Below, piece by piece: positions 1 through 64,000 of a stretch of 64,000 nt of DNA. Within the stretch, counting starts at the first letter, position 1; each line of letters begins with the position of its first letter. Made by a program: the position numbers and the translations under genes. The stretch is from Candidatus Hodarchaeota archaeon. GTDB taxonomy: Archaea > Asgardarchaeota > Lokiarchaeia > Sigyniarchaeales > SOKP01. Under the pieces are notes generated by a model. That model saw only the letters and a program-made list of their open reading frames with translations, had not been told where the DNA came from and made no database searches. The stretch is taken from assembly GCA_048887225.1 (NCBI GenBank), contig JBHLJY010000013.1:1-64000 (forward strand), in the 5' to 3' direction.

Positions 1-1466
1 TGAATTTGAGTAAATCTATTTGGTTTCAAATCTTTAGGAACTAATTCTCCCACAACTTTAATTTCTCTCAAAATTAAGGTTTTTCCATCTTTTAATTCAA
101 CTCTATGAGCTAATTCAGAAGGTTTTCTTAAGCGTGAATATCCAATTAAATAGTTTTCTTTCTTATTTTCGTAAGATAAAAATATTTCAGTACCTTGAGA
201 AGCTTCGTAGTCTAAACGGTATAACTTGATCTTATTAAACATACTTTCATCTATAATTTCTTTTCTTTTACTTATCCCATATTCTCGACATCTAATACAT
301 TTACACTCTTTATTCAATTGTTGTAATCGCTCTTGAATAATTTGTCTTAAATTACTTTTTTTACAACCAGCCTCAATTAAGTATGCTGGTATATCCCGCA
401 TTATTCGTTGAATTCTAACATAAGGGGGGAGTGTATTTTTTACATTAGCAATTAAATCTACTGATTTATCAACAGAATAAGGAATGTATTTTCCATCTTT
501 CCACCAATTATATAATTTTGTACCTTTTATAACTAAAGTAGGATATATTTTCAACATATCGGGGCAATAATCTGAATTTGAGAAGAGCGTTTCAAATAAT
601 TCCAAATCTTTAGTATAATTTGAACCAGGTAAATTTGGCATTATATGAGCGTTGACTTTTAAACCAGCATCTTTAGCAATACGTATTGCCTCAATGCTAT
701 CAACTGTGGTATGACCTCTTTTTACTAACTCGTAAATGTTGTCATATATAGTTTGAATTCCAATTTCGACGCGAGTAGTTCCATAGTTTAACATTCTGTC
801 AATCTCTTTTTCTTTACAATAATCCGGACGAGTTTCAATTGTTAATCCAACTAGTCTTCTTTTGGATTTTTCGGCTAGCTTTTTAGCTTCTTCTAAATTT
901 TGAGTTTTTTTACCTAATACTCCTTCTAATGCTCCTTTAATGAATTCTTCTTGATATTTTAAGTCTGTAGATAAAAAGGTACCACCTTGGAGAACAAGGG
1001 AAATTTTATCTATACTATGTCCAATTGCTTCTAGATCTCTTATTCGAGATTGAACTTGCTCGAAAGGATCATAATTGCAGTTTATAGAGCGCATTGCTGA
1101 GGGTTCTCTACCAGTATAAGATTGTGCGACCTTAACTCCAGGCTGCGAGGCTTCACCAGGACAATAAATACATCTTCCAGGACAAGGTAGAGGTTTAGTC
1201 ATAATGGCAATTACTGAAACACCAGATAATGTCCTAATTGCTCTTCTTTTTAAAAGTTTGAGGATTATTGATTTCTCGTTTTCTGAGGCATATGATAAAA
1301 TAGTTGCATTCTTAATTACTCTATTATAAGCAAATTTTTTCGCGAATCTCCCTTTTAGATTAGATATTTTGGAACGACGTGTTTGAGGATATTTAATAAG
1401 ATGTTCAATTATAGCTCTTGCTATTTTTTCTATTTTTTCAGCTTTTAATTCTTCTATATTTTTCAT
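1..1466 (-). CDS. elp3: Elongator Elp3 (radical SAM / acetyltransferase tRNA U34 carboxymethyltransferase); 3' end lies beyond the window edge
   Basis: Not in the ORF track. Manual translation from ATG at 1466 gives MKNIEELK...RTLSGVSVIAIMTKPLPCPGRCIYCPG...QSYTGREPSAMR...QGGTF, then GLTIETRPD and LKIYPTLV, all hallmark Elp3 motifs. Confidence 0.93.
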   Translation of the reverse strand, partial: MKNIEELKAEKIEKIARAIIEHLIKYPQTRRSKISNLKGRFAKKFAYNRVIKNATILSYASENEKSIILKLLKRRAIRTLSGVSVIAIMTKPLPCPGRCIYCPGEASQPGVKVAQSYTGREPSAMRSINCNYDPFEQVQSRIRDLEAIGHSIDKISLVLQGGTFLSTDLKYQEEFIKGALEGVLGKKTQNLEEAKKLAEKSKRRLVGLTIETRPDYCKEKEIDRMLNYGTTRVEIGIQTIYDNIYELVKRGHTTVDSIEAIRIAKDAGLKVNAHIMPNLPGSNYTKDLELFETLFSNSDYCPDMLKIYPTLVIKGTKLYNWWKDGKYIPYSVDKSVDLIANVKNTLPPYVRIQRIMRDIPAYLIEAGCKKSNLRQIIQERLQQLNKECKCIRCREYGISKRKEIIDESMFNKIKLYRLDYEASQGTEIFLSYENKKENYLIGYSRLRKPSELAHRVELKDGKTLILREIKVVGELVPKDLKPNRFTQI

Positions 1467-1493
1467 AAAACCAGATTATTAAAGAAGATTAGT

Positions 1494-2348
1494 TTACTCA
1501 ATAGGTATTTTTTTTCCAGAAAAATCTCTTTTGTACTTACCAAAATCCTCCATTTGCCTTAAAGTTTGCGATTTGAATATCGGCCCATCTTTACATACCA
1601 ATAAACCAAGAGGATCAAGAGCACATAATCCACATAAGCCGCAGCCGCATCTCATAATTCTTTCAAGACTCGCTTGTAATTCAATATTATATTTTTCACA
1701 TATTTGAAAAATCTTATAAATCATTTTTTCTGGACCGCAGGTATAGGCAATGCTGTTAGATAAATTATGATCTGAAAATTTCATTATTAGATTTTCGAAT
1801 GTTGCAGATGCAAAACCTTTTATTCCATAACTTCCATCATCTGTACAATATAAAATTTCTGAATTTTTTGTTTCTAATTTTGAAAATTCATTTATATGAA
1901 TCAATTCACTATCAACTTTAGCTCCCTGAATTATTTTAAATTGACAATTCAAGCGTGAAAGCTCAGAAAGAAGGAATCTCAAAGGTGCTATACCAATACC
2001 TCCTGCTATTAAAATAATATTTTTGGTGTTATCTTGTGGAATTTCAAAATAGTTACCTAAGGGGCCTCTAACACCTATATAGTCGCCAATTTTTAGGTTA
2101 TGAATAGCATTAGTACATTCTCCAACATTTTTAACAGTTATGCTCCAATTGTTTCTTTCATCACATCCAGATATTGACATAGGAACTTCATCTATACTTG
2201 GTACCCATATCATAACAAATTGTCCTGGTTTTGGGATTTTATAATGTTCTAAACTATTTTCCTTCATATTAAAAATTAAAGTTTTTACCCCTTTGCAATC
2301 ATTTATTACTCTTTTGATTCTTACAGTTTTAACAATATTCTCAGTCAA
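1494..2348 (-). CDS. pyrK: Dihydroorotate dehydrogenase electron transfer subunit
   Basis: PGQFVMIW, RGPLGN, AGGIGIAP, CGPEKM and the [2Fe-2S] motif CGCGLCGLC...VCKDGP; adjacent to pyrD. Confidence 0.93.
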   Translation of the reverse strand: MTENIVKTVRIKRVINDCKGVKTLIFNMKENSLEHYKIPKPGQFVMIWVPSIDEVPMSISGCDERNNWSITVKNVGECTNAIHNLKIGDYIGVRGPLGNYFEIPQDNTKNIILIAGGIGIAPLRFLLSELSRLNCQFKIIQGAKVDSELIHINEFSKLETKNSEILYCTDDGSYGIKGFASATFENLIMKFSDHNLSNSIAYTCGPEKMIYKIFQICEKYNIELQASLERIMRCGCGLCGLCALDPLGLLVCKDGPIFKSQTLRQMEDFGKYKRDFSGKKIPIE

Positions 2349-3267
2349 AATCTGGAACCTCCTGAGTTTTAAATTGATGGGCTAATCCTATTATTTTGGA
2401 AATTGAGGTATATCCATTTTCTTTCAGATATTTAATCAAACCATCATGAATTTGAGAAATAATTTCAATGCCTTGATATAAAGCGGTTCCAATTTCAACT
2501 GCAGAAGCACCAGCAAGAAAGAATTCAATTACATCTTCCCAATTGCAGATACCACCGCATCCAATAATAGGGATTTTTAATAACTTGTATAGATCATAAA
2601 TTTTTTTCACCGCAATGGGATGAATCGCTTTTCCAGAAAGTCCTCCACCTCCATGGGATAATATAGGTCTTTTAACGTTAACATCTATTTTCATAGCTGT
2701 TATTGTATTAATTGCTACTACCGCATCAGCACCTCCTTTTTCAGCAGCTAAAGCAATTTCTCCTATATCGGTTACATTTGGATTTAATTTAACAAAAATT
2801 GGTAATGATAAGTTAGTTTTTATAGCTGAGACTAATGAATATGTTAATTCCTTATCAATTCCAATAGAAGAAACCTCTGCGTGTGGACAAGAGATATTTA
2901 ATTCAATAGCATCTGCTCCTGCCTGTTCTGCTTTTTTCGCAACCTGTATATAATCATCATTATTATCTCCAAATACACTAACAATCAAGGGAACTTTATT
3001 TTTTTTTATTGCCTTAATTTCAGAGAAAAAATTATTGATTCCAGGATTTCCAAGACCAACAGCATTCAAAAAGGTGCCTGGATAAACTTCAATAATCGAG
3101 GGATTTTTATAACCTTTTCTTGGTTTGGGACCTATTGATTTAGTAGTAACAGCTCCAGCACCGGCATCAATTATTCTCATCATTGAAGAAAACGAAACAC
3201 CTAAAATGCCGGATGCTAAAATTATTGGAGAATTTAGTTTTAAACCAGAAATATTTGTTTCTAGCAT
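2341..3267 (-). CDS. pyrD: Dihydroorotate dehydrogenase family 1B, catalytic subunit
   Basis: ASG, TTKS, NAVGLGNPG, ELNISCPH, VKLNPN, AINT, GGLSG and IIGCGGI motifs. Confidence 0.95.
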   Translation of the reverse strand: MLETNISGLKLNSPIILASGILGVSFSSMMRIIDAGAGAVTTKSIGPKPRKGYKNPSIIEVYPGTFLNAVGLGNPGINNFFSEIKAIKKNKVPLIVSVFGDNNDDYIQVAKKAEQAGADAIELNISCPHAEVSSIGIDKELTYSLVSAIKTNLSLPIFVKLNPNVTDIGEIALAAEKGGADAVVAINTITAMKIDVNVKRPILSHGGGGLSGKAIHPIAVKKIYDLYKLLKIPIIGCGGICNWEDVIEFFLAGASAVEIGTALYQGIEIISQIHDGLIKYLKENGYTSISKIIGLAHQFKTQEVPDFD

Positions 3268-3346
3268 TTTTTAAAAGAAAATAATGATTATAATTTTATA
3301 ATCATTATTATTAGAGAATTTTTATTTGTTTAAGTGTTTTTGAAAA

Positions 3347-4582
3347 ATGAAATGTTACATCGTGGATACTTTAGAAGGCTTGTTTGTATTAGGCGAGGGT
3401 GGAAATATCGTAAATTTCCTAGATTTTAACAACGATTACCAAAAATTAATAAAGTTTTATGAATCCGTGGAAAGTGGTATTGTTTTAAGGGAATATGAAG
3501 ATTTTTTGTTAGAATTGAAAAATTCGGGTTTTGACGAATTTATTTTTGATGATAAAGATTTAGAATCATTCACTTCACAAAATTTGGGTTTTAAAACAAA
3601 GCTAGAGAGGTTTTCGTTAGAATTTAAAAATTTTAGATTTAATTTGGAAGACCAACTCAATCAAATAGGTTTATCCAAAAAGCGAAACGATATTTTAGCA
3701 AAATATAAAAAAATTAATGAAGAATTAATTAAAAAGAAGGTTCGTGAAGCAGGTGAACAAATTGATGTTATAATAACTCAAGTTATTGAAACACTTGATA
3801 TTATTAAAAAATCAATAAGTTTATTTACAAATCGCCTTAGAGAATGGTATGGACTATATTTTCCAGAATTAACAGATAAAGTAATAGAAGATAATATCTT
3901 ATTAGCGAGAATGGTTTCAATTTTGGGTGAAAGAGAAAATTATACTTTTGAAAAAATAAACAAAGACTTTGATTTACATGAAGGTCAAATTGAAGCTTTG
4001 GTTAAAAGAGCTTCTGAATCGATGGGTGCTAATATTGATCTAAACGCAATACAAGGCTACGCTAACCAAATTTTGTTTTTAGATTCATATAGACAAGAGT
4101 TAGAAGGATACTTAAACGATTTAATGGAAAGATCAGCTCCAAATCTTAACTCGATTGTAGGATCGTTAATAGGAGCTAAACTAATCGCAAAAGCAGGCGG
4201 ATTAAAAAAATTAGCTTATATGCCTGCGTCTAGAATACAATTATTAGGGGCTGAAAAAGCTCTATACAGATTTCTCAAAACTGGTGAAAAAAGACCTAAA
4301 CATGGTTTAATATTTCAATGGAGACAAATTAGAAGTAGTAAACCGTGGATCAGGGGCAAAATTTCAAGAATAATTGCTGGAAAAATCGGAATTGCTTCTA
4401 AAATTGATCACTTCTCTGGTGAATTCGTTGGAGATCTTTTTTCGAAAGAAATAGAGGAGAAAATAAAAGAAATAGAAAAAAAATATCCAAAACCACTTAA
4501 AAAAATTGATGCAAAAAAGTTGAAAAGTAAGAAAAAAGGTAAAAATAAAAGACCAAGTAAAGATAGAAGAAAAAATGAGTAA
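3347..4582 (+). CDS. nop5: Box C/D sRNP protein Nop5 (Nop56/58)
   Basis: LREWYGLYFPEL, APNL, PASRIQLLGAEKAL and PKHGLIFQ; lysine-rich tail; directly upstream of fibrillarin. Confidence 0.95.
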   Translation: MKCYIVDTLEGLFVLGEGGNIVNFLDFNNDYQKLIKFYESVESGIVLREYEDFLLELKNSGFDEFIFDDKDLESFTSQNLGFKTKLERFSLEFKNFRFNLEDQLNQIGLSKKRNDILAKYKKINEELIKKKVREAGEQIDVIITQVIETLDIIKKSISLFTNRLREWYGLYFPELTDKVIEDNILLARMVSILGERENYTFEKINKDFDLHEGQIEALVKRASESMGANIDLNAIQGYANQILFLDSYRQELEGYLNDLMERSAPNLNSIVGSLIGAKLIAKAGGLKKLAYMPASRIQLLGAEKALYRFLKTGEKRPKHGLIFQWRQIRSSKPWIRGKISRIIAGKIGIASKIDHFSGEFVGDLFSKEIEEKIKEIEKKYPKPLKKIDAKKLKSKKKGKNKRPSKDRRKNE

Positions 4583-5273
4583 TTTAGAGATAAGAAATCA
4601 CCCTAAATTTAATAATGTTTATATTTCTGGGCCATCAGAAAACTTGAAATTATATTCGAAAAATTTAGTTCCAGGAACAAAAGTCTATGGAGAAAAATTA
4701 ATACGTTACGGAGGAATAGAGTATAGGGAATGGGATCCTTTTAGAAGTAAGCTCGCAGCTTTAATATTGAAAGATCCAATCACAAATTTTCTTAGAGACG
4801 ATTTAAAATGCTTATATTTGGGAGCTTCTTCAGGGACTACAATTTCCCATCTTTCTGATATTGTTAAAAATGGGTTCATTTATGGAGTTGAATTTGCAGA
4901 GCGAAGTATTAGACAGCTAATTCAAAACGTATCAAACAGATCGAACGTAATTCCGATATTAGGAGATGCGAGACACCCCGAAAATTATGCTAAATCGATT
5001 TTCACTGATGTTGATTTAATATATCAAGATGTCTCGCAACCTAACCAAGCAGAAATAGCTGTAGCTAATTCTAATTATTATTTAAACGATACAGGCATAA
5101 TTTTATTAGCTATCAAATCTCAATCGATAGATAGTATATCCAAATCAGAAAAAGTTTACAAGCAAGAAAAGAAATCACTTAAAAGAGCGGGGTATGAAAT
5201 AATTGAATCCTTAAACGTACATAAATACGCTGCCAATCATATTATCTTAATTATCAAAAAAAATCCTATATAA
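4575..5273 (+). CDS. flpA: Fibrillarin-like rRNA/tRNA 2'-O-methyltransferase
   Basis: VYGEK, EYREWDPFRSKLAA, LYLGASSGTTISHLSD and DVSQPNQ motifs. Confidence 0.96.
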   Translation: MSNLEIRNHPKFNNVYISGPSENLKLYSKNLVPGTKVYGEKLIRYGGIEYREWDPFRSKLAALILKDPITNFLRDDLKCLYLGASSGTTISHLSDIVKNGFIYGVEFAERSIRQLIQNVSNRSNVIPILGDARHPENYAKSIFTDVDLIYQDVSQPNQAEIAVANSNYYLNDTGIILLAIKSQSIDSISKSEKVYKQEKKSLKRAGYEIIESLNVHKYAANHIILIIKKNPI

Positions 5274-5967
5274 GATAATTAGTAATTTTTTTATTGCTTG
5301 TTTCTTCATTTAATATTTTTTTAGTTGTATCCCAAGTTTTTCGAGCGAATAAGGGAGCCTTTTTGTGTTTTTTGATCCATTCACGAAGAAAATCGGTAGT
5401 TCTTTTATCGGATGGATAACCTGATCCAAATTCTCCGTAATTTTTCTTTAACTCCTCAATTATCATGTCTCTTTTATCTTTTGCAATTATAGAACCTGCC
5501 GAGACTATTGGATAGATATCGTCTGCTCTATGCTTTGAAATTATTTTTTTTGGTTTATAATTCAGTAATTCTCTTATAGAGTTCCCAAATCTTTTTTCAT
5601 CTATATCTGCCGCATCTAAATAGATTATGTCTGGTTTTAACTTATTAATGATTTCTGCCATTTTTAGTTCTTCAAGTCGATTTAACGTTATTTTATTTTT
5701 TTCTCTCGCATCAATTTCTTGAGCTGATAACACGATAGTTTCGTAAGAATGGCATTTTTTTTTTATTTGTTTAGCTAATTCACTTCTTCTTTTCGTAGTT
5801 AATTTTTTAGAATCCTTTGCTCCAATTTCGTTTAAGTAAATCAAGTTAGGTTTTATAAAGCATACCCCACAAATAACCATAGGTCCTAAAACTGGACCCC
5901 GTCCAGCCTCATCGATTCCGCAAACTAATTCAACAGAATTATTTTCAATTATCTTTGAAGATTTCAA
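5266..5967 (-). CDS. rnhB: Ribonuclease HII
   Basis: GIDEAGRGPVLGPM, DSKKL, VSAGSIIAK and GSGYPSD motifs; PIP-like C-terminus (KITNYL). Confidence 0.95.
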   Translation of the reverse strand: MKSSKIIENNSVELVCGIDEAGRGPVLGPMVICGVCFIKPNLIYLNEIGAKDSKKLTTKRRSELAKQIKKKCHSYETIVLSAQEIDAREKNKITLNRLEELKMAEIINKLKPDIIYLDAADIDEKRFGNSIRELLNYKPKKIISKHRADDIYPIVSAGSIIAKDKRDMIIEELKKNYGEFGSGYPSDKRTTDFLREWIKKHKKAPLFARKTWDTTKKILNEETSNKKITNYLI

Positions 5968-6961
5968 CGAATTCCTCTTCGTTATCCAAGCTTTCTAAAC
6001 TCTTTAACTTAATTATTGGAATATGGCTTTTTTTAAAGAAATCTGGAATTTTAAAATCATCACTTACTATAAAAAGAGCATTTTTATGAAATAAATTAGC
6101 AAATTTCGTAAGATTATTAATATTTATTTTGGTAATTTTATCGTTTTCATCTTCTTGAGAAACACCAGAGAAAAGAGGGTAAAAGTTATCTCCTTGGTCT
6201 ATACCGAGAGTGTAAGTTTTGGAAAAAAGAGATAACTCGAAAGGTACTTGTCCTTTTTTATACCAAATTGTTGAGATACCTATATGTTCGAAGATATCTT
6301 GGAGCCCAGATTCGAATTCGGATAATTCTCTAGTTTCATCAGATTTTTCTTCATCTGATTGAAGTTTGATTTGCCACTTAAATAGATTTATTTTTCGGAA
6401 AATAGACTTATTTTCAAGTATTTTAAGAATTTTTTCACCAATTTTTAGAGAAGGGCGCATACTTTCATTTTCGTAAGAGCATACTGTTCTTTTTGTAACG
6501 CCAATTTCATTAGATATTTCTTTTCTTGAAACGTTTTTTTGTTCTCTTATAGTTTTCATTAAGTTTCCATCTAGAAAGATAACACCTCCACCTCTTCTCG
6601 CTAATATATAAGGATAAATATTTCTTCTTAAAATGTTTTCTAAAGTATTAAGAGTTATGAATGGTAAGCCCTCTCTAATATATATGGTGTTATCATCTAG
6701 ATTTTGATAACGGTTCTTCATTCCGATTAATATCGGCTTTGAATTTAATAATAATGATAGTTTTTTAATGGCTTTCACAATATTAGCATTTAGATTATCG
6801 ATATTAGGAAATATTTTAATGAGAAAAACTGAATCATCTTTTTTTACTAAAGAATCAAAACAGTATATACTCTTAGAAGCAGCACCTTTAAAAAAAAAAG
6901 TTTCAAATTTTGCCTCTTTTAACAATGAATCTATTCTTTTTTTAACGTTTTCAATCAACAA
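5945..6961 (-). CDS. Archaeal XRE-type HTH transcriptional regulator
   Basis: Central HTH (IREQKNVSRKEISNEIGVTKRTVCSYENESMRPS) preceded by ARRGG and an N-terminal FD...IKI..NID segment typical of this archaeal family. Confidence 0.75.
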   Translation of the reverse strand: MLIENVKKRIDSLLKEAKFETFFFKGAASKSIYCFDSLVKKDDSVFLIKIFPNIDNLNANIVKAIKKLSLLLNSKPILIGMKNRYQNLDDNTIYIREGLPFITLNTLENILRRNIYPYILARRGGGVIFLDGNLMKTIREQKNVSRKEISNEIGVTKRTVCSYENESMRPSLKIGEKILKILENKSIFRKINLFKWQIKLQSDEEKSDETRELSEFESGLQDIFEHIGISTIWYKKGQVPFELSLFSKTYTLGIDQGDNFYPLFSGVSQEDENDKITKININNLTKFANLFHKNALFIVSDDFKIPDFFKKSHIPIIKLKSLESLDNEEEFVEIFKDN

Positions 6962-7119
6962 TTACCTAATAGTAAAAAACAAGAAAAATAATAAAAAACT
7001 TTTTCTTTTTAGCCATATCTTAGAGGTAAGAAAATGGAATTTTAAAGCATTTAATCACAAATTTTTTTATTAAAAGATTATTTATATTAATACTTCATAC
7101 AACTAAGAGATGACAAAGA

Positions 7120-8349
7120 TTGTTGAAAATAAATAGAGCAGATTTTTTACCCATAGAACAAACAGACTTCCCTGAACTAGCTGAAAGGAAAGGTATTGGT
7201 CATCCTGATTCCGTCTGTGATGCTGCGGCTGATGCATGTTCAAGAGCACTTTGTAAATATTATTTTGAAACATTTGATCGTTATTATCACCACAACGTGG
7301 ATAAGGCAGCATTAGTTGGAGGTATTTCCAAACCTGAGTTTGGAGGGGGATTAATTTTAGAACCAGAATACTTTTTAATAATTGGTCGGGCAATAAATCA
7401 AATTTTAAAAGAAAATAAATTAGTATATATTCCTGTTGCAAATATTTGTCTTGACGCTTGTCGTCAAACTGTATCTAATATTTTTAGAAATCTTGATATT
7501 GAAAAACACATCCAATTTGATTACGCAGTTCGGCCAGGTTCTATAGATTTAACTGGAGTCTTTGAAGAATCTGATGCAATGGAACAGGTTCCATTAGCCA
7601 ATGATACTAGTTTTGGAGTAGGATATGCGCCTTATTCAGATCTAGAGAAAATTACATTAGAAGCAGAAAGATTATTAAATTCTGACACATTTAAAGATAA
7701 ATGCAAAGCTTCAGGAGAGGATATAAAAGTTATGAGTCAACGTGTAGGGAATAAAATAGATATTACAATTAGCGGTGCTATGGTAAGTGGATATATCAAT
7801 GATAAAGATGAATACATAAATTATACAAATCAAATGAAAGATGCTGTTCTTGATCTTGCTACTAAAATAATTCCTGAAAAGGAGGTTTCTTGCGCTATAA
7901 ATGTTGCCGACAATATAGAGAAAGGAATTCTTTATTTGACTATTACTGGCACAAGTGCCGAAGCTGGAGATGATGGAGAAGTGGGGCGAGGTAATAGAAG
8001 TAATGGTCTAATTACTCCCTGTAGAACAATGAGTTTAGAAGCAGTATGTGGAAAAAACCCAATAAACCATGTTGGTAAAATCTATAATGTGCTTGCGACG
8101 AACATGGCAAGGGAAATAATTAAAAAAGGACAAGGCGACATTATAGAAGCTCATGTAAAATTATTATCCCAAATCGGAAGACCTATTACTGATCCATGGA
8201 TTAATTCAATAAGTTTGATTCCCGCCGACAATGTGAACTTCGAAAGAGTAAAAAAAATCGCTGAAGAGGTATCTATTACAAAATTATCGAAAGATAACAT
8301 CGTAAATTTGAGAGAGCGTCTTATTGCTGGCAAGGAACAAGTGTTTTGA
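7120..8349 (+). CDS. mat: Archaeal S-adenosylmethionine synthetase
   Basis: [39 protein letters not shown] and [13 protein letters not shown] motifs. Confidence 0.95.
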
Positions 8350-8495
8350 TTTTTTTTATTAAAACCAATTATTTTCATTACTCTTTTTTTTAATAAATAT
8401 ATATTAATTTTACATATGATAAGAGATAATATATAAAATTTTACATCCCTATTTTTAAAGTAGTAAGTTGGTTATCAAATTTTAAGTGAGGAAAT

Positions 8496-8750
8496 TTGAG
8501 TTTAGACAAGTGGATAAAATCCAGAAAAAAAAAAGAAGAAATTAAAAAAGAACCTAAACCTAATGCTTCAAAAGATAAAACACAAATCCAATCATCTATC
8601 GAGAAACCATCTTTAAAGCTTACTAAATATAATCTTTTATGTCCAAAAAAGAAATGTGCATATCAAAAAACAATTGTTAAAAAACAGCTTACTAAAAAAG
8701 ATAAAATCTGTCCAAAATGTAAAAACATAATGAAAATTCGAAAAATTTAA
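8496..8750 (+). CDS. Small basic protein with C-terminal zinc ribbon
   Basis: CPKKKC...CPKC; SD-like GTGAGG just upstream of the TTG start. Confidence 0.6.
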   Translation: MSLDKWIKSRKKKEEIKKEPKPNASKDKTQIQSSIEKPSLKLTKYNLLCPKKKCAYQKTIVKKQLTKKDKICPKCKNIMKIRKI

Positions 8751-8767
8751 TTTTATTTCTATTCTGT

Positions 8768-9022
8768 TTATTCTAATTCTGATGTAATTGATAAATGTTC
8801 TGGTGGCGTTGGAAGGTTATTCAGATCGAATATCGTTTCACAGTTAGGACAAGTGTTTTTCTTTTTGTGATATTTTAAAATAAAATAAAGAGGGATTAAA
8901 AACACGGTTAAAAATAAAATACAAAGCAACTCATGGTATCTATGATTAAAACTCTTTCTTTTAAGTTCAACAAACCTTTCACATGTTTCACAGTATACAA
9001 TTCTCCTTACCAAGGAATCCAC
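8768..9022 (-). CDS. LITAF/SIMPLE-like zinc-ribbon membrane protein
   Basis: CETC, then a ~20-aa hydrophobic segment (LLCILFLTVFLIPLYFIL), then TCPNC. This is the LITAF-domain topology. Confidence 0.55.
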   Translation of the reverse strand: MDSLVRRIVYCETCERFVELKRKSFNHRYHELLCILFLTVFLIPLYFILKYHKKKNTCPNCETIFDLNNLPTPPEHLSITSELE

Positions 9023-9112
9023 AGCTTTTTAGAGTTAAATCGTTATTTTTTTTAATTAAGTGTTTAATAATATAATTAGTTTATGTTAAGAGTGTTAATG
9101 AGTCCCTTGTTG

Positions 9113-9232
9113 TTAATCTTCGTCTTTCTTCTTAGTAGTTAATAAGTCCCAAGTACTTTTTACACCTAAATCTTTTAATTTTTGTCGTTCAGTATCTCTC
9201 TCTTTTTCGCCCATATCCTCGTCTTTGCTCAT
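9113..9232 (-). CDS. Putative 39-aa microprotein (MSKDEDMGEKERDTERQKLKDLGVKSTWDLLTTKKKDED)
   Basis: Manual translation, ATG 9232 to TAA 9113; SD-like GGTG upstream; purine-rich codon usage like the neighbouring genes. Confidence 0.4.
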   Translation of the reverse strand: MSKDEDMGEKERDTERQKLKDLGVKSTWDLLTTKKKDED

Positions 9233-9467
9233 ATTATACACCAATAAGATTATCAAAAATGATATTATTTAAAATTAATAAAAATTATGGTTCTTATTAC
9301 TATTTTATATAGCCTAACTTATTTAAATAAATTTTGAATAGAATTGGAAAATGAATCGTTTGTGCAATGTACTGAATAAAATTTTATATTTTAAATTCTA
9401 TATTTAATTAAAAATCATTTTTAAAATAAAATCTGATTTTATAGTTTAATATATGTGAGGTAAGATT

Positions 9468-10460
9468 ATGGTTAGATGTTATCATTGTGGAGAAGATCTT
9501 CCAGAGAACGCAATTTTTCGATGTAATGACTGTGGGCAAAATTATTGTACTTTACATAGGGAGCCTATTAACCATGAATGCAATATTATAAAAGAAACTT
9601 TGAGAATCCAGCAAAGTCAAGCTCTAACTCCAACTTACTCAGAAATTCCTTCGAGGGGATATCAACCACAATATACCAGTTATGCTTCTGAAGTACGTGG
9701 AACGACAGATGGATCTTTCACATGGCATCGGCAAGAAAGTTCTATTCCAGAAAATGCTTTCGATCCCGACTCTGGCATTGAATTCAAAGGAATTTTATAT
9801 CCATACAAGTCAGAATTTTCGCATTTATTAATTGGCGCATTTTTAATTTTCCTAATTGGTTTTTTTGGATTTTTTAGTCCAGATTTAATTGAAAGAGGAT
9901 ATTGGTGGTCTATACTAATGTTAGCTGGATTTTATACAACAGCTTTTCTATTCCACGAGTTTGGGCATCGTCAAGTCGCAAAGCATTTTGATCTACAAAC
10001 TAAATTCAGACTCCTTACATTTGGAATGATGCTGACTATTTTAAGTTTAAGTCTTACTATCGCAACTTTTGCAATGGGTTTACAACCACTTCCTACGTTT
10101 GCATTACCAGGTGCAGTGGTTGTGTTAGGATTAGATAAAATTGATAGAAAAACAGGTTTATGCAAAGCAGCAGGTCCTATAATAAATCTAGTATACGGAA
10201 CGATTCTATTAATAATATCGTTTTTCATTGAGATATATCCATTAAATTTATTTATAGGTTATGCGGGCTTTTTAAATTTCTCGTTAGGATTGTTTAACAT
10301 GCTTCCAATAGGTATATTAGATGGACAAAACATATGGAAATGGAATAAAGGTTTATATCTCTTATTGTTTAGTTTGCTAGCTTTACTGACAATAACAACT
10401 TTCATACTTATTTCCGATCAGACGCTTTATTTACAGTATTTAGAGGGATACTCCCAGTAA
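9468..10460 (+). CDS. AN1 zinc finger fused to an M50 (site-2 protease) intramembrane metalloprotease
   Basis: N-terminal CYHC...FRCNDCGQNYCTLHR..NHEC; HEFGH, AGP and FNMLPIGILDG motifs; several TM segments. Confidence 0.88.
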   Translation: MVRCYHCGEDLPENAIFRCNDCGQNYCTLHREPINHECNIIKETLRIQQSQALTPTYSEIPSRGYQPQYTSYASEVRGTTDGSFTWHRQESSIPENAFDPDSGIEFKGILYPYKSEFSHLLIGAFLIFLIGFFGFFSPDLIERGYWWSILMLAGFYTTAFLFHEFGHRQVAKHFDLQTKFRLLTFGMMLTILSLSLTIATFAMGLQPLPTFALPGAVVVLGLDKIDRKTGLCKAAGPIINLVYGTILLIISFFIEIYPLNLFIGYAGFLNFSLGLFNMLPIGILDGQNIWKWNKGLYLLLFSLLALLTITTFILISDQTLYLQYLEGYSQ

Positions 10461-10616
10461 TTTCAATAAAAAAACACTTTGTTTTTTAATAATATAAGTT
10501 TAAAAGTTATATTAAGAAATAAATTAGAATTAAGATCAAAAAAAAAAGAAGAATTTTAGGTTTTAAATATTATTATAATGAAAAGAAAGATTTAAAAGTT
10601 TTTCGGTTGAAAAATT

Positions 10617-11561
10617 GTGCCATTTTGCGAACATTGCGGTGAGGAGATTGGCTATTTGCCTTTTAAATGCAAATATTGTGGTGGAACATTTTGTAAGAGA
10701 CATCGTTTGCCTGAAAATCACGATTGCACTTTTGAACTAAAAGGCGCACCACTCATACCCGATACTACGAGGGAGTCACGTCCACTTTATCAAGATACGA
10801 TTAAATTAAAATCAGTTACTCGAGATTACGACAGTAGATGGGAAAAAGAAAAGAAAAAATACTTAAAGCGTCAAGAACGACAGAGAAAACAAGCAATGAG
10901 AACTTTTGAGATGGGTTTAACTGGAACGGGACAAAGCAAAGGTACGAATTTTTTAATCATTATGATTGTGATTTTTTCTATTACCGCAACAATTTTTGCA
11001 ATTTTTGGCATGCCAGAATATATAGCTTTTAGTCTATCTGGACTTGTACAATTATATTTATGGATAATAATTACATCTATATTTATCAGCTATTCACAAG
11101 ATTTCTTCGGATTATTTTTCTTACTAATCTTAATCTTTTTTCTTTATAACATTTCTAGGAATATTGAGATAAGATTTGGTACAAAATTTCTAATTAAACT
11201 ATTTTTATTCTGTGCTTTTTTTACAGCTATATTTTATCTTTTAATTAGGATAGCATTATCATCCTACTATCCAATTAATTTAGTTATTATTCCTGTAGGT
11301 TTAGCTACTGGAGCTATACTAGGATTAATTTCCTTTATAGTTTATTTCAATCCGGATAGCGAAATGATGTTGTTTTGTTTTTTTATTCCAGTAAAAATGA
11401 AAGGAAGAACATTGTTAATTGTTCTAATTCTCTTTAGAGTAATTCCAGGATTGCTTTTTGGATTATTTGCAGGACCAATATATTTTGCTTTTTATTTTCC
11501 TGATTTAGGGGGTATTTTTGCATCCTATCTTGTTTTTTATTTTAAATATAGATCTCGTTGA
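10617..11561 (+). CDS. AN1 zinc finger fused to a rhomboid-superfamily membrane domain, probably catalytically inactive
   Basis: [28 protein letters not shown]; about 6 TM segments; IEIRFG and FFIPVK motifs; GLATGA in place of GxSG and PDLGG in place of AHLGG. Confidence 0.75.
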
Positions 11562-11565
11562 AATA

Positions 11566-12231
11566 ATGCCAGAAAAAGAAGAAATTTCTAAAATAATTGA
11601 GCTTAATGAAGATTTAATAGAAAATAACGAGAGATTAGCTAAAGAAAATAATCAAATTTTAAAAAAATATAATATTAAATCTTTTGATGTGGTAGGAGCA
11701 ATAGGAGCAGGAAAAACGGCCATTTTAGAAAGATTATCTGAAAAATTGTCAGAGGATTATAAAATTTTAGTTTTAAATGGAGATGTTGCGACAAGAATAG
11801 ACGCGGATAGGATTGAGCAACATGGAGTAAAGACAATTCAAATTAATACAGGTCGAGAATGCGCTCTAAATTCTTATCACATCTCTCAAATTTTTAATAA
11901 TATTGATCTAAGTGAATATAGTAATGGCATTCTTTTTATCGAGAATGTTGGCAATTTAATATGCCCTTCTGATTTTATTTTGGGTGCGGAAAAAAGAATA
12001 GTTGTGGTCTCAATTACCGAAGGTGAGCATGTAATTGAGAAACATCCTATGCTTTTTAAAATGTCTGATATTGCCATTATTAACAAAATCGATCTTTCAG
12101 ATGTGGTAGAAATAAATATAGATAAAATGAAATTTGACGCTAAAGAAATAAATCCGAACCTCAAAATATTTACAACTAGTGCTAAAACTGGTGAAAATAT
12201 TCGAGAACTTATTAAAGCTCTGGAAATTTAA
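11566..12231 (+). CDS. hypB: Hydrogenase nickel-incorporation GTPase HypB
   Basis: GAIGAGKT, GD, ENVGNLICP, EG...KHP, NKID and SAKTG motifs. ATG at 11566 is preferred because it avoids overlap with the upstream gene. Confidence 0.88.
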   Translation: MPEKEEISKIIELNEDLIENNERLAKENNQILKKYNIKSFDVVGAIGAGKTAILERLSEKLSEDYKILVLNGDVATRIDADRIEQHGVKTIQINTGRECALNSYHISQIFNNIDLSEYSNGILFIENVGNLICPSDFILGAEKRIVVVSITEGEHVIEKHPMLFKMSDIAIINKIDLSDVVEINIDKMKFDAKEINPNLKIFTTSAKTGENIRELIKALEI

Positions 12232-12314
12232 ATTTTACAGACTAATAATAAATTAAGAATAAAAAGCAAAGAAAATAATAATATTATAATCAACAAATAA
12301 AATGCAGAAATAAT

Positions 12315-12728
12315 ATGTCGATAAGACAATATAATACCGAATTACAATCTCTAATTGATAAAATAGTAAAAGTATATTGCGAGGATGAAAAATTCTTTGT
12401 TGGTCAATTAAAAGGAGTGTCAGAGGATTCAAACCTTATCCTGATAAATGTTAAAAACGAAAAGAACAAGGAATATCCAAAAATACTCTTAAAAAGCTCT
12501 TTTTATAATTATGTAAGTGTAGAAGAAGAACCTTTTCCAATGGAAGCGTTGGCTGAAAGGATTTCAAAAATATTTTCTAAAGGCCACGTGAACTATATTC
12601 CAGAACAAAATGTTATTTCTATTTTAAACGGAAAAATTATAGTGGACGAAAATGGAGTTAGGGGTTCTGGACCGTCTGCGGATAGGGTAAAGAAAATATT
12701 CGACCAATTTAAAATGGACCTCGAATGA
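12315..12728 (+). CDS. Sm-like protein with C-terminal domain (SmAP3-type)
   Basis: Sm1/Sm2-like N-terminal half (LIDKIVKV...FVGQLKGV...NLILINV) plus a C-terminal domain (VISILNGKIIVDENGVRGSGPSADRVKKIF). Confidence 0.78.
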   Translation: MSIRQYNTELQSLIDKIVKVYCEDEKFFVGQLKGVSEDSNLILINVKNEKNKEYPKILLKSSFYNYVSVEEEPFPMEALAERISKIFSKGHVNYIPEQNVISILNGKIIVDENGVRGSGPSADRVKKIFDQFKMDLE

Positions 12729-12752
12729 TTTTTTTAATTTTTTAATTTTTAC

Positions 12753-13262
12753 TTATAATTTTAAATCCTTGAAAACTTCAATTAAATTTTTTAATTGTAC
12801 ATCATGGATAATATTTTTAAATATAGCTTTCCCTATTGGAGTAACTTTTACAATTTCAAAATCATCTACACTAAATTTTCTTAAATAATCTTTTTCAATT
12901 AAGAACTCAACGTCAGACGTCCAAACTTCAGAGAAGATATCTTTTAAATCGTGAAGTTTGATATTTTCGTCAGCTTCTTTGCTAAGAGTCAAGATTAAAG
13001 CAAGCGTTCCATATTGACTTGGAGTAATATTATCGTCCTTTCCTTCAGAGGTTAAAACATAGTATTTTTGGTCTAAAAATTTAGTCTTTATAAGTTCAAG
13101 GCCCACATTTTTTAAATTAAGGTATATATCGTTAATAATTTGTTCAAAATTGGAACCCTCACATAAATTCTTGAGGTCCTCTTCCCTAACCATTTTTTGC
13201 TGACTTGTTAATATAAGTTTAGTTAGTTCTCTGATAATCTGATTAAAATTTTCTTTTTCCAT
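12753..13262 (-). CDS. Tandem winged-helix protein, KITE-like (Nse1/Nse3-MAGE/MksE resemblance)
   Basis: FEQIINDIYLNLKNVGLEL...YYVL...YGTLALILTL resembles MAGE/Nse1 winged helices; second wHTH at DVEFLIEKDYL...VKVTPIGK. Confidence 0.45.
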   Translation of the reverse strand: MEKENFNQIIRELTKLILTSQQKMVREEDLKNLCEGSNFEQIINDIYLNLKNVGLELIKTKFLDQKYYVLTSEGKDDNITPSQYGTLALILTLSKEADENIKLHDLKDIFSEVWTSDVEFLIEKDYLRKFSVDDFEIVKVTPIGKAIFKNIIHDVQLKNLIEVFKDLKL

Positions 13263-13269
13263 AATTTAT

Positions 13270-14874
13270 TCAACTAGATTCAATTTTTATAACTTTTACA
13301 TTTTCAATTGGTTTTTTCATTTCTAAATTAGATATTATAAAAATTAAATTAAATTTCTTTAGATTGTTTTCTTTTTCTAAAACAGGCAGTATCCTTCGAA
13401 TTGTCCTATAAACAGAACCTCTTTTATTGTAAATCTTAGGTATAAATAAATTTGAAAAAATTATATTTTTAGAACCTAAATGAATTTGAATTGAGATATA
13501 AAAAGTGATTACAAAAAATATTTTTTCAGGTGTAGTTAACTTATTAAACCTTAAATTTTCTTTATTGGATCGAATAAATTCTAAATTAATGGAGAAATTT
13601 TTATAGTTTTTAATGATTTTTATTTGAAGATTTGTGTTTAAATTTATTTCAATTAAAAATTTATTCAATAAATTTTCCAGATTATTTGATATAATTTCAA
13701 TTCTTCTAAAATTTTCTATGGAATCCTTTATCTCATCATTGTTAAAGGAAATTGAAACATTTTTTTGATTATTTTTTAATATTTTATCTATTTCTATTAA
13801 TTTGTTTTTAATTTTTATTAATTTTTTAGGATTATTATTGTCTAAAAGACTATTAGCCTTCGAAATCATATTTAAATCATAGTCGATTTTTTGAATTTCG
13901 CTTTCAATTTCCTGTGGAAGTTTTAAAAATTCTAACTCATTAAAATCAATTTTTTCCATAAACTCCTCCCGATTATACGAAACTTCTTCCTCTAATTCTT
14001 TTCGTACGTTTTTTAAGCGTTCATTGTCATTTTTTATTACTTTAAGAAGCATATTATAATCCTTCTCTAAGATCTCATATTTAGGATTTATTTCATTAAA
14101 TTTTAATTGTGATTTGTTTAGTTTTGATTTGGTATGATTTATTTGATATTGTAGATCTTTAGCTTGTTTTTGTAGAGCTTTAATTTTTTCGGATTGGGAT
14201 AAGTTGTTTTTATCGTTCAATGTGAGATCTAAATTATTTTTTTGAGTATTTTCACTCAATTCTCTTGTAATTCTATTAATTTGGTTAAAGCATTCTTTTT
14301 TCTTTTTATTTAGTTCTTGAATTTTTAAATTAAAATTTTTTATAGTATCTTCTATTTGATCCCTCTGATTTTTAAGGAATAAGAAATCCTCTTCTCGATA
14401 TTTTAATTTTTTCTTATTTTCTTTTATAGCTTCACTTAATTTATTTAAAAAATCAGTTTTAGCAGCTATATCTCTCGATTTTGTTTTTATTTTTGATAAC
14501 TCTAATTCTTTTAATAATTGGTTTTTTCTTTTTACAAGTAAATTATAATTTAGTATGTAGATTAATGATTGAACGATATCAATATATTGAACGATAAGTT
14601 CTGAGTTAAGATTTGCAATTTTTCGATATTCTCTAAAAAATTGAAGCAATTTTAAAGATTTGTTCAAATCTCGATATTCATTTGCTTGATTTTCGAAAGT
14701 TTTAATTAAATTTTCAATAGGAATAGCATTAAAATCCTTTAAAATTTCAATAATATTATTTTTTTTAAGTGTTTTTAAGAGATCTTTGTTGAATTTCCCT
14801 AATATTAATGTAAATCTATCTTTTATAGGTATCTCGTGATCTCCTATGGAAATCTTAAATAAATTTGATGATAT
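13270..14874 (-). CDS. Long coiled-coil protein with degenerate SMC/Rad50-like head motifs
   Basis: ORF track gives 13270..14667, but the frame stays open to an ATA at 14874. N-terminal EIPIKDRFTLILG resembles an SMC head start; C-terminal LTTPEK occupies the LSGGEK position; a long heptad region lies between. Confidence 0.5.
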   Translation of the reverse strand: MSSNLFKISIGDHEIPIKDRFTLILGKFNKDLLKTLKKNNIIEILKDFNAIPIENLIKTFENQANEYRDLNKSLKLLQFFREYRKIANLNSELIVQYIDIVQSLIYILNYNLLVKRKNQLLKELELSKIKTKSRDIAAKTDFLNKLSEAIKENKKKLKYREEDFLFLKNQRDQIEDTIKNFNLKIQELNKKKKECFNQINRITRELSENTQKNNLDLTLNDKNNLSQSEKIKALQKQAKDLQYQINHTKSKLNKSQLKFNEINPKYEILEKDYNMLLKVIKNDNERLKNVRKELEEEVSYNREEFMEKIDFNELEFLKLPQEIESEIQKIDYDLNMISKANSLLDNNNPKKLIKIKNKLIEIDKILKNNQKNVSISFNNDEIKDSIENFRRIEIISNNLENLLNKFLIEINLNTNLQIKIIKNYKNFSINLEFIRSNKENLRFNKLTTPEKIFFVITFYISIQIHLGSKNIIFSNLFIPKIYNKRGSVYRTIRRILPVLEKENNLKKFNLIFIISNLEMKKPIENVKVIKIESS

Positions 14875-14887
14875 TTGAAATCACATC

Positions 14888-15934
14888 TTAATTCTCTTTA
14901 TTTTTAAATTTTTTAATATAGTCCTTATATTCTCTATCTCTCTTTTTTTTTCTTTCTCTTATTAATTCTAAAGGATCCATTTCATCGTCTTTTTTAATTA
15001 AAAACTTCTCATCAAAACTATTTTCAAATTTTGATTTAAATTTTTCAATTTTTTCGGAAACTTCTTCTGTCATTTCTATTTTTTTTACTTTTTCTGGTTT
15101 TGCAACGAGATCCGCCAATTTCTCCCTTTTTTTTTTTCGCATTTTTCTTTCAAATTCTTTATCGGACAATTTAAAATAATCTTCAAAAGATTGAAGTTGC
15201 TGTTCTTGCTTTTCTTTTAATAAATCATTTTCTTTGGTTTTATTAACAATTCTTTTTTTCACATCTAATTCTTTTTGGGTTAATTTGCTTTCAATTTCTT
15301 GTAGAAATTCTTCAAAAGTTATGGGATTGCTCAGAAATTTTTTCTTGTAATCTTTTATTAAATTAGGATCAATATTTTCTGGAATTTTGCTTAATTCGTA
15401 TATAAACCTTTTATTAAGTATTTTACTATAAAAATTTTCTACTTTTTTTAGAGTTGATAAAAATAGAGAATTCTGTTTTAGAGAATCTAATAGATCTAAC
15501 CATTGTGTAAGCGTTAATGAAAATAAAAATGAAGATTGATCAATAACCTTACTAATTTTTTTCTTTTCAATTAAATTTAGACCAATTTTTTTAGTTTTAT
15601 TATGTTCTAATTTAATTTTTTTTAATTCATCTATAAAAGTATCTTTATATTTTTTTATCAATTCATCTTGAAAAACAAGGAATTTACTTACATTTCTTTT
15701 CGAAACATGAATTAAAATATCTTTAATACCTTTCAAAATTTTATTTAATTCTTGAATTTGACTAATGTAATTTATATCACTAAAATTTTTAATGGCATTA
15801 TTTTTGTTTTCAATAAATTCTTTATAAATATTCTCTAATTTATTCACGTTTCCTTGTAAAATTTCGATTGGAGTTGTAATTTCCTTTATTTTTTCAAGAT
15901 TATATAATTGATTTTCCATAGTAGGTAACTTCAA
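14888..15934 (-). CDS. Hypothetical Lys/Glu-rich helical/coiled-coil protein
   Basis: 348-aa ORF within a tightly spaced co-directional cluster. Confidence 0.7.
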   Translation of the reverse strand: MKLPTMENQLYNLEKIKEITTPIEILQGNVNKLENIYKEFIENKNNAIKNFSDINYISQIQELNKILKGIKDILIHVSKRNVSKFLVFQDELIKKYKDTFIDELKKIKLEHNKTKKIGLNLIEKKKISKVIDQSSFLFSLTLTQWLDLLDSLKQNSLFLSTLKKVENFYSKILNKRFIYELSKIPENIDPNLIKDYKKKFLSNPITFEEFLQEIESKLTQKELDVKKRIVNKTKENDLLKEKQEQQLQSFEDYFKLSDKEFERKMRKKKREKLADLVAKPEKVKKIEMTEEVSEKIEKFKSKFENSFDEKFLIKKDDEMDPLELIRERKKKRDREYKDYIKKFKNKEN

Positions 15935-15965
15935 TAGACTTTAAAAAAAAATGAAATTTTAAATT

Positions 15966-17081
15966 TTATATTTCTGGGGGTCCAGACGTCATTGGTCCTT
16001 GTCCTCTGTTTCTATCCAAATATTGTCTTGTTCTACTCAAGATATCTTGCCTTTCAACATGGGTCGCAGTTCCTCCTACTAGTTTTAGGGACTGAGAGAA
16101 TATATCATATGTTAAAAGTTCTGTATGCATTATTTTAAATAAAGCAACTTCCGTACCTCTTTCTATATCTGAGCCTGTATAGCCATGTGTCATTTTCAAT
16201 AATCCTTTAATTTTATCATTTTGTTCTATCTCCTTCCAAAATAGATCTCCGTTAAACTCTGCTATTTTACGTCCCAATTTTTTTTCTAAATCATTTGCAA
16301 TGGATTCTATTTTTTTAAATTCATCATCTAATTTGAGTTGTATAGATTGATCAACTCCTATTTTAGTTTTTTTCACTTTTTTAATGAATGATTCGATGAT
16401 TAATTTTCTTAAACGATAATCTGGGAATTCAAAGGATAAATGGAACGTAAAACGACGCCAAATCGCAGAGTCTAATAGATGTTGATGATTAGTAGCGCCA
16501 ATTATCGCCAGTGGATATCCTTCATAATTTATTCTATCTATAACTTGTAAAAATGATATCACTGCTCTTTTTATTTCACCTACTTCATGAATATTAGATC
16601 TTTCAGAACCAACAGCATCCAATTCGTCAAAAAATAAAACAAAAGCTCCTCTTTCACTTGCGATATCAGCAGCTAACTCAACAACTCTCGTAATACTTTT
16701 AATAGTATCTCCTAGTAATGGAGATATAAGTCGATTTGATTCCACTACACAGACGGGAATTTTATATTTCTTAGCAAAGGCTCTAGTAAGAGTAGTTTTC
16801 CCGGTACCAGGAGGTCCATACAATAAGATAGTTAAATTGGGGACTAAATTTGCTTCTTTTAATTCATCTTTAATTTCTTCATATTTTTTTAAACCTTTAA
16901 AAAAATCATCTAATAACTCTTTTTGTACATTGTTTCCGATAATATCTTCTATAGAATCTTTCACGTCTGAAGGAAAATATACCGCTCCAAATCTTCCAAG
17001 AAGATCTTTGATATTATTATCTGTATATTTGAGGCGTTCTTCAGCCTCTTCCTCATTAGTTATATTATTTGAATTATTCAT
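15966..17081 (-). CDS. Single-domain AAA+ ATPase
   Basis: Walker A GPPGTGKT, Walker B LFFDELD, SRH GATN...LDSAIWRRF and GYTGSDI. Confidence 0.9.
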   Translation of the reverse strand: MNNSNNITNEEEAEERLKYTDNNIKDLLGRFGAVYFPSDVKDSIEDIIGNNVQKELLDDFFKGLKKYEEIKDELKEANLVPNLTILLYGPPGTGKTTLTRAFAKKYKIPVCVVESNRLISPLLGDTIKSITRVVELAADIASERGAFVLFFDELDAVGSERSNIHEVGEIKRAVISFLQVIDRINYEGYPLAIIGATNHQHLLDSAIWRRFTFHLSFEFPDYRLRKLIIESFIKKVKKTKIGVDQSIQLKLDDEFKKIESIANDLEKKLGRKIAEFNGDLFWKEIEQNDKIKGLLKMTHGYTGSDIERGTEVALFKIMHTELLTYDIFSQSLKLVGGTATHVERQDILSRTRQYLDRNRGQGPMTSGPPEI

Positions 17082-17104
17082 TTTTCATCACATTATATTC
17101 TTTA

Positions 17105-18370
17105 TTATTTATTTTTTCTTTCTTTTTCAATTTTTTTACAATAAATTGCGAGTTCATTAATAAGATCTTTAAGATTATCAATCTGAGAACCAATAAAATT
17201 AAAAATTTCCTTCCTATATTGAGGTGAATCTCTAATTTTCATTTTATCTAGTCCTAGATAATTTGGGAAGCAAGTAAGCTTCATTAAATAAGGCAAAACC
17301 TTTTCATTTGTTTGTAAGTCTTTAAAAATCGAGTAAAATATGTTTTCATCTGACAACTTCCATTTCAAGATCCCCATATATATTAAAAATGCAAAATTCA
17401 TAGAGATCCAATTAATTAAGTCTTTTGATAAAAAACCACGCCTCATTGATGCAAAAGCTAAATAATATAATATTAAAGTTTCGTTACTAAATTGCGAGAT
17501 TAACCTAATTGTTCCATCTGATTGTTTACTCTCACGCAAGAAATTATTTTTGAGAAAGATCTCTACAACATCTTGTTGGGGGGCTAAAAAAATTCCATCC
17601 AAAATACGGAGTCCTATTCTTTCAGCAATGCTTTCAATAGCTTCATCTTCTGCGTTTGCAATTGAATCTATGTAAGGTGAAAAAACATCATTTTTTAAGA
17701 TGATAGGAATTTCATAATTTTCTTTTTCTGGGAACTTTCCAAAATTGGGATCCAGATTAAATAAAGAAATAATATTATTGACAATTTGATAGACTTTTGG
17801 AGACAATCCAGGAATTATAAAAAAATCAGGATTTTCTAATTTTTCTCGATAATAAGTATGGGGCATTAGTAAATGTCTCTGACATTCGTAAAAATTCACA
17901 GAATTTTCCAATAGTTTTTCGTAAATAATTTGAATGTTGCTTCCTCTTGAAAAAATAATATCTTCTATAAATTTAACTAACCGGAATAAATATGTTTGTT
18001 CCAAATTTCTTTCATCAGGATTAGTTATATTTTGCAAAACTGTTAACGCATCAATTGATTCATATAGGAATTCTACAATATAATCTTTGATGTCAATGAC
18101 AGGGATTTTCTCTCTATATTTTACAATAAAATCTTTGATAATTTCGTAAACATTGGTTCTGTACATTGCTGAAAATTCCGATAGTGCCCTAACTTTCCTA
18201 ATATTTCTCTTTTCTTCTTCTTGACGAATTTTATCGAGGATTTCTATATCTAATAAAAGGTCTGGATCTAAGCCTAAAATGATTCTTCTAGTTTCCCTTA
18301 GAATCGGTCTCATATGACTGATAAACGTCATATATCTAGGTAAAATGTCAGTCCATTTTTCCCTTACCAT
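17105..18370 (-). CDS. Hypothetical protein
   Basis: 421-aa ORF in the operon-like cluster; no motif recognised. Confidence 0.75.
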   Translation of the reverse strand: MVREKWTDILPRYMTFISHMRPILRETRRIILGLDPDLLLDIEILDKIRQEEEKRNIRKVRALSEFSAMYRTNVYEIIKDFIVKYREKIPVIDIKDYIVEFLYESIDALTVLQNITNPDERNLEQTYLFRLVKFIEDIIFSRGSNIQIIYEKLLENSVNFYECQRHLLMPHTYYREKLENPDFFIIPGLSPKVYQIVNNIISLFNLDPNFGKFPEKENYEIPIILKNDVFSPYIDSIANAEDEAIESIAERIGLRILDGIFLAPQQDVVEIFLKNNFLRESKQSDGTIRLISQFSNETLILYYLAFASMRRGFLSKDLINWISMNFAFLIYMGILKWKLSDENIFYSIFKDLQTNEKVLPYLMKLTCFPNYLGLDKMKIRDSPQYRKEIFNFIGSQIDNLKDLINELAIYCKKIEKERKNK

Positions 18371-18385
18371 TTAATCATCATCTTT

Positions 18386-19525
18386 TTATTCTGTATCGGC
18401 ACCAACAATAATTTCAGTAAATATATTAGCAATTTCAACGAATATTGGAATTTCAACACGGCATAAATTTCCCAATATCCATTTATTTACGTCTTTCAAT
18501 AAAAATCTTATTTGTGAATGAATTTTCTTATTAATTTCTGAATTAATTACTCTCGATAACCATAAACCCCCGCCTAGCCTATACGCGATAATTTTAATAA
18601 GAGGTTCAAAAAGTGGTTCTAAGACTTGTTTCATCATCCATGATTTAGGAATTACGCTCATATTTTGATTGTCAAAAGATGGATCTCTTAATATAGGATT
18701 AGTTTCATCAACAGACAATCGAGGCATGAAACTTAATATTAAAATTAAAGCAAAAATAGCGGATATTCCGTTAATTGTATAAGAACCTCCAATTTTTTCA
18801 AGATTATCCCGACTAACTGCTACATTTGATAAAAACATGCAAATAAAAATGTTTCTATCAAATGCTTCTGAGACATAAGCATATCCTAACTCTTCATCAA
18901 TTATTAAATACTTTTCTTCTAAAATTTTCAAAATTTTTGGAGGGAATGTGTAAAAAGTATAAACTTTTCTTTCACTTTTTAATCTATCTTTTTCAATAAA
19001 CAGTTCTTTTGATATCAAACCAAATAAATTTACTAATGCTTCTAATTGTTTTTGTACATAATGATGTGGTTTATTTGGATCACCAAACATGGCATAAAAT
19101 TGATGGTCCACGATATGAAAGTCGTTCCTTTTAGTGAAGGCCTCAACCATCCTGTCAATAATAGGGCCTTGTGTACCGAGAGCAATGGCTTTTGCTTTAG
19201 ATGTGACGAATCCATTTAATAATTCGTTTATAATAAAGTCTTGTTCATGAGTCCTTGATTTCAAGATTTTTTGAAAAGCGTCAGCAAAATCTTTTGTGTT
19301 AGGGAAAAATGCATTTCCTATTTTATCGTCTATAGTTTTGAGGAATATATCTCCATTGTTTTTAGGAAAGTGGGTTCTTATATTGTTTAATCTTTGTAAT
19401 AGAGCATCTCTCGCACCAGGAATATTTTCAACATCTCGCTTTTTAAGCTCTTCAATAGATTTTTCAACACCCTTAATGAAATCTTGCTGCAATTTTTTCC
19501 ATGTAGGATCTTGGAGTTCAGTCAT
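18386..19525 (-). CDS. Hypothetical protein
   Basis: 379-aa ORF in the operon-like cluster; no motif recognised. Confidence 0.75.
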   Translation of the reverse strand: MTELQDPTWKKLQQDFIKGVEKSIEELKKRDVENIPGARDALLQRLNNIRTHFPKNNGDIFLKTIDDKIGNAFFPNTKDFADAFQKILKSRTHEQDFIINELLNGFVTSKAKAIALGTQGPIIDRMVEAFTKRNDFHIVDHQFYAMFGDPNKPHHYVQKQLEALVNLFGLISKELFIEKDRLKSERKVYTFYTFPPKILKILEEKYLIIDEELGYAYVSEAFDRNIFICMFLSNVAVSRDNLEKIGGSYTINGISAIFALILILSFMPRLSVDETNPILRDPSFDNQNMSVIPKSWMMKQVLEPLFEPLIKIIAYRLGGGLWLSRVINSEINKKIHSQIRFLLKDVNKWILGNLCRVEIPIFVEIANIFTEIIVGADTE

Positions 19526-19552
19526 TTTAAAATATAAATATTGTTTTTATTT

Positions 19553-20524
19553 TCAATTAATATCCCATTTCAATTCGTTTGCTACATTTATTAGGGCATG
19601 AATTAACGGTTTTAATAATCTTTTATCGTAAAGATTTGGTGATGCAACTCCTTTTTGAGATTTCCAACCCATTTGAGTACCTTCTCCCATTTCTCTTTGG
19701 CCATATTTCAGAATGTTTTGTAAATCTCTCAACCACCAATAGAATCTAAGCCACTTCTTGTTTGGATTATCCTTAGAATAAATAACTACTAAGGCCTTCC
19801 ATTCTCCCATTAACCATTTCACAGTTATTCCTGATATAGGCATATAGTAATTTATAGGAAAGTCAACTTGAAAATTAAGATCTAAATCTGAAGGGGCTAT
19901 ATTAAATATAGGCTGGTTATAACCTTCAAGAATAACAATTTCTCCGCAATGCGGGCATTCATAATGGGATTTCATTTTATCCAGTTTTTTTTGACATTTA
20001 GGACATGTCCTATTTTCAATAATTCGATATTTTATAATCTCTCTTTTTTTTTCTTTTTCCTTTTGTTCTTCTGTTTTAGGAGCTTTATTTCTAAATTTCC
20101 CTTTAAAAGTCCAAAAATCATCGAAATTCTCGTCGATTTTCTTTAATGCTTTAATGATATTTTTAAGAACTTCATTATCATAAATTTTAAACATGCCTGA
20201 ATGTTGGTAAAAAGATTTTTTCCACCAAGATAATCTAACATATTTTTCACTTGTTAAATAAGGACTATGACAGATTAATACACCAAACCACCTATTTGGT
20301 GTTTTATTGATAGTAATTCCTTTTTCACATATTTCATATTGCTTATTAAGACTTATATTATTGTGAAAATATTCTCCATCTTGGAACCCGCCTTCCTCAA
20401 TCTTTCCTTTATCTTCTGACTCGGTCTCTTTATCTATTTCCTTTATTATTTTTTTACACTGCGGACACTGAAATATTCCCGCAACTAGCAGTTCCATCTT
20501 AATACTACAAGAAGGACATATCAA
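19553..20524 (-). CDS. Protein with two zinc ribbons and an internally duplicated Trp-rich domain
   Basis: CPSC..CPQC and CPKC..CPHC; two copies of GIT(I/V)...W...K(Y/W)(V/L)R(L/F)xWW...(I/L)YD...LK..I.AL. Confidence 0.75.
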   Translation of the reverse strand: MICPSCSIKMELLVAGIFQCPQCKKIIKEIDKETESEDKGKIEEGGFQDGEYFHNNISLNKQYEICEKGITINKTPNRWFGVLICHSPYLTSEKYVRLSWWKKSFYQHSGMFKIYDNEVLKNIIKALKKIDENFDDFWTFKGKFRNKAPKTEEQKEKEKKREIIKYRIIENRTCPKCQKKLDKMKSHYECPHCGEIVILEGYNQPIFNIAPSDLDLNFQVDFPINYYMPISGITVKWLMGEWKALVVIYSKDNPNKKWLRFYWWLRDLQNILKYGQREMGEGTQMGWKSQKGVASPNLYDKRLLKPLIHALINVANELKWDIN

Positions 20525-20526
20525 TA

Positions 20527-21627
20527 TTAATCACCGCTGTTAGCTATAATAAATCTTTCGTAATCCAAATTTAAAAGTTTAACGTCTTTTTTAGTTAATT
20601 TTGAAGTCTCATTATTAATTTCAACGAGTTCTTTTCTTAGAGAAATTAATTCATCCTGTATCTTATCAACGATATTATCTTCATTGAAAGAAATGTTCTC
20701 GATAAATTTCATATAACTATATTTCTTATTTTTACCAGAGTAAAATGATTTAATTTCTGATAATTTATCATCAATTTTTTCCATTTGAAACCTAAACTTT
20801 AATAATTGCGATAGTTTAGAGTTCCAATCCTTATAAATTGGAACATATTCATTAATATCGTCAACATCAAATTTATCTGATAATATGACTTTCTCATCTT
20901 TAAGATATTTTACAATATTCTTATTTTCCTCAATTGCTTTGTTTATTTTTTTAATAACATTTCTGCTGTTTAATAAAGGATCAAATATTTTAATAAATTC
21001 TTCAATCTTATCTTTAATCTCCTTAAATCTTGCGTAAAATCCTTCAATAACAATTTCTATTTTAATGGCCTGATAAATATTACCAAATTGATCTAAAATA
21101 TAATACAAATCATCCGAAAGACAATAGCTATTTTCTCCAATTTCAAAAATAAAAGGGTGTATAGCATTACTTCTTTCACATCTAACTGCCTTTAATCTGG
21201 TCAATGCTAAATTAAAATGCCTCTTAGTAAGAAATTTAAATTTCTTTTTAATCATTAAAAAAATTAATTCTTCAGGAATAATTATAATATTTTGTTCTAT
21301 TTTGATCATTTCGTCTCCTAATTTTACGATAAAATCGTCTTCTTTTGTCTCAAACTCTCTTAAACTTCTTATATTTCTTAATAAGCCCAAATCAATAGCA
21401 ATTTCAAGGAAAGGCTTTTTCCAAAAACTTAATAAATTTCCTTTAAAAACTTCATCTAAAATTAAAACTCTTTGATATGAATCGATAATTTCTTGATCGT
21501 TTAAATTTTCAAAAAGATCATTTCTAACAACATATAGAAAAAGAATGACATATCTCATTTCAATATCATCAAGAATTTTGTTGATTAGGTTCTTATCATC
21601 TTCTAATGTTAAATTCTTATGCTCCAT
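20527..21627 (-). CDS. Hypothetical protein, possible winged helix followed by coiled coil
   Basis: FNLALTRLK...FIFEIGENSYCLS resembles a wHTH recognition helix and wing; heptad-rich C-terminus. Confidence 0.7.
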   Translation of the reverse strand: MEHKNLTLEDDKNLINKILDDIEMRYVILFLYVVRNDLFENLNDQEIIDSYQRVLILDEVFKGNLLSFWKKPFLEIAIDLGLLRNIRSLREFETKEDDFIVKLGDEMIKIEQNIIIIPEELIFLMIKKKFKFLTKRHFNLALTRLKAVRCERSNAIHPFIFEIGENSYCLSDDLYYILDQFGNIYQAIKIEIVIEGFYARFKEIKDKIEEFIKIFDPLLNSRNVIKKINKAIEENKNIVKYLKDEKVILSDKFDVDDINEYVPIYKDWNSKLSQLLKFRFQMEKIDDKLSEIKSFYSGKNKKYSYMKFIENISFNEDNIVDKIQDELISLRKELVEINNETSKLTKKDVKLLNLDYERFIIANSGD

Positions 21628-21858
21628 ATCTACCTAAAATCCACTATACATTATTATCAATATTTAATACAATTTAGCCAAAAAGAGTGATTTAATTAAT
21701 TAATCATTGCTAAAAAATTTTACGAATTTCCTTTAAATTATTATACAAAAAAAGCAAAAACTTTTTACTTCTATTTCCTAATTATTTAATAGTTAAGAAT
21801 ATTACTTTTTATCACTTTTTAATTCAAGTAAAAAATTTAAAGTCATTTGGAGATTTGT

Positions 21859-22443
21859 TTGGGAAGAAGGAAAAGAAAGCAACCAACTTACAAACGAGTT
21901 AAGAGAGTACCGAAGATATTTAATTGCCCTTCGTGTGGTGAGAAGAGCGTTAAAGTAGAAAATATTAGAAAATCTGCCATAGCGACAGTTAAATGTGGGC
22001 ATTGTGGATTGACTAAAGATGTATTGGTCAACATTATTTCAGAGCCTGTAGATGCTTTTGGTGATTTCATTGATATTTTTTACGCGGACCAAGAATTACA
22101 AAGATTAGAAAAGCGCGTTGAGAAACTATTAAAAGATAGAGAATACGGAGAACTTGCATTATCGTTTAGTATCCTATCAGATATTTGTAAAGCAAAAGCA
22201 GCTGAAGCATTAGAAGACGAGGATAATGCAGACTTAGACCAAGCTAATAAGTGGAAATTGAGAGCCGAAGAGTACAAAAGAAAAGAAAAAGACGCATTAC
22301 AAAAATTAGAGTCAGAAGAATTGGAAAGAGGCATTAAAACTGATGAAGAAACTCTTTTTACTGAGCACGAGGAAGGTAGTGGATTAAAGAAAGAGAAAAA
22401 AATTGATGATGTTTTTGAAGATCCTGGATTCTTAGAGTTTTAG
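21859..22443 (+). CDS. elf1: Transcription elongation factor Elf1 with long acidic/helical C-terminal extension
   Basis: MGRRKRK (TTG at 21859), FNCPSC...CGHCG and EPVDAF..FID match the Elf1 zinc ribbon. Confidence 0.85.
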   Translation: MGRRKRKQPTYKRVKRVPKIFNCPSCGEKSVKVENIRKSAIATVKCGHCGLTKDVLVNIISEPVDAFGDFIDIFYADQELQRLEKRVEKLLKDREYGELALSFSILSDICKAKAAEALEDEDNADLDQANKWKLRAEEYKRKEKDALQKLESEELERGIKTDEETLFTEHEEGSGLKKEKKIDDVFEDPGFLEF

Positions 22444-22446
22444 AAT

Positions 22447-24165
22447 CTAATATTTAAGGATATTTCTCTTTATTTTTGTTGGAATGTGTTTCCAAATTGG
22501 TAATTTCAATGCTAAATTAAAAAATTCTTTATAATTAAGTTTCTTTTTTGTAATCAGAAAGCTCCAGTTATAATAAGCTAATTTATTAAAAAGATTCATT
22601 AAATTTACTCCAATTGGATTATATTTCCACGCAAAAAATTTGGCTAAATGCGCTCCTAATCGTCTGGTTTGCCCAATTGATTCGGGATAAACAGATTCAG
22701 TCAAAGATCGATTAAAAAGTTCGTAAATTGAAAATATAGGAATAAGTTTGTCTAAGTTTTCGTTAATTTTCCTTTTGTAATCTATATCGTCTAAAGATAA
22801 AGAATTCATTTCGTTTAATTTTCTAACAGCATAACGGAATTGTCGTTCTCTAAAATATAACCACATTCTTCCCATTTGATCTCTGAGATTTTTTATGGCT
22901 TCGATGATTTCTTTATCTTTAAAGACAAATCCTTGTTCTTTTTCATATAGTTTGATAAAGGTCAATAAGATTGAATTTGTTGACTCTTGATCAAAATCCT
23001 CGCTTTTAATTAAAAACTTCAGTTTCAATTCTTTCGTTGTTGGACTATGTATAGTATGAGTATAAAGAGGAGTTGTCCATAATAACTCTTTAAGTTTTTC
23101 GAATAAATTATTATACAAAATACATTTTCTTATTATTGAAAATTGTCGAGATAATTTTCGCCTTGGAATTAACAATTCAAAGTAAAATCTAAATTTATCA
23201 ATGAGATTATAGTTTTTTATTAAATTCTTTTTCTTCTTTTTATAGAATGAAATTTTCTTAACTAATAATTTTCTAAGACTCATTAAATTTTTAATATAAG
23301 AATAGAAATCAATTTCGTATTTCTGAACTATATTTTCGTAAGAAATTAAAGGAATATTTAAAGTATTAATTGGGCTATTATCAGAGGTTGATTTTTGGAC
23401 GCTCATTGCGTGATCTCCAATTGTATAAGAGAAATTTACATTCTGTAAGGTTTCTTTCAAGGAAGTGAATTTTCCCAAATATTTAGATTCACCCGTAAAA
23501 TATCCGTGCAATAATGTATCAACCCCTTTGAAAACATTATTTTCATATTCTGATATTATGACTGATTCGAACTCACCTGGATGATGTCTTTTTGATTTGA
23601 ATTTCCTATTTACAAGAAAAATCGCTTGATTTGCTTTATGATATACTGTATATCCCCATTTAAATAAAGGATCTAATAATTTTGAATATTTAAATTTATA
23701 ATTATAAAATTCTGGCCCAAAATATATAGGAAATCCAAATCCACGTGAAAAAGAATAAATAAATTGAAAAACATGTCTTGCCTTTTCACCTCTTAAGGAT
23801 CCTGGAAATTTAAAATGCAAAACAAGTCGAGGAAATAAAGCCTCTAACCCTAAATTCATCCATGCTTCAAAAAGGATTATACTATCAGGAAATCGAAAAG
23901 AGTCCTTTTTACTTATGATATCATTACTTAAGGTATTTAAAGCAGTTGGAATAGTAAAAAACCAATCAATATTCCTTCGTATAGTTATTAATCCTTCTTT
24001 AAACTTTTTAAAAATTAAAGGTCGAATCTGTTTCTGTAATTCTGTCTTTTTGTAGTAATAATTATTCATAACTCGAAAGAAAGAGAAAATTTCCATTATT
24101 CTCCTTTGTAGATCGTGAACAACTTTTACTGTTATACCCTCTTGACCGTTATAAGTAGACAGCAA
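22447..24165 (-). CDS. Hypothetical protein
   Basis: 572-aa ORF; start uncertain; no motif recognised. Confidence 0.7.
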   Translation of the reverse strand: MLSTYNGQEGITVKVVHDLQRRIMEIFSFFRVMNNYYYKKTELQKQIRPLIFKKFKEGLITIRRNIDWFFTIPTALNTLSNDIISKKDSFRFPDSIILFEAWMNLGLEALFPRLVLHFKFPGSLRGEKARHVFQFIYSFSRGFGFPIYFGPEFYNYKFKYSKLLDPLFKWGYTVYHKANQAIFLVNRKFKSKRHHPGEFESVIISEYENNVFKGVDTLLHGYFTGESKYLGKFTSLKETLQNVNFSYTIGDHAMSVQKSTSDNSPINTLNIPLISYENIVQKYEIDFYSYIKNLMSLRKLLVKKISFYKKKKKNLIKNYNLIDKFRFYFELLIPRRKLSRQFSIIRKCILYNNLFEKLKELLWTTPLYTHTIHSPTTKELKLKFLIKSEDFDQESTNSILLTFIKLYEKEQGFVFKDKEIIEAIKNLRDQMGRMWLYFRERQFRYAVRKLNEMNSLSLDDIDYKRKINENLDKLIPIFSIYELFNRSLTESVYPESIGQTRRLGAHLAKFFAWKYNPIGVNLMNLFNKLAYYNWSFLITKKKLNYKEFFNLALKLPIWKHIPTKIKRNILKY

Positions 24166-24316
24166 TGAACTTAACCAATTTAAAAACTAAAAAATCAATA
24201 TATTGAATTTTATTATGTATCATTATTATTAATTTTTTAATGTTGTTTAAAATCTCAATTGCGCTATAAGAGAGATTTAAAAGTAAAAAATAGTAGTAAT
24301 AAAAAATTGTTTATTA

Positions 24317-24757
24317 TTATTGCTTGCGCTTCGCAAAGAGTTGTTTAAGTTCACCCATAATTGCACCTCTTAAACTTTGTGGACTAGCTGGAGCCCTAGG
24401 TCCTGATGGCGGCGCTCCAGGGGGCCCTCCAGGTGGTGGTGGTGGTCCAGGGGGCCCTCCAGGTGGCCCTCCAGGAGGTGGTGGTCCAGGGGCAGCTCCA
24501 GGGGCCGCTCCAGGGGCAGCTCCAGGGGCAACAGGAGATGTTGCAGCTCTGGTTTTTAGCGCATTAATATCATTACTCAAACTATTAATTTTTGTCAATA
24601 ACGATGAAATTCGATCATCCACTAGATCTGGAATTCTTAGTACAATTGTCATTATTTTTTCAACTATTTCTCCGAAAGCGTTTACTTTTTCTTCGATCGG
24701 ACTTTTCTTAGCATCATTGAGGAAGCTCGTAAATTCTTCAGCACACATCCTTAGCAA
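24317..24757 (-). CDS. Coiled-coil plus polyproline plus amphipathic C-terminal helix (WH2-like) protein
   Basis: (APGA)n and GPPPP tracts followed by SLRGAIMGELKQLFAKRKQ. Confidence 0.75.
   Translation of the reverse strand: MLRMCAEEFTSFLNDAKKSPIEEKVNAFGEIVEKIMTIVLRIPDLVDDRISSLLTKINSLSNDINALKTRAATSPVAPGAAPGAAPGAAPGPPPPGGPPGGPPGPPPPPGGPPGAPPSGPRAPASPQSLRGAIMGELKQLFAKRKQ
24390..24530. repeat. GC-rich coding tandem repeats (12-bp CCAGGGGC(A/C)GCT units and GGCCCTCCAGG units)
   Basis: Directly visible; encodes the Pro/Gly/Ala tract of the 24317..24757 gene. Confidence 0.85.
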
Positions 24758-24987
24758 ACTCTCTATCTGCGATTTTTGAATTTAATTTAAATTTTTCTAA
24801 TAAATATATATTAGTCTAGATTAATAAAAATTTGTTTTGAAATGAGAAATAAAAAGATACTAATTAGAAAATTCTAGTTGAACTGGGGAATCTAAAAAAT
24901 TTAGTTGTTTTAGCTGCGTATTTCTTCTCAATTAACGATATAATTCAGAATCGCAAAAAAATATAATCACAGCATAAAAATTATCAA

Positions 24988-25611
24988 TTAACTCATTTCA
25001 GAAATAGATTCTTTTAATTTCAGCCATAAGTCGTTAAGTTCTGCTCTTGCTTGTAAAAATTGTTCAATCTCTTTTAGCAAAATATTTTTAGCGCGATCAA
25101 ATTCTCTTTGGGAATCATTTAATTGATTTTCTAGTTCAGTTAATTTGGCACCTTCAATCAATTTATTCTTAGTTTTTTCTATACTTAAAGCTTTTTTTAT
25201 AATAACTGATCTCTTAGAAGCTAACTCGCCTAAGGCGTTAGCAAAAATATCACTTCGGGCAGCTAAATCTTCTTTTTTTACGATCAGATCTTTCATTGCG
25301 TTGACATAATTAGGATTCGCTTCAATGTATCTATCGTTCGCGTGGATTATATCTTGGAAAATGTTTACTTCTTCTTCATTAACATTGGATCGGTGTTCTA
25401 TTGCTAGTGTCTTCATTTGTTTAAAAATATCTCTATAAATTCGATTCAATATCTGTCTGGCTATATTCATTTTCGCAAGATTATCTGCAAGTTTCCTCTG
25501 AGAACCTGAAATAGTTCTCTGCCATTTGGCAACTTTTTTAAGTTGTGCCGCAAGCTCTTTTTCCATTTTAACGAGTTCCAGCTCATCTTCATGCGTAATG
25601 ATTGGGCTCAC
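24988..25611 (-). CDS. All-helical coiled-coil protein, possibly BAR-like
   Basis: 207 aa with continuous heptad patterns divisible into about three long helices. Confidence 0.65.
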   Translation of the reverse strand: MSPIITHEDELELVKMEKELAAQLKKVAKWQRTISGSQRKLADNLAKMNIARQILNRIYRDIFKQMKTLAIEHRSNVNEEEVNIFQDIIHANDRYIEANPNYVNAMKDLIVKKEDLAARSDIFANALGELASKRSVIIKKALSIEKTKNKLIEGAKLTELENQLNDSQREFDRAKNILLKEIEQFLQARAELNDLWLKLKESISEMS

Positions 25612-25693
25612 TTTTAATCCTCTCTAAATTATATTTGAATTATTTTTTGTTTTTTATTTTATTATATTTTTTTTTATTTTTTTAAGTTCTGAT

Positions 25694-26725
25694 TCAAAAT
25701 GGATAAACGGCGGTTAAAATATTATCTTTATAATTAGCTTTTATAATTTTCGCTTTAATTTCTTCTCCAACTAAATAGTTAGAAATTAATGGTTTTTTAA
25801 GAAGTATTTTAATACCAATTTCTTCATTTATTTTACCGATACACTCTCTACTCCATCGTCCTTTCGAAACAACCTTTAAATTAATTACATCATTCTTCTC
25901 TAATTTTAATGTGTCTATTCCATTTCTTTTATGGATTCCGAAATCTTTAGGTCCGAGTTTTAATTTAATGTTATATTCTTTTTCTAATTTAGTTAGGCGT
26001 TTGTAAAAATAATCCCATGTTTTTGGTCTTACTTTTTTCAATTTTCTACCTGTTTTATAAATTAAATAATTTTGAATCCCAATTTGAACTTGTTTTTCTG
26101 AATATCCTTTGTTTCTTAAATCAACTATAAATTCAATAATATCTTTAATATCTTTATCGTTTTTTCCTGAAAACCATACAGGAGCTATTAAAAGGTCAAC
26201 ATTTGAATTTAATAAAATTTGAATATTCTTTAAAAGTTTATTCATATTATAACCATTAGTCTTACATAAATAATCAGCCATTTCTCTATTCAGCGTATTT
26301 AAGCTAATATTTATTCGCGAAAGATTGACCGCTTCTAATTTCTTAATTTTATTTTTTGAAAGTAATAATCCATTAGTCTGCATTGAAATAGTTTTAACAC
26401 CTTCCACATTCCAGAGATTTTCTATTAATTTAAATAAGTCAGGATACAGCAGTATTTCCCCATACGGGGCAAGATGCATTTCTATATCGTATTTTCCTTT
26501 AATTTCAATTACTCTTTTGACCTTTTCCAATAAATAATTAGAATCTACAATAAAATTATAGTCATAATCTCCAGCACTCACAAAGCAATATCTACATTGA
26601 AGATTGCACAAAGTTAGAGGTTTTAACTCAATAATATTTGTTCCTCGGTCTATAGCTCCAATAAAATCTACTCCAAACAGAGGAATTCCTGATTTTTTAT
26701 CTACATATATTACTTCGCTTGTCAT
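25694..26725 (-). CDS. Archaeal radical SAM protein with C-terminal TRAM-like domain
   Basis: PLFG...G.IDRGTN, CNLQCRYC, GE..LYP and QTNG motifs; beta-rich C-terminus. Confidence 0.85.
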   Translation of the reverse strand: MTSEVIYVDKKSGIPLFGVDFIGAIDRGTNIIELKPLTLCNLQCRYCFVSAGDYDYNFIVDSNYLLEKVKRVIEIKGKYDIEMHLAPYGEILLYPDLFKLIENLWNVEGVKTISMQTNGLLLSKNKIKKLEAVNLSRINISLNTLNREMADYLCKTNGYNMNKLLKNIQILLNSNVDLLIAPVWFSGKNDKDIKDIIEFIVDLRNKGYSEKQVQIGIQNYLIYKTGRKLKKVRPKTWDYFYKRLTKLEKEYNIKLKLGPKDFGIHKRNGIDTLKLEKNDVINLKVVSKGRWSRECIGKINEEIGIKILLKKPLISNYLVGEEIKAKIIKANYKDNILTAVYPF

Positions 26726-26732
26726 TTCTTAC

Positions 26733-27806
26733 TTAAAGTTTATATCTTAAAATAGCTATTAAAGAGCCTAGATCAACTAGTTGTTGACCAGTTGAATGCT
26801 CCGAACTCAAAATATATACTTTACCGCCAGAATTTTCAACATTCGTGATGATTTGCTCGATTTTAAGCTTATATTCTTTTGGAGAGCCTCTAATTAAGAC
26901 GTCAACTAAAAAGAGGTCTTTTACTGCTCCTTGCTTAGAAGATTTTGATATTTCATCAAAACCTACGGCAACGAGATCGGGATCCGTACTAAAAAGAGTT
27001 AATATCTCTTCTATTTTTTCGGTTTCTTGTAATACTTTAATATTTTTTTTTATGCGACCTACTTCTTTTGATTTTAATGCTTCAAGGATAGCACTTTCTG
27101 TACCTGAGCTTGCATATATACTTTTAATTTTAGAGGCATAGTTGATATTTGATTTATCTTTTATATATCTAATGAAGCGATCTTTAGTATTTCCAGGACC
27201 ACATATAACAATTAAATTTATTTCCTTTTGTTTAAGATTCTCTTCAAGGATTTTTTTAACATCATCAAAAAATTCTGTAATAGCTTTTATTCTGTGAGAT
27301 TGTTCATACCTTTTACCAGGAATATTTTTTTTTATTGAAGAAATTCTTTTTTGACTGAAATTTGTTATAATTGACAAAGTTGCTAGTCCAGTTTCCATAG
27401 CGATAAAGAAAATTACAAAATTATCCTCGAATTTAGAGGATTGCTTTAATCGTCTTATCTCGCTATTTAACCATTCTTCTTTAGTAATGGTAAGTTTTTG
27501 CCTGAGATCTACGTTGAATGTGTGATATGTTCCGAAACTTACGAAATCTTCTGGTCCTTCGAGAATTGTTCCCTTAATTCTTAAACGATTTGAAAATTCA
27601 TGAAAAGATACATCTTCGACTTTTAGTTTTAAATACATTGGTTTTCTTTCACCTTTTGATCCCTCCTTAAGGACTACACGTCGCTGTGTTCTAGCAGAAG
27701 CTATATCACCCTTGGAAATAACATTGTACAAGGTCCATAAATCATTTAGATTTTCTATTTTTACCGTAATTGCTCCTTGTTTTTGATTCTCTTCAAGAAT
27801 TTTCAA
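26733..27806 (-). CDS. pelA: Pelota/Dom34 ribosome rescue factor
   Basis: DLWTLYNVI..GD, RLRIKG, GTYHT, IPGKR, GPG and the C-terminal eRF1-3 domain ending AILRY. Confidence 0.93.
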   Translation of the reverse strand: MKILEENQKQGAITVKIENLNDLWTLYNVISKGDIASARTQRRVVLKEGSKGERKPMYLKLKVEDVSFHEFSNRLRIKGTILEGPEDFVSFGTYHTFNVDLRQKLTITKEEWLNSEIRRLKQSSKFEDNFVIFFIAMETGLATLSIITNFSQKRISSIKKNIPGKRYEQSHRIKAITEFFDDVKKILEENLKQKEINLIVICGPGNTKDRFIRYIKDKSNINYASKIKSIYASSGTESAILEALKSKEVGRIKKNIKVLQETEKIEEILTLFSTDPDLVAVGFDEISKSSKQGAVKDLFLVDVLIRGSPKEYKLKIEQIITNVENSGGKVYILSSEHSTGQQLVDLGSLIAILRYKL

Positions 27807-27940
27807 ATAAAAATCGGAACTCCATAAAATACTTATGATTATATAATAAAATAGTGTATTATAGAAAAATTAAATCTCTAAAATATATGATTTTAATAAA
27901 AAATAAATAGAAAAAAAGATAAAGAAAACAAAAATATTTA

Positions 27941-28093
27941 TTATTTCGCCCCTAAAGCTTCTTTAACCTTCTCAAGTTCTTCCATGCGTTTCTTTTTCTC
28001 TTCCTCTCTCTTTTTCAATTCCGCTTCATCTGGCTTTTGGAGGGTTACACCTTTCTTTATAGCGTTTTTAAGCTCATCATCAAGTTGTGGCAT
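27941..28093 (-). CDS. 50-aa microprotein with WH2-like motif (MPQLDDELKNAIKKGVTLQKPDEAELKKREEEKKKRMEELEKVKEALGAK)
   Basis: Manual translation, below the ORF-track cutoff; ATG 28093, tandem TAA TAA stop, SD-like AGGTG upstream, fills an otherwise empty intergenic gap. Confidence 0.7.
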   Translation of the reverse strand: MPQLDDELKNAIKKGVTLQKPDEAELKKREEEKKKRMEELEKVKEALGAK

Positions 28094-28180
28094 TTTTTTC
28101 TCAACACCTTTTTATTTAATAATTTAACTAGGAAATGAAATTTTTTATATACTCAACATAATAAAATTTATTTATAAGTT

Positions 28181-28636
28181 TTAGTTATTCTTCTCTTCGA
28201 TAATTTTTTCCATTAAATATGAGCTTTCTTTTGACCGATAGTAGTTTTCTATTTTTTGGATTTTTTTAAAATTAAATTTTTCGTATAATTTAATAGCTAG
28301 AGAGTTATTCGTTTTAACATTCAGGGCAATTTTTTTTACATTCTTATCTTCCTTTTTTATTTTTTCTATTGTATGTTTTAGAAGTTTGGATCCATAGCCT
28401 TTGTTTTGATATTTAGGATTAATTAATAAATTAATAATGTTAGCTCTATCTTTTCGATCTTTTAAAATAATTACAAATCCAGCTATCTTTCCAGTCTTTA
28501 TGATTTTAAAAAAGATGGTGTGCCTTCGGATTAATTTTTTAATTAAATCTATAGAAAAAGCATCCTCTTTGAACACCTTTAGTTCTAATTTATGAATTTC
28601 CTTTAAATCTTTTGTAGTAACTTCTTTAATTTTCAT
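28181..28636 (-). CDS. RimI/Ard1-like GNAT N-acetyltransferase
   Basis: INPKYQNKGYG, LNV..NN..AIKLYEKFNF and NYY motifs. Confidence 0.85.
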   Translation of the reverse strand: MKIKEVTTKDLKEIHKLELKVFKEDAFSIDLIKKLIRRHTIFFKIIKTGKIAGFVIILKDRKDRANIINLLINPKYQNKGYGSKLLKHTIEKIKKEDKNVKKIALNVKTNNSLAIKLYEKFNFKKIQKIENYYRSKESSYLMEKIIEEKNN

Positions 28637-29777
28637 TAAGACCTACTTCTTGTAAATAAATTTTAATAGGTGTTTTTTCAGTTATATGTCTATATATTTC
28701 GCGCCTAAACGGTAGAGCTTCTAGAACATATCCATTTAGACTATATCGATCTAAAAATCTTATTACATCGTCTTTTATAGCAATATAGTATGGCAATTTG
28801 ATATTATCTTTTCCAAAAGAAATAAATTTACTGTGTATTTTCAAACCAGATAATAAAACATTATAAAGTTGAGTTAGAGATTTTTTATCTCCTTCTATTT
28901 GTCCGTATAATAAAAGACCCTCTTCAGTAATTTCTTCGTAGGGTAATTTTAGATTTTTTGCTCGCCGTAAATATCGATTTTTTAGTTGATAGTAATCTTT
29001 AGCTTTAATTGAGCAAAAATGAATTTTAATCGAAGTTTTAGCTGCTATTTTTTGAATTAAATAAAGAGCAGATTCTCTACTATTTTCAACGGAAGCAATT
29101 GAATTTTTCTTTAATTTGAAGCCTCTTTCTTTTAAGGATTGACTGTTAGGAAAGCAATACTCAAATTCGTTTAAATTTACAAAATCAGCTCCAATTCTTT
29201 CTAAATAAAAGATTAAACTTTCTATATCTTTTAAATATTCTTCTTCGGGAATAATTGGTACCTCAGCTCCTACAGTCATTCCTTTATTTAAAGCCAGTTT
29301 AATGTTTGATAACTTATTTTTAGGAGGATGAAATCTAATCTCATCTAGACCCACTTTAACAAGTTCTTTTGCAATTATTTCATTAAAATTTATTCCATTT
29401 GTATATAAGTGAACATGAAACTTTTTTCCTCTGATAGATTTTACATATTTAATAAAATCAAGAGTTTTTTCTAAATTTGAATTTAAAAGTGGTTCCCCTC
29501 CAGTTATACTTATGCCCTTTGCTTTTATTTTTTTGATTTCTTCCCCTAATTCTTCTTTCGAGAAAATTTTAATCTCGTCAGCAAAGGTACTATCTTTTCC
29601 TCTCCTTTCTTCCGAAATGGGACAATACCAAGAGCAGTGGTCTGGCTTTTGACATATACCATTTAGGAATAAAACGGTTTTAGCTCCTTCTAAACAATAT
29701 TTACAACCTTTTGGAATGCCTCTTCCTCTTATTAAAAAATTGGTTTCTTCCGAATGAACAATTTTAAGTTTTTTCAT
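28626..29777 (-). CDS. Archaeal radical SAM protein
   Basis: PKGCKYCLEGAKTVLF..G.CQKPDHCSWYCP, ITGGEP, HLYTNG, GLDEIRFHP and NLNEFE motifs. Confidence 0.85.
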   Translation of the reverse strand: MKKLKIVHSEETNFLIRGRGIPKGCKYCLEGAKTVLFLNGICQKPDHCSWYCPISEERRGKDSTFADEIKIFSKEELGEEIKKIKAKGISITGGEPLLNSNLEKTLDFIKYVKSIRGKKFHVHLYTNGINFNEIIAKELVKVGLDEIRFHPPKNKLSNIKLALNKGMTVGAEVPIIPEEEYLKDIESLIFYLERIGADFVNLNEFEYCFPNSQSLKERGFKLKKNSIASVENSRESALYLIQKIAAKTSIKIHFCSIKAKDYYQLKNRYLRRAKNLKLPYEEITEEGLLLYGQIEGDKKSLTQLYNVLLSGLKIHSKFISFGKDNIKLPYYIAIKDDVIRFLDRYSLNGYVLEALPFRREIYRHITEKTPIKIYLQEVGLNEN

Positions 29778-30481
29778 CTCTGATAGAGCTTTTTTCTAAT
29801 AAGTGATTTCCGATTAGCTAGTTTTTTTAAAACTTCCTCAGTAGATTCATTAAAATCAATTGGTTTCTTTAAAAATACACCTGTTCTGCCATATTTTTCT
29901 CTTTTTAAGAGAACTTTTTTTCTTTCCGCTACTGCGTTAATACTTATTCCAACTTCCTTAGCGGCCATTGCCTCGTTACCTATTATCGAAATTTCTTCGT
30001 GTCCTTTTGATGTAGGTTTAATTAACACTAATCTCTTATCTATTCCTGGTATTCTATATCCTTCTTTTAATTGATGCAAATTAATTTTTCCTCCAAAATC
30101 ATAAAATTCCACTTCATTTTTTCCTAATTTAGATATCGGAATAGTAATGCTTTCTAGTTCGCTCAAATAGATATATAATTTTATAGAATCTTTTGGAGTC
30201 GCCATTATTATTTCTCTAAAATAATCATTAATGCTATTTTTATCTAATAAGAGTTCAATTTGAAAAGAAGGTATTTGATCTGTAAATATTATATCAATAT
30301 CGCTATTTTGATGTACATTTCCCCGAGCTATACTTCCATAAATAAATGGATTGAACCGCTCTTTTGTGAACATTTCCATTAGTTTAATAGCTCGAGCTCT
30401 TTTAGCCTTCAAAATCGCCCAATCATTTTCTGAATATACGATAGTATCAATATGATCTCTTAAGATCTTTTCTTTTGACAT
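29774..30481 (-). CDS. Pol-beta-like nucleotidyltransferase, archaeal family
   Basis: YGSIARGNV...SDIDI, EFYDFGG, PGIDKRL and R...GRTGVF motifs. Confidence 0.85.
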   Translation of the reverse strand: MSKEKILRDHIDTIVYSENDWAILKAKRARAIKLMEMFTKERFNPFIYGSIARGNVHQNSDIDIIFTDQIPSFQIELLLDKNSINDYFREIIMATPKDSIKLYIYLSELESITIPISKLGKNEVEFYDFGGKINLHQLKEGYRIPGIDKRLVLIKPTSKGHEEISIIGNEAMAAKEVGISINAVAERKKVLLKREKYGRTGVFLKKPIDFNESTEEVLKKLANRKSLIRKKLYQR

Positions 30482-30496
30482 ATATAACTAAAAAAT

Positions 30497-31327
30497 TCAG
30501 TCTTTCAACAAATTATTGTTAATTAAATAAATAATTATCCCTAGAAGTATTGTCTCGTAATACTTAAACGATCTTTTAGCTTTTTCTAAAGTTATCAACT
30601 TAAAAACTCTACTAGTTTCATTATTAAATACTTTTAAAAATTTTTTTAAATTTTTATTAGGGATAAAAAGGCTTAAATTTTTACTGAAAATTACGTAAAT
30701 AGGTGATTTTAAGTCATTAAGGGTAGAAGCTTCAGAAAAATTTCCTATAATAATACTTTTAAAGTTTGGATTTAATAGAAAAATACCCCTATTTTTGGGA
30801 TCGGACAGTGTAGAATTTTGTAAGAAGCTAAGTTTTAAATAATTAATTAATATATAATTTGAGTTAGATATAAAATCTTTTTCTATAAAAATATTTATTA
30901 TGTCAGAAAAAATATTCTCCCTTTCTTTTTGCATATTGTTATCGAAAACAAGATTGTCATAGTCGAGTGCAACTTTAAAATCTACAATAATTACATTAAA
31001 TCCGTAACTTGCCAATCCTTCCGTTAAAACATATAACAATTTTCTTTTTTTAGTTGTTTTACTTATAATAATTATAGGTTTTGAGTTTATTTGTTTCTTT
31101 ATCGAGATATTTCTTACAAAACTCAAATTTTTAATATTGAAATATTGACTTTTAAGTGGAATGTCTGATTTTCTATAATTAATACTTTCTAAGATCTCAT
31201 TTGATAGGGAAGCCCTCCAGCGAGATCTTTCTTTAAATAATTTTACACTAATTAGAACTAAAAGTAACAATATAATTATTACTGTATCTATGAAAATCCA
31301 ATCTAACCTAAAGATATCAATAACCAT
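30497..31327 (-). CDS. Membrane-anchored protein with degenerate alpha/beta-hydrolase-like fold
   Basis: N-terminal TM helix; EGLASYGFNVIIVDF; no GxSxG nucleophile elbow. Confidence 0.5.
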   Translation of the reverse strand: MVIDIFRLDWIFIDTVIIILLLLVLISVKLFKERSRWRASLSNEILESINYRKSDIPLKSQYFNIKNLSFVRNISIKKQINSKPIIIISKTTKKRKLLYVLTEGLASYGFNVIIVDFKVALDYDNLVFDNNMQKERENIFSDIINIFIEKDFISNSNYILINYLKLSFLQNSTLSDPKNRGIFLLNPNFKSIIIGNFSEASTLNDLKSPIYVIFSKNLSLFIPNKNLKKFLKVFNNETSRVFKLITLEKAKRSFKYYETILLGIIIYLINNNLLKD

Positions 31328-31348
31328 AATAGAAAAAATCTGAATTTT

Positions 31349-31666
31349 TTATTTATTCACTACTTCACTTATCCAATCTAGATAAGTTTTAGATCCCTTT
31401 TCAATTTTAAACCCAATACATTCAGGATTTTCGTAACTATGAATTTCATGAACCTTTTTAATTAAAAGATCACTTTTTTCCTCGGAAGTTTTAATAAATA
31501 AAAGATGCTCATTATCTTTTTCTATTTTTCCCTCCCACTCGTATATAGATGTAATATTTTGTATTATATTTACACAGGCAGCTAACTTACTTTCGACTAA
31601 AGTCCTAGCAATTTCTTTACCTTCATCAATATTACCAACGGTGACTAGAAAAAGGTATTTACTCAT
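31349..31666 (-). CDS. cutA: Divalent-cation tolerance protein CutA
   Basis: LVESKLAACVN, SIYEWEGKI, IKT, HSYENPE and YLDW motifs. Confidence 0.93.
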   Translation of the reverse strand: MSKYLFLVTVGNIDEGKEIARTLVESKLAACVNIIQNITSIYEWEGKIEKDNEHLLFIKTSEEKSDLLIKKVHEIHSYENPECIGFKIEKGSKTYLDWISEVVNK

Positions 31667-31921
31667 TTTAACACCACTTACAGCATTTTTATATTAGTTA
31701 ATAACTAATTCTATTTAATTTCAAGTTTTTTTGATATTGCATATCAACTAAAAAAAAAATCCAGAAACTAAATATTAAATATTAAATATTAATTGTAATA
31801 TTAATAATAAAATTACATTTGAAATAATTCTATTAGAAAAAAATTATAATATAAGTTTATAAGAATATAGTCAAGTTAATTTTTAAATATAATAATCATT
31901 ACAACGAAAATCTTTTAGGAG

Positions 31922-32656
31922 GTGTTCTTAATCCTACATAATGTATATTTGATCCATCAATTAACAGGTATTTGCTTAGTTCACCGTAAATATGGAAGCA
32001 TCGAGTTCAATCAAGATTTAGTATCAGGATTTTTAACTGCTCTCAAAGATTTTAGCGTAGAGTTTTCTAAAGGGAGTGGAGAATTAAAAGTTATCGATAT
32101 GCAAATCTTTTATTTGATGCTTGTCTTTAAGGAGGGGGTATTAATAACTGCGGCGGCAGATAAAAACGACGATAGTAAAATTACTCATAGAGCCTTAACC
32201 GATATAATCGATAAATTTGTTGAAAAATATGGAGATCAAATAACAACATGGTCCGGTGATGTTCGTATCTTCAAAGATTTTAATCATGTAATAGATGATG
32301 TCTTAGAAAATGGTAAGGTTGCCGAAATTCAACTAAAAATTCCAATTCTTAAAATCTACAAAAAGGATTTTCTCAAATCTCAAGCTATAATCGCAAAAAA
32401 AGGATTGTTATTATCTGAGGAAGATTTAAGGAAGTGTGAAGATAAAAAACCAGAATGGACGAAAAAGAGACTTCCTAAACAAGTAATTACTCAAGGATTT
32501 TTAGATAAAAAGCAGTATGAAATTGCGCATATAGCCGACGGCTTTCACACAATAGCCGAAATTGCCGAAGAGGCTGGTACACCTCAGTCAGAAGTACAAA
32601 CGATTATAGATAGTTTGGATCAATTGGGTCTTCTAAAATTCATCGAAATAGCTTAG
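31922..32656 (+). CDS. Longin-like domain protein with C-terminal HTH
   Basis: N-terminal VYLIH..TGICL...DLVSGFLTAL..F is the Asgard longin-type pattern; C-terminal DGFHTIAEIAEEAG...IIDSLDQLGLL is a wHTH. Confidence 0.7.
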   Translation: MFLILHNVYLIHQLTGICLVHRKYGSIEFNQDLVSGFLTALKDFSVEFSKGSGELKVIDMQIFYLMLVFKEGVLITAAADKNDDSKITHRALTDIIDKFVEKYGDQITTWSGDVRIFKDFNHVIDDVLENGKVAEIQLKIPILKIYKKDFLKSQAIIAKKGLLLSEEDLRKCEDKKPEWTKKRLPKQVITQGFLDKKQYEIAHIADGFHTIAEIAEEAGTPQSEVQTIIDSLDQLGLLKFIEIA

Positions 32657-33150
32657 AAAATTGCTAATAAGATTTTTTTTTTAACTTCTATCCTTTAATT
32701 TCTTTTATAATAAATTAAAGTTTCAATTTTTTGTATCTTATATTTGTTTTTAGGATTTTATTTTCTAAATTACAGCCCAGTCTTTTTTTTTATTTAAATA
32801 TAACTAGCTTAATTATATAAACGATGTGATAAAAATGGAAAAAAAAGACAAAATTGGATGCAGTTTAGACTACAAAGCTGATCCTACTGGAATCTTTGTT
32901 AATCCATAAATCCAAACTTATCTTATAGGACTTATAAAAAATAACCTTTTTATTATTCTATAAGAATTTATAAAACTCCAGATTTCTTCGATTTTTCGAA
33001 GATTTTATGGATTTTTATGAAATATCAAGCAACCATAAAAATCATAGATCTTAATGAAATTAATATTATTTTTTAAGACATAATATTTTAATCAAAAAGT
33101 GAATACAACTATTTATAATTAATAGTATTTTATTAAAGATTTTGAAGTAT

Positions 33151-34652
33151 ATGAGTATAGAAAAAATAGCTGAAAATGTTTATGAAATAAATCCAACGGT
33201 ATTAATGGTTCATTTAAAAGGTAAGATCGAAAAATTTCAAATGAGAGTGCCTGTTCACATTTACGCAAGTGAATATCTTTTGAATCAAATAAAGCAAGAT
33301 AGGACTATAGACCAAATAAGTAATGTTGCGTGTTTACCAGGAATACGGAAACATGCTATTGCTCTCGCTGATGCGCATCAAGGTTATGGATTTTGCATTG
33401 GAGGAGTTGCTGGGACTGATGCCTCAGATGGTATGATATCGCCAGGAGGCGTTGGATACATAAAAGTATAGGCTTTTATGCCAAAAACGACATAAACTGC
33501 GGTTGCAGACTTCTCCGTACGAGCTTATTTGAAAAAGATATTAAACCTGTTTTACCCAATTTATTAAATTCGATATTTAAAAATATTCCTTCAGGTTTAG
33601 GATCAAAAGGCAAATTAAATTTAAGATATTCAGATTTAGATAAAGTTTTAAACAATGGATTAAATTGGACCTTGGATAAGGGATATGCAATCGATGAAGA
33701 CCTTAAACATTGCGAAGAAAATGGATTTTTGACGGATGCGGACGCTAATTTAGTATCACAAAAAGCAAAGCAACGGGCAATTAAACAGCTTGGTTCTTTA
33801 GGGAGTGGAAACCATTTTATTGAAATACAAAGAGTTAATGAGATTTATAATGAAAAAATAGCAAAGAAACTTGGAATTAATAACAAAAACCAGATAACTG
33901 TTATGATTCACACCGGTAGTAGAGCCTTAGGTCACCAAGTTTGTACTGATTCTTTAAGAAATATTGAAAGAGCAATGAAAAATTATAAAATCAGAGTTCC
34001 TGACAGAGAGCTTGCATGCGTCCCTTCTAATACTCCTGAAGCAAAAAATTATTTGAGTCAAATGGCATGTGCTGCGAATTTTGGATTTTGTAATCGACAA
34101 TTGATAACACATTGGCTACGAGAATCGTTTCAAGATATATTTAGAAAAGACCACAACTCTTTGGATCTGAATTTAATTTATGGTGTTTGCCATAATATCT
34201 TAAAAATAGAAGAACACGAAGTTGATGGTGTAAAAATGACGCTGAATGTCCATCGCAAAGGGGCAACTAGGGCTTTCCCTGCAGGGCATCCAGATGTACC
34301 TCAAGATTATAAGGATATAGGGCAACCAGCATTAATACCTGGTACTATGGGATCGGCTTCATATTTATGCGTCGGTAAACCAAGAGCAATGGAGCTCTCT
34401 TTTGGTTCTACAGCTCATGGTTCAGGTAGGATGATGTCCCGTTCAAAAGCTAAGAGAAAATATTGGGGTAAACAAATAAAAGAAGATTTGAGTAAAAAGG
34501 GAATTTTAGTGAAAGCAGCTTCAATCCAAGTAATTGCAGAAGAGGCTCCAGGTGCTTATAAAAATATAGATCAAGTTGTTAATGTAAGTCATGATCTTGG
34601 AATAGTAGAAAAAATTGTCAGGTTAGTACCAATTGGAGTTGTAAAAGGATAA
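33151..34652 (+). CDS. rtcB: RNA-splicing ligase RtcB; two exons (33151-33457, 33487-34652), ~490 aa after removal of a 29-nt BHB intron
   Basis: Exon 1 encodes [13 protein letters not shown]...ISPGGVG. Exon 2 is stop-free from DINCGCRL through [44 protein letters not shown] and EEAPGAYK. The alternative start is TTG at 33142. Confidence 0.92.
33458..33486 (+). other. Putative 29-nt BHB-type mRNA intron in rtcB
   Basis: Central helix TTGG (33452-55) / CCAA (33481-84); 3-nt bulges ATA (33456-58) and AAA (33485-87); intron stem CATAAAAG (33459-66) / CTTTTATG (33473-80); outer pairs CG/CG. Canonical cuts give GGA T|AC GAC = G-Y-D in frame. Confidence 0.85.
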
Positions 34653-34657
34653 TACAA

Positions 34658-35089
34658 TCATATATCAAAAACTATGTTTATTATAACATTATCTTCGCTC
34701 TCATCAATATTAATAAATGAATACGTAATCGCCTTTACTTCTGTTCCAATATCATGCTTTTTTTTATTGAATTTTTCTCCTTTCATAGTTACTTTTAATT
34801 TATAGTGCTTGTTGATTCTTTCAATATATTCTACATTAATATCATTAAATATTAATCCTTCTACATCAAAAAAATAAAGATATTCAGAAAGAAAATCGAA
34901 TAAAAGAGCCTCTTTATCCTCAGCTTTAATTTTAAAACTTTTTTCTATTTTTGGTGAGATTTTCTCTAAATTTGGAGTAATTATTGCCATTAGACTAAGA
35001 GCACATTGAGAAAAAGCTTCTTCTAGGGTTCTACCCCAGCTTTGGCTTTGAATATCCGCAGTATGATTTATATATCTAAAACCTTTCAA
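34658..35089 (-). CDS. Archease (RtcB activator)
   Basis: HTAD, G.TLEEAF, LLFDFLSE, GTEVKAITY and C-terminal FDI; convergent with rtcB, 5 nt apart. Confidence 0.93.
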   Translation of the reverse strand: MKGFRYINHTADIQSQSWGRTLEEAFSQCALSLMAIITPNLEKISPKIEKSFKIKAEDKEALLFDFLSEYLYFFDVEGLIFNDINVEYIERINKHYKLKVTMKGEKFNKKKHDIGTEVKAITYSFINIDESEDNVIINIVFDI

Positions 35090-35336
35090 TTTGATTAAAA
35101 GTATAATTAGCGTTCCTTTAAATTTTTACATTTCAACTACTTTTCTTAGGAATTTACAAATCTTCCGTAAAACATATGATCAATCTAAGGGAAATTGAAG
35201 ATTATATTTTTTTTCTCAGAGGATTGAAGTAAAAAAGAGAGATTTAAATACGGAACTTAATAGATACTAATATTTTTATAAAAAAACAAAATTTCATCCT
35301 GAAAATATAATCCTACTAAACCAATTTATCATTTTT

Positions 35337-36107
35337 TCACCAAGGAACTTCTTTTAAACCAATAATATAAGCTATAGTGTTGGCAATAATGCTTACTGAA
35401 GGTGTTAATATAATTAGAAATACTATTATATTTAAATCCGGAATCCAAAATAGATTTGGAATAATAAAAGCAGGAATACACGTTATGATTGTTGCAAATA
35501 TAACAAAGTCAAGTTGGTCTATTACCCAGAATGGAGCTCCACTTTTAATATCGAACCTTCTTTTCAAGAACGAACCTACCAAGTCACCTATAGCAGCGCC
35601 ATATGAACATAGAACAATTCTAATTATTAATGCCATAAATCCATAAGGAAAAACCCCGCCAACAAAGTAATATTCATAATACATAATATTGTCATAAATT
35701 TTATATTCATTTTCTTTAATACCGGTTATTGGAATTTCTACTATAACTGGCCACATCACAAGAAAAAGACAAAATAATACAATTGAAATAGGAATTCCAA
35801 TGTAAAGTGGACCTTTAATCAAACCTGACCAAGTTTTATTATCACCAAGAATTCTTCTACCATCTCGAAACGTTCTTCCTCCATCTATAGATTTGCCACC
35901 TCCTACTAAAACCATTCCAGCATTTGAAATGTACCCAGGAAATATGAATAAAAGGCTAAATAGTAAGATTGCAACCCAATCTTGCCAAGAAAAAAATATT
36001 GAGATTAAAAGGAAATCAATTAATAGTAAGCAACCAAAAAATACAGCCAGTCTTAACGCTATCTTAGTATGTTTTTTTTCGGCTTCATTCAATTCTCTTT
36101 TTGGCAA
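35337..36107 (-). CDS. carS: CDP-archaeol synthase
   Basis: PGYISN, IDGG...DGRRILGDNKTW.G, GDLVGSFLKRR, DQLDF and GLKEVPW motifs. Confidence 0.92.
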   Translation of the reverse strand: MPKRELNEAEKKHTKIALRLAVFFGCLLLIDFLLISIFFSWQDWVAILLFSLLFIFPGYISNAGMVLVGGGKSIDGGRTFRDGRRILGDNKTWSGLIKGPLYIGIPISIVLFCLFLVMWPVIVEIPITGIKENEYKIYDNIMYYEYYFVGGVFPYGFMALIIRIVLCSYGAAIGDLVGSFLKRRFDIKSGAPFWVIDQLDFVIFATIITCIPAFIIPNLFWIPDLNIIVFLIILTPSVSIIANTIAYIIGLKEVPW

Positions 36108-36415
36108 AATTTAATACACTTAATTAAGAGATATTTTTCATAAGAATTAGTTAATTAAATTCTATTTTGTTTAATAAGATTATTAAGTCGCAATTTTATT
36201 GAAATTCGACAAGGTTTTTATAAAAGGGATTAATAAGAATTTAATAATATTACTCAATAAATAATTATCTTTTAAATACACGACAATAATATATTCAATT
36301 GTTGATAAGGTTATTTAAAACGATATTAAACTCTTGATATTCTCATATTAATTGGACGGTTAATAAATAACTTTATATATGCACTCGAAATTCTTTTATA
36401 TAATTAATTTCGACT

Positions 36416-37768
36416 GTGAAAATTATATGGTGTCCTTTAGTGTTGACGAGAAATAACAATAATAATATCAATTACAAATTTAATATTGATAAGTTCTATA
36501 AAGATTATTTAAAGGGACCGAAAATTTTTAAAAATAGAGATGCTTTGGAACCTTCATTCATTCCTAACGATTTACCTCACCGAGATAAGGAAATTCAAAA
36601 AATAGCTGAATTAACTGCGTGTGCCTTAACAGGCGATGCTCCTCCAAGTTTTCTGTGTTATGGTATGACTGGTACGGGAAAAACAGCTACAATAAGGTAT
36701 GTAAGTCAAAAATTGGCTCAACAGCCAATTTTGGAAAGTATACCATGGTGGATTTATATTAATTGTAATGTAGTTTCAACACCTTACCGAATTTTAGCTC
36801 ATATTTACAATACTATTTCTTTAAGAGAAAAAATACCTCCTACTGGCTTACCTAAGGACATAATCTTTAAAAAATTACTAGGATTATTGGATCAAAAAGT
36901 CGGAAATTCAATCTGTTTTCTTGTTTTAGACGAAATTGATAAATTAATTGAAAATAAGAAAGGTGGAAACGAAATTCTTTACGATCTTACGAGATTGAAT
37001 GAAAACTTAGATTATTGTAAAACAAGTTTAATTGGAATTTCAAATAAATTGAAATTCAGAGAAAATTTAGATCCAAGAGTATTATCCAGTTTAGGAGAAG
37101 AACTCCCGATTGTTTTTCATCCTTATAATGCAACCCAACTTGGGGATATACTTAAAGACCGAGCTAAGATTGCATTTTACGACGGAGTTTTAGAAGAGGG
37201 AATAATTCGTTTGTGTGCTGGATTAGCAGCAAAAGAAGATGGAGACGCAAGAAAAGCGCTGCAATTGTTAAGAAAGGCAGGAGAACTAGCACAAAGAGCT
37301 CAAAATAAAATAATTACTTCAAAACATCTATATGACGCACAAAATGATTTAGAAAAAGACCATATAATAGAATATATACTTGGAATGCCTCTGCAAGCAA
37401 AGTTAGTATTAACAGCGATTTATTTATTATCTAAATTTCCTGAATCTCCTGTGATCATTATTTCTGGGGATGTTTACGGAGTATACGCTGAACTATGCGA
37501 CATTATTCTAGGAATTAGAAAATTAACCGAAAGAAGAATTAGCGATTACATTAACGAATTAACATTAGCTGGTATAATCTCTGCACCAGTAAAATCAATG
37601 GGATATCACGGCAGAACTAAAGTTATTAAATTAGACATCGATATGACGTTGTTAAAGAGTGTTTTATCAAAGATAAAAAAAATTAAAAAAGTATTAAATT
37701 ATAAACCAAGTTTGCTACAATCTGATAAAGTAAAACTAAAAGACAACATTTTTAAAAGATTAATTTAA
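36416..37768 (+). CDS. cdc6: Orc1/Cdc6 replication initiator
   Basis: IFKNRDAL.P.FIP..LPHR, GMTGTGKT, LDEID, LDPRV.SS and GDARKAL motifs; C-terminal wHTH. Exact start uncertain. Confidence 0.93.
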   Translation: MKIIWCPLVLTRNNNNNINYKFNIDKFYKDYLKGPKIFKNRDALEPSFIPNDLPHRDKEIQKIAELTACALTGDAPPSFLCYGMTGTGKTATIRYVSQKLAQQPILESIPWWIYINCNVVSTPYRILAHIYNTISLREKIPPTGLPKDIIFKKLLGLLDQKVGNSICFLVLDEIDKLIENKKGGNEILYDLTRLNENLDYCKTSLIGISNKLKFRENLDPRVLSSLGEELPIVFHPYNATQLGDILKDRAKIAFYDGVLEEGIIRLCAGLAAKEDGDARKALQLLRKAGELAQRAQNKIITSKHLYDAQNDLEKDHIIEYILGMPLQAKLVLTAIYLLSKFPESPVIIISGDVYGVYAELCDIILGIRKLTERRISDYINELTLAGIISAPVKSMGYHGRTKVIKLDIDMTLLKSVLSKIKKIKKVLNYKPSLLQSDKVKLKDNIFKRLI

Positions 37769-38448
37769 CTAGAAAACTCCCAATCATTAATATCTTCTGC
37801 AATTTTATTAAGAAAAACAACAACCTTTCTCTCATTTTTTTCTTTCAATAGTAGAAATAATTTTGCTAGGTGTTTACAAAATTTTTTATTTTTAGCCCTT
37901 CGCATTTCAAAATCGTTACAATTATGATATAATATTTTATTTTTAGTATCAATTTCAATAAGATAATATTCTTTCTTTGATCCGACAACTTCAGCCTTAA
38001 TTAATCCTTTATCAAAATCAAGTATATTAATTTTGAAAGCATCATCAGATACATTAGCTGCTCGATTAATTGTATTTTTATCTAAGAAGACTTTTATTAG
38101 AGAAGAAAAATCAGAACCTCTTTCTGCTTTTAAATCATCTATTAAAGAATCAATTTTTCGACTTGAAGTAATTTTACTTGAAATAATATTTTTTCTTTCT
38201 AATTGCCAGTTTTTTAATTTCTTATTTAGATTTTGAGACAATTTAAGATAATCCTTTTCATCTTTTTTTAATAAATTACTTTTAATTGAGCTTTGAATAA
38301 ATTCTAACGCTTCTTCAGGAGATTGAAGAAATAACTCGAAAGATATTTTATACAACAAATCATTCATAGAAATATTGGGGAGATCTATTATTTTCCAAAT
38401 AGATAATATTAGCTCCTCAATATTTTTCCGAGGGAGTGAGAAGTTCAT
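37765..38448 (-). CDS. SWIM-type zinc finger protein
   Basis: V.GS...Y.I.ID...HNCNDF...FCKHLAKL; co-directional with and downstream of DP1. Confidence 0.7.
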   Translation of the reverse strand: MNFSLPRKNIEELILSIWKIIDLPNISMNDLLYKISFELFLQSPEEALEFIQSSIKSNLLKKDEKDYLKLSQNLNKKLKNWQLERKNIISSKITSSRKIDSLIDDLKAERGSDFSSLIKVFLDKNTINRAANVSDDAFKINILDFDKGLIKAEVVGSKKEYYLIEIDTKNKILYHNCNDFEMRRAKNKKFCKHLAKLFLLLKEKNERKVVVFLNKIAEDINDWEFSS

Positions 38449-38488
38449 TTAAATCTAATTATAAAATTATATTAATTACTAGTAATAT

Positions 38489-40282
38489 TTATTTTATTTT
38501 TTTGAAGTCTAACGGTCCTTTAAATTTAAGCGTATCTAGTTCGAGAATTGACACAATTCCAGGAGTAGGAGTTATTCCAAAACTTTTCATAAAATCTGTT
38601 TGAGATTGGAAACACCCCGAATTAACTAGGGCAATATTATTATAATAACCAATACCATTAATGTGAATATGTCCTGTGTGAAAAATATCAGGAATCTGAT
38701 CTATTACGAGCCAATCTTTATTAGTAGGAGCAATTTGAGTTCTTTTTCCATAGATAGGAGCTAAATGCCTACATTTCAAGAATTCTTCCATAATTTTAAT
38801 AGGCTTATTTTGTTCCAACTCTGATATTGTTAAGGACATATCAAGAATACTATCTCCGTGATAAATGAGGGTCTTTACGGCATGAGTTTTTATTATTGCG
38901 GGATTTCCTATACATTTTACTCCAATATCTATTAAATTTTCAGCGTATTTTTTTGGTACGGCTGGCCGAGGGATTGCATTTCTTACTGGTTCATGATTAC
39001 CAGAACTATAAAATATTTTTATATAGTCCGGGATATCAGAAAGATATTCCGAGGCCTTATTGAATTGTTGATAAATATCTGTCATTGTAAGATCTTCTTG
39101 TTGTTTCGGATAAACACCAATTCCATCAACTAAATCCCCATTTATTATTAAATATTTTATTTTTCCAGCGATTTCACGCCAATTTTTATTACCAATTTTT
39201 CCATTTAAGAAATTTACGAATTTTATCCAAAGTTTTTCTTCGAATTCTTTGCTTCCAATGTGAGTATCAGAAATCAGGGCAATTGACAATGGTTCTGTAG
39301 ATTTATTTATTTCGTGATTAATAGGTATATCTATTTTTAAAATATTATCAGCAAAAAGGACACCCCTCTTACTTCTTTCTCCTGGATTATAGGTCCCCTC
39401 AACGAGGATCATTTGATCTTCCACAATCCTTTCAGCAATTTTTCGATTTTCAGAATCATTTCTCACTATGATGTTAAGATAGCCTGTTTGATCTTCAATT
39501 GTTATAAAGAAATTCCCATTTTTCGTTTGCCGTATTTCATTCACTAAACCCGCTACTGAAAGGTATTGACTCTGGGAGTTCCTTAATATATTGTTAATTT
39601 TAGCCAGCGAAAGAGCTTCTGGCCGCTTTTGCATTAATTTATAAAGTCGATTATATTTATCTAATGTTAATTCATAGAAATCATTGTAGCTTCCAGAAGT
39701 ATATAATTTTCCTGTAGGATCTTTTAGAATTTCATAATCTGCATTATAATTTTTAGATATAGGTCTGAATGTAAGAGAAGATTTGGCAGATCCAAATGGG
39801 CTAATCTTAATTTCATTTTTTATTTTATCGTGAGAATTAAATTGTTTATGTAAAAGGATATTAGATTCTTGTTCCTTCTCTTTTACAGAATTATTTATTT
39901 TCAGTGGGCTATGATTTTCTACATAATCTATGGATTTAATTACATTAATTTCTTTTTTTTTTATGGTTTTCTCAGTTTTTATAGAAGTACTTCTTGATCC
40001 AAATTTCATAGGAGATGTATTGTCTTTAATTGAAATTCTTTTTAATACATTTATTATTTCTTTGTTAGATATTTTCTTCAGTTGTTCTTCAGTTAAATGG
40101 CTATTAAATGAGGGTATAAAACTCATTTCTTGTATAATGAGAGATATTTTTTTTAAGGGATTATCTAGCTTAAGGATTAAATCTAACATCGAAGGAGTAA
40201 TATTTATGCCAGAGCTGACCAATTTATTTATTAGGATTCTTTTCATTCCTGAATTTTCCGCATTCATTAAATTTTCATTCAT
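38489..40282 (-). CDS. polB: DNA polymerase D small (exonuclease) subunit DP1
   Basis: OB fold followed by ISDTHIGS, GDLVDGIGVYP.Q, GNHE, YHG, RHLAP.YG, HTGHIH and NSGCFQ.QT.F motifs. Confidence 0.95.
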   Translation of the reverse strand: MNENLMNAENSGMKRILINKLVSSGINITPSMLDLILKLDNPLKKISLIIQEMSFIPSFNSHLTEEQLKKISNKEIINVLKRISIKDNTSPMKFGSRSTSIKTEKTIKKKEINVIKSIDYVENHSPLKINNSVKEKEQESNILLHKQFNSHDKIKNEIKISPFGSAKSSLTFRPISKNYNADYEILKDPTGKLYTSGSYNDFYELTLDKYNRLYKLMQKRPEALSLAKINNILRNSQSQYLSVAGLVNEIRQTKNGNFFITIEDQTGYLNIIVRNDSENRKIAERIVEDQMILVEGTYNPGERSKRGVLFADNILKIDIPINHEINKSTEPLSIALISDTHIGSKEFEEKLWIKFVNFLNGKIGNKNWREIAGKIKYLIINGDLVDGIGVYPKQQEDLTMTDIYQQFNKASEYLSDIPDYIKIFYSSGNHEPVRNAIPRPAVPKKYAENLIDIGVKCIGNPAIIKTHAVKTLIYHGDSILDMSLTISELEQNKPIKIMEEFLKCRHLAPIYGKRTQIAPTNKDWLVIDQIPDIFHTGHIHINGIGYYNNIALVNSGCFQSQTDFMKSFGITPTPGIVSILELDTLKFKGPLDFKKIK

Positions 40283-40530
40283 TTTGGAATTATAATAATT
40301 ATTGTAAAATGGTATTATATTGTTTGTTATTAAAGGAAAAACAAATTTACTTTTTAAGTAAAGAGAGACCGTTATATTCGATACAAAAATTCATGGTCTC
40401 TAAATATTAATATATAAAATTTAAATAGCCTATTAATAAATGAATTTATTTTACATCTGAATAATACAAATATAATAATTTAGGATCTTCTTTTGATCAA
40501 AATGGAATTACTTTAAAGAGCGTAAGATTT

Positions 40531-43500
40531 ATGTTAGAGATGAGTAAGGAGATGGAGGATTATTTCGCCTCTATTCAACGAGAAGTCGATAAATATTATA
40601 ATATTGCAGAAGAAGCTCGGAAAAAAGGCTTAGATCCAGAATTATTTGTAGAATCTCCACAAGCTAAAGATTTAGCAGGTAGAGTAGAAAAATTAGTAGG
40701 TCCGGAGGGTGTAGCAGACTTAATAAGGAATTTAAAAAATCAGGGGAAAACTGAGGATGAAATAGTTTTTAAAGTTGTTTCAGATATATTAGACGAAAAA
40801 ATTGGTGTTTTTGATTCATTGGAAAGTCGGGTAGAGAGAGCCATCAGAGCAGGATTAGCAATAAAGACAATGGGAGTTGTAAGTGCCCCGCTTGAAGGAA
40901 TTTCTAAGATATTAATAAGGAGGGATCATTTAGGTAATAAATATTTATCTTTATATTTTGCTGGTCCAATTAGAGCTGCTGGTGGAACTACTGCGGCATT
41001 AAGCGTTCTTATTGCAGATTTTGTAAGAAAAAAGTCAAAAATTCCAAAATATAAAGCAACTGAAGGAGAAGTTGGTAGATTCGTGGAAGAAATTAAACTT
41101 TATGATAGATTAATACATTTACAATATCCATCTTCAAACGACGAGATAAGATACGCCGTTCAACATTTACCAGTTGAAATAAATGGGGATTCTACTGAGG
41201 ATGAAGAGGTGTCAGCATTTAGAGATCTACCTCGAATCGATACAAATAACATTCGTGGGGGGGCATGTTTGGTTTTAAATGACGGGATCCTTCTCAAAGC
41301 ACCTAAACTTCTTAAAATCGCAAAAATTATGAATTTAGAAGGTTGGGATTGGTTAAAAAATTTAAAAAAAATTGCTACTAAAGAAGAGAATCTGGAGAAA
41401 GAAGAACAAAAGGAAGACATCCGTGAAAGGATAGAAAAATTAACTCCTAACTATAAATATGTTGCTGATATTATAGCAGGTAGACCTTTATTCAGTGATC
41501 CATCTCAAATCGGAGGGCATAGAATAAGATATGGAAGGGCACGAAATACGGGGTTAGCGGCAGCTGGCCTTCATCCTGCAACATTGGCAATTTTAGACGA
41601 CTTTGTTGCAATTGGAACCCAACTTAGAACGGAACGCCCTGGAAAAAGTACCAGTATTACTCCGGTTAGCAGTATCGAATCCCCAATAGTAAAATTAAAC
41701 AATGGAGATGTAATTAAAGTTAAAAATTATAAAAAAGCGAAAGAACTATTTCCTAAAATTAAAAAAGTCTTGTTTTTAGGAGATCTTCTTTTTGGATTTG
41801 GTGAATTTTCTGAAAATAATCATAAATTAATACCATCTGGCTATGTAGAAGAATGGTGGGCACAAGATTTAGAAAGAGCAACTAAAAAACAGCAAATATT
41901 CGATGAAAAAGTTAAGAGTTTTGTAGAAAATCCATTCGATAACATTCCTACTGCTCAGGAAGCTATAAAAATTTCTCAAACTTATAATATTCCATTACAC
42001 CCCGCTTATACTGATTATTGGGGGAATATTTCTATAGATGATTTGGAATTTTTAAGAAACACGTTTTTTAACGGATATTTAGAATCAGAAAACAAAATAA
42101 TATTAAAATACGATAAGAAAGTTAAAAAAATCTTAGAAAAAGCTTTTATCCTTCATAGATTAAAAAACAATAAAATAGTTTTCAGTCAATCAATGAATTA
42201 CATCTATGTGACTATATTTAACTTACAAAACAAAAAGTCCCTTAAAATTAAAAAAGACGAGAGTGTATTTTCATATTTTTTAAGACTTTCAGAAATAGAA
42301 ATAAAAAATAAAGCTCCATATTTTATGGGTACGCGCATGGGACGTCCTGAAAAATCCGAAAGAAAGAGTATGAAAGGCATTCACACACTATTTCCTTTAA
42401 GCAATAAAGTTGGAAGTTCAAGATTAGTAGAGAAAGCAATGGAATTTGGAAAAATAAGTATAGATATTTGTAGAAAGAAATGTCCGAATTGCGGAGCAGT
42501 TTCTATATTTAATATTTGTTCTAATTGTGGAAAACACACAGAAGTTCAAAAAATATGTATGAAATGTAAAAAACTTTATCCTCCAAACCAAGAGAAATGC
42601 TCTCAATGTAAAACAGCGTTAAACTTCTCACGCGAGGCCAAATTCAATATTAAGAATCACATAAATACTACCTTAAAAACGTTGAAATTACCCTTTCCAA
42701 AAAAACTTAAAGGAATTTTTGGCTTGACAAATAGTTTTAAAGTTTCTGAACCTATTGAAAAAGGCATTCTTAGAGCAAAGAACGGTGTTCTCGTTTATAA
42801 AACCGCTGAAATTAGATACGATGCTACTGATATCCCATTAACTCACTTTAAACCAAAAGAGATTGAAACAACTATTAATAAACTAAGAGAACTTGGATAT
42901 AAAATTGATATTAAAGGACAACCCTTAGATCAAGACGATCAGATTTTAGAATTAAAAGTTCAAGATATTTTGCTTTCTTATGATTGTGCAAAATATTTTA
43001 TTAAAGTTGCTAATTTTTTGGATGATGAATTAGAATATTTTTACAATATAGATCGCTTTTATAATGTTTCTAAAAAAGAAGATCTTGTTGGTCACCTTGT
43101 TGTTGGATTAGCACCTCATACAAGTGCCGGTATAATCGGTAGAATAATAGGTTTTTCATCAGCAAGAGCAATTTACGCCCATCCATATTGGCATGCTGCG
43201 AAAAGAAGAAACTGTGATGGCGATGAAGATGGCATTATGCTACTATTAGATCCATTATTGAATTTTTCGAGATATTACTTACCAAGCAAAATTGGTGGCA
43301 GAATGGATGCAACTTTAGTTATTGGCACGGTTTTAGATCCAAATGAAATTGACACGGAAGCACATAACTTAGATACATTATCAAAATATCCGTTAGAGTT
43401 TTACGAAGCGACTAAACAGTTTATATCTCCTTCAGAAATAGAATATATTATGAATTTGATTAAAAATCGTTTAGGTACTATGGAACAATTTGAAAACATT

Positions 43501-43968
43501 GGGTTTAACATTCCTACAGATAATATTAATGAGGGGCCTATAATGAGTAAATATAAAATTGGGGAAATGGATGATAAAATTGATGCGCAATTACATTTAG
43601 CAAAAATCATTAAATCAGTAGATGCAAAATATGTAGCTAAAAAAATTCTAACATCCCACTTTAATCCGGATATATTAGGTAATTTAAGAAAATTCGGCGT
43701 ACAAGAATTTAGATGTGTTAAGTGTAATACAAAATTTAGGAGACCCCCAATCTCGAATGATGGAAAATGCACATTTTGTGGTAATAGAGTAATTCTGACT
43801 GTAAATCGAGGAGGTATCGAAAAATATATACCACGAGCTCTTAAGCTTTGTAAAGAATACGATTTAGACAAATATATCAGTCAACGTATGGAATTAATCG
43901 AAGAATACATTGAAAGCTTAACTAATAATCCTAAAATTAAACAACAAAAGCTATCTGACTTTTTCTAA
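40531..43968 (+). CDS. polC: DNA polymerase D large subunit DP2
   Basis: AGPIRAAGGT, RMGRPEK, catalytic HAAKRRNCDGDED, zinc fingers and C-terminal PIP box QQKLSDFF. Confidence 0.97.
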   Translation: MLEMSKEMEDYFASIQREVDKYYNIAEEARKKGLDPELFVESPQAKDLAGRVEKLVGPEGVADLIRNLKNQGKTEDEIVFKVVSDILDEKIGVFDSLESRVERAIRAGLAIKTMGVVSAPLEGISKILIRRDHLGNKYLSLYFAGPIRAAGGTTAALSVLIADFVRKKSKIPKYKATEGEVGRFVEEIKLYDRLIHLQYPSSNDEIRYAVQHLPVEINGDSTEDEEVSAFRDLPRIDTNNIRGGACLVLNDGILLKAPKLLKIAKIMNLEGWDWLKNLKKIATKEENLEKEEQKEDIRERIEKLTPNYKYVADIIAGRPLFSDPSQIGGHRIRYGRARNTGLAAAGLHPATLAILDDFVAIGTQLRTERPGKSTSITPVSSIESPIVKLNNGDVIKVKNYKKAKELFPKIKKVLFLGDLLFGFGEFSENNHKLIPSGYVEEWWAQDLERATKKQQIFDEKVKSFVENPFDNIPTAQEAIKISQTYNIPLHPAYTDYWGNISIDDLEFLRNTFFNGYLESENKIILKYDKKVKKILEKAFILHRLKNNKIVFSQSMNYIYVTIFNLQNKKSLKIKKDESVFSYFLRLSEIEIKNKAPYFMGTRMGRPEKSERKSMKGIHTLFPLSNKVGSSRLVEKAMEFGKISIDICRKKCPNCGAVSIFNICSNCGKHTEVQKICMKCKKLYPPNQEKCSQCKTALNFSREAKFNIKNHINTTLKTLKLPFPKKLKGIFGLTNSFKVSEPIEKGILRAKNGVLVYKTAEIRYDATDIPLTHFKPKEIETTINKLRELGYKIDIKGQPLDQDDQILELKVQDILLSYDCAKYFIKVANFLDDELEYFYNIDRFYNVSKKEDLVGHLVVGLAPHTSAGIIGRIIGFSSARAIYAHPYWHAAKRRNCDGDEDGIMLLLDPLLNFSRYYLPSKIGGRMDATLVIGTVLDPNEIDTEAHNLDTLSKYPLEFYEATKQFISPSEIEYIMNLIKNRLGTMEQFENIGFNIPTDNINEGPIMSKYKIGEMDDKIDAQLHLAKIIKSVDAKYVAKKILTSHFNPDILGNLRKFGVQEFRCVKCNTKFRRPPISNDGKCTFCGNRVILTVNRGGIEKYIPRALKLCKEYDLDKYISQRMELIEEYIESLTNNPKIKQQKLSDFF

Positions 43969-43995
43969 TTTAGATTAAAAGATGTGCAAATATAG

Positions 43996-44135
43996 TACAG
44001 GAGGGGGGATTTGAACCCCCGAAGGACTATTCCACTAGAGCCTCAGTTTCGCCTTTGTATGATACGATTCTAGCGCCGTAGACCAGATTCCCACAGCTAA
44101 ACAGTAGATTGTTTAGCCATCTTGGCAACTCCTGC
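43996..44135 (-). tRNA. tRNA-Leu(GAG) with two non-canonical introns (44120-44088, 33 nt, ~position 15/16; 44069-44048, 22 nt, ~position 30/31)
   Basis: Acceptor GCAGGAG/CTCCTGT plus A discriminator; T arm GGGGG-TTCAAAT-CCCCC; long variable arm. Removing both inserts gives D arm GCCAAGTCTGGTCTACGGC and anticodon arm CTAGA-CTGAGGC-TCTAG. Confidence 0.85.
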
Positions 44136-44356
44136 GATGATAGGGGCAAAAAAAATTTTTTAAATCTTTAATATTGATGTAATTAAATAATGTTTTGATT
44201 TTTAAAATTTTTTTTAGTAAACCACCGATAATTACGTAATAAAATTGATAAAGTTTTTATTCCAATATTTTTATTTTTTTGAAGAAAAACTAATTATAAA
44301 TAATAATATATTCTAATTATAATAATTAAAATCAGTACAAATATTGATAAAAATTC

Positions 44357-45373
44357 GTGTCTGTCGACAGAAAAAAACTAAATGCCTTACTTAAATGGTA
44401 TAGGCAAGAAGTTGGAAAAGATTTGATAGGTGCACTAATCGTTAATAGAGAAGGATTAGTAATAGATGCAATAGCAGGATCCTCAGAAGAGAAATCAATC
44501 GACGAAGAGATTTTAGGGGGCGTTAGTTCATTAGTTGAACCTGTGCTTAATAGAATCACGCAAGAATTTTCTTCTGGGTCTTTTGGAACTGGAACTTTTG
44601 ATACCGAAGAATATAGACTTATTTTTTGTGAAGCTGGACCGGAAGCTATCTTTGTTACCGTATTAGATGCTGTTGCAATGGTTGATCCTGTATTTCCATA
44701 TGCTTATTTAGCTGCTGAGAAGATAGCACGAGTTTTTGATGGACGGAGTGTAAGTCCAGTAATTCCTAAAATTATCGTAGACGAAGCTGCTCGCGATATT
44801 GAGCGCAAAATAGACAAAATGCAACAAATTAAAATTCAGTCAAGCGAATATGCCTACAAATTAATCTTAGGTGGTGATGGAGCCGTTGGTAAGACTAGCA
44901 TGGTTCATCGTTTTGTTGAGGACAGATTTGAAACTGACTATAAAGGAACTATTGGAACGTCTATCATGAAAAAAGAGTGTGAATTTGAAGGTCTGAAATC
45001 TAAAGTTAGATTCGTTATCTGGGATTTAGCAGGACAGTCGCAATTCAAACGTGTAAGGTATTCTTACGTTGCTAATGCTGAAGCAGGAATTTTAGTTTTT
45101 GATGTGACAAGACGGGATAGTTTTGAGAATATTAAACTTTGGTATGATGAATCGATAGAAATATCGAAAGATATTGTGCTAATATTAGTTGGAAATAAAA
45201 TTGATTTAGAGGATTCGAGAATTGTTTCCACAGCTGAAGGAGAAGAATTAGCAAAAAAATTGGGTTTGGGATATATAGAGACTTCAGCTAAGACTGGCGA
45301 AAATATAGAAGACGCTTTTAGAATGTTAGCATTACAAATTGTAAAAAAATTTGTTGTAGCAAAGGAAGTATAA
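44357..45373 (+). CDS. Roadblock/LC7 domain fused to a Rab-like small GTPase
   Basis: N-terminal GALIVNREGLVI roadblock fold; G1 GDGAVGKT, G2 TIG, G3 WDLAGQ, G4 GNKID, G5 ETSAK; no C-terminal prenylation Cys. Confidence 0.9.
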   Translation: MSVDRKKLNALLKWYRQEVGKDLIGALIVNREGLVIDAIAGSSEEKSIDEEILGGVSSLVEPVLNRITQEFSSGSFGTGTFDTEEYRLIFCEAGPEAIFVTVLDAVAMVDPVFPYAYLAAEKIARVFDGRSVSPVIPKIIVDEAARDIERKIDKMQQIKIQSSEYAYKLILGGDGAVGKTSMVHRFVEDRFETDYKGTIGTSIMKKECEFEGLKSKVRFVIWDLAGQSQFKRVRYSYVANAEAGILVFDVTRRDSFENIKLWYDESIEISKDIVLILVGNKIDLEDSRIVSTAEGEELAKKLGLGYIETSAKTGENIEDAFRMLALQIVKKFVVAKEV

Positions 45374-45471
45374 AGCCTCTGGGGGGATTTGAACCCCCGA
45401 CCTACAGATATATCTGTGATTTTTTGCGATTCACTTACGAATCTGTTGCTATACCGCTAAGCCACAGAGGC
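45374..45471 (-). tRNA. tRNA-Thr(CGT) with a 26-nt intron at canonical position 37/38 (45435-45410)
   Basis: Acceptor GCCTCTG/CAGAGGC; anticodon arm ACAGA-TT-CGT-A[intron]A-TCTGT; T arm GGGGG-TTCAAAT-CCCCC. Confidence 0.88.
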
Positions 45472-45524
45472 TTACTTTTCAAGTTATTAAAGATTAATGT
45501 TAAAAAAATTTTAAATCTTGTCCA

Positions 45525-46562
45525 ATGAAAAATAATGATACGCTAAGCAACTTAGGAGAATTCCAAATAATTGAATTTATAGAAGATTTGGTTTTTCAAA
45601 AAACTGGGAAAAGATTAATTCGAGATGATTCCTTTTTCTTTTCGCTCGATAAAAATATGTTAAGTCCAGATGGGAAACAAGTTGACTTAATTTTTAACAC
45701 CGATATGTTAGTTTCTACTACAGACGTACCAAAACATATGAGTTTTTATCAAATTGGACGAAAAGCAGTTCTAATGAATTTAAGTGATTTAATAGTCAAG
45801 GGTGTTAAGCCAAGAGGAATTTTTATTTCTTTTGGCTTGTATAGTGAGATGGAATTGAGTAACTTGAGAGATTTAATGAATGGCATTATTGATTATTGCG
45901 TTAAATGGAATATAGATTATATAGGTGGAGATGTAAATGAGACTAAAGAATTGATTATTAATCCTACAATATTTGGAGTTCACGATTGTTCAAAAATAGT
46001 CCATAGAAAAGGAATCAAATCAGGAAACTATTTAGTAGCAAATGGTAAATTTGGATTGAACGGAGTAGGATTTGATATTTTACTGAATAAAAGAGCTGAT
46101 CCTAAAGAATATTCTATTTATAAAAGATCAATTATGAGCGTATTAGAACCGGAAGATTTAGGTAATGAAGCAATAATTTTATCCGAAAAAAATCTTGCTA
46201 CCGCCAGTATAGATTCGTCTGATGGATTGGCAAAATCCTTGACCGATTTAATGTATTCTAATCGAGAGATTGATATCGGATTTGAAATTGAATTTAACGA
46301 GGAACTAATTGATGAAGAAGCTTTTATGTATTCTGAAGAATTTAATATCCCTCTAGAAAATTTAGTTTTCTATGGTGGAGAAGAATTTATTCATATATTT
46401 ACAATTGATCCAAAAAGCTACGATTCTGCTCTAAAAGCAATAAAATCGCAAGGAGGCCAGATTTTTCAAATAGGAAAAGTAATTTCGGAAAAAAAAATCT
46501 ATTTTTTAAATAAGAGTGAAAAAATTGAGTTAAAAAAGTCTGGATTTGAGCATTTTAAATAG
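45525..46562 (+). CDS. thiL: Thiamine-monophosphate kinase
   Basis: LGEF.II, DD, NTDML, GRKAV..NLSD, GGD, IDSSDGL and GGEEF motifs. Confidence 0.9.
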   Translation: MKNNDTLSNLGEFQIIEFIEDLVFQKTGKRLIRDDSFFFSLDKNMLSPDGKQVDLIFNTDMLVSTTDVPKHMSFYQIGRKAVLMNLSDLIVKGVKPRGIFISFGLYSEMELSNLRDLMNGIIDYCVKWNIDYIGGDVNETKELIINPTIFGVHDCSKIVHRKGIKSGNYLVANGKFGLNGVGFDILLNKRADPKEYSIYKRSIMSVLEPEDLGNEAIILSEKNLATASIDSSDGLAKSLTDLMYSNREIDIGFEIEFNEELIDEEAFMYSEEFNIPLENLVFYGGEEFIHIFTIDPKSYDSALKAIKSQGGQIFQIGKVISEKKIYFLNKSEKIELKKSGFEHFK

Positions 46563-46666
46563 ATTTACTTAAGTTTATTCTAAAGTATTTAAGATTTCTG
46601 ATTACAGATTTAACTAAATAAAATATAAATATTATTGTGGATTACTAATAATACCATTTTTTTTAT

Positions 46667-46740
46667 GGGCTATTGGCGCAGGCAGGTAGCGCAGCAGGCT
46701 TTTAACCTGACGGTCAGGGGTTCAATTCCCCTATAGCCCG
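46667..46740 (+). tRNA. tRNA-Lys(TTT), intronless
   Basis: Acceptor GGGCTAT/ATAGCCC, D stem GCGC/GCGC, anticodon loop CT-TTT-AA, T arm AGGGG-TTCAATT-CCCCT. Confidence 0.93.
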
Positions 46741-46838
46741 TCTGAATTCGTTAAATTTTTTTAACTCGATCTCTTTAGAATAAAATTTAACTTTCCCATA
46801 ATTTATTTATTTACATTATAACTCTTTAAATTATTAGT

Positions 46839-47843
46839 ATGCAAGATTCAGATTTCAAATTACCTGCCGATGAACCAGAGCAGCTTTTAATAAAATCACA
46901 AGATAACACCACTCCTGAATATGGATGTGAACCGGAGAAAAGGAATATTGAAACACTTCTTCAATCTGGGGTAATTAATCTTGATAAGCCTAGTGGTCCA
47001 ACTAGTCATGAAGTCGTTACATGGGTTCGCAAAATTTTAGGAATTCCGAACGCTGGACATGGGGGAACGTTAGATCCAAAAGTTACAGGCATATTGCCTT
47101 GTGCTCTTGGTAAAGCGACAAGAGCGCTTTCAGCTCTACTAACTGCAGGTAAAGAATATATTGGTATTATGTATTTACATTCTTCTGTAACACAAAAAAG
47201 AATAGAATATATATTTAAGACATTTACAGATAAAATATATCAAAGACCGCCAATTAAGTCATCGGTAGCGAGAAAATTAAGAGTGAGGGAGATATATTAC
47301 AGCCAAGTGTTGGAGGTTATTGAAAAGCGTGTATTATTTCGTTTAGGATGTGAAGCAGGAACTTACATACGAAAATTCTGTTTTGATATAGGTGAGGCTC
47401 TCTGTTCTGGTGCACACTTGACTGAATTAAGGAGAACTAGAGTAGGCAACTTTAATGAAAATAATAATTTAATTACGCTTCAGAATTTAAAAGATGCGTT
47501 TACAATTTATCAAACTGAAGGCAATGAATATTATTTAAAGAAATTTATTTTTCCCATTGAAAAAATGGTTGAACACATACCAAAGATTTTTGTAAGAGAT
47601 AGTGCAGTTGATGCTTTATGTCATGGTGCTGATTTAGCTGCTGCTGGTGTTTGTTATATTGATGCTCGGATAAAGAAGGGAACTTTAATTTCTCTTATGA
47701 CATTAAAAAAGGAATTAATCGGATTTGGGATTGCGAAAAAAGATGCGATGGATATTTTTAAAGCTAAATCAAAAATAATGGCAAAAACCAAAAAAGTTTT
47801 CTTGGAAAGAGGAACATATCCTCGCTGGAATAAAAAAAAATAA
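46839..47843 (+). CDS. cbf5: H/ACA pseudouridine synthase Cbf5 (TruB family)
   Basis: INLDKPSGPTSHEV, GHGGTLDPKVTG, YQRPP, CEAGTYIR and ELRRTR motifs; PUA domain. Confidence 0.96.
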   Translation: MQDSDFKLPADEPEQLLIKSQDNTTPEYGCEPEKRNIETLLQSGVINLDKPSGPTSHEVVTWVRKILGIPNAGHGGTLDPKVTGILPCALGKATRALSALLTAGKEYIGIMYLHSSVTQKRIEYIFKTFTDKIYQRPPIKSSVARKLRVREIYYSQVLEVIEKRVLFRLGCEAGTYIRKFCFDIGEALCSGAHLTELRRTRVGNFNENNNLITLQNLKDAFTIYQTEGNEYYLKKFIFPIEKMVEHIPKIFVRDSAVDALCHGADLAAAGVCYIDARIKKGTLISLMTLKKELIGFGIAKKDAMDIFKAKSKIMAKTKKVFLERGTYPRWNKKK

Positions 47844-47865
47844 AATTACTGAATCTATTAGCAAA

Positions 47866-48501
47866 ATGGCGCGAAATAATTCGCAGTACTATACAAAATT
47901 CCCTAATGCTAAACTAAAGATACACACAGTTTCAGAAAGTTTACGACGACATCTTTACATCTTTAAAACAGCACCTGGAGTTTTTTCTTATAAAAAAATT
48001 GATCTAGGAACTAAAATTTTTATTGAACAAATGACAATTCCTATAGAACGCCCAAGTGTTTTACTCGATTTAGGATGTGGGTATGGACCTATAGGTATTG
48101 TTTTAGGATATGAAGCTCCTAAAAGTATAGTGTATTTAATTGACATAAATAGAAGAGCAATATGGTGCACTAAAGAAAACATAAAGTTAAATTTACCTGA
48201 CAGGCAAAAACAAATTATAGCTTTATCTGGAAGCTATTTCGAACCAATTAAAAATAAAAATCTGAAATTTGATGGGATTTACATGAATCCACCGCTCCGG
48301 CAAGGAAGAGATGAATTTCTTGAATTATGTAAAGAAATTCCTAATTATTTAAAACCAGCAAGTTTTTTTCAATTTGTAATTAAAAAAAGAATGGGAGCAC
48401 CCTTTATTTTAAGACATTTAAGTGATACTTTTCCTAACATGAAATTTGATGTTCTATGTAAAAGAAGCGGTTATTGGGTTTTTAACATTATTTTTAACTG
48501 A
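47866..48501 (+). CDS. RsmC-like class I SAM-dependent methyltransferase
   Basis: GVFS...ID.GT, LDLGCGYGPIG, DIN.RA and NPP motifs. Confidence 0.85.
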   Translation: MARNNSQYYTKFPNAKLKIHTVSESLRRHLYIFKTAPGVFSYKKIDLGTKIFIEQMTIPIERPSVLLDLGCGYGPIGIVLGYEAPKSIVYLIDINRRAIWCTKENIKLNLPDRQKQIIALSGSYFEPIKNKNLKFDGIYMNPPLRQGRDEFLELCKEIPNYLKPASFFQFVIKKRMGAPFILRHLSDTFPNMKFDVLCKRSGYWVFNIIFN

Positions 48502-48628
48502 CCTTTTTTTTGTATGTTATTGTTTATTTGTATAAAAACAAAGGTAAACTGAGGAAAAAATAATAAAATTTATTTCTAAAGATATCCTTATTAAGTTATA
48601 AGTAGTATTTTAAAGAGGATTTTTATTT

Positions 48629-48886
48629 TTGACCAAGAAAAAAGCTATTGATGTTCTCAGACATGAGTTAGTACCTAAACACGTTTTACTAACCAAGAAA
48701 GAAACTCAAGATTTATTAAAAAAATATCAAATAGGTGTTATTGATTTACCACAGATGTTTGAAAAAGATCCAGTGGCGATCGCTATCGGTGCCAAGGAAG
48801 GAGATATTGTTAAGATTATTCGAGAATCTAAAACAACCGTAAAATCAGTAAATTATTATCGATATGTTAAAAAAGAAAAGGCTTAG
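48629..48886 (+). CDS. rpoH: RNA polymerase subunit Rpo5 (H)
   Basis: HELVPKH, LP....DP and GDIVKIIR.S.T...YR.V motifs. Confidence 0.95.
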   Translation: MTKKKAIDVLRHELVPKHVLLTKKETQDLLKKYQIGVIDLPQMFEKDPVAIAIGAKEGDIVKIIRESKTTVKSVNYYRYVKKEKA

Positions 48887-48936
48887 ACCGATTTCTTTTA
48901 TTTAAACAAAAGCCATTAGAAAAAGGTTATTATATT

Positions 48937-51900
48937 TTGAATTCTAAACGTTTGAGTAATGAAGATAAATGGGTTATCTTAAAAAGTCTTTTTGATGAAA
49001 AAGGTTTGGTTCGCCAGCATTTAGATTCCTATAATAATTTCGTTGAAGACGAGATGCAAGAGATCGTTAATGAATCTAGCGAAGTTGTCCCTGATATACC
49101 AGGTTTTAAGATAAAATTTGGGAAAATAAAAGTTAGAAGTCCAAAGGTAAGGGAAGCAGATGGAGCTACTATGGAAATTACTCCAATCGAAGCAAGAATT
49201 AGAGAGTTGAGTTATGCTGCAGATATTACTCTGGAAATGACACCAATTACTATTGACGAGCGGACTCAAAGAGAAGAAGCTGAGGAGACACTTGATATTT
49301 ATATAGGAAAAATTCCAATCATGTTAAAAAGTTGTAAATGTCCCTTAGAGAATTTATTAGAATCAGAGCTTATAAATCGTGGTGAAGACCCTCTAGATCC
49401 TGGTGGATACTTTATTATAAATGGTACAGAAAGAGTTTTAGTAACCCAAGAGGATTTAGCTCCAAACAGAATATTAGCCGAAGAAGCAAGTAGAAGTTCG
49501 AGTGCTACTCATCAAGCTAAAGTTTTTTCTACTCGAAGTGGATTTAGAGCACCTGTGACTATTGAAAGAAAAAAAGATGGAAACTTAAGAGTATCATTTC
49601 CATCTGTACCGGGGAAAATACCCTTAGCAATCCTAATGCGAGCTTTAGGTTTGCATTCAGATAAGGAAATTTTCGAAGCGATCTCAGAAAATGAAGAAAT
49701 ACAAAAAGAATTAATTCCTGTAATAGATGTAGCTACTGAAATTCAAGTATTAAAAGATCCAGAAAAATCTCAACACAATGCTCTTGACTATATTGGAAAA
49801 AGAGTTGCGATTGGACAAACGAAAGATTACCGTATTAGAAGAGCTCTTCAAGTTTTAGATAGATATCTTTTACCACATATTGGAAATAGCGAGGAAGATC
49901 GAATCAAAAAAGCTTATTATTTAGGACAAATGGCCCAAAAAGTAATGGAACTAGCCTTAAACCTTAGAGAACCTGATGATAAGGATCACTATGCTAATAA
50001 ACGATTAAAGTTAGCAGGAGAACTATTTACTTCTTTATTTAGAGTTGCCTTTTTAAACCTTGTGAAAGATATTAAATATCAATTAGAGAGAACTGCTGTT
50101 CGAGGAAGAGCCCCTAATATAAAAACAGCTGTTAGAGCAGACGTAATTACTGAAAGGATCAGACACGCTTTAGCCACTGGCAATTGGGTTGGTGGGAAAG
50201 CAGGAGTTAGCCAATTATTAAATAGAACAAATCACGTAGGAACTTTAAGCCATTTAAGACGAGTAATATCACCATTAAGTCGAAGTCAGCCTCATTTTGA
50301 AGCTCGAGATTTACATCCTACTCAATGGGGTAAAATATGTCCTGCAGAAACCCCAGAGGGACCAAATTGTGGGTTAGTTAAAAATCTTGGATTGACTTCA
50401 ATAATATCGGTAGGAATGGATGAGAGAATCCTTGAAAATATTTTAATCGATTTAGGAGTAATTCCTATAAATGAGGTTAAGAATATTAAGGGTGATAAAG
50501 TTAAAGTCTTTTTAAATGGTAAATTAATTGGTATTCATCGGCAATACAATCAGTTTATTCGTCAAATTAGAGAAAAGCGAAGAAAAGGTGAGATTGGACA
50601 GCATGTAAATATAGGATATTATCACGACTCAAAGGAAATACAAATAAATTGTGACGCTGGAAGAGCAACTAGACCATTATTCGTTATTAAGAATAAGATA
50701 TTACTAATTACAAGTGAAGACATAGAAAAACTTAAGCAAAAGAAATATATTTGGTCGGATTTAATTCATAAAGGGATAATTGAATATCTAGACGCAGAAG
50801 AGGAGGAGAACGCTTATATAGCTATGTTTGAAGATGATATAACTTCTGAACATACTCATTTAGAAATATCTCCCGCAGCAATACTAGGGATTTGTGCTTC
50901 TATAATACCTTTTCCAGAACATAATCAATCACCGAGAAATACATACGAAGCTGGAATGGTTAAACAAGCTTTAGGTTTATTTGCAGCAAATATGCATTTA
51001 AGACTTGATACGAGAGGACATACTTTACATTATCCTCAACAACCACTTGTTAAAACTAGTCCTATGGAAATAGTTGGTTTCAATAAGCGTCCTGCTGGAC
51101 AAAACTTTATAGTTGCTATGATGAGTTATGAAGGTTTCAATATTGAAGATGCAATAATTATAAGTAAAGCTTCAATAGAAAGGGGTCTTGCTCGAAGCCA
51201 TTTTTTTAGAACTTATGACGCTGAGGAAAGAAAATATCCTGGTGGAGAGGTGGATAAATTTGAAATTCCAGAAAGAGGAGTCAGAGGATTTAAATCTGCG
51301 GAATCTTATCGATTATTATCAGAAGAAGATGGTATAATTGAGCCTGAAACAGCGGTGAATGGAGGAGATGTCTTAATTGGCAGAACATCTCCACCTAGGT
51401 TTATTAAATCTTACGAAGAATTTGAGCTCATGCAGCCAAATAGAAGAGAAACTTCAAAAAATATGCGACATAACGAGAAAGGTATAGTAGATACAGTAAT
51501 TATCTCTGAGACCGTAGATGGAAATAAATTGGTTAAGATTAAAGTAAGAGATTTACGGATTCCTGAATTAGGAGATAAATTTTCTTCTCGTCATGGTCAG
51601 AAAGGAGTGTTAGGTTTGATAGTTCCAGAGGAAGATATGCCTTTTACGTCAAATGGTGTAATTCCTGATATAATTGTTAATCCACACGCAATGCCTTCGA
51701 GAATGACATTAGGCCAACTTTTTGAAGGAATTAGTGGGAAAATAGCGTGCAACACTGGTGCATTAGGAGATGCAACTGCCTTTGAGTGGAAAGACATAAC
51801 GAGATTGCAACAGCAATTAGTTGATGTAGGATTCGAATTTAATGGGAGAGAAGTTATGTATAATGGAATTATGGGTGAAAAATATGAAATGGGCATATAT

Positions 51901-52308
51901 TGCGCTCCTATTTATTATCAAAAGCTTTATCACTTAGTTGCTGATAAACTTCACGCTAGAGCTAGAGGTCCAGTTCAGATTTTAACGCGTCAACCTACAG
52001 AGGGACGAGCTCGCGAAGGTGGATTGAGATTTGGAGAAATGGAACGAGATTGCCTTGTTGGTCATGGTTCTGCTTTATTATTAAAGGAAAGATTGCTAGA
52101 TGAATCAGATAGAACAGTAATTCTAGTCTGCGAAAAATGTGGACTTTTGGCTGTTTACGATCGAAATCGAGATAAGCGCTATTGTCCAGTATGTGGAGAA
52201 GGAACAGTAATTTCAAAAGTAGTGTGTTCTTATGCTTTTAAGTTACTTCTACAAGAAATGATGAGCCTCGGATTGGCCCCAAGATTGAAATTAAAAGAAA
52301 AAATCTAA
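48937..52308 (+). CDS. rpoB: RNA polymerase subunit Rpo2 (B), unsplit
   Basis: DPGGYFIING.E, CPAETPEG.NCGLVKN, GDKFSSRHGQKG and RQPTEGRAREGGLRFGEMERD motifs; C-terminal zinc finger. Confidence 0.98.
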   Translation: MNSKRLSNEDKWVILKSLFDEKGLVRQHLDSYNNFVEDEMQEIVNESSEVVPDIPGFKIKFGKIKVRSPKVREADGATMEITPIEARIRELSYAADITLEMTPITIDERTQREEAEETLDIYIGKIPIMLKSCKCPLENLLESELINRGEDPLDPGGYFIINGTERVLVTQEDLAPNRILAEEASRSSSATHQAKVFSTRSGFRAPVTIERKKDGNLRVSFPSVPGKIPLAILMRALGLHSDKEIFEAISENEEIQKELIPVIDVATEIQVLKDPEKSQHNALDYIGKRVAIGQTKDYRIRRALQVLDRYLLPHIGNSEEDRIKKAYYLGQMAQKVMELALNLREPDDKDHYANKRLKLAGELFTSLFRVAFLNLVKDIKYQLERTAVRGRAPNIKTAVRADVITERIRHALATGNWVGGKAGVSQLLNRTNHVGTLSHLRRVISPLSRSQPHFEARDLHPTQWGKICPAETPEGPNCGLVKNLGLTSIISVGMDERILENILIDLGVIPINEVKNIKGDKVKVFLNGKLIGIHRQYNQFIRQIREKRRKGEIGQHVNIGYYHDSKEIQINCDAGRATRPLFVIKNKILLITSEDIEKLKQKKYIWSDLIHKGIIEYLDAEEEENAYIAMFEDDITSEHTHLEISPAAILGICASIIPFPEHNQSPRNTYEAGMVKQALGLFAANMHLRLDTRGHTLHYPQQPLVKTSPMEIVGFNKRPAGQNFIVAMMSYEGFNIEDAIIISKASIERGLARSHFFRTYDAEERKYPGGEVDKFEIPERGVRGFKSAESYRLLSEEDGIIEPETAVNGGDVLIGRTSPPRFIKSYEEFELMQPNRRETSKNMRHNEKGIVDTVIISETVDGNKLVKIKVRDLRIPELGDKFSSRHGQKGVLGLIVPEEDMPFTSNGVIPDIIVNPHAMPSRMTLGQLFEGISGKIACNTGALGDATAFEWKDITRLQQQLVDVGFEFNGREVMYNGIMGEKYEMGIYCAPIYYQKLYHLVADKLHARARGPVQILTRQPTEGRAREGGLRFGEMERDCLVGHGSALLLKERLLDESDRTVILVCEKCGLLAVYDRNRDKRYCPVCGEGTVISKVVCSYAFKLLLQEMMSLGLAPRLKLKEKI

Positions 52309-52410
52309 GTTAGATTTTTTTTTAAATGCCTAATTTCGATTTTTTATTTTTAAGAGAATAATAAAAAAATCCTTTTCACAATTAAAGGTTTAAAATATAA
52401 TTTGAATCAC

Positions 52411-52695
52411 TCAATATCCAAAATTGAGTAAAATGAAATGAAAACCGAACCCTAAAAATATTGAAGCTACTAAAATAGTAATTATTGATAACCTAATGGA
52501 AATCTCTCTCCCGTATTTTGTATATAATATTAAAATAGTTAAGGATATTAATCCAATAACAAGAAATATCCAACCTAATACCCATAAAACTAGTGAAGGA
52601 CCTTCATACCATTCTTCAGGAGGTCTTTCCTCCCAAGGCCATTCAATTTGGTTTAGGGTGATTAAATTGAATGTTACATAAAATAATGTCAACAA
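52411..52695 (-). CDS. Small membrane protein
   Basis: Two hydrophobic TM segments; start uncertain. Confidence 0.55.
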   Translation of the reverse strand: MLTLFYVTFNLITLNQIEWPWEERPPEEWYEGPSLVLWVLGWIFLVIGLISLTILILYTKYGREISIRLSIITILVASIFLGFGFHFILLNFGY

Positions 52696-52857
52696 GTTAG
52701 ATCTTATTAATTTTTATTTATTTAAGCTAAAAATTTTTTATTTTTATTTAAGTTTTTCAATGTTTTATCAGTAAGTAAAATTTAAAGATATGCTAATTTA
52801 ACTTATATATTAATATATCTTAATCTTTTATTAAAGAATTTAATTTCTGATATAATA

Positions 52858-53634
52858 ATGCATTTTCTAACGAAATTAATTGAATCCCCTATATTAAAGG
52901 ATCCAGCAAAAAAACATAAAAGCATTCATCGTCATTTTTATAGATATTCCAAGGGGAAATTTCTTGGACCTACGCTAAAATTAATTAAAACTAATACAAG
53001 AATAACTTTAAAGGGGTCTTTTGAATACGAAGATTTAATCCAAGAAATTACAGCTACTACAATTATAGACGAAGAGGTTGAAATTAAAGGAGTTTTAATT
53101 ACAGGAAGCGATATAAGTGAAACAATTATAAATTTAGGTTTAGATTGGACTTTTAAAAAATCAACCAGTAAGACAACAAACTACAAAGCAGAGATTAACG
53201 ATAAGATAAATAAAAATCATCTTCTCGAGATTATCGAAAATTTAAGAGATACAAGTTATCTTTTATTGTCTTTTTACCTTAATCCTACATGCAATGTAAC
53301 CACCAAAAATAGAATTCCACAACCATCGAAAAAAAAAATTGAAGAGGATGATATCAATAAAAGAGTTCAATTTTGTAGCGGAGTAATTAAAAATACAAAA
53401 AAAAACATAAAATTAATTCAAGATTCTGCGGTAGGGGATTTCAAATCAGATCTTCCCGAAGAATGGAAAAATATAACAATTATGAATAATTACGAGATAA
53501 CTGAGATTATAATTCCTAAAGGGATACAAAATTCAAGCTTATTGCGTATAATGGCAGAAAGAAAAGGTAAAATAATACGAACGCTTGAAGTTGATGGGGA
53601 ATCAATTGAAAAACAATATTCTATAGTAGTTTAA
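52858..53634 (+). CDS. Conserved-looking archaeal hypothetical protein
   Basis: 258-aa ORF with H.HF.RYSKG.F.GP and C-terminal R..A.RKG...R patterns. Confidence 0.7.
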   Translation: MHFLTKLIESPILKDPAKKHKSIHRHFYRYSKGKFLGPTLKLIKTNTRITLKGSFEYEDLIQEITATTIIDEEVEIKGVLITGSDISETIINLGLDWTFKKSTSKTTNYKAEINDKINKNHLLEIIENLRDTSYLLLSFYLNPTCNVTTKNRIPQPSKKKIEEDDINKRVQFCSGVIKNTKKNIKLIQDSAVGDFKSDLPEEWKNITIMNNYEITEIIIPKGIQNSSLLRIMAERKGKIIRTLEVDGESIEKQYSIVV

Positions 53635-53736
53635 TAGTTTAATGGCCATATTTTGATCAATATTTAAATACATTATATTTTTATAGAAAGAATTTAATTA
53701 TTATAAAAAGTGTTAACTAATAAGAGGTAAATTTGG

Positions 53737-54321
53737 TTGGAATTAAACCCGTTATTAAAATCGTTTTTATATATTATTGGCGGTGATGTAGCAATTGAAG
53801 TTGGGATTGAATTTTTAAATTCTGAAAACGAAGATATAACTGACGAAGACATCACCGAGAATATTAAAGATCGAATTGAAAGGACTGGTATAGATCTTGA
53901 ACCAGAAGATAGCGAAATTTTAAAGCTAAACACGGTTCGAAAAACACTTTACAAACTTTACAGTGAAAAACTTGCTCAATTCAGACGCATTAGGGATAAA
54001 TCAACAGGATGGTTCATCTATTATTGGTGGCATGAATTCGACTTACTTGAGGAAATCTTATTAGAAAAAAGAAATATTGTACAAAGAAAATTAAGAGATC
54101 GATTAAAATTCGAAGAAAATAATTATTTTTTCATGTGTAAAAATTGTAGTGATGTTAAAAATATTAAATATAAATTTGATGAAGCCTTTGATTTAAATTT
54201 TAGGTGTCCAGATTGTGGAGGTCCATTGGAATCACAAGATAATCAGAAAATAATACAATTCTTAAAAGAGAAGATTGTGCTTAGCGAAAAAACAAAAATA
54301 ATTGATGAGTTTGAAAAATAA
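53737..54321 (+). CDS. tfe: Transcription factor E, alpha subunit
   Basis: TDEDI, LNTVRKTLYKLY and RDKSTGWFIYYW motifs; zinc ribbon CKNC...F.CPDCG. Confidence 0.93.
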   Translation: MELNPLLKSFLYIIGGDVAIEVGIEFLNSENEDITDEDITENIKDRIERTGIDLEPEDSEILKLNTVRKTLYKLYSEKLAQFRRIRDKSTGWFIYYWWHEFDLLEEILLEKRNIVQRKLRDRLKFEENNYFFMCKNCSDVKNIKYKFDEAFDLNFRCPDCGGPLESQDNQKIIQFLKEKIVLSEKTKIIDEFEK

Positions 54322-54843
54322 TTATTTTTTCTTTTTGAAAAAGGCAATATCTCCTAAAGCTGAGCTTGTTTCTTTTTTCATAAATTTTTTAGTGTTCACT
54401 TCAATCTCATCAGCCTTTATTAGCAACGTTATCTTGTAGATTTCTTCAATTTTTTTTGCCAATTTTATGGTTGGTTTTACTTTGCCTGATTCAATTCTTC
54501 TTATTAAGGAGGGTTTCTCGTTTAATTTTTGGGCAAATTGATCTTGATTAAGTTTATTAATGGTTCTAATGTTTCTAATTCTTTTTGAGTAATCATTAAC
54601 GATTTCAATCTGTTCAATTTCATCAAATTTCCTTGTTGGATGTTTTAAAGAACCTTTTATTTGAGTCGAATACGATTTTCGCAAATCAATTGATTTTGGT
54701 TTAGTCGTGATTTTTTTTCCGAGTCGAGCACAGCTATCACATAAAGTTATTCTTGCTCCTTCGATTAAGACTTTCTGTCCTTTCCACACGATCCCATTGC
54801 ATATGGGACATCTTCGCTCCTTTTCATCAAAGCCTAGTGGCAA
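54322..54843 (-). CDS. mbf1: Archaeal multiprotein bridging factor 1
   Basis: CPIC...IEGA...LCDSC zinc ribbon, HTH (Q.QFAQKLNEKPSLIRRIESG) and LGD motif. Confidence 0.9.
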   Translation of the reverse strand: MPLGFDEKERRCPICNGIVWKGQKVLIEGARITLCDSCARLGKKITTKPKSIDLRKSYSTQIKGSLKHPTRKFDEIEQIEIVNDYSKRIRNIRTINKLNQDQFAQKLNEKPSLIRRIESGKVKPTIKLAKKIEEIYKITLLIKADEIEVNTKKFMKKETSSALGDIAFFKKKK

Positions 54844-55150
54844 AAAGACTAATCCTCAAAATTTTTTTTTCAATTTTTTAATAATTAATTATCTATTACA
54901 TTATTTCTTTTTTATGTATAAAGAGATCTTAAAATATTTATATATCAAAGAAAAAAGTATTATCAAGATTAAGTAACAATCAGAACTCATACGATTAATG
55001 TTTTGAGTAAAATTTTATAAAATATAAAGTATAATTTTTTTAAAAATCGACAATTTTATCAATACAAAGAAAGAGACTAAAATTTAAATGAATGAATAAT
55101 TATTATTTAAATAATAAATTTGGTAAATAAATAGCTTAGGTAATTTCTAT

Positions 55151-56362
55151 TTGACAACCACAAAAGAAAAGAAGAAGGAAAAAGATACTAAAGATGGCGA
55201 GTATTTAATTACTTATACAAGACATCTTGAGAAAAGATTGAGGAATCTTGAAACTGAGAAGCAATTATTAGACGCTGAAAGATTGAGATTAGAGCAAGAA
55301 CTTCATAGTTTAAGGAACGAAATTGACAGGTTAAGAGAACCTCCTTTAGTTTCTGCTACTATCATAGATGTATTAGCTGATAATAAAGGAAGGGTAATTG
55401 TAAAGAGTTCTACTGGCCCAAGTTTTGTAGTAAACGCTAGTAGAAAAGTAAAGAATGAAAAATTGACTCCAGGTTTGAGAGTGGCATTAAATCAGCGTAC
55501 TTTTGCGATTATGGAAATTTTACCAACAAAGTTGGACCCATTTGTCAAAGGAATGGAAGTGATTGACTCAATTCCAGATGTTTCATATAGCGATGTTGGA
55601 GGTCTTGAAGATCAATTGCTAGAGGTTAGAGAAACTGTTGAATTACCGTTAAAAAAACCAGAATTATTCAAAAAAATAGGAATTGAACCTCCTAAAGGTG
55701 TTTTACTTTATGGAGCTCCAGGTACGGGTAAGACTTTATTAGCAAAAGCGGTTGCACATGAAACAGAAGCCACTTTCATAAGAATAATAGGTTCTGAATT
55801 AGTTCAAAAGTTTATAGGAGAAGGTGCTAGATTGGTTCGAGAAATCTTTAATTTAGCAAAAGAAAAAGCACCTACAATATTATTTATAGACGAATTAGAC
55901 GCCATTGGTTCACAGAGATTAAAAATAGCAACTTCTGGAGATAGAGAAGTTCAAAGAACCTTGATGCAACTTTTAAGCGAATTAGATGGTTTTGAACAAA
56001 GAGGAGATGTTAAAATCATCGGTGCCACCAACAGGTTTGACATATTAGACCCCGCATTGTTAAGACCTGGTAGATTCGATCGTATGATTGAATTTCCAAT
56101 ACCAGATGAAGTTGCTAGAGAAGCAATTTTTAAGATACATACAAGAAATTTGAATATTGAAGGAAATATTAAACTTAGAAAATTAGTAGGTTTAACGGAG
56201 GGAGCAACAGGAGCAGACATCAAAGCGATATGTACTGAAGCGGGAATGTTTGCCATAAGAAAAGACGCTGAAACAATAACTGAACAAGATTTTCTTGACG
56301 CTACCGATAAAGTTTTAAAGAACCTAAAAGATCAAAAACAAACTTCTGGATTATATGCATAA
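55151..56362 (+). CDS. pan: Proteasome-activating nucleotidase
   Basis: N-terminal coiled coil, PP and OB domain, [30 protein letters not shown] and C-terminal HbYX motif (LYA). Confidence 0.96.
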
Positions 56363-56470
56363 AAGAATTCTCTTTTAAATATTTAATATTCTTATTTTTA
56401 ATAATATCATACTATTTTTTATTACAAATCCATATCTTTAATTAGAATCTTTTAAGATTTCAACTTAAAT

Positions 56471-56959
56471 ATGAGCAACGAACTTCTATTAGCGGTAAGA
56501 AAGATTAAAGCAATTTCAGATTATCAATTTGGTAATGATGTTACAGAGATCCTTTTTGATGAACTCGAGAAAATTCGGATTGAACGGTCGAAGAACACTA
56601 ATAAAATAAGATATATATATTGTGAAAATGATTTAATGTTGACATTAAGACCGACGAATGGTTTATTTACACTTAGCTTGTTTTCTGCTAAAAAAATAAT
56701 CGAGAAAACTAAAGCTCCAAGATTGAGGGTTATAGTATTAACAGAAATATCAGAATTTATTAAAAAGGGACGTAGCGCTTTTTGTAAACATGTTGTTGAG
56801 ATCGATAGCAATTTAAGACCATTAGATGAGGTAATTGTGGTTAATCAAAAAGATGAATTATTAGGAATAGGTCGTTTAAAAATTCCAGTTCCTTATGTAA
56901 GATTATTTAAAAGTGGTATTGCTGTAAATGTTAGGAAAGGGATTCTATCAAAAAATTAA
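56471..56959 (+). CDS. PUA-domain protein resembling the archaeosine TGT C-terminal region
   Basis: DYQFG, TLRP..G, G.S.FCKHV..ID...RP.DEV and AV.VRKG motifs. Confidence 0.8.
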   Translation: MSNELLLAVRKIKAISDYQFGNDVTEILFDELEKIRIERSKNTNKIRYIYCENDLMLTLRPTNGLFTLSLFSAKKIIEKTKAPRLRVIVLTEISEFIKKGRSAFCKHVVEIDSNLRPLDEVIVVNQKDELLGIGRLKIPVPYVRLFKSGIAVNVRKGILSKN

Positions 56960-57013
56960 AATTTACAATTAATTATATAATTATAAGACCATATCTATAA
57001 AACACTAAAAAAA

Positions 57014-57493
57014 ATGAAACTTCCCAAAGAATTGCAAAAAAGAGAAAAAAGTCGGCCTAAACGTCCCACACCAGCTAAAAAGCGACAAGGACAACAACAA
57101 TTTGGTTCTAGGCAAATGCGTAGGAAAATGGCAACGCAAGGCATAGATATGGATCAAATCGAGGCAACTCGCGTTGTAATAGAAGGACCAGAAAAGACAT
57201 TAATAATTGAACAACCAGAAGTCGTTTTAATGAAACAAATGGGTCAGGAAATATATCAAATAATTGGATCAGCGGACGAATATTCTCCAGATGAGGTTAA
57301 ATTTAGCGAGAGAGAAGAGTTAAAAGAAATTGAACCATTGGACGAGTCTGAAATAAAACCTAAAATTACAGAAAACGATATTATGTTAGTTGCCGCACAA
57401 ACTAATGTGGATCCAAAAGAGGCAGAAGCAGTCTTGAAAGATTGTAAAGGAGACATCGCAAAAGCTATATTATTTCTAAAAAATCGAACTTAA
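57014..57493 (+). CDS. nac: Nascent polypeptide-associated complex protein (aNAC)
   Basis: RQMRR.M...GID NAC domain and C-terminal UBA (DIMLVA.Q...A...L....GDIA.AI). Confidence 0.92.
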   Translation: MKLPKELQKREKSRPKRPTPAKKRQGQQQFGSRQMRRKMATQGIDMDQIEATRVVIEGPEKTLIIEQPEVVLMKQMGQEIYQIIGSADEYSPDEVKFSEREELKEIEPLDESEIKPKITENDIMLVAAQTNVDPKEAEAVLKDCKGDIAKAILFLKNRT

Positions 57494-57583
57494 TTGTTAT
57501 AATCTTATTTTTTAAGATAAAAATAAAAATTAAGAACTATAAATAATTCAAATTTATAACTTTATGGAATTATCTGATTAAAT

Positions 57584-57940
57584 ATGTCTAAAGTTAAAAA
57601 AAAGCGCATAGATAGGTCAATAACAACTATTTCTAAAAAAGACATCCAATTTGAAAAAATTTTACAATTTTCTGGTTGGATTTTTTTGATAACTTTTTTG
57701 ATATTTATAGCTTTTTGGGCGATATTTGATGTTTTATTGAAAAGAATCGAGATAATAATAAATGCTATGCATTATTCGTACACATTATTTACGGGCACAT
57801 CCGCAGCATTTAGTTTTGCGTTGGTTACAAAAATCCGCAAAAACAGAGATAAAAAGAAAGAAATCTTTATTGATTGGTTAATTGGAGAATTTTTATTTTG
57901 TGTGTTTTCCATCTTTGCTGTAGCGATATATATATGGTAA
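57584..57940 (+). CDS. Small 3-TM membrane protein
   Basis: Three hydrophobic segments. Confidence 0.65.
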   Translation: MSKVKKKRIDRSITTISKKDIQFEKILQFSGWIFLITFLIFIAFWAIFDVLLKRIEIIINAMHYSYTLFTGTSAAFSFALVTKIRKNRDKKKEIFIDWLIGEFLFCVFSIFAVAIYIW

Positions 57941-57959
57941 TTTTAAGGGTTAATTTTTA

Positions 57960-58289
57960 TCATTTATAATCCTCTCTGGTTGGACAAAAGACTTCAACAA
58001 CTTCAGCAGTTTCTATTATTATTGCACCATGTTTTTCCCATGAGTCAAAAACGTAACTATCTCCTTTTTTTGCGATAATCTCACCATCCTCCGTAATAAA
58101 TTTTATTTTTCCTTTATTCAAATACCCAATTTGATGAGCTTCGTGGCTATGTAGTGGAATTTTGGCATTTTTATCGAGGTTAAATATGCAAAGCATTACA
58201 GAATCGTTATAACTCATAGTTTTGCGATAAATTCCTTCCAATACCTTTATAGGTTTAATAGAATCTTTATTTACGAGATTTTTCATCAT
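57960..58289 (-). CDS. Cupin-domain protein
   Basis: PLHSHEAHQ...KGD.......H motif and C-terminal VFCP.REDY. Confidence 0.85.
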   Translation of the reverse strand: MMKNLVNKDSIKPIKVLEGIYRKTMSYNDSVMLCIFNLDKNAKIPLHSHEAHQIGYLNKGKIKFITEDGEIIAKKGDSYVFDSWEKHGAIIIETAEVVEVFCPTREDYK

Positions 58290-58733
58290 TTTAAAGTTAC
58301 CTGTTGATTATGTTTGCAAGGTTTATTATTTAAATATAATCGTAATTAATTAATCTAAAATTTTTATAAAAATCTAATGACAAAAATTTACGAATTTAAG
58401 ATATAGAAAACGACATAATTTAGTTTAGAGAGAAATTAGAAAATTGAGAAACTCTATTAATAAAACTGCGACGAAAATTTTTGTAGTTTAAATAAAAGTT
58501 ATCTAAATTAAAAACTAAACCGTTAATAAAATAACTTTAAATTGAGAAAATAAATAAATTTTTATATCTAAAGAAGAAAAATATATTTTAATTAACCATA
58601 ATAAGTGTTTAATAAATCTTATTAATCAACTCAATAATTAAGAGTCCCGACAAAAATTTTAGATTTATTAGATTGATAATAAACTCTTTCGAAAAATGAA
58701 ATTATAATTAATTAAAAAAAATTATGCCTTGTC

Positions 58734-60608
58734 ATGGTTTTAGTATCAGAATCTGAAATATCTGAAAAAAAAGGAACTAAACAATTGCGGAATAGATATT
58801 TAAGAAACTTATTACCAAGAGTTTTTCTAACTGAAGGAGATATGGTGGTATTTGATCCTTCTAAAATTTTAAATAGTCTAATGAAGGAAACAGCCATGAA
58901 CGATAAAGATGCTAAACATATAACAGAACTCGTTGTGAGAAGAATTATAAGTTCTGGCATTAAATTTCTTTCAGGACCTCATATTAGAGAAATTGTGTGT
59001 TCGATTTTATCTGAACAACATTATGAAAGTGAAAGAAAGCTATATACAAGAATTGGCATGCCATTAATGGATTATGAAGAAATTCTTGAATATGGTATTG
59101 ATGAGATGGCAAATAATTATATGAATCCAGAGATTATACACCACTGGGCTGCAAATCGAATCTCTAATGAATATGCTCATTTAAGAATTTTAAATTCTGA
59201 AGAGTCTCAAACTCATTTATACGGGGATATACACATCCATATGCTTCAGTATTTTGATTTAAGACCTTTTTGTCAAGAATGGGACCCTCGATTAATTCTT
59301 GAACATGGTTTACCTCCCGTGGTTAGTCGTGCGTATTTCAGTAAATCAGGACCTGCAAATAGTCTAAAAATGGCAGTTTCCCACCTTGCTAGATGGCTCG
59401 GAATGATTCATTGTGAATTTAGTGGATCCTTAGGATACAATTATATTACTACATTTCTTGCTCCATATGCTAAAGATTTAGACAATAAGGAAATAAAGGA
59501 ATGTATGCAATTTTTTATATTTGAAATTAATCAACTTTTCACTTCAAAGAGAGGACAATTTCCCTATATCTCAATATCATGTTTACCAACAGTACCTAAC
59601 TATTTATGTGATATTCCAGCGATAGGGCCTCATGGAAAAATTATAGGAAAATATGGAGAATATAAAGAAGAATGTTTAAAACTCTTTAATGCTTTAAATA
59701 ATGTATATATTAAAGGAGATTATAATGGCAAATCATTCTTTTTTCCGAGACACGAAATTAAAATAGATAAACAATGGATAAAAGATTTTGAACCTTACTA
59801 TCTAAAATTAATTAAAGAATTATCTATGAAAAGAAGTCCATTTTTCTCTAATATGTGTCCAAATTGGATTTCTGATAAAAAGTCGAGTTTTTTAAAATAT
59901 GTTAATAGAGGATCTCTTCAAAGTGTAAGCTTAAATTTGCCAAGATATACTTATATATCTAACGATGAAGATGATTGTTTAAAAATAATAGACGATAAAA
60001 TGGAACTTTGCTCGAGAATTTTATTAAAGAAGAGAGATTTAATAAATAGAAGATTAAAAACAGGCCACTTACCATTATGTAGAGGGAAAATTGATGGAGA
60101 TTCAATTTTTAAATTAGAAAAGCAAAATTTATCTATAAGTTTCATTGGATTAAATGAAACTGTAAAAAGTTTAACTGATTTTGAGCTTCACGAAGATGAT
60201 CATGCTTATAATCTTGGAAGGAAAATATTAGAGTACATGGCAACAAAGTGTACTATAATGTCAGAGAGAGATAATGTACATTATTGCTTATCAGAACAAC
60301 CTAGTAATATAAGTTCTAAACGTCTAGCACGCTTAGATCTAAAACATTTTCCTAAAAAAGCAATTCCACTAAATAATGGAATTTATACTAAATCCAGCCA
60401 CTTACGTTATAACGCAGAAATACCATTGTTTGAACGGATTAAAAAAGAGGGGGAATTTCATCCAATGATTAAAGGAAAAATCATTTCCTATCTCCCGCTA
60501 AGTGAAAATAAATCAGATATTGATAGATTGTGGGAGCTTACCCGGCATATTTGCCTTAATACAAACACATCTTATTTTAGTTATAATTTTGAGGATTTTT
60601 CCCCCTAA
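58734..60608 (+). CDS. ATP-cone plus class III ribonucleotide reductase (NrdD)-like protein lacking the C-terminal glycyl-radical domain
   Basis: ATP cone (FD..KI..SL.KE...LSGP.IRE), GDIHIH, LNLPR, GLNE and YT.S.H motifs; no CxxC zinc ribbon or R(I/V)xGY before the stop. Confidence 0.8.
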   Translation: MVLVSESEISEKKGTKQLRNRYLRNLLPRVFLTEGDMVVFDPSKILNSLMKETAMNDKDAKHITELVVRRIISSGIKFLSGPHIREIVCSILSEQHYESERKLYTRIGMPLMDYEEILEYGIDEMANNYMNPEIIHHWAANRISNEYAHLRILNSEESQTHLYGDIHIHMLQYFDLRPFCQEWDPRLILEHGLPPVVSRAYFSKSGPANSLKMAVSHLARWLGMIHCEFSGSLGYNYITTFLAPYAKDLDNKEIKECMQFFIFEINQLFTSKRGQFPYISISCLPTVPNYLCDIPAIGPHGKIIGKYGEYKEECLKLFNALNNVYIKGDYNGKSFFFPRHEIKIDKQWIKDFEPYYLKLIKELSMKRSPFFSNMCPNWISDKKSSFLKYVNRGSLQSVSLNLPRYTYISNDEDDCLKIIDDKMELCSRILLKKRDLINRRLKTGHLPLCRGKIDGDSIFKLEKQNLSISFIGLNETVKSLTDFELHEDDHAYNLGRKILEYMATKCTIMSERDNVHYCLSEQPSNISSKRLARLDLKHFPKKAIPLNNGIYTKSSHLRYNAEIPLFERIKKEGEFHPMIKGKIISYLPLSENKSDIDRLWELTRHICLNTNTSYFSYNFEDFSP

Positions 60609-60671
60609 GTAATTAAAAATCTTATATCTTTCTAAGATTAAATTTTTCTAAAAATTTAATTTATTATATTT

Positions 60672-60992
60672 ATGAAAGAAAAGAAATCATTAAAAGAAAT
60701 TCAGCAAGATGTTAACGATTGGATACTTAAACACGGGGGTTATTGGCCTCCTCTTTCAATGCTTTCTGCAATTATGGAAGAATTTGGTGAACTAGCTCGC
60801 GAAATAAATCATCTTGAGGGATTCAAAACAAAAAAGTCTAATGAAAAATTTAAAACAGATTTGGGGGAAGAACTAGCAGATATTATTTTCTCAGTCATAT
60901 GTTTAGCAAATTATTATAAAATCGATTTAAATAAAAAAATAAATAATGTTATTAAGAAATACTCTAAAAGAGATGCTAATAGATTTATTTAG
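60672..60992 (+). CDS. MazG-like nucleotide pyrophosphohydrolase (YpjD-like)
   Basis: GGYW.P, EEFGELAREIN, EELAD and RDANR motifs. Confidence 0.88.
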   Translation: MKEKKSLKEIQQDVNDWILKHGGYWPPLSMLSAIMEEFGELAREINHLEGFKTKKSNEKFKTDLGEELADIIFSVICLANYYKIDLNKKINNVIKKYSKRDANRFI

Positions 60993-61174
60993 GAAAAAAA
61001 TCATAAAAAATTTATTACAAATTTTATTATGGTTTTTGAAATAAGCCATTTTAATGAAATAACTAAAAAATGAGAATGTCCCTACTTAATGCATAGTCTT
61101 TTTTCTTTCAATTAATAATAAATTTTAAATAAATAGGAAAGGATAATAAGAATCAACAATTAATCACCTAAGAA

Positions 61175-62353
61175 ATGTTAAAAGATGGAATAGACAGAAA
61201 AGAAATACTTAAAATTTTAAGAGAGAAGTTATCTCAAGACCTTACTTATGATTCAGGATATATTTTGGGTTCTATGTGTACCAAACCTCTTGACTTCGGA
61301 AAAGAAGTTTATATAAATTATATATGTAAAAATTTGGGAGACCCAGGATTATTTCAAGGCTGTAATGAATTAGAAAAAGAATTAATCTCAGACATCGGAG
61401 AATTATTAGGCGGTACTAATATAATCGGAACTATTACTACAGGCGGATCAGAAGCAAACTTAATAGCTATGAGAATTGCTAAAAAGTTAAGACCAGATAT
61501 AAGATATCCAGAGATAATCGCTCCTATATCCGCTCATGTATCTTTTGATAAAGCCGAGGATTTACTAGGATTTAAACTAAGAAAAGCAAGATTGAAAAAA
61601 AATTTTGAATTAGATCTTAATCATTTTGAATCACTCCTAAACGAGAATACATGTGGTGTAGTAGGAATTGCAGGAACGACTGCATTGGGATTAATTGATC
61701 CAATAGAAGAAATTGGTAAAATCATTGAAGGGAAAAATATATTTTTTCACGTTGACGCTGCTTTTGGAGGATTTGTTTTACCATTTTTGAAAGAATTAAA
61801 TTATATTCTGCCTTCTTGGGATTTCAACATCAAAACATTAGATTCTATTACGGCAGATCCTCATAAGATGGGATTAGGAATTATTCCAACAGGAGGGTTT
61901 TTTTTAAGAGATTCCACTATTTTAAAAAAAACAGGATTCGACATCCCATATCTTGCTGGGGGAAACTTTAAACATTTCCATATAGTTGGAACAAGATCAG
62001 GAGGGACAGTCATTGCTTTTTGGGCTATTATGAAATATTTAGGTAAGAGTGGATTTGTAAAAATTGTAAAGGAGTGCATGGAAAATACAAAATATTTGGA
62101 AAAAAGAATATCTGAAATCAATGGGATTAAATTGGCTACCGAACCAGTCATGAATGTGGTTGGTATTACAACAGAAAATGGCGAAAGTATCTGCAAAATT
62201 GACGATGAATTAAGAAAAAGAAGTTGGATGCTAGGAAAATTTACTAATTTCAATTTAATAAGAGTAGTTATTATGCCTCATGTTAAGAAATCTGATTTAC
62301 ACAAATTTGTGCAAGATTTAGAGGAGGTCGTAAAAAGATTGAGACTTTCTTAA
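61175..62353 (+). CDS. mfnA: PLP-dependent L-tyrosine/L-aspartate decarboxylase
   Basis: ILGSMCT.P, NLGDPGLF, GGSEAN, HVDAAFGG, DPHKMG and R.V.MPH motifs. Confidence 0.9.
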   Translation: MLKDGIDRKEILKILREKLSQDLTYDSGYILGSMCTKPLDFGKEVYINYICKNLGDPGLFQGCNELEKELISDIGELLGGTNIIGTITTGGSEANLIAMRIAKKLRPDIRYPEIIAPISAHVSFDKAEDLLGFKLRKARLKKNFELDLNHFESLLNENTCGVVGIAGTTALGLIDPIEEIGKIIEGKNIFFHVDAAFGGFVLPFLKELNYILPSWDFNIKTLDSITADPHKMGLGIIPTGGFFLRDSTILKKTGFDIPYLAGGNFKHFHIVGTRSGGTVIAFWAIMKYLGKSGFVKIVKECMENTKYLEKRISEINGIKLATEPVMNVVGITTENGESICKIDDELRKRSWMLGKFTNFNLIRVVIMPHVKKSDLHKFVQDLEEVVKRLRLS

Positions 62354-62366
62354 AAACTACATTTAA

Positions 62367-62990
62367 TTATTCTAAATCTTTCCACGAGCGTAATTCAATT
62401 AAAATTACTTCTTTTTGTATAATATTTGATATTTCATCCATTCTATTTAGAATCAATTTATCCGTAGGATTTTCCTTCTCGTAAATAAAAATTAATTCTT
62501 TATCATCCCAATTACTATTTTTTATTTGGTTAATTATTCTTTCGCATTTTGTTTTAATACTTTTTATAGCTTTCTCCGACAATTCTGGATTAATAGTTTT
62601 GTAATCTTTAACAAATAATGGACCACCCGTGACGATTAAATGCCTTGGATCAATGCCAATAGTTTTTAATTTTTTTTTAGAAGAATTGGCTGAAATTAAG
62701 GCAATATTGTTAGGGATCAATGATTTCAAAATCTTTGTTTTTAAATATTTTGACGATTCTTTTGTTCCTATTAGATTTTCTTCATTTAAATATTCAGAAA
62801 ATAATGGTTGAAGCTTATTGTGCAGAGATTTTAATAAAGAAAGGAATTTCTCCTTTAAAATTGGATCTAAATTATAACTTGGAGCTAATTTTCTTATTAG
62901 AAGCTTTATTTCAATTAGGTCATCTATAGCAGTTAAAAATGCTCTAACATCTTCGATTTTGATTTTTTTTTCCACTTTAAGATGCCTCAT
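62367..62990 (-). CDS. Archaeal hypothetical protein (DUF2100-like)
   Basis: KKKLK..GI.P..LIV.GGPL...DY..INP pattern. Confidence 0.55.
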   Translation of the reverse strand: MRHLKVEKKIKIEDVRAFLTAIDDLIEIKLLIRKLAPSYNLDPILKEKFLSLLKSLHNKLQPLFSEYLNEENLIGTKESSKYLKTKILKSLIPNNIALISANSSKKKLKTIGIDPRHLIVTGGPLFVKDYKTINPELSEKAIKSIKTKCERIINQIKNSNWDDKELIFIYEKENPTDKLILNRMDEISNIIQKEVILIELRSWKDLE

Positions 62991-63095
62991 GTTGTCTTAA
63001 ATAGTATAATAAAGAAATATATTTAAAGAGTTAATTGAATTAATATTTATAAGGAACAATTTAGGATAATAATTTCATAAAATTTTTTACTAAGA

Positions 63096-63782
63096 ATGGG
63101 GAAAAAAGAAAAAAAGAAGAAGAAATTGGGAATAAAAACATCGAGATATTATACTAAAGACTGCCATAATTGCGGTAACGAATATCCTAATTGGTTCACC
63201 CAGTGTCCCTTGTGTGGCGCAGAATGGTTCAGCTCAGAATCCTTAAACGCTAAAGCAGTTGGTAAAGAAAAAGAGTTAGGTCAAAAAAAAATTAAAATTG
63301 TTGTAAAAATTACTGAAGAAGACTTCAACGATGATATTGATTATCTTCAATTAATTTTCAGTGGAGATCAAGGCAAATCATGGTATCAAATGAAAATGGA
63401 TGTAGAAATGGACTATTTTATAGCAGAAATGGCAGAAGTTCCAGATGGATCTGTTATAATTTATTACATCGAGGTTTATTTAGTGAATGGTGAGAAATTT
63501 ATTGAAAATAACAAGGGTAATTACTTTTATTACAAAGTAGGAGCCCTTTTAGAAGAGATTGAAGAGAAACCACCACAATTGGAAGCACAAATTATACAAG
63601 AGAATATAAAAGAGGCAACTCCAGATCCTCATACAATTAATGAAGCTAAATATGAAGGAGAAAACACTATATTTGGCAAACCACAAACGCAAATAGATCC
63701 CGACCTTAAAATCTGTCCTCATTGTAATGCAAAAATAAAAAAGATGTGGGGCACATGTCCTTTCTGTAGCGGAAAGGTGTAA
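63096..63782 (+). CDS. Protein with N- and C-terminal zinc ribbons and a central beta-sandwich domain
   Basis: CHNC..CPLC and CPHC..CPFC; central YYIEV...ENNKGNYF beta-rich segment. Confidence 0.7.
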   Translation: MGKKEKKKKKLGIKTSRYYTKDCHNCGNEYPNWFTQCPLCGAEWFSSESLNAKAVGKEKELGQKKIKIVVKITEEDFNDDIDYLQLIFSGDQGKSWYQMKMDVEMDYFIAEMAEVPDGSVIIYYIEVYLVNGEKFIENNKGNYFYYKVGALLEEIEEKPPQLEAQIIQENIKEATPDPHTINEAKYEGENTIFGKPQTQIDPDLKICPHCNAKIKKMWGTCPFCSGKV

Positions 63783-63904
63783 TAGTCCTTATTGTCCTTT
63801 AATTGTATTATATTCTTTTTCTTTAGAAAAATATATTAATAATATAGAAGTAAATAAAAAATAATTAAAGATTTTTACAATATTAAAAATATGAATTTGT
63901 TTAC

Positions 63905-64000
63905 TTAAAGCTTACCCCCACATTTATTGCAGAAAGCATAATCGGAGGAAAGCATTGCACCACACTGCTTACAGATGATAATTTCTTTCTTTTTTTTCTC
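63905..64000 (-). CDS. 3' end of a gene ending in a zinc ribbon (5' part lies outside the window)
   Basis: Manual translation EKKKKEIIICKQCGAMLSSDYAFCNKCGGKL*. Confidence 0.7.
   Translation of the reverse strand, partial: EKKKKEIIICKQCGAMLSSDYAFCNKCGGKL

Follow-up and report, generated by a model that had tools for sequence, protein, structure and literature searches.

A putative tRNA-type intron in the gene for the tRNA-splicing ligase RtcB of Loki-type Asgard archaea

The stretch of DNA analysed here (64,000 nt; hereafter 'the window') belongs to a 3.27-Mb, 98% complete genome assembly of the Promethearchaeota (Loki-type Asgard archaea). It harbors rtcB—the gene of the ligase that completes tRNA splicing—in two pieces separated by 29 nt, with an archease gene convergent to it, 5 nt past the rtcB stop codon. 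The features of the locus are:

32709..33510, plus strand: segment of different ancestry, covering the upstream spacer, all of exon 1, the intron and some 24 nt at the start of exon 2 (BLAST and alignments; discordant exon 1 and exon 2 trees)
33151..33457, plus strand: rtcB exon 1, from the ATG up to base 1 of the Tyr codon in GGVGY (translation; Pfam RtcB profile positions 1-47)
33450..33489, plus strand: whole bulge-helix-bulge (BHB) motif (fold; pair counts; frozen exon bases)
33458..33486, plus strand: putative BHB intron of 29 nt, containing the in-frame stop codon TAG (33469-33471) (fold; register test; same insert in relatives; covariation)
33487..34652, plus strand: rtcB exon 2, from the AC of the Tyr codon through DINC to the stop (translation; Pfam RtcB positions 48-426, E = 1e-144)
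34658..35089, minus strand: archease, the RtcB activator (Pfam Archease, E = 2e-41)

Positions 33151-33459 translate into M...ISPGGVGY (103 residues), which is followed by IKV and then by the TAG. Frame +2 takes over from 33489 with DINCGCRLL... and stays open for 387 residues, up to the stop codon at 34650-34652. The site of interruption thus lies between GGVGY and DINC and, given that Pfam coverage ends at profile position 47 and resumes at 48, the break is exact: nothing is lost but continuity. In agreement with an earlier note on this DNA, made from the letters alone, excising 33458-33486 yields GGA TAC GAC ATA AAC TGC and a product of 103 + 387 = 490 aa, with contiguous Pfam coverage over positions 1-426. 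The predicted spliced junction joins GGCGTTGGAT to ACGACATAAAC, and the peptide predicted to span it is GGVGYDINCGCR. The unspliced message would yield a 106-aa N-terminal stub, counted from the ATG at 33151. As had also been claimed, this stub lacks the catalytic residues: Asp95 and Cys98 of DINC, plus every later metal-binding or guanylyl-His residue, are encoded 3' of the break.

Inspecting the fold around the break revealed the BHB geometry proposed before, namely an outer helix (C33450-G33489 and G33451-C33488), a 4-bp central helix of UUGG (33452-55) with CCAA (33481-84), two 3-nt bulges (AUA, 33456-58, and AAA, 33485-87) and an intron stem of eight Watson-Crick pairs, to which one U-G pair can be added, with four nt in its loop. 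Minimum-energy folding of 33440-33500 (-15.8 kcal/mol; z = -2.8), with an energy that one in 200 shuffles matches, recovers the stem, the central helix and the bulge on the 5' side; the outer pairs do not form in it, as a CGCC/GGCG hairpin competes with them. Helices flank the motif on both sides, and the outer one—2 bp in the window and reduced to a single G-C pair in three of the 14 variants described below—puts it at the weak end of the strict hBHBh' form. Because of an AC/AC repeat, three of the eight registers tested restore the reading frame; the 4-bp central helix forms solely in the register that follows the BHB cut rule. The tRNA-Trp gene of this genome, which served as a control for that rule, carries a 29-nt intron at 37/38 in the same arrangement. 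The rtcB intron sequence occurs in a single copy genome-wide, even with up to 3 mismatches allowed, and on this count we rejected the idea that it is a repeated element.

The genome encodes what processing of such an intron would take. It contains two EndA (tRNA endonuclease) paralogues, located at G000 C1:186.6 kb and C3:61 kb. One has the Aeropyrum pernix alpha subunit as its closest counterpart and retains the catalytic Tyr/His/Lys residues, while the other bears a Ser in place of the catalytic His, as expected of a structural beta subunit. Asgard EndA has been assigned to the (alpha-beta)2 type with a broad-specificity loop (PMC5829648). Synteny of rtcB and archease is kept in contigs L078, L046 and L063-L065. 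The 32 tRNA genes detected by ARAGORN in the whole genome include 15 interrupted ones, with introns that mostly measure 13-48 nt; as 32 is all that the program detects, more interrupted tRNA genes were probably missed. Within the window lie a tRNA-Thr(CGU) gene with a 26-nt intron (45373-45472, minus strand) and an intron-free tRNA-Lys(UUU) gene (46666-46742, plus strand).

With respect to ligases, three family searches of the 98% complete genome returned no recognised 3'-5' RNA ligase other than RtcB. A Pab1020/Rnl3-type enzyme was considered as an alternative and not found, the sole hint being a 586-aa ORF that matches PF09414 below threshold. The genome also encodes two 2H-phosphoesterases; we know of no 3'-5' splicing ligation by that family. 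Nor does the whole 3.27-Mb assembly hold a second rtcB: the Pfam RtcB profile matches just the two pieces.

The insert recurs in relatives. A search of 60 related genomes returned the same 29-nt insert in two more, and within the class as a whole the intron is present in five of 161 genomes, all from one family and spread over three of 30 genera. It is common to G002, G021, G131, G154 and a number of metagenome contigs. The protein database holds ~18 clusters of ~106-aa RtcB fragments ending in GGVGY plus three residues, derived from sources that include LCGC14 marine-sediment data and 'Promethearchaeota' MAGs. The best full-length match in the same database (95% identity) comes from a genomic allele without the intron and does not represent a spliced cDNA. 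Pattern scans across genome and metagenome collections yielded 14 distinct Asgard variants of the intron; matches to the pattern in the bacterial contigs L036, L038, L039, L041, L043 and L051 were dismissed as chance. As the data are entirely metagenome-assembled, one may ask whether the 29 nt arose through an assembly or sequencing error. However, the insert is found in independent JGI, ENA, NCBI and Logan assemblies, including the LCGC14 data from 2015, and its variants differ in sequence yet keep their pairing, which leaves an artefact with a negligible probability.

In the alignment of the 14 variants, 97% of pair cells are standard, versus 30-46% when partners are slid against each other. 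The intron stem is paired in 99% of cells, and six of its nine pairs have changed on both sides, with compensatory replacements such as A-U to G-C, U-A to A-U and C-G to U-A. The relatives thereby supplied the same-site inserts with covarying BHB pairs that the earlier note had suggested looking for. For the central helix, 96% of cells are paired, with a mismatch in two variants (L044 and L045). The covariation score amounts to 0.212, compared with 0.03-0.10 for slid partners. None of 500 shuffles attained the observed pairing or covariation values, a statistic that overstates significance because the variants are related. We consider the covariation strong, albeit not formally independent, evidence for the predicted structure.

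Constraint extends into the flanking exons. All 14 intron-bearing alleles share the exon part of the motif, GTTGGATAC, without a single change. Of 30 intron-free relatives, which display 17 synonymous versions at these positions, three have the same bases. Synonymous positions in the codons for Val-Gly-Tyr are thereby fixed in every intron-bearing allele. The intron itself diverges by just 7-17% in most allele pairs, as opposed to saturated synonymous divergence (dS) in exon 2, where dN/dS among intron-bearing alleles is 0.05-0.11.

These values bear on whether the insert simply disables the gene, making rtcB a decaying pseudogene in these lineages. An in-frame stop combined with a frameshift would be the expected signature, and other truncated RtcB entries in the database (L046, L063 and L064), which we had considered as introns elsewhere in the gene, turned out to be plain single-base frameshifts, probably sequencing errors. 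Yet the interrupted gene is the sole rtcB of a genome that has introns in 15 of its 32 detected tRNA genes, purifying selection persists past the break in alleles with saturated synonymous sites, and the same 29 nt reappear in many assemblies with compensatory changes. No further lesions were found in the interrupted gene, and relatives display a conserved BHB structure in place of the random decay that had been named as counting against the intron. We therefore regard a dead gene as highly improbable. More generally, the conservation, the frozen exon sites and the selection on the gene speak against a pseudogene, an artefact and a split protein alike.

Unrelated inserts occupy the same codon elsewhere. 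In a Micrarchaeota rtcB (L040:3999-4062, minus strand; also L054), a 29-nt insert without relation to the Asgard one interrupts the same Tyr codon, with its junction 2 nt further 3' and a GGUU/GACU central helix between 3-nt bulges. In L065, from another archaeon, an equally unrelated in-frame insert of 21 nt containing a TAA sits in this codon. For both, the unique junction that restores the frame is the only register to provide a 4-bp central helix, with 3-nt bulges and an inner helix of 3-5 bp. Inteins are also found nearby: L065:1444-3346 and L047:1502-1556 encode an rtcB intein between DIN and C, at a point 9 nt 3' of where the intron sits, so that the L065 gene bears both the 21-nt BHB insert and an intein; the pattern match in L047 reflected this intein-bearing allele and was discarded. 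Selfish insertions thus cluster at this active-site motif. A further relative, G038, has its rtcB (C209:4484-5596) in one 459-aa frame covering Pfam positions 1-303 and 373-426, which suggests a divergent or deleted internal segment.

The above observations also speak to ribosomal recoding, whereby the message would remain unspliced and ribosomes would bypass the 29 nt as they do in phage T4 gene 60. The layout, with a stable hairpin and a stop codon soon after the putative take-off point, resembles that of a bypass element. However, matched take-off and landing codons are absent—the repeat consists of the dinucleotide AC only—and the part that is conserved is the BHB geometry, comprising the 3-nt bulges, the 4-bp helix and the frozen exon bases. 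Since, in addition, two unrelated inserts differing in sequence and length follow the same cut rule, and the genome encodes the cognate endonuclease, we deem bypassing very improbable.

The history of the intron differs from that of the gene's 3' part. The JGI metagenome contig L078 shares the window's synteny and is intron-free, with precisely the 29 nt absent. Its identity to the window is ~94-95% in the upstream gene and again from 33511 on, and drops to ~75% in exon 1. The spacer upstream of rtcB measures 494 nt in the window (32657-33150, very AT-rich) versus 97 nt in L078. It contains no ORF of more than 43 aa and no Rfam match at threshold; a homing endonuclease inside or beside the intron was ruled out on these grounds, the 29 nt being too short for a gene and the spacer being without such an ORF. 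Compared with the genus relative G006, L078 is 84.8% identical in exon 1 and 84.3% in exon 2, while the corresponding values for the window are 77.7% and 83.6%. The nearest sequences to exon 1 of the window are all intron-bearing.

Trees built from the same 27 rows for either exon, with the motif columns removed, gave discordant results. Exon 1 allows a single clade of intron-bearing alleles (AU test, p = 0.24). Exon 2 rejects one (log-likelihood difference 202; AU p = 1e-46). A protein tree of exon 2 likewise disperses these alleles over part of one sub-clade in the family and rejects a single clade. That the intron is linked to exon 1 and unlinked from exon 2 points to recombination: together with the mosaic relation to L078, the discordant trees suggest that the intron moves, or is erased, when recombination exchanges the 5' exon along with it. 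The exchanged segment takes in exon 1 as well as the upstream spacer, with its boundary ~24 nt beyond the intron's 3' end. In principle, L078 might be an assembly chimera; the discordance between the exon trees holds irrespective of it. The direction of the exchange—gain in the window's lineage versus loss in that of L078—is inferred from modest identity differences, namely the 77.7% versus 83.6% to G006.

We scanned the genome for further split genes, requiring a BHB together with an ORF fusion (4 of 4 central pairs, at least 4 inner and at least 2 outer pairs, and at least 70 codons per side). Under these strict settings rtcB was the sole convincing match, a false negative with regard to other split genes: a relaxed scan and direct inspection uncovered introns in genes for an aldolase and for ribosomal protein uL11. 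The only uL11 gene (G000 contig C4, ~65433-65700, minus strand; locus L076) contains two BHB-shaped inserts of 36 and 28 nt; excised by the same cut rule, they leave ...ALVTGGSASGGPPIGPAVGPTGINIK... and a restored, conserved GG..GPPIGPA.GP motif. A DeoC/LsrF-type aldolase gene (G000 C1:321212-321243, plus strand; locus L071) carries a 32-nt BHB-shaped insert before GRNIFQ, with a 9-bp stem and a GCGU/GCGC central helix, and its Pfam match stops at the junction. On the strength of these cases, rtcB is one of several interrupted protein genes in this genome. Two other relaxed matches, one pairing an FrhB-like with a pyridine-nucleotide oxidoreductase gene and one pairing ferredoxin (Fer4) with CCG (cysteine-rich, HdrB-type) domains, represent adjacent genes or fusions with no demonstrated intron and were set aside, as was one more, uninformative match (L072). 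The relaxed scan also marked a weak site in the window, 19379-19407 (plus strand; 28 nt, 6-bp stem, 41 + 64 open codons), likely due to chance.

Taken together, we assign a probability of roughly 0.87 to the reading that the 29 nt are a BHB intron of the rtcB mRNA, cut by EndA and joined by RtcB, and that this intron is a tolerated, selfish-like passenger. Under this model, the exon 1 bases GUUGGAUAC and the intron would fold into the BHB after transcription, and the two-subunit EndA would cut after base 2 of each 3-nt bulge, past U33457 and past A33486. RtcB, aided by the neighbouring archease, would then join the 2',3'-cyclic-phosphate and 5'-OH ends, a ligation that would restore GGVGY-DINC and the 490-aa enzyme. 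The analysis directly shows the anatomy of the locus, its conservation and covariation, the selection acting on rtcB, the presence of the enzymes and the mosaic ancestry; from these we infer that the message is cleaved and ligated, with RtcB as the ligase. Any new RtcB would have to come from messages mended by enzyme that the cell received at division, while homologous recombination, carrying exon 1 along, would spread the intron among Loki-type archaea or remove it.

The earlier note had further proposed a self-referential loop that couples ligase supply to splicing activity. One half of this proposal stands as a probable consequence: with rtcB in a single copy and no further 3'-5' RNA ligase recognised in the genome, existing RtcB is most likely needed to make new RtcB. 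The other half, a dedicated feedback or feed-forward device, finds no support. If the intron were maintained as an adaptive circuit that ties RtcB output to EndA and RtcB activity—a feedback or bistable switch tuning splicing capacity—one could point to the dependence itself, which is real if splicing occurs, to the purifying selection on the intron sequence, and to three unrelated inserts having settled in the same codon in different lineages. But the need to remain spliceable explains the selection, and the intron is rare, restricted to five of 161 genomes and three of 30 genera. It is missing from a contig that is ~95% identical, its presence or absence within a genus argues against an essential circuit, and it has recombined together with exon 1. 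Moreover, unrelated genes of this genome carry similar introns, so that rtcB is not singled out here. An adaptive circuit accordingly strikes us as quite unlikely, and an element that is tolerated and spreads laterally accounts better for these features.

Among known systems, the closest is the intron of cbf5 pre-mRNA in Desulfurococcales and Sulfolobales (Watanabe 2002; Yoshinari 2006; Yokobori 2009, PMC2738675). There, too, a short intron that encodes no protein interrupts an archaeal coding sequence at a BHB-like junction, is cut by a two-subunit (alpha-beta)2 EndA before the exons are ligated—steps that are predicted for rtcB—and is patchily distributed, relatives having gained or lost it. 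The differences lie in the host gene, which here is the ligase itself and hence entails self-dependence; in the lineage (Crenarchaeota versus Asgard); in the motif, described as relaxed for cbf5 and near the strict form in rtcB; and in the linkage of the intron to its upstream exon, for which we met no report concerning cbf5. Splicing of cbf5 has been shown experimentally, whereas the rtcB intron is known from sequence alone. A second mRNA substrate, HVO_1309 of Haloferax volcanii (PMC10485636), is cut by EndA and appears spliced in RNA-seq, likewise outside the Crenarchaeota, but differs in gene, lineage, EndA type (a homodimer) and the lack of self-reference.

The introns of archaeal pre-tRNAs (Marck and Grosjean 2003), those of the heavily interrupted Asgard tRNA genes (bioRxiv 10.64898/2026.10.13.758758) among them, share motif, cut positions, enzymes and size range with the rtcB intron. 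The exon half of the rtcB motif is protein-coding and is therefore constrained by codons, as opposed to tRNA structure. RtcB inteins between DIN and C (e.g. in Pyrococcus, L047 and L065) are likewise selfish, target the same active-site motif and are removed post-transcription; they leave at the protein level and bring their own homing endonuclease, whereas the 29-nt intron encodes nothing. The parallel to eukaryotic XBP1, drawn in the earlier note, is a loose one. XBP1/HAC1 messages also contain a short frame-shifting intron that is spliced without the spliceosome, and in animals an RtcB orthologue joins the exons. The nuclease differs, however, with stress-activated IRE1 cutting at twin stem-loops there and the tRNA endonuclease predicted to cut at a BHB here. 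Likewise, XBP1/HAC1 splicing is regulated and both mRNA forms encode protein; for rtcB we saw no sign of regulated cleavage, and the unspliced form specifies the 106-aa stub.

A BHB intron in rtcB is not reported in the literature open to search, consistent with what had been noted before; the EndA-spliced coding sequences described there are cbf5 and HVO_1309. A review from 2023 deemed it likely that further EndA-spliced coding sequences would be found (PMC10485636).

A far-reaching reading would be that EndA and RtcB constitute a general, protein-only mRNA splicing system of Loki-type Asgard archaea, serving many coding genes including uL11 and the system's own ligase, rendered autocatalytic by the rtcB intron, with mini-introns spreading from species to species, through recombination, as exon-linked cassettes. 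We hold this to be unlikely and offer it as speculation. If true, a fall of RtcB below a threshold would lead to an irreversible or bistable state, and an intron economy would exist in the closest prokaryotic relatives of eukaryotes.

What makes the present finding of interest is the gene that hosts the intron, the lineage it occurs in and the signature of recombination. Enzyme-spliced introns in archaeal coding genes amount in print to essentially two cases, cbf5 and HVO_1309, and a conserved example in the ligase gene would show that some archaea routinely express genes with the help of the tRNA-splicing machinery. The 40-nt motif provides a compact natural substrate for studying the specificity of Asgard EndA, and the linkage to exon 1 a concrete handle on how mini-introns devoid of an endonuclease move. 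The message of the very enzyme that finishes splicing would itself need splicing and, with other split genes in the same Asgard genome, this setting bears on the intron tolerance of the archaeal ancestors of eukaryotes.
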